A stretch of 24,103 bases of DNA from Candidatus Thorarchaeota archaeon (GTDB lineage: Archaea; Asgardarchaeota; Thorarchaeia; Thorarchaeales; Thorarchaeaceae), in contig JBHLRQ010000020.1 in assembly GCA_048882385.1 (NCBI GenBank), positions 16,385 to 40,487 of the forward strand, given 5' to 3'. This document shows positions 1-24,103 of this stretch, piece by piece. The translations under genes were made by a program, and so were the position numbers. The stretch's first letter is position 1; each line of letters opens with the position of its first letter. The notes beneath the pieces were generated by a model that saw nothing but the letters and a program-made list of their open reading frames with translations, ran no database searches and had not been told where the DNA came from.

Positions 1-212
1 CTCTGAAAGTCTGGCTCTTCAGGACTTTCTCCATGCCAGTCGTGATACCACTCCCAGGTGTCCTCTGCCAAGTGTATGTATCTACTATGAATACTGCCTC
101 CTGACTCATAGAGAATACGACTGAACTCTTCCTCACTCAGGGTTTCAACAATCTCCCAGATGGTATCATTTGCCCATTGTAGATAATTAGCTAGTTTTTC
201 CAAGAGGACCAT
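1..212 (-). CDS. DinB/YfiT-like family protein, N-terminal part (runs off the window edge)
   Basis: Not in the ORF track. Manual translation from ATG at 212 gives MVLLEKLANYLQWANDTIWEIVETLSEEEFSRILYESGGSIHSRYIHLAEDTWEWYHDW..., with the DinB-like pattern Y-x-x-WAN...L-S-EE-F...GSI...H. The frame stays open to position 1. Confidence 0.7.
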   Translation of the reverse strand, partial: MVLLEKLANYLQWANDTIWEIVETLSEEEFSRILYESGGSIHSRYIHLAEDTWEWYHDWHGESPEEPDFQ

Positions 213-304
213 GACGTTCCAAGGTGAACCTGTAATTTAAATTAAGTAGTCGCAATAGAAGAGCTCCACTGTATAGCAACACAAACAAGAAACGTGATAG
301 TGAA

Positions 305-1147
305 ATGATGAAAGACAAGGTTTGCATTGTAACAGGCAGTAACTCTGGGATTGGCAAAGAAACAGCTCTGGCCTTGGCTGAAATGGGAGCGACTGTGATT
401 TCAGTTGTTCGAAATCGAGAGCTAGGTGAACAGGCTTGTGAAGTTATAGTTGCAGAAACAGGGAATGACGCAGTTGAAATGATGCTCTGTGATTTATCAT
501 TAATGAGTACAATCAGGAAATTTGCAGAGGAATTCAAGAGCAAGTATGATCGTCTTGACGTCCTAATCAATAATGCAGGAGCAGTCTTTACCAAAAGACA
601 GGTCACAAATGAGGGATTTGAACGGACACTAGCAGTTAACTATCTAGCTCCATTTCTTCTCACTCATGAACTACTTCCACTCCTTAAGACAAGTGCGCCT
701 TCTAGGGTAATTAACCTCTCATCAGGTTTGGCAAATAGGGCTGAACTAAATCTAGAAGACTTGCAGAGTGAGTCAGGATACAAGTCCCGTAAAGTGTACG
801 GTAGTGCAAAGCTCAACGTTGAGATGTTTACATATGAGATGGCCCGACAGCTCGAGAGTACTGGTGTTTCAGTGAATGTAGTTCGACCTGGATTCGTTGC
901 AACGAATCTCGGTCGCAGCAGTGGTAGTTTCAGTTCTAGAATCATGTTTGGAATGATGAAACCATTCCAACTCAGTCCAAAGGAAGGTGCAGAAACCTCA
1001 GTCTATGTTGCATCTTCTCCAGAGATTGAAGGTGTAACAGGTAAATGTTTCAGAAAGTGTGAGGTGACAACAACCTCTGAGATATCGTATGATACTGAAA
1101 AACAGAAACAGCTCTGGGATGCTACTGTGGACCTTCTAGGGCTCTAG
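305..1147 (+). CDS. Short-chain dehydrogenase/reductase (retinol dehydrogenase-like classical SDR)
   Basis: TGSNSGIG Rossmann motif, INNAG, NLSS, and catalytic YxxxK (YGSAK). Confidence 0.93.
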   Translation: MMKDKVCIVTGSNSGIGKETALALAEMGATVISVVRNRELGEQACEVIVAETGNDAVEMMLCDLSLMSTIRKFAEEFKSKYDRLDVLINNAGAVFTKRQVTNEGFERTLAVNYLAPFLLTHELLPLLKTSAPSRVINLSSGLANRAELNLEDLQSESGYKSRKVYGSAKLNVEMFTYEMARQLESTGVSVNVVRPGFVATNLGRSSGSFSSRIMFGMMKPFQLSPKEGAETSVYVASSPEIEGVTGKCFRKCEVTTTSEISYDTEKQKQLWDATVDLLGL

Positions 1148-3232
1148 ATAGTGTCCAAACTTCTTCTTGAAGTTGTCAGCCAATTCTACGAACCCATACT
1201 TCTTCCAAGCTGCAATTGCTAATTCATAGGTTTCTTTGGACATAGTCAGATACTTTTCATCATCCAATCTTTTCCAAGCATGAGCCAATAGATCCATCAA
1301 AGTACTAGACATCATCGCAACCTCATAATCGAACTTGTTTGGATCCTGTACAATTATGCGGTTCAAATCAATGACTCTCTCTACCGTCTTCTTCAATTCA
1401 TCTTTGTCAAGATGATCTACAATTAGAGATGCGTGGAAACTTGCGGACATTGCATCATCGCGGATTACTTCACCAAACGATAAGAACCATTCCTGAACAT
1501 CAAGAGCAATATCTACGCATCTCTTTAACACCTCAATTTTCTCATCCCCTTCCAGCAGCCTTGCAGCAAGTGAGGTTAGAGCTGTGTTTGTATTGCTGAG
1601 ATATGTCGCATAGGTTGTGGGTCGGGTGATCTGCGCAGCATCTATGGTATTTACATCTAGTAGGTTTATAGCCGCATAAAGAAGTCGTATCTCGAATTCT
1701 GGTAATTGTTTCTCTCTTGCGAGAACTGGACCAATTGAGTTAGCCACAACAAAGAGAGAGAATCGCACTCTCTTCTTAGAAGACTCTGATTCCATTATCT
1801 CGTAAATATCTCCCAAGAATTCTATAGTCCGTTGAAGATGATGCTCTCTTGAAATGCCTGTTGATAAGAAGTAGTATTCTGCATGAGCCACACTCAGACT
1901 CTGAAACACACTATCGACTGTATATGCAAACAACGGAATATCGGTCTTCATCAAACCTCTGAAATAATCGCGATATAGCATGAGGACTTCTTCAAGAAAT
2001 CCAACCCGTTCACTGATTGTGAGTACTGGAGATTCAGTCAATGCTGTAAGTAACGCGATATAGTTCTGCAGCTTAAAGGATGCCGTGATGCCTATCTCCA
2101 TTCCCTTGCCTTCTTTCTGTAATTCCCATAGTAAATCGTCATCAAGAACCCAAGTGATGCTTCCAAGGATACTAGATATCTGAGATTTATAGAGACCAAG
2201 CTCATCTTTGAAACCATCATAACTAGTAATAGAATACAATTTGTCGAATATTCTTCTGCGTTCCTCAATAGCATCGATGAATGAGCAAACAACTTCAGAT
2301 TTCCCTTTGTATAGTTCTATTAATCTAGATGAAAACTCAGGATACTCTACAACAAGAGGGTCCAAAAACAAGAAACCAAGCATAAGATGTTCATCATCTT
2401 GCACGAAATCGAATTTTCTCATAGATTCTCTAAACACTCGAGTATAATCCGCGGGAATGACTTCTCCCGCTATAGTTCCTACAAGGACTTTAGCCAAACT
2501 AGTGAAAGGATAATCCTCAGGGAGTCTTGATACAATCTCTCTAAGTTCTTTCAAAGTCGGTGCGATTGTCTTTGTCATGGAATGCGTTAAGGATCCCATC
2601 TTGATACTTAAGATACTTGCAAGTTCACTCTCGTCTTTGGACGCCATAGCGCAGGCTCGATCAAATTCACCTCTTAACGCATGAAGAAGTGCATCTTTCA
2701 GTGTTCCTGAACACTCATTCTTGAACTCCAGCCATCTTTTTTCTGGTTCAGGTCGAGCAAGAAAATCATCCACTTCCTGAATTATGTTTGAAAATCGATT
2801 GTCCTTTTTTAAAACCTCAAAAATTGGATTCCACACACACGATAATGCAGAAGGAAATGATGTTTCTATGTGATCTCTGACATATGCACTTAGAATCCGA
2901 GCGATAATCTTCTTCTGTGTGTCATCTACAGAACCATCAGCAACACGAATTTCCGACGCATCAATCTTCTCTGCAATGACCCGTAAGAGACTGTCCATGT
3001 AATCTTCGGCTTTACTAACTAACGCAACAATCGTGAATCCCTTTCCAGATTCAGTCACAAGAAGTGTATCCTCCTTTAGAGCAAGTCGTCGGACCTCGCT
3101 GCCCATCATACTACTCAATGCCTTAGCTGACTCAATCAATGGTCCTAGGATGAGTTCCCCATCAGCCTCCATTGAGCTTTTAAACTCAATGGGGACCCCA
3201 CCTTCTGTCAGGACACCGATTAGTCTAATCAT
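1136..3232 (-). CDS. Hypothetical protein with a putative N-terminal longin-like domain and a long alpha-helical C-terminal region
   Basis: 698-aa ORF. The first ~120 aa show a longin-like pattern (MIRLIGVLTEGGVPI...LIESAKALSSMM..EVRRLAL..TLLVTES..FTIVALVS..LLRVIAEKI). The rest is Leu/Ala/Glu-rich and apparently helical. The CDS is well supported; the fold call is pattern-based. Confidence 0.65.
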   Translation of the reverse strand: MIRLIGVLTEGGVPIEFKSSMEADGELILGPLIESAKALSSMMGSEVRRLALKEDTLLVTESGKGFTIVALVSKAEDYMDSLLRVIAEKIDASEIRVADGSVDDTQKKIIARILSAYVRDHIETSFPSALSCVWNPIFEVLKKDNRFSNIIQEVDDFLARPEPEKRWLEFKNECSGTLKDALLHALRGEFDRACAMASKDESELASILSIKMGSLTHSMTKTIAPTLKELREIVSRLPEDYPFTSLAKVLVGTIAGEVIPADYTRVFRESMRKFDFVQDDEHLMLGFLFLDPLVVEYPEFSSRLIELYKGKSEVVCSFIDAIEERRRIFDKLYSITSYDGFKDELGLYKSQISSILGSITWVLDDDLLWELQKEGKGMEIGITASFKLQNYIALLTALTESPVLTISERVGFLEEVLMLYRDYFRGLMKTDIPLFAYTVDSVFQSLSVAHAEYYFLSTGISREHHLQRTIEFLGDIYEIMESESSKKRVRFSLFVVANSIGPVLAREKQLPEFEIRLLYAAINLLDVNTIDAAQITRPTTYATYLSNTNTALTSLAARLLEGDEKIEVLKRCVDIALDVQEWFLSFGEVIRDDAMSASFHASLIVDHLDKDELKKTVERVIDLNRIIVQDPNKFDYEVAMMSSTLMDLLAHAWKRLDDEKYLTMSKETYELAIAAWKKYGFVELADNFKKKFGHYLEP

Positions 3233-3378
3233 TTGATTTCCCTACAAATCGTGCGATTTGATATCAACAACATTCTACGAAAAAAGCCTTCTTGATATGG
3301 ATTCAATCTGAATAGTTCATAAAATCAAGCAGTTTGCTCGAATTTCTCTTGTTATTCTAATACTAATACTGGATTCCA

Positions 3379-5118
3379 TCATCGAATAGAGAGTATTGAC
3401 GCTAGCAGCCAGGCACATAGTATTGCATTGACCATAGCTCCAAGCCATCGATTCCCTGTCACACGATATGCAAACATTGTGATTACAGTACATGCTGCAA
3501 ACCATGGAGTGAATGCATAGAAGAACAAAAACGAATATCCAATGATTCCTGGGATTAGAGGAGCACCAGCCAAGAATCCGCCGACATATTCGAACGTTAC
3601 AAGAATGAGGTATGGAAATGTTTTGATGAGTACGGCCTTTATGGTCCAACTCAATTGTACACTGGTCCAAGAGCCTTCACCTTTGGGTAACATTGGTCCA
3701 GTCAGCCAGGCTCCATCAATCAAGCAATAAATCAAGAACACAATGAAATACAGGGGTACAAAGTAGGATTGTGCAAGGGTGAGGTCATGGAGACCTGGTA
3801 GGAAGCATCGCAAATCCAACGCGAGTCCAAGGTCGACAATTAGAGTCAAAACGTACAACCAAATGACCACAATACATGCCAGAAAGAAGGTTCTCATGAT
3901 TTTTAGAACCGGCCTGTTACTCCCTGTGCCCAGTAATCTTTGTACTGACAGGATTGATTGAGAACGTCGGCGAAGGATGATAAACAAGAAAAGAACACCA
4001 ACAAGAGCGCTTCCAATCATCCATGACATTACCGGTATCCCATAATACTGCGGGAATGGTATCAGGAATGATAGTAAAGTTCCAACCAACAGGAACGGAA
4101 AGAACGTGATAGTACCAATTAATCCATACAAAATTCCATACCCTATGAACGACTTTGTTGTAGCAGGCTCCTCACTAGGAACACCTCTAAGGTCTGAGAA
4201 GAGTGGTATATTGAATAATATGACTATTAGAGGGAATATCGTTAACAGTGCTCCTAACAATCCTAAAAGTCCTCCAAATAACCAGAGTGGATAAAGGAGA
4301 TTATCACTAGCTATCCAGTGTTCATCCTCATTCCCTCCTTTCAGACTGTTCTTCATCCATTCAACACTTTCACTGACGATGACTGGATTTATTGTTTCGA
4401 ACAGATGATTTGAAGGCGGAAATACTGCTCTTCTTGCTGTATTGTTAGCAAAGTCACCATAAGTTGTGCTAGGTACAATACCTGTGACATTGAAGTAGGG
4501 TTCTAGTCTGGTGAGATTTTGAGGATAACTTGAAAGAGAGTCAAAGTAACCTGTGGCGATGAGTGTGTTTGGAATATATGCCGCCTCCGACCAGAAACCA
4601 GATCCAACAAGAACTAGTGCCCTAACATATACACTGGATTCCTCCATGGCACTCACAGCGATACCGCCTCCCATACTATGTCCAATCAATCCAATCTGAG
4701 TGTTGTCGACATAATCCAGAGAAGTGATATAGTTCAGTGCCGCAGTCCCACTACCTGAACCAACCTCTGAGTTTCCGTGGCCATTTGCATCTAATGTCAA
4801 TACAACAAATCCTCGTCTGGCTAGTTCTATTCCAAACGCCATCAACCATTCCTTGTTCTGGAGTGACCCATGAATGACAACTACTCCCGGCAATGGATCC
4901 GCGTCAGTCGCATAGTGAGGTTTCTGTAGTGTACTATGAATCCACGATCCATCAGCTGCCTGAAAATCAATCTCAGAAACAGCTACAGAGCCAAATCCAT
5001 TCTGCATACTGGCTGCGATCATGACTCCTGAAGACATTAGGATAAGTCCAATAAGAAGTACAAGGTATCTACGTTTCAATTGTGCACCACCTCTGCCATG
5101 TACTCTAGGTACTGTCAT
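3379..5118 (-). CDS. Membrane-bound alpha/beta-fold hydrolase (N-terminal anchor, hydrolase domain, multi-TM C-terminal domain)
   Basis: Hydrophobic N-terminal segment, VVVIHG oxyanion region, GHSMGG nucleophile elbow, candidate catalytic His in SNHLFE, then about 8-9 hydrophobic segments. Confidence 0.85.
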   Translation of the reverse strand: MTVPRVHGRGGAQLKRRYLVLLIGLILMSSGVMIAASMQNGFGSVAVSEIDFQAADGSWIHSTLQKPHYATDADPLPGVVVIHGSLQNKEWLMAFGIELARRGFVVLTLDANGHGNSEVGSGSGTAALNYITSLDYVDNTQIGLIGHSMGGGIAVSAMEESSVYVRALVLVGSGFWSEAAYIPNTLIATGYFDSLSSYPQNLTRLEPYFNVTGIVPSTTYGDFANNTARRAVFPPSNHLFETINPVIVSESVEWMKNSLKGGNEDEHWIASDNLLYPLWLFGGLLGLLGALLTIFPLIVILFNIPLFSDLRGVPSEEPATTKSFIGYGILYGLIGTITFFPFLLVGTLLSFLIPFPQYYGIPVMSWMIGSALVGVLFLFIILRRRSQSILSVQRLLGTGSNRPVLKIMRTFFLACIVVIWLYVLTLIVDLGLALDLRCFLPGLHDLTLAQSYFVPLYFIVFLIYCLIDGAWLTGPMLPKGEGSWTSVQLSWTIKAVLIKTFPYLILVTFEYVGGFLAGAPLIPGIIGYSFLFFYAFTPWFAACTVITMFAYRVTGNRWLGAMVNAILCAWLLASILSIR

Positions 5119-5189
5119 AACTTGTCTTTTATTTCATCCGAACACATGCCGCAACCCATATCACCTTTTGAAATCCAGAACACACAACG

Positions 5190-5819
5190 ATGCCAGACTG
5201 GGATCAAATCTTTGCAGAGAAAGGTCGAGTTTTCACTGACCCCCATTCAGATATTGACAGAGTTCTAGACATGCTTGGTGAAGGCAAGCGAGTTCTGGAC
5301 CTAGGATGTGGGACTGGTCGTCATATAGTATACCTCGCTCGTCTAGGCTATGACATCTATGGATTTGATAGTTCTTCAAGAGCACTCTCTATGGCTCAAG
5401 AGTGGCTTCAAGAAGAGAATCTTGAAGCGCATCTATGTGAACACTTTATGGAACAAACTTTTCCATATGATGCTGATTTCTTTGATGCTGTGATTTCAAT
5501 CCAAGTCATCCATCATAATCCTATGAAAGACATCAAGAAGACAATCCGAGAGATAGAGCGGGTATTGAAACCAGAAGGACTTCTCTTTGTCACATTTCCA
5601 GTCCTTCATTCCGGTCCAGTAGAAGAAAATCGAGACTGGAACCTTATGAAAATAGAAGAAGGCACATACATACCTCAGAAAGGTTTAGAGCGTGGAATTC
5701 CTCATCACTACTTCTCACTTGAAGAGATTCCTAAAGTGTTTGGAGGTTTTGATATCTTTGATATATTTCTTGACGATACAGATCATCGATGCGTTCTAGC
5801 CAAGCTCCGGACCAGCTAA
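5190..5819 (+). CDS. Class I SAM-dependent methyltransferase
   Basis: VLDLGCGTGRH motif I, GFDSS, FDAVIS, RVLKPEG. Confidence 0.92.
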   Translation: MPDWDQIFAEKGRVFTDPHSDIDRVLDMLGEGKRVLDLGCGTGRHIVYLARLGYDIYGFDSSSRALSMAQEWLQEENLEAHLCEHFMEQTFPYDADFFDAVISIQVIHHNPMKDIKKTIREIERVLKPEGLLFVTFPVLHSGPVEENRDWNLMKIEEGTYIPQKGLERGIPHHYFSLEEIPKVFGGFDIFDIFLDDTDHRCVLAKLRTS

Positions 5820-7009
5820 ATCTGGTCTTCAAGTCCGAATGTTGGAAAAATGAGTTTCTTGACCTTCTCTATTGTGTCATCCACTGCACGACGTATCTTT
5901 GGATACTGGTCACTGGGCATTCTAAAAGGTCTGCTTGTCCACCCACCTCTCTTAACCTGGAATCCGTGTTTGTGACAAAGCTCTATCCACTCTGCCGGAA
6001 TTGTCGGTGGTAAAGCTATGTCTGCGATATCTGCAAGGAGTATTGTCCAAATCTTTGCTGCAGCCACAGAGTTGTATCCTCCACCTCCCACAACAACAAG
6101 TTTCCTAGTTCCAAGATGTACGAGCTGACGAACAGTCTTTGACATACGTTGATAGGTGTCGTATGTAAGCATCAGATCTGTAAGTGGGTCATTCATGTAG
6201 CCATCTGCTCCCACTTCCCAGAACACAAAGTCTGGTTTGTATGCTAGCCAGATTGGAACCACGACATCCTCGAATGCTCTCCACCACTCCACATCATCAG
6301 TGAGAGGTGGTAATGGAATATTAACTGAGTAGCCCTTCCCCTCGCCAATACCAACCTCCTCTGGTCTTCCAGTACCCGGGTAGAATCCCATACTGAGTTC
6401 ATGAAGCGAAATTGTCAGGACATTAGGGTCATGATAGAATGCATGTTGTGTGCCATCGCCATGATGTGCATCTGTATCGAGATAGAGCACTTTCTTTCCT
6501 GGATATTTCTGTTGATAGTTTTTGATGGCTACTACACAGTCATTGTAATAACAGAAGCCAGAAGCCTGGCTCTCCATTGCATGATGGAGACCTCCGAAGA
6601 ATGAAACTGCATCCTCGAACTGACCATCTGCTACTCCCATCACAGCATCGATGGTCGCTCCCACAATATAGCTTGCATATTGGTCAACACCAGGGAATAT
6701 TGGACACTCGTCTGTATCCAGACCAAATCGTGAAGAGAATGCTGTACCCATATTTCCAAAGAGCTCCAGAGTTTCGATGTACGCCGGGTCATGAAACAAA
6801 AGCAGTTCTTCACGAGTCGCACGTCGCATTGGTTGAACCGATATTCTGGGACTCTTAAGAAGTCCTGACATCACTGGTAGACTCCAAGTGACTTCCAACC
6901 GTGCCCGATTCCAGAATGGATTAGGCTCTGCTCTCATTCTATCAAGTTCATCGATTCCTTCAAGACTGAGAATAGCCTCAGGATCGAATAGAGCAGTCAA
7001 TTCGGACAA
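5816..7009 (-). CDS. Zn-dependent histone deacetylase family protein (AcuC-like)
   Basis: GGLHHA, GFCYYND, DTDAHHGDG, SLHE, YPGTG, GADG..DPL and GGGGY motifs. TTG start is preceded by a GGAGG RBS. Confidence 0.92.
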   Translation of the reverse strand: MSELTALFDPEAILSLEGIDELDRMRAEPNPFWNRARLEVTWSLPVMSGLLKSPRISVQPMRRATREELLLFHDPAYIETLELFGNMGTAFSSRFGLDTDECPIFPGVDQYASYIVGATIDAVMGVADGQFEDAVSFFGGLHHAMESQASGFCYYNDCVVAIKNYQQKYPGKKVLYLDTDAHHGDGTQHAFYHDPNVLTISLHELSMGFYPGTGRPEEVGIGEGKGYSVNIPLPPLTDDVEWWRAFEDVVVPIWLAYKPDFVFWEVGADGYMNDPLTDLMLTYDTYQRMSKTVRQLVHLGTRKLVVVGGGGYNSVAAAKIWTILLADIADIALPPTIPAEWIELCHKHGFQVKRGGWTSRPFRMPSDQYPKIRRAVDDTIEKVKKLIFPTFGLEDQI

Positions 7010-7137
7010 CAGAGTTCCTCCATTTCGGATAGCAGTCTTGGTTGACTGACGTCATTCCACTCTTATGTTTGCTGGCGACATATTTTATTGGTCTCTTCGA
7101 AAGCCTCATTATTCAATTAGAAATATCGGTAGCTATC

Positions 7138-8151
7138 ATGTCTAAATTTGAGTTGATAAAAGAAACTTTTCTTGGAAATCTTGGAGAGCAACTTCCAATC
7201 TCCTTGTGGAAGCATCATCCTAATGTTGATAGGACTCCGGAAGGACTTGCAGAATCTGAGATTACATTTCATAGACTTCTTGACCATGATCTACTGAAGA
7301 TATCCTTTTTCGGTCATTTTCCATGTATCGACTTTGGCTGTACTGCAGTCTATGACGGAGCTCCTACTGGGTCTACAACACTCACAAGTGCTGCTATCAA
7401 CGAAGTTAGTGACTGGGAAACTCTTGAACCACTCGATGTTAATGCTGGTGAGTTGGGAAATCAGATTCGAGCTGTAGATTTAATCCACAAGTATGCACAA
7501 GATAAAGTGCCTACAATGGCTACAGTCTTTGATCCCGCTATGGTTGCTGATAAGATTTCTGACAAAAACCTGACTAAATATGCAGATACGCATCCAGATG
7601 TTTTGGAAAGTGCACTTGATTTAATCACCGATGTTACAATAGATTTTGCTAAGGCTGCAATCGACGCAGGAGCCGATGGCATATTCTTAGCATCACAACA
7701 CTCCACAAAATCATCGGTTTCTGATGAGCAATACGAGAAGTTCATCTATCCTTATGATAACAAGTTTATTTCACGCCTTCGAGGGAAAGCCAAGTTCATC
7801 GTTGTGCATTTGCATGCACGAGAGGATAAGGAAGAGATACGTTTTGACAAGATTGCAAAGACTAGAGGTGTTGATGCTATAAACTGGGAGGATCAGACTT
7901 CATCCCTCTCACTGAGCCAAGGCAAGAAGAAATTCCGTGGAGCTGTATTGGGTGGAATTGATCACAACGGGATTTTTCGTAATGGAGCCCCCGAGGAGGC
8001 ACAGGAACAGGTTTTAGAAGCTGTTAAGCGAGCTGGTCTCGAGCGTCTTATCGTGGCACCGGGTTGTGTTGTAACAGTCGACACTCCCGAAGAGAATATT
8101 ATTACAGTGAGAGATGCTATACGTTCAATTGACCCCTACGACTACAAGTAG
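7138..8151 (+). CDS. Uroporphyrinogen decarboxylase / MtaA-like TIM-barrel family protein
   Basis: AIDAGADGIF, VHLHA, LGGID and LIVAPGC motifs. ATG 7138 (MSKFELIK) is preferred over the track's TTG at 7042, which lies in the divergent promoter region. Confidence 0.8.
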   Translation: MSKFELIKETFLGNLGEQLPISLWKHHPNVDRTPEGLAESEITFHRLLDHDLLKISFFGHFPCIDFGCTAVYDGAPTGSTTLTSAAINEVSDWETLEPLDVNAGELGNQIRAVDLIHKYAQDKVPTMATVFDPAMVADKISDKNLTKYADTHPDVLESALDLITDVTIDFAKAAIDAGADGIFLASQHSTKSSVSDEQYEKFIYPYDNKFISRLRGKAKFIVVHLHAREDKEEIRFDKIAKTRGVDAINWEDQTSSLSLSQGKKKFRGAVLGGIDHNGIFRNGAPEEAQEQVLEAVKRAGLERLIVAPGCVVTVDTPEENIITVRDAIRSIDPYDYK

Positions 8152-8162
8152 GTGGATGAAAA

Positions 8163-9878
8163 ATGACAAGGAATGCTGAAGTTGCTCGCGTTCTCAAAGA
8201 GATAGGTTTACTCCTAGAAATCGAAGGCAAAGATCGATTCAAACCCCGTGCGTACTTTCGTGGAATGCGATCTGTAACATCATTAGGAGAGGATATCGAA
8301 GCCATAGCCAAACGAGATGCTCTTACCGAAATCCAAGGTATTGGAAAGGGTCTCTCGGATGTCATCAAAAGCTATCTTGAAACTGGAGAAGTGGAACTTC
8401 TAACGGAACTTAGAACACGTGTTCCAGTTAAGGCATTAGAGCTCGATTCGATTCCTGGAGTGGGTCCAAAGACAATCAAACTTGTGTATGAGAAACTAGG
8501 TGTCACTGACATAGAATCGCTTGAAGCTGCAGCCAATCAGGGAAGGCTTTCAAATCTGCCAGGTCTTGGTGAAAAGACTCAGATACAAATCATTGAAGGA
8601 ATTCAAGTTGTTCGTGCTGGGCTTGAAAGGACTCTTCTTGCGGATGCATTATCTGCTGCAGAGAAAATTGAGAATGAGCTTCGAAAAGTGAAGACCGTGA
8701 CGCAACTAGTCATTGCAGGTTCAACGCGCCGTCGAAGAGAAACCATAGGCGATCTTGATTTCTTAGTTGATGCAACAGAACCTGAATCTGTTATGGAATC
8801 ATTCATCAACTCGGAAGGAGTAGCTACAATTACAGCACGTGGTCCTACCAAGTCATCAATTCGACTAGACTCTGGATTGCAGGTAGACCTCAGAGTCCTT
8901 TCTAGTGATAGTTTTGGTGCTGGTCTTCAGTATTTCACTGGAAGTGTGGATCACAACGTAAGGCTAAGATCAATTGCTAAAGAGAAGGGTCTACGCCTGA
9001 ACGAGTACGGTCTATTCAAGGATGAGCAGAAAATAGCTGGCGGGGATGAAGAGAATATCTACAAAACACTTGGACTACAATGGATTCCCCCAGAGCTGAG
9101 AGAAGATACTGGAGAAATCGAGGCTGCCCAAAATGGAGAACTACCTGAGCTAGTAGCTATGGAAAACATACGTGGTGACCTTCATAGCCACACTGACCAA
9201 TCAGATGGTAAAAACACGATTGAGGAAATGCTGGATGCGGCGCAGGCTCTTGAGTATGAGTACTACTGTGTATCTGATCATACACAAAGTCTAAGCATTG
9301 CCAACGGAATGGATGAAACTCGCCTTCTTAAGAGGATTGAAGAGATTGACGAGCTGAATACATCAGGTCGTTGGAAAATGAAGATCTTGAAGGGAGCAGA
9401 GGTAGACATACTAGCAGATGGCGGACTCGACATCGAAGATAGTGTGCTATCACAACTCGATATTGTGACCGGCTCAATACATAGTAGAATGAAGGACAAG
9501 AAAGAAACTATGACAGAACGTGTGTGTCATGCCTTACAGAATAAGTATGTTCACATTCTAGGACATCCTACTGGCCGCTTAATTGGCAAGAGGTCTGAAT
9601 TCGAAATCGATTTAGAGCGTGTGTTTGAAACAGCAAGGAAACACAACGTGATTATGGAGCTAAATGCTCATCCTCAAAGACTAGACCTCAATGCTGGAAA
9701 TCTCCGAGCTGCCATTAAGATTGGACTCAAGATTGCAATAAACACAGATGCACACAGAATCTCAGAACTTGATAATATGCGATTTGGTGTGTACCAGGCG
9801 CGACGAGGATGGTTGACTCCTGATGATGTCATCAATACCTACTCCTTGAAGAAACTGATGAATTCTATAAAGAAATAG
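8163..9878 (+). CDS. polX: DNA polymerase X / PHP-domain 3'-5' exonuclease
   Basis: HhH motifs (IQGIGK, IPGVGPKT, LPGLGEKT), AGSTRR, catalytic GDLD...VDLR, YFTGS..HN, and PHP motifs DLHSHT, SDH, GHP, NTDAH. Confidence 0.95.
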   Translation: MTRNAEVARVLKEIGLLLEIEGKDRFKPRAYFRGMRSVTSLGEDIEAIAKRDALTEIQGIGKGLSDVIKSYLETGEVELLTELRTRVPVKALELDSIPGVGPKTIKLVYEKLGVTDIESLEAAANQGRLSNLPGLGEKTQIQIIEGIQVVRAGLERTLLADALSAAEKIENELRKVKTVTQLVIAGSTRRRRETIGDLDFLVDATEPESVMESFINSEGVATITARGPTKSSIRLDSGLQVDLRVLSSDSFGAGLQYFTGSVDHNVRLRSIAKEKGLRLNEYGLFKDEQKIAGGDEENIYKTLGLQWIPPELREDTGEIEAAQNGELPELVAMENIRGDLHSHTDQSDGKNTIEEMLDAAQALEYEYYCVSDHTQSLSIANGMDETRLLKRIEEIDELNTSGRWKMKILKGAEVDILADGGLDIEDSVLSQLDIVTGSIHSRMKDKKETMTERVCHALQNKYVHILGHPTGRLIGKRSEFEIDLERVFETARKHNVIMELNAHPQRLDLNAGNLRAAIKIGLKIAINTDAHRISELDNMRFGVYQARRGWLTPDDVINTYSLKKLMNSIKK

Positions 9879-9914
9879 AATAGACCTAATCGACCTCTAA
9901 GTACATTCCATGAT

Positions 9915-9974
9915 AGTCACAATATGTGACTTCGTCCTGTGACCCTCACAAGTGGCTCCGCTATATATACTAAA
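9915..9974 (+). promoter_or_regulatory. Candidate promoter of the micro-ORF cluster: two palindromes plus a TATA box
   Basis: AGTCACA-ata-TGTGACT (9915-9931) and TGTGA-ccc-TCACA (9938-9950) lie upstream of TATATATA (9962-9969), about 35 nt before ATG 10002. Confidence 0.5.
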
Positions 9975-10001
9975 TCTGAGTAGTAATTCTTGTGAAACAT
10001 T

Positions 10002-10103
10002 ATGGCTCTAACAACTAATTCACGAAACACATCTGTGCTGAAGAAGAACAAGGTCAAGTTCTCAACTGAGGCTTTGACCCACGCAATGCTCTATCGGAGG
10101 TAA
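10002..10103 (+). CDS. Micro-ORF 1, 33 aa (MALTTNSRNTSVLKKNKVKFSTEALTHAMLYRR)
   Basis: First ATG after the TATA box. Its last codons and stop form the GGAGGT RBS of the next ORF. Confidence 0.45.
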   Translation: MALTTNSRNTSVLKKNKVKFSTEALTHAMLYRR

Positions 10104-10107
10104 TCCC

Positions 10108-10221
10108 ATGGCATTTGCGAAACTTCGGAAGAAACTTGGTGCTGAACCTGACCTTGAGAAACATCTGCGTACCAAGGCACAGGTACGCACTGAAGTCTAC
10201 AGATCCTCTTTCCAGAGGTAG
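10108..10221 (+). CDS. Micro-ORF 2, 37 aa, basic (MAFAKLRKKLGAEPDLEKHLRTKAQVRTEVYRSSFQR)
   Basis: GGAGGT RBS at 10096-10101, 6 nt before the ATG. Its end provides the GAGGT RBS of ORF 3. Confidence 0.55.
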   Translation: MAFAKLRKKLGAEPDLEKHLRTKAQVRTEVYRSSFQR

Positions 10222-10227
10222 ATTCAG

Positions 10228-10341
10228 ATGAATAAAACTGACTCTTCTCAAAGCACTGCCTCTTCAAAGGCGCAGAAGCATCAATCCCAGAAAGGTAGTA
10301 CCCTTACACTGGCTGAAGTACTCGCGTTAGAAGCAACGTGA
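10228..10341 (+). CDS. Micro-ORF 3, 37 aa, S/Q/K/T-rich (MNKTDSSQSTASSKAQKHQSQKGSTLTLAEVLALEAT)
   Basis: GAGGT RBS at 10215-10219, 8 nt before the ATG. The stop lies in a hairpin followed by a T tract. Confidence 0.45.
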   Translation: MNKTDSSQSTASSKAQKHQSQKGSTLTLAEVLALEAT

Positions 10342-10360
10342 GTACTATTCTCTTTTTTCT
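10317..10360 (+). terminator. Hairpin plus oligo-T terminator-like element
   Basis: AGTACTCGCGTT-agaagc-AACGTGAGTACT (12-bp stem, one G-U) followed by attctcttttttct. Confidence 0.55.
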
Positions 10361-10377
10361 CACCTTAATTCTGATTA

Positions 10378-11214
10378 CTAGTCCGAAATTATATCATTAA
10401 AAGCCAGACCTGCTCTCTGTCTGTGAGGCTCAATATCCCCAACGATTTTCATTCTATCGAGGTTGATTTCACCCAGACCCCGTTTCTTAGCCTCTTGTAG
10501 AACCGGCATCTCTGAAGGTTCAAATCCTACTAGATATCCTCCAACTGCTTCGACTGCAAATGCATCAGTGCCTACAATAAGGATATTCGGAGAGATTGTA
10601 ATTCGCTTCTTTTTGTAACCACGATAGACATGAGTAGCATCTATGACTGCTAAATCTATACCCCCAATCGCTTCATAGATGTCAAGAAGAGCAGTTGTGA
10701 GTTGGTCATGGAACCTGTGCTTTTTCGTGTCAGGTATCATTCCAAGCAAATTTTTGATTACAAAGCCCAGGTTCATGAGATCCTCAAGTCCAGCTTCCTC
10801 ATATCTTCTGGGAACATGAGTGCTGATGAAGGTGTTTGGCTCTGAGAATATCTGTGGAAAGGGGACAGTTTCTCCAGCAATTTCAACATCCTTCGTTTCT
10901 TTATCACTTGACAGATTGTACGGGACCACACGATCATTGAAACAATCTTTCCATATCTCTAGTCTTTCCAATCCCGGTCCTGCTCCACTATCAGATTCAG
11001 TGATTAAAATCTCGGATGCTTTATCAAAAGCATCAATGATTGATTGAAGGGTTTTGACGGTTGTACATATTCCAGTTTCAGTATTATAGATTCCAACCTT
11101 TACAACGACCCTTTTATCAGGTGAATTCATTTCGCTCATACCCTCGATATGGTTGATAGACTTTGAGAAAGAATCGTTGTCTACAATAACAACAGTTGGT
11201 CTCATTTTAGACAC
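10378..11214 (-). CDS. DUF362-like domain protein
   Basis: RVVVK, ILITESDSG, IKNLLGMIP..KHRFH, DLAVIDA, ILIVGTDAFAVEA and AKKRGLGEI resemble DUF362 proteins. Confidence 0.75.
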   Translation of the reverse strand: MSKMRPTVVIVDNDSFSKSINHIEGMSEMNSPDKRVVVKVGIYNTETGICTTVKTLQSIIDAFDKASEILITESDSGAGPGLERLEIWKDCFNDRVVPYNLSSDKETKDVEIAGETVPFPQIFSEPNTFISTHVPRRYEEAGLEDLMNLGFVIKNLLGMIPDTKKHRFHDQLTTALLDIYEAIGGIDLAVIDATHVYRGYKKKRITISPNILIVGTDAFAVEAVGGYLVGFEPSEMPVLQEAKKRGLGEINLDRMKIVGDIEPHRQRAGLAFNDIISD

Positions 11215-11381
11215 CCCCTAGACTGAGATTGGGTCAATAATAAGAATCACGTACTGCGCACATGCTGTGACTCGTCTGGAACACGTTTCACGGACTAAAC
11301 CATCCAGAGATGATCGGATTTGATTTCCTTACCCATTTATAATATCAAATCTTGATTACTTGATTATGGAAGTGATAGTCT

Positions 11382-11840
11382 TTGGACAATCATGACTTAC
11401 AGAGCTATATTGAAGTGCACAAAATAGAGGCTGAAATACTCCCCATGAAGGGTCGTGTTCATTCAGTCGATGCTGCTTCTAGTGAGCTTGGAGTCCCCCC
11501 AGAGCGATTCATCAAGACTGTTGTGTTCATAGCCAATGACAAAGTGATTCTCGCTATTGTGAATGGTACTGATCGCGCAAGCTCAAAGAGAGTAGGAAAG
11601 GCGATTGACCTACCACCTCCAGGACTTGCTTCACCTGAAGAGGCATTTGAGCTGACAGGATTCGAAGTCGGTGGAACACCTCCAATAGCTATATCGAACG
11701 CTCATGTGGTAATTGATACAAGAGTTATGGAAATGCCTGAGGTGATTGGAGGTGGTGGAACTGACAGGCACCTCCTCAGAATTAAACCTGAAGAAATCGT
11801 GAAAGACACCGGTGCGAAAATAGCTCGTATCAGAAAATAG
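11382..11840 (+). CDS. YbaK/EbsC/ProX-family aminoacyl-tRNA editing (deacylase) protein
   Basis: IKTVV conserved Lys, TGFEVGGTPP, and GGGG motif. Confidence 0.9.
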   Translation: MDNHDLQSYIEVHKIEAEILPMKGRVHSVDAASSELGVPPERFIKTVVFIANDKVILAIVNGTDRASSKRVGKAIDLPPPGLASPEEAFELTGFEVGGTPPIAISNAHVVIDTRVMEMPEVIGGGGTDRHLLRIKPEEIVKDTGAKIARIRK

Positions 11841-11915
11841 CACTCGAATATTGAGGTGAAATCCTCTTCTATATCGCTCCTTTTATCTTGATATGACTCT
11901 ATACTCCAAAAGAAA

Positions 11916-12066
11916 TGGTGCCGAGAATGGGATTTTCGAGTTGCATGAAACTCATACAACCTTTCGAACCCATGTACTCCTACGAGAATGGATTTCTCCT
12001 TGGAGTTGCCATAGGCAAACTAACAGATCTTGAGTCCACCGCCGTTGACCGCTTGGCTATCTCGGC
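11916..12066 (-). tRNA. tRNA-Leu(CAA) with two introns (37/38 at 11994-12028; 59/60 at 11933-11962) and encoded CCA
   Basis: Removing 35 nt and 30 nt gives an 86-nt cloverleaf: GCCGAGA/TCTCGGC acceptor, GTGGA-CTCAAGA-TCCAT anticodon arm, long variable arm, ATGGG-TTCGAAT-CCCAT T arm, ACCA end. TTTAAA box at 12093-12098. Confidence 0.92.
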
Positions 12067-12259
12067 TGATGTTATGCCAGATAAATGAACCATTTAAAGC
12101 CATTTGGGTAAATATCGACCTGTTTCATAGAGGTAGGAAATTTTGGTTGAGAAAAAGGTACTGAAGAAAATAGAGGCACGACTAGTGAAATTGAATGATG
12201 ATATCATTTCAACAATCGAGAAACCTATACATTTCACCAATTATTTTCACTCCGAAGAA

Positions 12260-12302
12260 GGAGGAGGTGATCCTCCTCCGATAGATTGACGAACAATCTA
12301 TC
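12260..12302. other. Two abutting perfect hairpins
   Basis: GGAGGAGG-tgat-CCTCCTCC (12260-12279) immediately followed by GATAGATTG-acgaa-CAATCTATC (12280-12302). Confidence 0.6.
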
Positions 12303-12409
12303 TCATCAATCAATATGGATATATGAACATAGGAGAGGAACTTCTTGGTAGAAATCATATCAAGATGGATAGTGGTGTACAAATACATTTTGCAAAGGGG
12401 GTGACTTAG

Positions 12410-13606
12410 ATGATAATACACATTCGGAACTTAAGACTGAGGTTATCCAATGTGTACTTGGTCTTGATATTGGTAACAATGTCAAGCGTCACGATTCCTG
12501 TCATTGCGGTTTTAAGAAACTCTTATGGATTAATGCAGGAATCTGAAACGACATGGGAGATGCTTGAGTCTGAATATTCACATGGGTCATTTTGGGATGT
12601 GTCATTCCTTAACTCCACACATGGATGGATTGTAGGGTCAGAGAACTCAACTTTTGCTTCCGACTTGATTGTACTATATACAAATGACAGTGGGGACTCC
12701 TGGCAACTTCAATATAGAGATGATTTTGGATTTGGAGCTACTATAGATGTGTTGGATGAACAGACAGTATGGGTTACAGGATCTTCCGGTAGTCTGTTCT
12801 ACTCTCTTAATGGAGGGAACACGTGGAACGAGAGTGATGTTGCAGGCGCCATCGGTGGGATGAGCACTGTGAAATTCATCAACAAGACACATGGATGGAC
12901 TGCTAGTAATGAGGTTCTTTACCTGACTAAAAATGGCGGACAGACATGGGAACCTGTTTCTGGATGGAGCTTTGATGACCACCCTAAAATGATGCAACCT
13001 CTGACAAACTTGGATATATGGGCCTGTGGTTTTGGGGGGACTTATCATAGTACTGACGGAGGGGAAACCTGGGAGAGATCTTCTAATAGAGGAGGATGGG
13101 CACTGTCATTTGTGAGTGCCACCGAGGGGTGGGTGATTGATGACAGCAGACTGGCACACACGAGTGACGGTGACACATGGGAAGAGCTGGTCATACCAAT
13201 GAGGGCTCCACTCTTTCGTTTTAATCCACCATACACCACTGATATTCAGTTTCTGGATGCTGACAATGGATGGATTGTTGGCACAGAGATTGCAGTAATG
13301 TATACTCCAGATGGAGGTACAAACTGGTATGAGCAGAATGTACCTGCTGATGTGCGTTCTCAGAATCCGAGAATAAGGGCGTTGGACTTTATCAATGAAA
13401 CCAATGGATGGGCTGTAGGCACAGGAGGGACGATATTGCGGACACGTACTGGAAACGTTCTGGGATCTCGCCTGTGGAAAGGCATGACTGACCCTCTGTT
13501 CCTGACCATTGTGGGTGTCATTGCAACTGTGACTATTGTGACAGTAGGTGCGATTGTGAAATTAAAAAAGCGAAAGAGTAAATCAAAATCAGTAGAGATT
13601 CAATAG
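12410..13606 (+). CDS. YCF48/BNR (Asp-box) repeat beta-propeller surface protein with N-terminal hydrophobic segment and C-terminal TM anchor
   Basis: Repeated F-x-N/D-x-x-x-GW units and S/T-x-D/N-GG-x-TW Asp-boxes (TNDSGDSW, SLNGGNTW, TKNGGQTW, STDGGETW, TPDGGTNW). C-terminal hydrophobic helix followed by a KLKKRK tail. GGGGTGA RBS. Confidence 0.85.
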   Translation: MIIHIRNLRLRLSNVYLVLILVTMSSVTIPVIAVLRNSYGLMQESETTWEMLESEYSHGSFWDVSFLNSTHGWIVGSENSTFASDLIVLYTNDSGDSWQLQYRDDFGFGATIDVLDEQTVWVTGSSGSLFYSLNGGNTWNESDVAGAIGGMSTVKFINKTHGWTASNEVLYLTKNGGQTWEPVSGWSFDDHPKMMQPLTNLDIWACGFGGTYHSTDGGETWERSSNRGGWALSFVSATEGWVIDDSRLAHTSDGDTWEELVIPMRAPLFRFNPPYTTDIQFLDADNGWIVGTEIAVMYTPDGGTNWYEQNVPADVRSQNPRIRALDFINETNGWAVGTGGTILRTRTGNVLGSRLWKGMTDPLFLTIVGVIATVTIVTVGAIVKLKKRKSKSKSVEIQ

Positions 13607-13685
13607 CGACCCACTTGGCCACCTCGGCATTAGGAGCTCCATGTTTTGACTCGCTTTTGGCAGTTTCCCTAAACAGTGGAACAAA

Positions 13686-13979
13686 TTAGCTGGTTTCCAG
13701 ATATGGTCTGATTTTAGAATAAAAGTCTGAAATAATCTTGGAGCGTTCATCCTCAGTTTCTAGTATGAATAGTCGTATCTGTTGTCCTGCCTTTATTTCC
13801 TTGACAAGTCCCATATCCACAAGAGGTTGCATCACTCGATGAATTGTTGAGTGAGCAAGTCCAGTTTCTTTTGCCAATCTACTGAGATTGAAAAATTCCT
13901 TCGGACGGTCTAAGAAGTGTTGTACAACTCTGGTCTGAGCACGGGATGCAAATACTTTCTCAAGCAGCCTTTTCAACAC
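13686..13979 (-). CDS. Winged helix-turn-helix DNA-binding protein
   Basis: FNLSRLAKETGLAHSTIHRVMQPLVDMGLV HTH. GTG at 13979, following GAGG, is preferred to the track's 14039 start, which overlaps pyrH. Confidence 0.8.
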   Translation of the reverse strand: MLKRLLEKVFASRAQTRVVQHFLDRPKEFFNLSRLAKETGLAHSTIHRVMQPLVDMGLVKEIKAGQQIRLFILETEDERSKIISDFYSKIRPYLETS

Positions 13980-13995
13980 ATATTCGCCTCTTGTT

Positions 13996-14694
13996 TCATT
14001 TGTTCGTGTTGTGCACAATCTTTGTACCAATCTTTTCATTGTTGAAAGCCTTAGTCAGATTTCCAGGGTCATTTCCATTGAAAATCACAGTAGGGATTTT
14101 AGAACGTTCAACTATTCCGATTGCTACAGGATCAAACAGATTATACTCTCCCGCTCTTGTCCCCTCTGAGGACAGGATTTTTCTCAGCTGAGTAATATCA
14201 ACACTATCCAGTTTCTTGGCTCCTTTCTCTTCGGGGTGGCGATCATAGACTCCATCAACATTGGTTGCATTGAATATCATGTCAGCGTTTATCAGTTCTG
14301 CAGAAGCTGCAGCAACTGCATTTGTTGATTGACCTGGTATCATCCCTCCCAACAACACAACCTTGCCACCAAGATTGATTGCAACCTCCAATTCATCAAA
14401 ATCATCGATGATTTTTGGATACGCAAGGTCCCCCAATGCTGCACATAGGAGCTCTGCATTGTTCCTTGCCAATTTGATACCTAACCAATCACATTGAGCC
14501 TCACTTGCACCCAGTTCCCTAGCTGCTGAGATGAAGATTCGTGCTGGTTTCCCACCACCAACAACTATGACAAACGAATGACCTGCTTTGACCAGGGACT
14601 TGATTGAATCAGCGTACTCTCTAAGCCGGTCAATACGTACTTGACCGTCTTTGTCATAGAGGAGTGAACCTCCAATCTTGAGTACAGCTCTCAT
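13996..14694 (-). CDS. pyrH: UMP kinase (archaeal type)
   Basis: VLKIGGS, VVGGGKPAR, DWLGI, PGQSTNAVAA, ATNVDGVYDRHP, FDPVA. Confidence 0.95.
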   Translation of the reverse strand: MRAVLKIGGSLLYDKDGQVRIDRLREYADSIKSLVKAGHSFVIVVGGGKPARIFISAARELGASEAQCDWLGIKLARNNAELLCAALGDLAYPKIIDDFDELEVAINLGGKVVLLGGMIPGQSTNAVAAASAELINADMIFNATNVDGVYDRHPEEKGAKKLDSVDITQLRKILSSEGTRAGEYNLFDPVAIGIVERSKIPTVIFNGNDPGNLTKAFNNEKIGTKIVHNTNK

Positions 14695-15037
14695 GGTCTA
14701 TCCCCTGAAACACTTACGAACACGTACTTCTATTGGACACTATTAATAACGATTTCTTGAATAGACCAGTTTGACGAATTTTCGATATGTCAAAACTGCG
14801 TTTAGACACCGCCTAGAGCCTCAAATTGCCCATTTCGACCATTTTGACATTTCAATCGGGTCAGTGAGATCGCTATTAATTCCGTGTCGAATGAGTGAAC
14901 TTTAGCGAATAGAAATTGATGAGTTTCTCAATAAGTATGGTTAGTCTTGTTTGCCCATAACCCTTTTAGGCATCTCACCTACCCCAAGCCTGAGCGGCAA
15001 GTGCCGACCCTTGCTGACATCAAGGAGACTGATCCTT

Positions 15038-17509
15038 TTGTCAAAACTAGAACCTAAGATCAAATCCAAACGCTGGAAGCCTGATGCTGAGGCAGAGCTA
15101 CTTGAGCTCTGGAAGAATGAGGACACATATGAGTTCGATATGAACTCGGGTAAGACAATATATACCGTCGATACTCCTCCTCCATACCTCTCAGGTCCAA
15201 TGCATGTGGGTCAGGTGATCCATTATACACAGATTGACATTATTGCACGCTATCGTCGTATGCAGGGTTTAGAGGTGAATTTTCCTCTTGGAATTGATCG
15301 TAATGGCTTACCGGTAGAGGTCAGAGTTGAGCAGGATCTCGGCATAAATATGCATAGAACCCCACGTGACGAGTTTCTTCGCCTCTGTAAGAAACGCCTA
15401 GATGAAGACGAAATAATTACGCTTACAGGCTTCAAAAGATTGGGTATTGCTTTCAATACCTACGATGATGAGGGTAGTTATCGCACAGATAGTCCAAGAT
15501 ATAGAGCCGTGACACAAGCCACCTTCATTGACATTTGGAAGAAAGGACTTGTTTACAGTGATTACCGTCCCAATAATTGGTGTTTCGAATGCGGGACCAC
15601 AATTGCTGATGCTGAGGTGGAGTATAGAGAACGACCTACTCAGTTGCATTATCTCTACTTCAATGTGGAAGGACTAGAACCTCTCGAGATTGCTACAACC
15701 AGACCTGAGCTACTCTGTGCTTGTGGCGCTGTATTCGTGCATCCTGATGATGAGAGATATAGTTCATATCAGGGAAAGACTGCAAAGGTTCCTCTCTTTG
15801 AGCAAGAGGTACCAATCATCCCGAGTCCAACTGCACAGATGGAATTTGGGACAGGAGCTCTAATGGTGTGTAGTTATGGGGACCAAGACGATGTTATGGC
15901 ATTTCGGGACTATTCACTAACGCCAATTGCAGCTGTATCTACTGATGGTACTATGACAGAAGCTGCTCGAGAATATTCCGGTCTTAAGATCGAAGAGGCT
16001 CGCAAGAAAATCGTTGCAGATCTCAGGGAAAATGGTCTTCTATTCAAACAAGAAGACTCGATACAGAGAGTCCCTCATTGTTGGCGGAGTGGCACCCCTA
16101 TCGAGTTCATAGCGATGGATGAGTATTATGTGAAACAGGTCGATTTCATTGAGGACCTTCATAAGATTGCCAATGATACACCATTCTATCCTGATTTTCA
16201 CAGGCAAGTTCTAATTAATTGGCTCAACAGGGTGACAGTTGACTGGCCAGTGAGTCGTAGGCGGTATTACGGAACCGAGCTACCTATTTGGTATTGCAAA
16301 TCCTGCGGAGAAGCCGTGGTTCCTGAACCTGCGGATGATCCAATCTATTACCAGCCTTGGAGAGAAGATCCCCCATTCAAAGATTGTCCGAAATGTGATG
16401 CGAGTGAGGGCTTTACAGGTGAGGAGCGGACCTTTGACACATGGATGGACTCCTCGATAAGTGGAATGCAAGCTGTGGGGTACATGTATGATGACGAGCT
16501 ATTCAAGAAGGGTTTTGACAATGTCATGCGTCCCCAAGGAAAGGACATCGTCAGGACTTGGCTTTACTATTCCTTACTTCGAACTTTTCAATTGACTGGG
16601 AAACCTGCTTTCAGTGAGGTGTGGGTTTCTGGACATGTGGTAGACGACAAGGGCGAAACGATGAGCAAGTCAAAGGGAAACTCTCCTGCGCCAATGCCCT
16701 TTGTTGAGAAATATGGCGCTGATGCAATGCGTATCTTTGGTGCTCTAGAAGCTGGACTTGGTAGTGACATTAGATTCTCCGAGGACCGTCTAGCTGGAGT
16801 GTCGAGGTTTATGACAAAGCTCTACAATATTGCCCGGTTCATCTCAATGTTTCCAATTCCTGAAGATATCCCATTCGATAAGTTGACGCCCGTCGACCAG
16901 TGGATACTGGCAGAAGCAAATGCGCTTATTGAAAGGATTGTTCCTGAATGTGATCTCCTTGATTTCCACAAACCTGCAATCGAAATACGCGGCTTCACAT
17001 GGAATTTCTTTGCAGACCATGTGCTTGAGATGTTAAAGGGGAGGTCTTTCAACACAGAGGGTGTGTTTACTGAGGATGAACAGAAGTCAGCTTGGTTTAC
17101 TCTACATGAAGTGTTAAAGATCATATCAAGGGCATTAGCTCCGATAACTCCCTTCATAACCGATAAGATCTACCGAGACCTATATGATGAGAAGGGCATT
17201 CATCGTCAGAGATATCCCTCCTATGAGAAGACATGGAAATCGAGTCTCACAGACCACACTGAACTTCTGATGCAGACCAACTCTGGTTTCTGGAAGTTCA
17301 AACGTGAAACCGGACTCTCTCTCAGACAGGGTCTCGCCGAGGCGTACCTCTCCGAAGACCTGAAACCATGGATGAAGGACCTTCAGGCTATGCATGGTAT
17401 TGAGAAGCTAGGATTTGGAAAACCAGATGATGACAGGTTCGTAGAAGTGACTCTTCCAGAGTCAGAAAATGTAATCTACGTACTTCCACTAGTAGAAGAG
17501 AAAGAATGA
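15038..17509 (+). CDS. valS: Valine--tRNA ligase (archaeal type)
   Basis: DTPPPYLSGPMHVG (HIGH-like), ATTRPEL editing motif, DWPVSRRRYYG, DTWMDSS, PQGKDI, TMSKSKGN, YGADA. TTG 15038 follows an AAGGAG RBS (track start is 14951). Confidence 0.95.
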   Translation: MSKLEPKIKSKRWKPDAEAELLELWKNEDTYEFDMNSGKTIYTVDTPPPYLSGPMHVGQVIHYTQIDIIARYRRMQGLEVNFPLGIDRNGLPVEVRVEQDLGINMHRTPRDEFLRLCKKRLDEDEIITLTGFKRLGIAFNTYDDEGSYRTDSPRYRAVTQATFIDIWKKGLVYSDYRPNNWCFECGTTIADAEVEYRERPTQLHYLYFNVEGLEPLEIATTRPELLCACGAVFVHPDDERYSSYQGKTAKVPLFEQEVPIIPSPTAQMEFGTGALMVCSYGDQDDVMAFRDYSLTPIAAVSTDGTMTEAAREYSGLKIEEARKKIVADLRENGLLFKQEDSIQRVPHCWRSGTPIEFIAMDEYYVKQVDFIEDLHKIANDTPFYPDFHRQVLINWLNRVTVDWPVSRRRYYGTELPIWYCKSCGEAVVPEPADDPIYYQPWREDPPFKDCPKCDASEGFTGEERTFDTWMDSSISGMQAVGYMYDDELFKKGFDNVMRPQGKDIVRTWLYYSLLRTFQLTGKPAFSEVWVSGHVVDDKGETMSKSKGNSPAPMPFVEKYGADAMRIFGALEAGLGSDIRFSEDRLAGVSRFMTKLYNIARFISMFPIPEDIPFDKLTPVDQWILAEANALIERIVPECDLLDFHKPAIEIRGFTWNFFADHVLEMLKGRSFNTEGVFTEDEQKSAWFTLHEVLKIISRALAPITPFITDKIYRDLYDEKGIHRQRYPSYEKTWKSSLTDHTELLMQTNSGFWKFKRETGLSLRQGLAEAYLSEDLKPWMKDLQAMHGIEKLGFGKPDDDRFVEVTLPESENVIYVLPLVEEKE

Positions 17510-17540
17510 TTGGGCGAATCACAATCTCTCAATCTTTCAC

Positions 17541-17975
17541 TTATTCCACAAACACCTCATTCTCATGCTCAGTTAGACATTTCATACTATTCGAAACCAG
17601 ACAGTACTTCCCGGAAAGGTCCAACGCTCTCTCTGTCTTTGATCTAAGGTCTTCAGACTCAATACCAACCTTTGTCTTTAGTAGGATTTTCGTGAACTGG
17701 AATCCCTTTTCAACACGTTCTAGTGTACCATGTCCCTCACATGAGAAGGATTTGAAATCGATACGCATCTTCTTTGTGAAGCTCACAAATGTTGTCATGA
17801 AACAAGAAGCTGCTGATGCAACAAAGAGATCCTCAGGTGAGATTATTCCTTCAGGTCCATCAAACTCGGGCGGTGCAGAAACCTCGACCTTGGGTTTGCC
17901 CTCAACAATCATATCACCAACTCGACCGTGTTTCCAATCGATTCTTACTGTGTATTCGTGAGTTTCATCCGTCAT
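17541..17975 (-). CDS. OsmC/Ohr family protein
   Basis: APPEFDG..SPEDLFVASAASC and KYCLVSNS with two conserved Cys. ATG 17975 follows GGTGA. Confidence 0.9.
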   Translation of the reverse strand: MTDETHEYTVRIDWKHGRVGDMIVEGKPKVEVSAPPEFDGPEGIISPEDLFVASAASCFMTTFVSFTKKMRIDFKSFSCEGHGTLERVEKGFQFTKILLKTKVGIESEDLRSKTERALDLSGKYCLVSNSMKCLTEHENEVFVE

Positions 17976-17976
17976 C

Positions 17977-18426
17977 TCAATCACCAACGACTATTACTTC
18001 TGTACTATGTACAATTGGACATTTCATACTGTTTCCAATGAAACAATACTTTGCAGCAAGCTCGAGTGCACGATTTATCCTATTTCTGATTTCCTCTGAG
18101 GCAACCTCTACTCGTGCTGTCATCTCAATCTTTGTTACTTCAGAACTTCTACCTACCTTTTCAAGGATTCCCACTGCATCGCATTCGAACGATTTGAACT
18201 CAATACGCATCTTCTTAGTGAATTCGACAAATCCATTCATGTAACATATTGTGGCTGAAGCTACGAAGAGGTCTTCAGGTGAGTGAAATTTCTTCTCACC
18301 AGATCCACCAGAAGGTACACCGGTCTTGATTGGGATTTTTCCTTCGACAATTAGATTTCCACTCTTTCCACCCGTCCAGACAAGTCGCACAGGATACAGC
18401 TTTGCGTCTTCGCTCACTTGAAACAC
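17977..18426 (-). CDS. OsmC/Ohr family protein (tandem paralog)
   Basis: SPEDLFVASATIC and KYCFIGNS. The start may instead be GTG 18417. Confidence 0.88.
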   Translation of the reverse strand: MFQVSEDAKLYPVRLVWTGGKSGNLIVEGKIPIKTGVPSGGSGEKKFHSPEDLFVASATICYMNGFVEFTKKMRIEFKSFECDAVGILEKVGRSSEVTKIEMTARVEVASEEIRNRINRALELAAKYCFIGNSMKCPIVHSTEVIVVGD

Positions 18427-18474
18427 CTTTTTTCCCTATTCTTAACACATGGAAAAGGGTTTAGTCTTGGCAAT

Positions 18475-19275
18475 CTATCCCTCTTTGATAGCTTTGAAGA
18501 CTGCAAAGAACGGCACTCTTCTCTCCCTCTCAAAGAACTTGTCATCATCGATAGGTTGAGGCTCTGCAAATTCTAGCAGACGGAACCCAGCATTGGAGAG
18601 TGAATTCAGGTATGTCGAGAGAGTCCTATGAAAGAAGCTGATTGGTTCTGGAAAAGTTTCTCCCTGCCTGGTCTTCCAATAATGTTGATACTCCTCTTCC
18701 TCAAAGTATCGATCAATCTTGAAGAACAAACCCTCACGTCTCTTGGTTTCTGTACTCTTCTCACCCATCTCCCATGAACCCGGTCCATAGAAATTGAATG
18801 CCGGATGGACAATGGAAAAGACGAGGATACCGCCTATTTTCAAGACTCTTTGGAACTCTTTCAAGGCATCGTCCAGACATGGTATATTAAGTAGAACAAG
18901 GTTGCATAGTATAATATCAAACTCAGGATTGGAAATCGTCTGAATTTCACACAGATCATCCACGCAGAAATCAACAGAACCATCCACAGTCAGTTGCTTT
19001 GCGGTTTCAATAAGACGTTCTGACAGGTCAATACCAGTCACAAGTGCTCCTTTCTTGGCATAGTGTCTTGCCAAGTATCCCTCACCACAACCTGCATCGA
19101 GTAGTTTCTTGCCTTTCACATCTTCCAGAAGCCTCTCTACACATGGATTGAGTATCATCCTGTGGTGCGGAGTTCCCCTACCATCAATAAGACTGGAGAA
19201 TGCTTCAGCATTGTTTTCCCATTGTTTACGAATTCTTTCATCCATGGTTTTGACAGAGAACTCATCTCTTCTCAA
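18475..19275 (-). CDS. Class I SAM-dependent methyltransferase
   Basis: LLDAGCGEG, GIDLS, FDIILCN, RVLKIGG..FSIVHP, FHRTLSTY. The exact start is uncertain. Confidence 0.9.
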   Translation of the reverse strand: MRRDEFSVKTMDERIRKQWENNAEAFSSLIDGRGTPHHRMILNPCVERLLEDVKGKKLLDAGCGEGYLARHYAKKGALVTGIDLSERLIETAKQLTVDGSVDFCVDDLCEIQTISNPEFDIILCNLVLLNIPCLDDALKEFQRVLKIGGILVFSIVHPAFNFYGPGSWEMGEKSTETKRREGLFFKIDRYFEEEEYQHYWKTRQGETFPEPISFFHRTLSTYLNSLSNAGFRLLEFAEPQPIDDDKFFERERRVPFFAVFKAIKEG

Positions 19276-19290
19276 GCTTTCGAAATCTTT

Positions 19291-19686
19291 CTATATCTTG
19301 TCCCAGACTTTCTTGATACGATTTCCAGTTTCTTCAATCAAATCCTGCATTTCCTCTTGACCTGCAAGACCAATTTCCACACCAATCTTCATGATTGAAG
19401 TGTGTGCAACCTTGACCTTTCCATCATCTTCGTATACCGTAAAGCTACAAGGAAAAATGGTCCCCATGTCTTTCGATATCTCAAGAGCTTTCTTTGCAAG
19501 ATGTGGATTACATACGAGGATTGCTGTGTACTTGGGATAGTCATCAATCCCAAGCTTTTGCTTGAAGATATCATGCACTCCCTTTGTGAGCTGAAGACCA
19601 AATCCTTCACTCACACAAGCCTCTTCGACCTTCTTCACTGCTTCATCAAACCCATACAGGACCTCTTTACGCAAAACTTCGACCAT
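19291..19686 (-). CDS. DUF302 domain protein
   Basis: FDEAV..VEEA...GFG, ILVCNP.LA..AL, FPCSFTVYE motifs. Confidence 0.88.
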   Translation of the reverse strand: MVEVLRKEVLYGFDEAVKKVEEACVSEGFGLQLTKGVHDIFKQKLGIDDYPKYTAILVCNPHLAKKALEISKDMGTIFPCSFTVYEDDGKVKVAHTSIMKIGVEIGLAGQEEMQDLIEETGNRIKKVWDKI

Positions 19687-19784
19687 AATGATACCTGACT
19701 GCTTTCAGTAAAATGAGTTTGGATAGAGGAGAGTTCCAATCAAGATAATAGAGGGCAAACCCAAGTGAATCATGGTGTAGGATT

Positions 19785-20975
19785 GTGACAATACAGAATC
19801 AACCTGACGAAGATGAACTGAAACACGATCCTGCACATGTCTTTGGTGCTGCATCATTTCTCAATGACGCAGGCTCTGATATGATTGCTCCAATCTGGCC
19901 CACGTTTCTAACCACTCAGCTTGGACTCACACAGGGCCAAGTTCAGGTAGTTGATGGTCTTGCTCTAATGATTACATCTCTTTCCAAGTTGGGAGCTGGA
20001 TATACCTCAGACCGATCAGGAAAAAGAAAAGGATTCATTACACTAGGATACTCCCTGTCAATGTTTGCACGATTAGGATTTGTGCTAGCCACCTACGCCT
20101 ACCAATTCTTTCAGATTGTGGTCTGGAAATCAATCGACCGTTTAGGAAAGATGCGTGGACCTCCTCGTGATGCGATAGTGGCAGGACATGTGGTTGAGAA
20201 AGAACGAGGCAGATCATTTGGAATTCTTCGAGCACTTGACACTGCAGGCGCTGTCGTTGGTACAATCATCACATTCTTTCTTTTCCAGGTACTCGGTTAT
20301 ACTGGAATAATCCTGCTAGCAGCAATTCCAACTGCAGGGTCAGTAATTATTGTTACAGTGCTGGTTAAGGAAAAACGTGGAAAGGATATTTTCAAAGGAG
20401 TCACTTTTCGTGGACTTGATAAGAATCTACAGATCTTCCTTCTCGCATCTATTATCTTTGCACTTGCCACTTTTAGCTACTCTCTACTCATTCTATTTTC
20501 TTCCAATTTTGGATACACAGTACCACAACAGACACTTCTCTATCTACTGTTCACAGCTGTCTACGCAGCTTCTGCATATCCCTTTGGAAGATTCTCAGAC
20601 AGGTTAGGACGGAAACCTATTCTTGCTATAGCATTCATCTTTCTAATAGTCACGTCAGCTTGGGTCTATCTGATCTTTGACCCAGTCATGATAATCCCTA
20701 TGTTTGTTTTCTTTGGCTTAATGAATGGTGCTCTTGATCCGGTCCAGACTAGTTTGGTCGCTGATTTGGTTGAAGAAGAACGTAGGGCAAGTATCATCGG
20801 TGCTTTCCAAATGGCAGTTGGAGTCAGTGCCTTTCCAGCCGGTCTTTTATTTGGGTATCTATGGGACTTCTTCACACCTATGGCTGCATTCCAGTACTCT
20901 ATCTTACTTACATTGATTGCATTGTTGTTGCTTTCGCTTGTAAGGGTTAGAAAAAGTGATGGTGGACCGGGCTAG
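19785..20975 (+). CDS. MFS transporter
   Basis: About 12 hydrophobic segments; motif A twice (GYTSDRSGKRK and GRFSDRLGRK); DRLGKMRGPPRDA. Confidence 0.93.
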   Translation: MTIQNQPDEDELKHDPAHVFGAASFLNDAGSDMIAPIWPTFLTTQLGLTQGQVQVVDGLALMITSLSKLGAGYTSDRSGKRKGFITLGYSLSMFARLGFVLATYAYQFFQIVVWKSIDRLGKMRGPPRDAIVAGHVVEKERGRSFGILRALDTAGAVVGTIITFFLFQVLGYTGIILLAAIPTAGSVIIVTVLVKEKRGKDIFKGVTFRGLDKNLQIFLLASIIFALATFSYSLLILFSSNFGYTVPQQTLLYLLFTAVYAASAYPFGRFSDRLGRKPILAIAFIFLIVTSAWVYLIFDPVMIIPMFVFFGLMNGALDPVQTSLVADLVEEERRASIIGAFQMAVGVSAFPAGLLFGYLWDFFTPMAAFQYSILLTLIALLLLSLVRVRKSDGGPG

Positions 20976-20981
20976 ATTTGA
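20959..20981 (-). repeat. Displaced copy of the tRNA-Ala 3' end (att-like direct repeat)
   Basis: ATGGTGGACCGGGCtAGATTTGA (20959-20981) versus ATGGTGGACCGGGCgAGATTTGA (23028-23050): 22/23 identical, covering T loop to CCA. Confidence 0.85.
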
Positions 20982-21208
20982 TGAGTTAATTGCAATTGAT
21001 GAAGATTTGAGCCGATTAAGAAACTGAGTTGTGATTAATAGATGGACTGAATCAAAGGAAACTTTGAAGATACACCTTTAGTCCTCGTTATCCACCCTAT
21101 GAATATTCTCTGTTCTAAATCCATCTAATCAGGAACCACCTTTTCTTTGATAGAAAGCTTGCAGGCACGTGGAATTCATCCTTTGGATAGATAGCAAATT
21201 AAGACCAA

Positions 21209-22957
21209 TCAAATTCTTCTCTTTCTCATGATTACTATAACCAATACTATTGCAATTGTTATAGCAGTGATTGCAGCAGTTTCAATGCTCAATATATTAA
21301 TCCCTGGTTCAGCTGGTGGAATTAGGATTTCTGCTTCTGATGGTGTAAAACCGTTCTTTGAAACAGTAATTGTAATCTCACTCAAGCTCTCAACACTCGG
21401 CATAGAAAGCTGTACCTCGCCATTGACGTCTGTGACTACTCGCTGATAGATGGACTCACTAACCAACGTGACTACTGCATCAGAAATTGGAGAGTTATCA
21501 GCCTCTACAAGAACTGAAATCGCTCTTGTAGCATTGTTTGCAGTTGTGCTGATGTTCAGTGACAACGGAATATCAAGCCAGAGAGGAACTTCAGGATCAC
21601 CCATCAGATTGAACTGACTTAATGTACGGCCTCCATCGTATGCATCTGGATTCAGAAGGACATAGTCTTCGCTATAATTTTCCTTTGCAAGTGCTAGTGC
21701 TTTCCCCGGATGGTTCCCGTCTTCACTGAAAATCCGTTTCCAGAATCTCTCTGAGAGACCTTGTGTGTACCAGCCAAGCGTTTCTCCATCATACCAGTTT
21801 GGATCATAGTATGCTGACGCAGAACTTCCAATACATCCGATTCCACTTGTGCGAGTTATGTATTCGGTCAAGCAATCATAACCAACAAAGGTTCCTGTTG
21901 AGCATGCTGCAAGGAAATAGAACCCAAGTTTATTTCCCACGTCAAAAGGAGTCGATGTTGACAGAAAGACACTTCCGTCGATATCATCAGTGCCTGAATC
22001 AAAAAGACCATCCCCATCTACATCATCCACAAAAATAGACCTTTGGGTCGATGTGGGTGAACCATGTGCATCAGACATCACAATAGATGCACCATCATTG
22101 ACACATTCCACAAGGATTGATTCGTTTATGGAATAGTCATAGGGGTATTGTGTTGTTTGAATGCCCTCGGTTTCACCAAGAAGAATACAATTCCAATCGG
22201 AGGGGATGATATTTTCCACCAGCCAGTTGTGATTTCTGTTTGTGTCAAAACCGCTGTAGTCATCATCATCGAAGACATTGTTGCCGTTTGTGTCCGAGTC
22301 AAAACTCGCAAAGGATCCCGCAAATAGCGCAGTCTTCATCCATGGTCCTAGCGGAGGGTTTCTTTCGTATTCAATTAGTCTAGATACGAGGTCTTCCATT
22401 TGTGTTCTGTTGTCAGCGGGTAGTCTTCCAACATATACTTCAGCCTCCCAGTCATTTGCATCAACGATTGTTGCAGTCCCGCTAGAGAGGACATTCCAAT
22501 TGTTGTCAAGATTGGCATAATAGTAGTCACAGCTGACATATACTCCATTCGTGTACACGGTTCTTGTAGGAACAATGTTCTCTCCACCAGCTAGAACGAC
22601 CCAAGTAGTGCCTTGATTCTCATGATAGTCCCTAATACAGTTCTTGATCTTTTCACTCAGGTCAACGCCAATGTATTGTGATTCTATATCCTCAACTGTC
22701 TGAATTGCTGCAAACAATCCTCGTTGCGTTTTCCACTTAGCAAGTGACTGAACATAATCAACAAAAGCGTCTGATGTAATGATCAAATACTCAGTCTGAG
22801 ATAGAGATGTATTCGCAATTGTTTCTTGGTTCACCAAGGTATATTCTGAATTGACAGACGGTACAGGAGTCAGAATGAACAGTATAATGAAAACTATCCA
22901 TCTAGATGATACTAATTCTTTCACTTGTTTCACCAAGTATGGACTGCTAAATGGCAT
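21209..22957 (-). CDS. Peptidase C25 (gingipain-like) family protein, secreted and C-terminally membrane-anchored
   Basis: YLIIT, LAKWKTQRG, VGRLP, candidate catalytic His-Gly (DAHGS) and Cys (AACSTG), NLMGDP. N-terminal hydrophobic signal, Ig-like beta region, C-terminal TM plus RKRR. Confidence 0.88.
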   Translation of the reverse strand: MPFSSPYLVKQVKELVSSRWIVFIILFILTPVPSVNSEYTLVNQETIANTSLSQTEYLIITSDAFVDYVQSLAKWKTQRGLFAAIQTVEDIESQYIGVDLSEKIKNCIRDYHENQGTTWVVLAGGENIVPTRTVYTNGVYVSCDYYYANLDNNWNVLSSGTATIVDANDWEAEVYVGRLPADNRTQMEDLVSRLIEYERNPPLGPWMKTALFAGSFASFDSDTNGNNVFDDDDYSGFDTNRNHNWLVENIIPSDWNCILLGETEGIQTTQYPYDYSINESILVECVNDGASIVMSDAHGSPTSTQRSIFVDDVDGDGLFDSGTDDIDGSVFLSTSTPFDVGNKLGFYFLAACSTGTFVGYDCLTEYITRTSGIGCIGSSASAYYDPNWYDGETLGWYTQGLSERFWKRIFSEDGNHPGKALALAKENYSEDYVLLNPDAYDGGRTLSQFNLMGDPEVPLWLDIPLSLNISTTANNATRAISVLVEADNSPISDAVVTLVSESIYQRVVTDVNGEVQLSMPSVESLSEITITVSKNGFTPSEAEILIPPAEPGINILSIETAAITAITIAIVLVIVIMRKRRI

Positions 22958-23028
22958 CGGCTTTCATTTGTATAATAAGCAGTAACTTGAACGCAACCAT
23001 GCAGAAAACCAACCTAATGAAAAATGAA

Positions 23029-23105
23029 TGGTGGACCGGGCGAGATTTGAACTCGCGACCTTCTGAATGCGAATCAGACGATCTACCAGTCTGATCTACC
23101 GGCCC
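23029..23105 (-). tRNA. tRNA-Ala(CGC), intronless, encoded CCA
   Basis: 77 nt: GGGCCGG/CCGGTCC acceptor with the G3-U70 Ala identity pair, TCTGA-TTCGCAT-TCAGA anticodon arm, GCGAG-TTCAAAT-CTCGC T arm, ACCA. TTTTAAG box about 28 nt upstream. Confidence 0.96.
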
Positions 23106-23147
23106 AGTCAGAAAAAGCACCGCGTGACGATTCTTAAAACCTTGCCT

Positions 23148-23441
23148 CTATATCTCAATACCAAACGCTCGGGAGAACCTTTCCATCCTGACAAACTCCT
23201 TGAGAAACTCCCTTCCTCTTTCAGTCAGAAGATACACTCTATTATCGCTCTCAGCATTCTCCACTCTGATAAGACCCTTCTCAATCAGCTCATCAAGGTA
23301 CTGTGTAAGTCTGTCGTGTGAAAGATTGGCAGCATAGAGTATCTTTGTCGGACCTGCGCCTTCTTCGCCCTCAATCTGAATGGCACGCATCATATCAGCT
23401 AAGATGCGCATCTTTGAGCGATAAGCCCGTTTTCTACTCAT
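23148..23441 (-). CDS. Archaeal winged-helix transcriptional regulator (HTH_45-like)
   Basis: RSKMRILADMM...TKILYAANLSH.RL..YL.EL...GLI...YLLTERGREFL. Confidence 0.88.
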   Translation of the reverse strand: MSRKRAYRSKMRILADMMRAIQIEGEEGAGPTKILYAANLSHDRLTQYLDELIEKGLIRVENAESDNRVYLLTERGREFLKEFVRMERFSRAFGIEI

Positions 23442-24085
23442 TCTACTCTGCCTGCCCTGATTAGCATGACCAGAAGTGACAAGAATCCTAACAGTTGAGC
23501 TAGCTGGCTGGAAAAGTACATCTGAGAATTCGTTAGCGCCTGAGCCACCAAAATATGGCTCAAAAGGAGGAGGAAGAATCCTAGGAGTACGAAGAAGGCT
23601 AGTTCACTACGTGTTGACATGTAGTTAATGATGGCCTGTAAGACAACCACAACGAGAACTAGAATTGCAATGATTTCCAGATTTGGGTCCACAAGTATGG
23701 TGGCTGCAAGAAGTAGACCGATACCGTTGCCATTGAAGCTTTCATTATTCGTTGGCTCTTGGTGACGTGCTGGTCTTGTTGCTACGACGAAAAGAATGTA
23801 CGCCATTATTCTAGACGCGCCATATGCAATAGTGACAACCGAACTGAACAAATTATCAGAGAGGTCTGCCAATCCAAACTGCACAATTAAATACCAAGTT
23901 CCTATGACCCTCCCAAACATACCCGCTGAGAGAACAAGGAACCCTGTTGAGAGGTCTGAAAGTTTCTTCAGTCCAGTCAGATTATAGGCTCTGGTTGCGT
24001 ATATCGTCACGATAAGCGCTATTATCCCGCTGATAGTTTCAAAGATTAGATCCAATCTAATGAATGCAAATAATCCATCTTGCAT
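23438..24085 (-). CDS. Multi-pass (about 6-7 TM) membrane protein of unknown function, coupled to the wHTH gene
   Basis: 215-aa hydrophobic ORF. Its stop codon overlaps the start of the wHTH ORF (4-nt overlap, 23438-23441). Confidence 0.78.
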   Translation of the reverse strand: MQDGLFAFIRLDLIFETISGIIALIVTIYATRAYNLTGLKKLSDLSTGFLVLSAGMFGRVIGTWYLIVQFGLADLSDNLFSSVVTIAYGASRIMAYILFVVATRPARHQEPTNNESFNGNGIGLLLAATILVDPNLEIIAILVLVVVVLQAIINYMSTRSELAFFVLLGFFLLLLSHILVAQALTNSQMYFSSQLAQLLGFLSLLVMLIRAGRVE

Positions 24086-24103
24086 TTGGTGACGCCCACC
24101 TCA

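Follow-up and report, generated by a model that had tools for sequence, protein, structure and literature searches.

Very short distances between neighbouring genes have been linked to translational coupling and are enriched among genes that code for heteromeric-complex subunits (Huber et al. 2023, PMC10666635). Among peptide-encoding operons, that of the leaderless bacteriocin aureocin A70 specifies four peptides of 30-31 residues that carry a charge of +4 or +5 and have GRAVY values of +0.53 to +0.71 (PMC6131525). A different type of short gene is represented by SpeFL, a ligand-sensing leader of 34 residues that stalls at its stop codon (10.1101/604074). With respect to transcriptional control, the glycolytic motif TATCAC-N5-GTGATA of the Thermococcales is bound by TrmBL1, which activates from a position upstream of the TATA box (PMC4706686).

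The locus compared with these systems is located in a stretch of 24,103 nucleotides from a Thorarchaeota genome (the window), in the 499-nt gap between the stop of the DNA-repair gene polX at position 9878 and the end of a convergent DUF362 gene at position 10378, both neighbours being assigned by Pfam. An earlier note on this DNA had claimed three tandem ATG ORFs on the plus strand of the gap, and all of its coordinates were found to be correct on re-reading. Gene A (ORF1, 10002-10103) specifies a basic peptide of 33 aa and gene B (ORF2, 10108-10221) a basic peptide of 37 aa that is a divergent paralogue of A, while gene C (ORF3, 10228-10341) encodes 37 aa with a variable N-terminal part and a nearly fixed C-terminus. 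The genes are separated by 4 nt (A-B) and 6 nt (B-C). Positions 9915-10358 constitute a compact, conserved and self-contained three-gene expression unit with its own promoter and terminator. The earlier description as a regulated operon of small proteins held with respect to the conserved coding trio, the promoter, the chained ribosome-binding sites and the terminator; that the unit is regulated we infer solely from a palindrome that hardly varies and from recurring GTGAC sites, both located upstream of the TATA box.

Evidence for protein coding

First-order Markov resampling of the gap yielded a chain of at least three tandem same-strand ATG ORFs on either strand, with at least 30 aa each and gaps of -4 to 10 nt, in 21 of 20,000 resamples. 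The A-B-C set follows polX in 13 genomes of the genus, and all three ORFs were intact in each of the 12 polX-syntenic loci compared, some of the starts being GTG or TTG. ORFs of 65 and 58 aa on the minus strand of the window were not preserved in the orthologues; in the 12 loci examined, the longest open minus-strand stretch measured anywhere between 19 and 108 codons. The in-frame pN/pS values were 0.43 for A, 0.43 for B and 0.61 for C (polX, 0.13), the off-frame values ranged from 0.71 to 1.24 overall, with 1.13 and 1.10 for A and 0.93 and 1.20 for B, and the third codon position was the most variable one. Within A, the C-terminal half was the most constrained part (pN/pS 0.37, compared with 0.73 for the first 12 codons); within C, the value was 0.34 for the last 14 codons and 0.69 for the N-terminal part. 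The reading frame of C was open in all 21 A-B-C operons aligned, with stop codons in the +1 frame in 19 and in the +2 frame in 21 of them. The synonymous sites of A were unusually conserved, chiefly in the first 12 codons (pS 0.205 versus 0.69 in polX). Frame conservation, synteny and substitution rates, which the earlier note had proposed as checks, gave conserved starts and stops, synteny with polX and in-frame pN/pS values below the off-frame values. Judged from these sequence comparisons, the three ORFs are real genes.

The view that the region is non-coding, being a structured RNA or a regulatory DNA repeat with incidental ORFs, could be based on the predicted 371-nt transcript, which is more stable than its shuffled versions (z -3.84; 0 of 100 as stable), and on a nucleotide conservation that peaks at the beginning of gene A and in the 100 nt that precede it. 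This view is already close to refuted and hardly credible, since the pN/pS values are frame-specific with an excess of variation at the third codon position, all three frames are open with conserved starts and stops across the 21 operons and in distant paralogues, and the peptide motifs are preserved although the codons differ. Moreover, the covariation term of the consensus fold was +0.12, with compensatory changes in only 4 of 49 pairs, and an Rfam search of the window returned a tRNA at 23032-23105 as its sole match and none over the operon.

Composition and distribution of the peptide family

The A-B-C trio is a copy of an undescribed, multi-copy gene family that is restricted to Thorarchaeota (Asgard archaea). 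The A/B family was defined by a profile from alignment A1 and comprises basic peptides of 27-37 residues that start with M-A-[LF] and end in the motif S-T-x-A-[LIV]-x-x-A-Y-x-[YF]-R-(R). Over the full profile length, A of the window matched with 62.1 bits and B with 32.9 bits, the latter as a drifted variant with a changed C-terminal motif; C matched its own profile with 64.4 bits. A shares 58-82% identity with its orthologues, and the B variant of the window carries an insertion of 6-7 residues that was otherwise found only in two other genomes (L002 and L003).

Matches to the A/B profile were detected in 63 of 76 sampled genomes of one taxonomic family, titled Thorarchaeota, with up to 12 matches per genome. 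The 224 genomes that represented a further 29 families in the phylum gave none. A search of 1.84 billion representative proteins yielded only 30 matching clusters, all of 29-72 aa. The earlier note had recognised no family, and indeed neither Pfam nor NCBIfam gave a significant match for any of the three peptides. The best ESM Atlas score for peptide A was 0.80, with unrelated aldolase clusters that represent noise, and no paper on the microprotein family was found among the titles and abstract beginnings listed for Thorarchaeota and Asgard archaea. The genome of the window contains further copies on contigs C2, C19, C31 and C23. That on C31 is a second complete A-B-C set behind a different promoter, which identifies the trio as a unit. 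These genes, of which most sampled Thorarchaeota genomes carry several copies, have thus been overlooked by gene callers and curated libraries alike.

Database proteins of 69-72 aa that resemble a fusion of B and C were rejected as evidence of a natural fusion, since all 13 of them have a glutamine exactly where the loci carry the TAG stop codon of B. One of them corresponds almost letter for letter to the B and C peptides of a single locus (L004) joined by TAG read as Q, and the proteins are most simply explained by TAG=Q gene calling on short contigs. A joining of B and C by TAG read as pyrrolysine was likewise rejected, as PylS and tRNA-Pyl were not found: the genome of the window (95.3% complete) gave no match to PylS (TIGR02367), and ARAGORN reported no tRNA with a CUA anticodon among the 22 tRNAs detected. 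An AlphaFold2 model of one such 72-aa protein, in which B and C are read as one chain (alignment A3), consisted of two helices without confident packing (pLDDT 60.9, pTM 0.29) and was uninformative.

Properties of the peptides and comparison with bacteriocins and RiPPs

The paralogues A and B are hydrophilic, basic peptides that contain neither cysteine nor a membrane segment. Their median GRAVY values are -0.57 and -0.64, and the maximum hydropathy means over 15 residues (0.10 for A and -0.33 for B) are too low for a membrane segment. The net charge across copies is about +5 for A and B (+6 for A of the window), whereas C is usually acidic with a median of -3, C of the window being an exception with a net charge of +1. 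The N-terminal part of C is variable and usually acidic, in the window copy it is rich in Ser and Thr, and the C-terminus EVLALEAT forms a nearly fixed, helix-like motif. A resemblance of the A/B C-termini to HbYX-type proteasome-docking motifs was considered and dropped: some B variants end in Hb-Y-R, but A ends in Y-R-R and many B peptides in F-R-R, and the terminal Arg codons are accounted for by an embedded Shine-Dalgarno (SD) sequence.

In several respects the operon is similar to those of leaderless bacteriocins such as aureocin A70, garvicin KS and the cereucins (PMC6131525), with which it shares three or four paralogous genes in tandem, unprocessed cationic products of about 30 residues and, in some loci, an attached transporter gene. 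A and B could accordingly be exported as unmodified cationic peptides, acting as antagonists or signals, with the MFS protein that is chained to the genes in some loci serving as exporter or immunity pump. This is an improbable explanation, although the tandem paralogous genes, the length of about 30 residues, the charge of about +5 and the lack of a leader or signal sequence are in line with it, as is the class definition, under which cationic peptides of about 30-44 residues are encoded in tandem and left unprocessed, and although paralogous loci are chained directly to an MFS gene of the 'transmembrane secretion effector' type (PF05977), with the four-peptide operon of aureocin A70 as a precedent. 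The peptides of the leaderless class are hydrophobic or amphipathic and membrane-active, which the hydropathy of A and B does not reflect, their GRAVY values contrasting with the positive ones of aureocin A70. In addition, one member of the trio is usually acidic and the host is an archaeon. The transporter belongs to the MFS and is confined to paralogous loci; the window locus has polX and the convergent DUF362 gene as neighbours, and neither it nor most A-B-C copies adjoin a transporter or immunity gene. Finally, several of the genera with peptide genes yielded no orthologue of the pump.

Among the functions that had been listed for the ORFs in the earlier note, ranging from nucleic-acid or ribosome binders and signalling peptides to peptide precursors, none was borne out, and precursors of RiPPs are the least likely since no maturase recurs beside the copies. 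A small, multi-copy, paralogous family with a conserved aromatic/Arg C-terminal motif could be expected of RiPP precursors, and the distant copy on C23 is convergent to a radical SAM gene. This is the only such case among the paralogues of the genome and not a recurrent one; the neighbours of the copies are polX, DUF362, tRNA genes, MFS, GNAT and others, without a recurring maturase family, and no modifying enzyme adjoins the window copy or its polX-syntenic orthologues. With the lack of cysteine in A and B and with conservation that covers the entire peptides, including both ends in both paralogues, instead of a leader and a variable core, a role as RiPP precursors appears very improbable.

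Chained ribosome-binding sites

The AGG-stop ends of ORF1 and ORF2, which had been read as the ribosome-binding sites of the following ORFs, were confirmed in the sequence. The site for B, GGAGGT at 10096-10101 on the plus strand, falls within the two terminal Arg codons of A and its stop codon (CGG AGG TAA), and the site for C, GAGGT at 10215-10219 on the same strand, lies within the end of B (CAG AGG TAG). The sequence CGGAGGT(A/G)A is retained in most of the 21 A-B-C operons. Their A-B gap measures 4 nt (11 operons), 5 nt (1), 6 nt (5) or 7 nt (4), and B and C lie 6 nt apart in 18 of the 21. A next cistron within 7 nt, with its SD sequence in the last codons of the preceding gene, characterizes the family as well as the window copy. 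To regard such gene ends as ribosome-binding sites is reasonable in view of the genome-wide excess of SD-like pentamers, which precede 24.9% of 1411 long ORFs and occur at 6.9% of in-gene control positions; a 16S rRNA gene from which to read the anti-SD sequence is not present in the assembly.

In comparison with the coupled gene pairs of PMC10666635, the operon is likewise unidirectional, has distances of 4-7 nt with the ribosome-binding site inside the preceding end, and has a spacing that is conserved in 21 operons. It differs in that its products comprise only 27-43 residues, that its coupling is a prediction and that its gaps of +4 to +7 nt are not the overlaps of -4 or -1 that dominate in that study.

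The promoter module and its downstream genes

The promoter region begins with an operator-like palindrome, AGTCACA-N3-TGTGACT, at 9915-9931 of the plus strand (core GTCAC-N5-GTGAC), which forms a sharp left edge: to the left of it the copies are unrelated in sequence, and conservation begins abruptly at the palindrome. It is followed on the same strand by a third GTGAC site, TGTGACCC, at 9938-9945 within a conserved block of alignment A4, by the conserved block GTGGCTCCGC at the BRE position together with the TATA box (9952-9969), and by a TTGTGAA block with a short leader before the ATG (9990-10001), the columns of which are invariant or nearly so. The TATA box itself, TATATATA at 9962-9969, had been noticed ahead of the trio before. 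In archaea, transcription starts at a characteristic spacing from the TATA box, from which a start near 9992-9994 is inferred; no RNA run was listed for positions 8200-11200. Of 39 aligned copies, 35 share the module of about 90 nt from the palindrome to the ATG in a nearly fixed form, the window copy being row 1 of alignment A4. Accordingly, the A/B promoter module is described by the palindrome, the GTGAC site, GTGGCTYCGC-TATATATA and TTGTGAA directly upstream, all of which the window copy contains. This strong TATA promoter is among the most conserved encountered in the genomes examined.

The window palindrome resembles the TrmBL1 motif of PMC4706686 in its hexamer-N5-hexamer structure, its TCAC/GTGA core and its location 31 nt upstream of the TATA box. 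It differs in its half-sites AGTCAC/GTGACT, in additional single GTGAC sites and in the lineage of its host. The TrmB-family consensus TATCAC-N5-GTGATA is not matched at the palindrome since the outer half-site bases differ, and ATCAC-N5-GTGAT occurs only twice in the genome, while GTCAC-N5-GTGAC occurs five times, four of them in promoters of the module type. A DNA-binding gene that recurs beside copies with the shared promoter was not found. A PH1932-like gene (E 0.005) was rejected as a candidate regulator, as it stands divergent to no paralogue other than that on C31 and as peptide genes are missing beside its own paralogue on C237.

A search of 185,579 species genomes located the promoter 19-mer GTGGCTYCGCTATATATAC at 86 places, with record titles that are nearly all Thorarchaeota. 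A mobile element or virus was rejected as the origin of the unit, terminal repeats being absent and the 19-mer giving 0 matches in viral contigs. A peptide gene lies downstream of the 19-mer at 71 of 80 places; the same 80 include 22 with A-B-C, 16 leading into an MFS_C2-type pump and three leading into GNAT. The pump is usually located directly 3' of the peptide genes, with a gap of 5 nt in 9 of 15 loci. In the genome of the window, promoters of the module type additionally precede a GNAT fusion (C50), a bactofilin-domain gene (C159) and a gene that encodes a membrane protein (C6). The A/B paralogy, the multi-copy family restricted to Thorarchaeota and the promoter common to MFS pumps, the GNAT fusion and the bactofilin-domain gene had all been overlooked in the earlier note.

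Possible cis-acting sensors or trans-acting microproteins

The position of the pump directly behind the peptide genes is the appearance expected of a leader cassette. A and B might hence be cis-acting sensor or leader ORFs, in which a ligand- or drug-dependent pause at termination sets the translation of the downstream gene (C, the MFS pump or GNAT), a peptide of about 30 residues still being wholly within the ribosomal exit tunnel when the stop codon is reached. In the window, C with its 37 aa is the only cistron downstream of them; in paralogous loci an MFS pump or a GNAT gene takes this place. The variety of cargo behind one promoter and A/B cassette speaks for such a role, as do the SD sequence inside the peptide end at the pump loci and the many genomes in which pump orthologues directly follow peptide genes. 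The concentration of constraint in the C-terminal half of A fits as well, and the conserved synonymous sites of A indicate a nucleotide-level constraint that is also compatible with action in cis. The precedent is SpeFL (10.1101/604074), with which A and B share the length of about 30-34 residues, the conserved C-terminal part and, in paralogous loci, the immediate upstream vicinity of a gene for a transporter or an enzyme. On the other hand, A and B have no sequence likeness to SpeFL or other known arrest peptides and belong to no known leader family in Pfam or NCBIfam (e.g. DUF2618 for SpeFL), stalling is a proposal of the present analysis, and a series of two to four paralogous peptides is atypical of leader control. 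The commonest cargo would be another peptide of 37 aa; the stand-alone A-B-C arrangement closes with a terminator and is not followed by a larger gene. Furthermore, the peptides occur in 5 of 5 genomes of genus g4 and 3 of 3 of g6, whereas a pump orthologue was detected in 0 of 7 and 0 of 3, respectively, and alternative mRNA structures with covariation were not found. The leader explanation is regarded as rather unlikely.

A and B might even form an archaeal ribosome-tunnel sensor cassette, in which a pause caused by a metabolite or a ribosome-targeting compound gates the chained C gene, MFS pumps and an acetyltransferase; the gating would follow from each stop being built into the next SD site. 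This proposal is doubtful. If true, it would be, for archaea, the first description of a ligand-sensing arrest-peptide system, and of a modular, multi-copy one in close relatives of eukaryotes.

As the best explanation of the whole, for which we see about even chances, A, B and C are considered to be microproteins that act in trans and belong to a small regulon for stress or efflux. Counted in favour of action in trans were the whole-peptide conservation of both paralogues, the stand-alone A-B-C arrangement, which is the commonest one, and the opposite charges of A/B and C; counted against it were the weak constraint on the N-terminal part of C, the non-acidic C of the window, the double use of the fixed end of C as a hairpin, the conserved synonymous sites of A, the pump genes right behind peptide genes and the lack of a recurring DNA-binding gene beside the copies. 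According to this proposal, a single mRNA of about 360 nt would yield A, B and C in fixed proportions, and the products would act as small cytoplasmic proteins, A and B being basic helices with a macromolecule as their binding target and C a partner or modulator. A complex prediction for A, B and C (alignments A5, A6 and A2) gave a score of 0.02 in a run without controls, which counts neither for nor against this proposal. A putative transcription factor recognising GTCAC-N5-GTGAC would switch the trio on and off together with the MFS pump chain, the GNAT fusion, the bactofilin-domain gene and the membrane protein, which may result in a small regulon that is specific to the lineage and serves the envelope, efflux or stress. 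In Asgard archaea almost nothing has so far been tested in gene regulation and small-protein biology, and the unit, whose promoter and operator are defined, whose regulon is small and whose three peptides can be synthesised, offers a tractable entry to both fields.

A terminator-like hairpin across the end of gene C

The hairpin and T tract that the earlier note had placed behind the trio were both present, the 12 base pairs of the hairpin being confirmed (G-U pairs included). The terminator-like hairpin is located at 10317-10346 of the plus strand, with a 6-nt loop and a fold energy of -21.3 kcal/mol (z -2.62), and the tract TTTTTT at 10353-10358 of the same strand is the likely transcription stop. 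A T-rich run 3' of the hairpin is present in the aligned operons as well. Across the 21 operons, 88.9% of the cells pair, compared with 16-47% in slid controls, and 4 of the 12 pairs show compensatory change, including one pair that is GC in 9, AU in 7 and GU in 5 operons. Among the helices of the mRNA that exceed 4 pairs, compensatory change was confined to this hairpin. Its 5' arm consists of the EVLAL codons of C and its 3' arm of the last codon, the stop codon and 5 further nucleotides. Since the fixed C-terminus of C doubles as the terminator hairpin, some of this conservation may operate on the RNA, and the same bases provide an example of dual coding, specifying both a protein C-terminus and a terminator.

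Organization and conservation of the A-B-C unit

The 499-nt gap between polX (8163-9878, + strand) and the convergent DUF362 gene (10378-11214, - strand) contains three microprotein genes on the + strand, each starting with ATG: gene A (10002-10103; 33 aa), gene B (10108-10221; 37 aa), located 4 nt after A, and gene C (10228-10341; 37 aa), located 6 nt after B, exactly as the earlier note had described them. Since A and B end in AGG-stop (CGG AGG TAA and CAG AGG TAG, respectively), the SD-like sequences GGAGGT (10096-10101) and GAGGT (10215-10219) are positioned on the + strand 6 nt and 8 nt upstream of the next ATG. The proposed role of these ends as ribosome binding sites agrees with the source genome (assembly GCA_048882385.1), in which SD-like sites are in use and precede 24.9% of 1411 long ORFs, compared with 6.9% at a control position. 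The TATA box TATATATA (9962-9969) ahead of the genes and the 12-pair RNA hairpin (10317-10346) followed by TTTTTT (10353-10358), all on the + strand, were likewise found where they had been placed. When the gap was resampled 20,000 times under a Markov model, a chain of three such ORFs appeared 21 times. An additional 8-pair palindromic hairpin lies inside the B variant of the source genome (10166-10189; scan match on the - strand).

DNA matching the gap was detected in 35 of 61 related genomes, every match falling within one family, and covered 34 of the 36 other genomes of this family and all 27 of the genus. In 13 of the first 20 fetched loci polX is located directly upstream, with 102-124 nt between its stop codon and the ATG of A where this distance was measured. 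The downstream neighbour is variable, as DUF362 occurs there in two genomes only and tRNA genes or ybaK elsewhere; the constant neighbour of the unit is therefore polX rather than DUF362. Elsewhere in the genus, the operon is directly followed by either a tRNA gene or a ybaK-like one (tRNA_edit); in the source genome and one other, the DUF362 gene is interposed between operon and ybaK (window 10378-11840). A second DUF362 gene is present near the copy on contig C19 of the source genome.

According to 11 polX-syntenic orthologues, the in-frame pN/pS was 0.43 for A (shifted frames 1.13 and 1.10), 0.43 for B (0.93 and 1.20) and 0.61 for C (0.71 and 1.24), in comparison with 0.13 (1.44 and 2.68) for polX. 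The in-frame value is below both shifted frames for all three genes, and most changes fall at third codon positions. All 21 operons keep the frame of C open, with stop codons in the +1 frame of 19 and the +2 frame of all 21; within C, constraint acts on the last 14 codons (pN/pS 0.34) and is only weak in the N-terminal part (0.69). The first 12 codons of A are conserved at synonymous sites as well (pS 0.205 versus 0.69 in polX). The - strand ORFs of the gap are not kept in orthologues, Rfam gave no match in the gap region, and covariation did not support the consensus fold of 12 orthologous transcripts (term +0.12) outside the terminator. We conclude that A, B and C are protein-coding genes; that the region is non-coding is barely conceivable.

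Promoter module, gene chaining and terminator

Among 39 aligned copies, 35 have a common promoter module that starts abruptly at the operator-like palindrome AGTCACA-N3-TGTGACT (window 9915-9931), left of which the sequences are unrelated between copies. The palindrome is followed by TGTGACCC, GTGGCTYCGC, TATATATA, TTGTGAA and the ATG. The palindrome shares its architecture with the TrmBL1 site TATCAC-N5-GTGATA, which according to an excerpt of PMC4706686 confers activation when located upstream of the TATA box; the half-sites differ.

A tally over 21 A-B-C operons demonstrated that the genes are consistently chained, with an A-B gap of 4-7 nt and a B-C gap that in 18 of them measures 6 nt and preserves the frame. 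Gene A stops with TAA in 17 operons and TGA in 4, B with TAG in 17, TAA in 2 and TGA in 2, and C with TGA in 20, while stop codon use is even genome-wide (TAG 454, TGA 521, TAA 436 of 1411). All 21 operons retain the terminator hairpin, with pairing in 88.9% of cells versus 16-47% in slid controls, and compensatory change was found in 4 of 12 pairs. Its 5' arm consists of the codons of the conserved E-V-L-A-L of C, so that constraints on the peptide and on the RNA coincide in this stretch.

With the in-frame spacing and the TAG of B (window 10219-10230), read-through would yield a B-C fusion; Pyl machinery was not found in the source genome. Thirteen database proteins of 69-72 aa (P0002, P0011, P0020, P0031-P0039, P0041), derived from short ENA contigs, consist of B, Q, two residues and C. 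The Q, invariant in all 13, occupies the position of the B TAG, and these entries probably stem from gene calling with a code that reads TAG as Q.

Peptide features and distribution

A and B are paralogues of 27-37 residues that begin with M-A-[LF] and share the C-terminal motif S-T-x-A-[LIV]-x-x-A-Y-x-[YF]-R-R. Much of their RR-stop ending results from the terminal Arg codons also serving as SD of the next gene. The B of the window has drifted and carries an insertion, a variant that two other genomes share. Both peptides lack Cys, carry a net charge of about +5 each and are hydrophilic (median GRAVY -0.57 for A, -0.64 for B), a property that, set against Table 2 of PMC6131525, weakens the improbable reading as exported cationic peptides. 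C combines a variable Ser/Thr/acidic N-terminal part with an end that hardly varies, L-[ST]-L-x-E-V-L-A-L-E-A-T, and has a net charge of -3 in the median and of +1 in the window. Structure and complex predictions for the peptides gave no usable model.

As no family had been recognised in the earlier note, so Pfam and NCBIfam yielded no significant family for A, B or C, a single Pfam match lying far under its cut-off. No publication describing them was found at the level of titles and abstract openings in literature naming Thorarchaeota or Asgard. The peptides are restricted to one lineage: a profile built from A and B matched in 63 of 76 sampled genomes of the family titled Thorarchaeota, up to 12 times per genome, whereas 224 genomes sampled across 29 other families of the phylum gave no match. 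A search of 1.84 billion representative proteins retrieved just 30 clusters at E <= 0.001, all of 29-72 aa, and exact promoter matches have record titles that are nearly all Thorarchaeota.

Further copies are present on contigs C2, C19, C23 and C31 of the source genome. On C31, an unrelated promoter is followed by a second trio in which A, B and C are all present; the trio itself is therefore the conserved unit. At this locus (L023:6382-7780) the promoter contains a GTGTT..AACAC inverted repeat, and the trio is divergent from a 251-aa gene with weak similarity to the ArsR-type regulator PH1932 (1ULY, E 0.005). A TrmB-family gene is two genes away.

Proposed regulon and genes linked to the promoter

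Across 185,579 species genomes, the promoter 19-mer was located at 86 places; it is absent from viral contigs. The 80 fetched loci include 71 with a peptide gene downstream, 22 of the A-B-C type; in 16 of the 80 an orthologous pump of the MFS (PF05977/PF07690 type) follows, and in three a GNAT gene. In 9 of 15 pump loci, 5 nt separate the last peptide stop from the start of the pump gene. A pump orthologue is present in 41 of 81 family genomes and was not found, among those searched, in several peptide-bearing genera; the peptides are therefore independent of the pump. In the source genome, promoters that share the palindrome, the GTGAC site and the TATA layout also precede the genes of a 1106-aa GNAT fusion (C50, L025), a 418-aa bactofilin-domain protein (C159:1-1500, L143) and a 363-aa membrane protein without Pfam family (C6, L026).

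We infer, with about an even chance of being right, that one mRNA of ~360 nt directs synthesis of A, B and C at constant ratios, and that these small cytoplasmic proteins act in trans within a regulon specific to the lineage. Genes separated by very short distances have been linked with translational coupling and heteromeric complexes (PMC10666635, in part). The cassette-before-cargo pattern across loci and the precedent of the 34-residue SpeFL (10.1101/604074, in part) would also suit A and B as sensor-leader ORFs gating the chained cistron, which we consider rather unlikely. RiPP precursors are a very improbable reading, a recurrent maturase not having been found.

A second, almost invariant element of ~90 nt occurs in 24 unique copies between A and the next gene of pump- and GNAT-type loci (L022:6919-7073 on C2, L021 on C19, L025 on C50 and 21 further loci). 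It opens with TGGTCA(C), present as three direct repeats at a spacing of 11-12 nt, and continues with AGTCTCAGAAA..CATATC, GTGACCA in inverted orientation, CCTATAG, which resembles a TATA box, and TGTGAA ahead of the ATG. An overlapping ORF of 39-41 codons is frame-broken in some copies and the single-sequence RNA fold is unremarkable (z -1.36); the element has the appearance of an internal promoter with its operator, and not of an RNA or gene. In C19 (L021, about 4020-4140, - strand) and in L072, a conserved ORF of ~37 aa ending in ..QNIA[VL]RKMLIS.. separates the peptide genes from the MFS gene of the C19 type.

Other features of the window and the source genome

At E <= 1e-4, Pfam assigned no family to the 698-aa ORF at 1136-3232 (- strand) or the 151-aa ORF at 17506-17961 (+ strand), and the source assembly contains no 16S rRNA. 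In this genome, which is 95% complete, ARAGORN detected only 22 tRNAs, perhaps owing to intron-bearing tRNA genes; it also called a tRNA-Sec and two odd 99-nt 'tRNA-???'.
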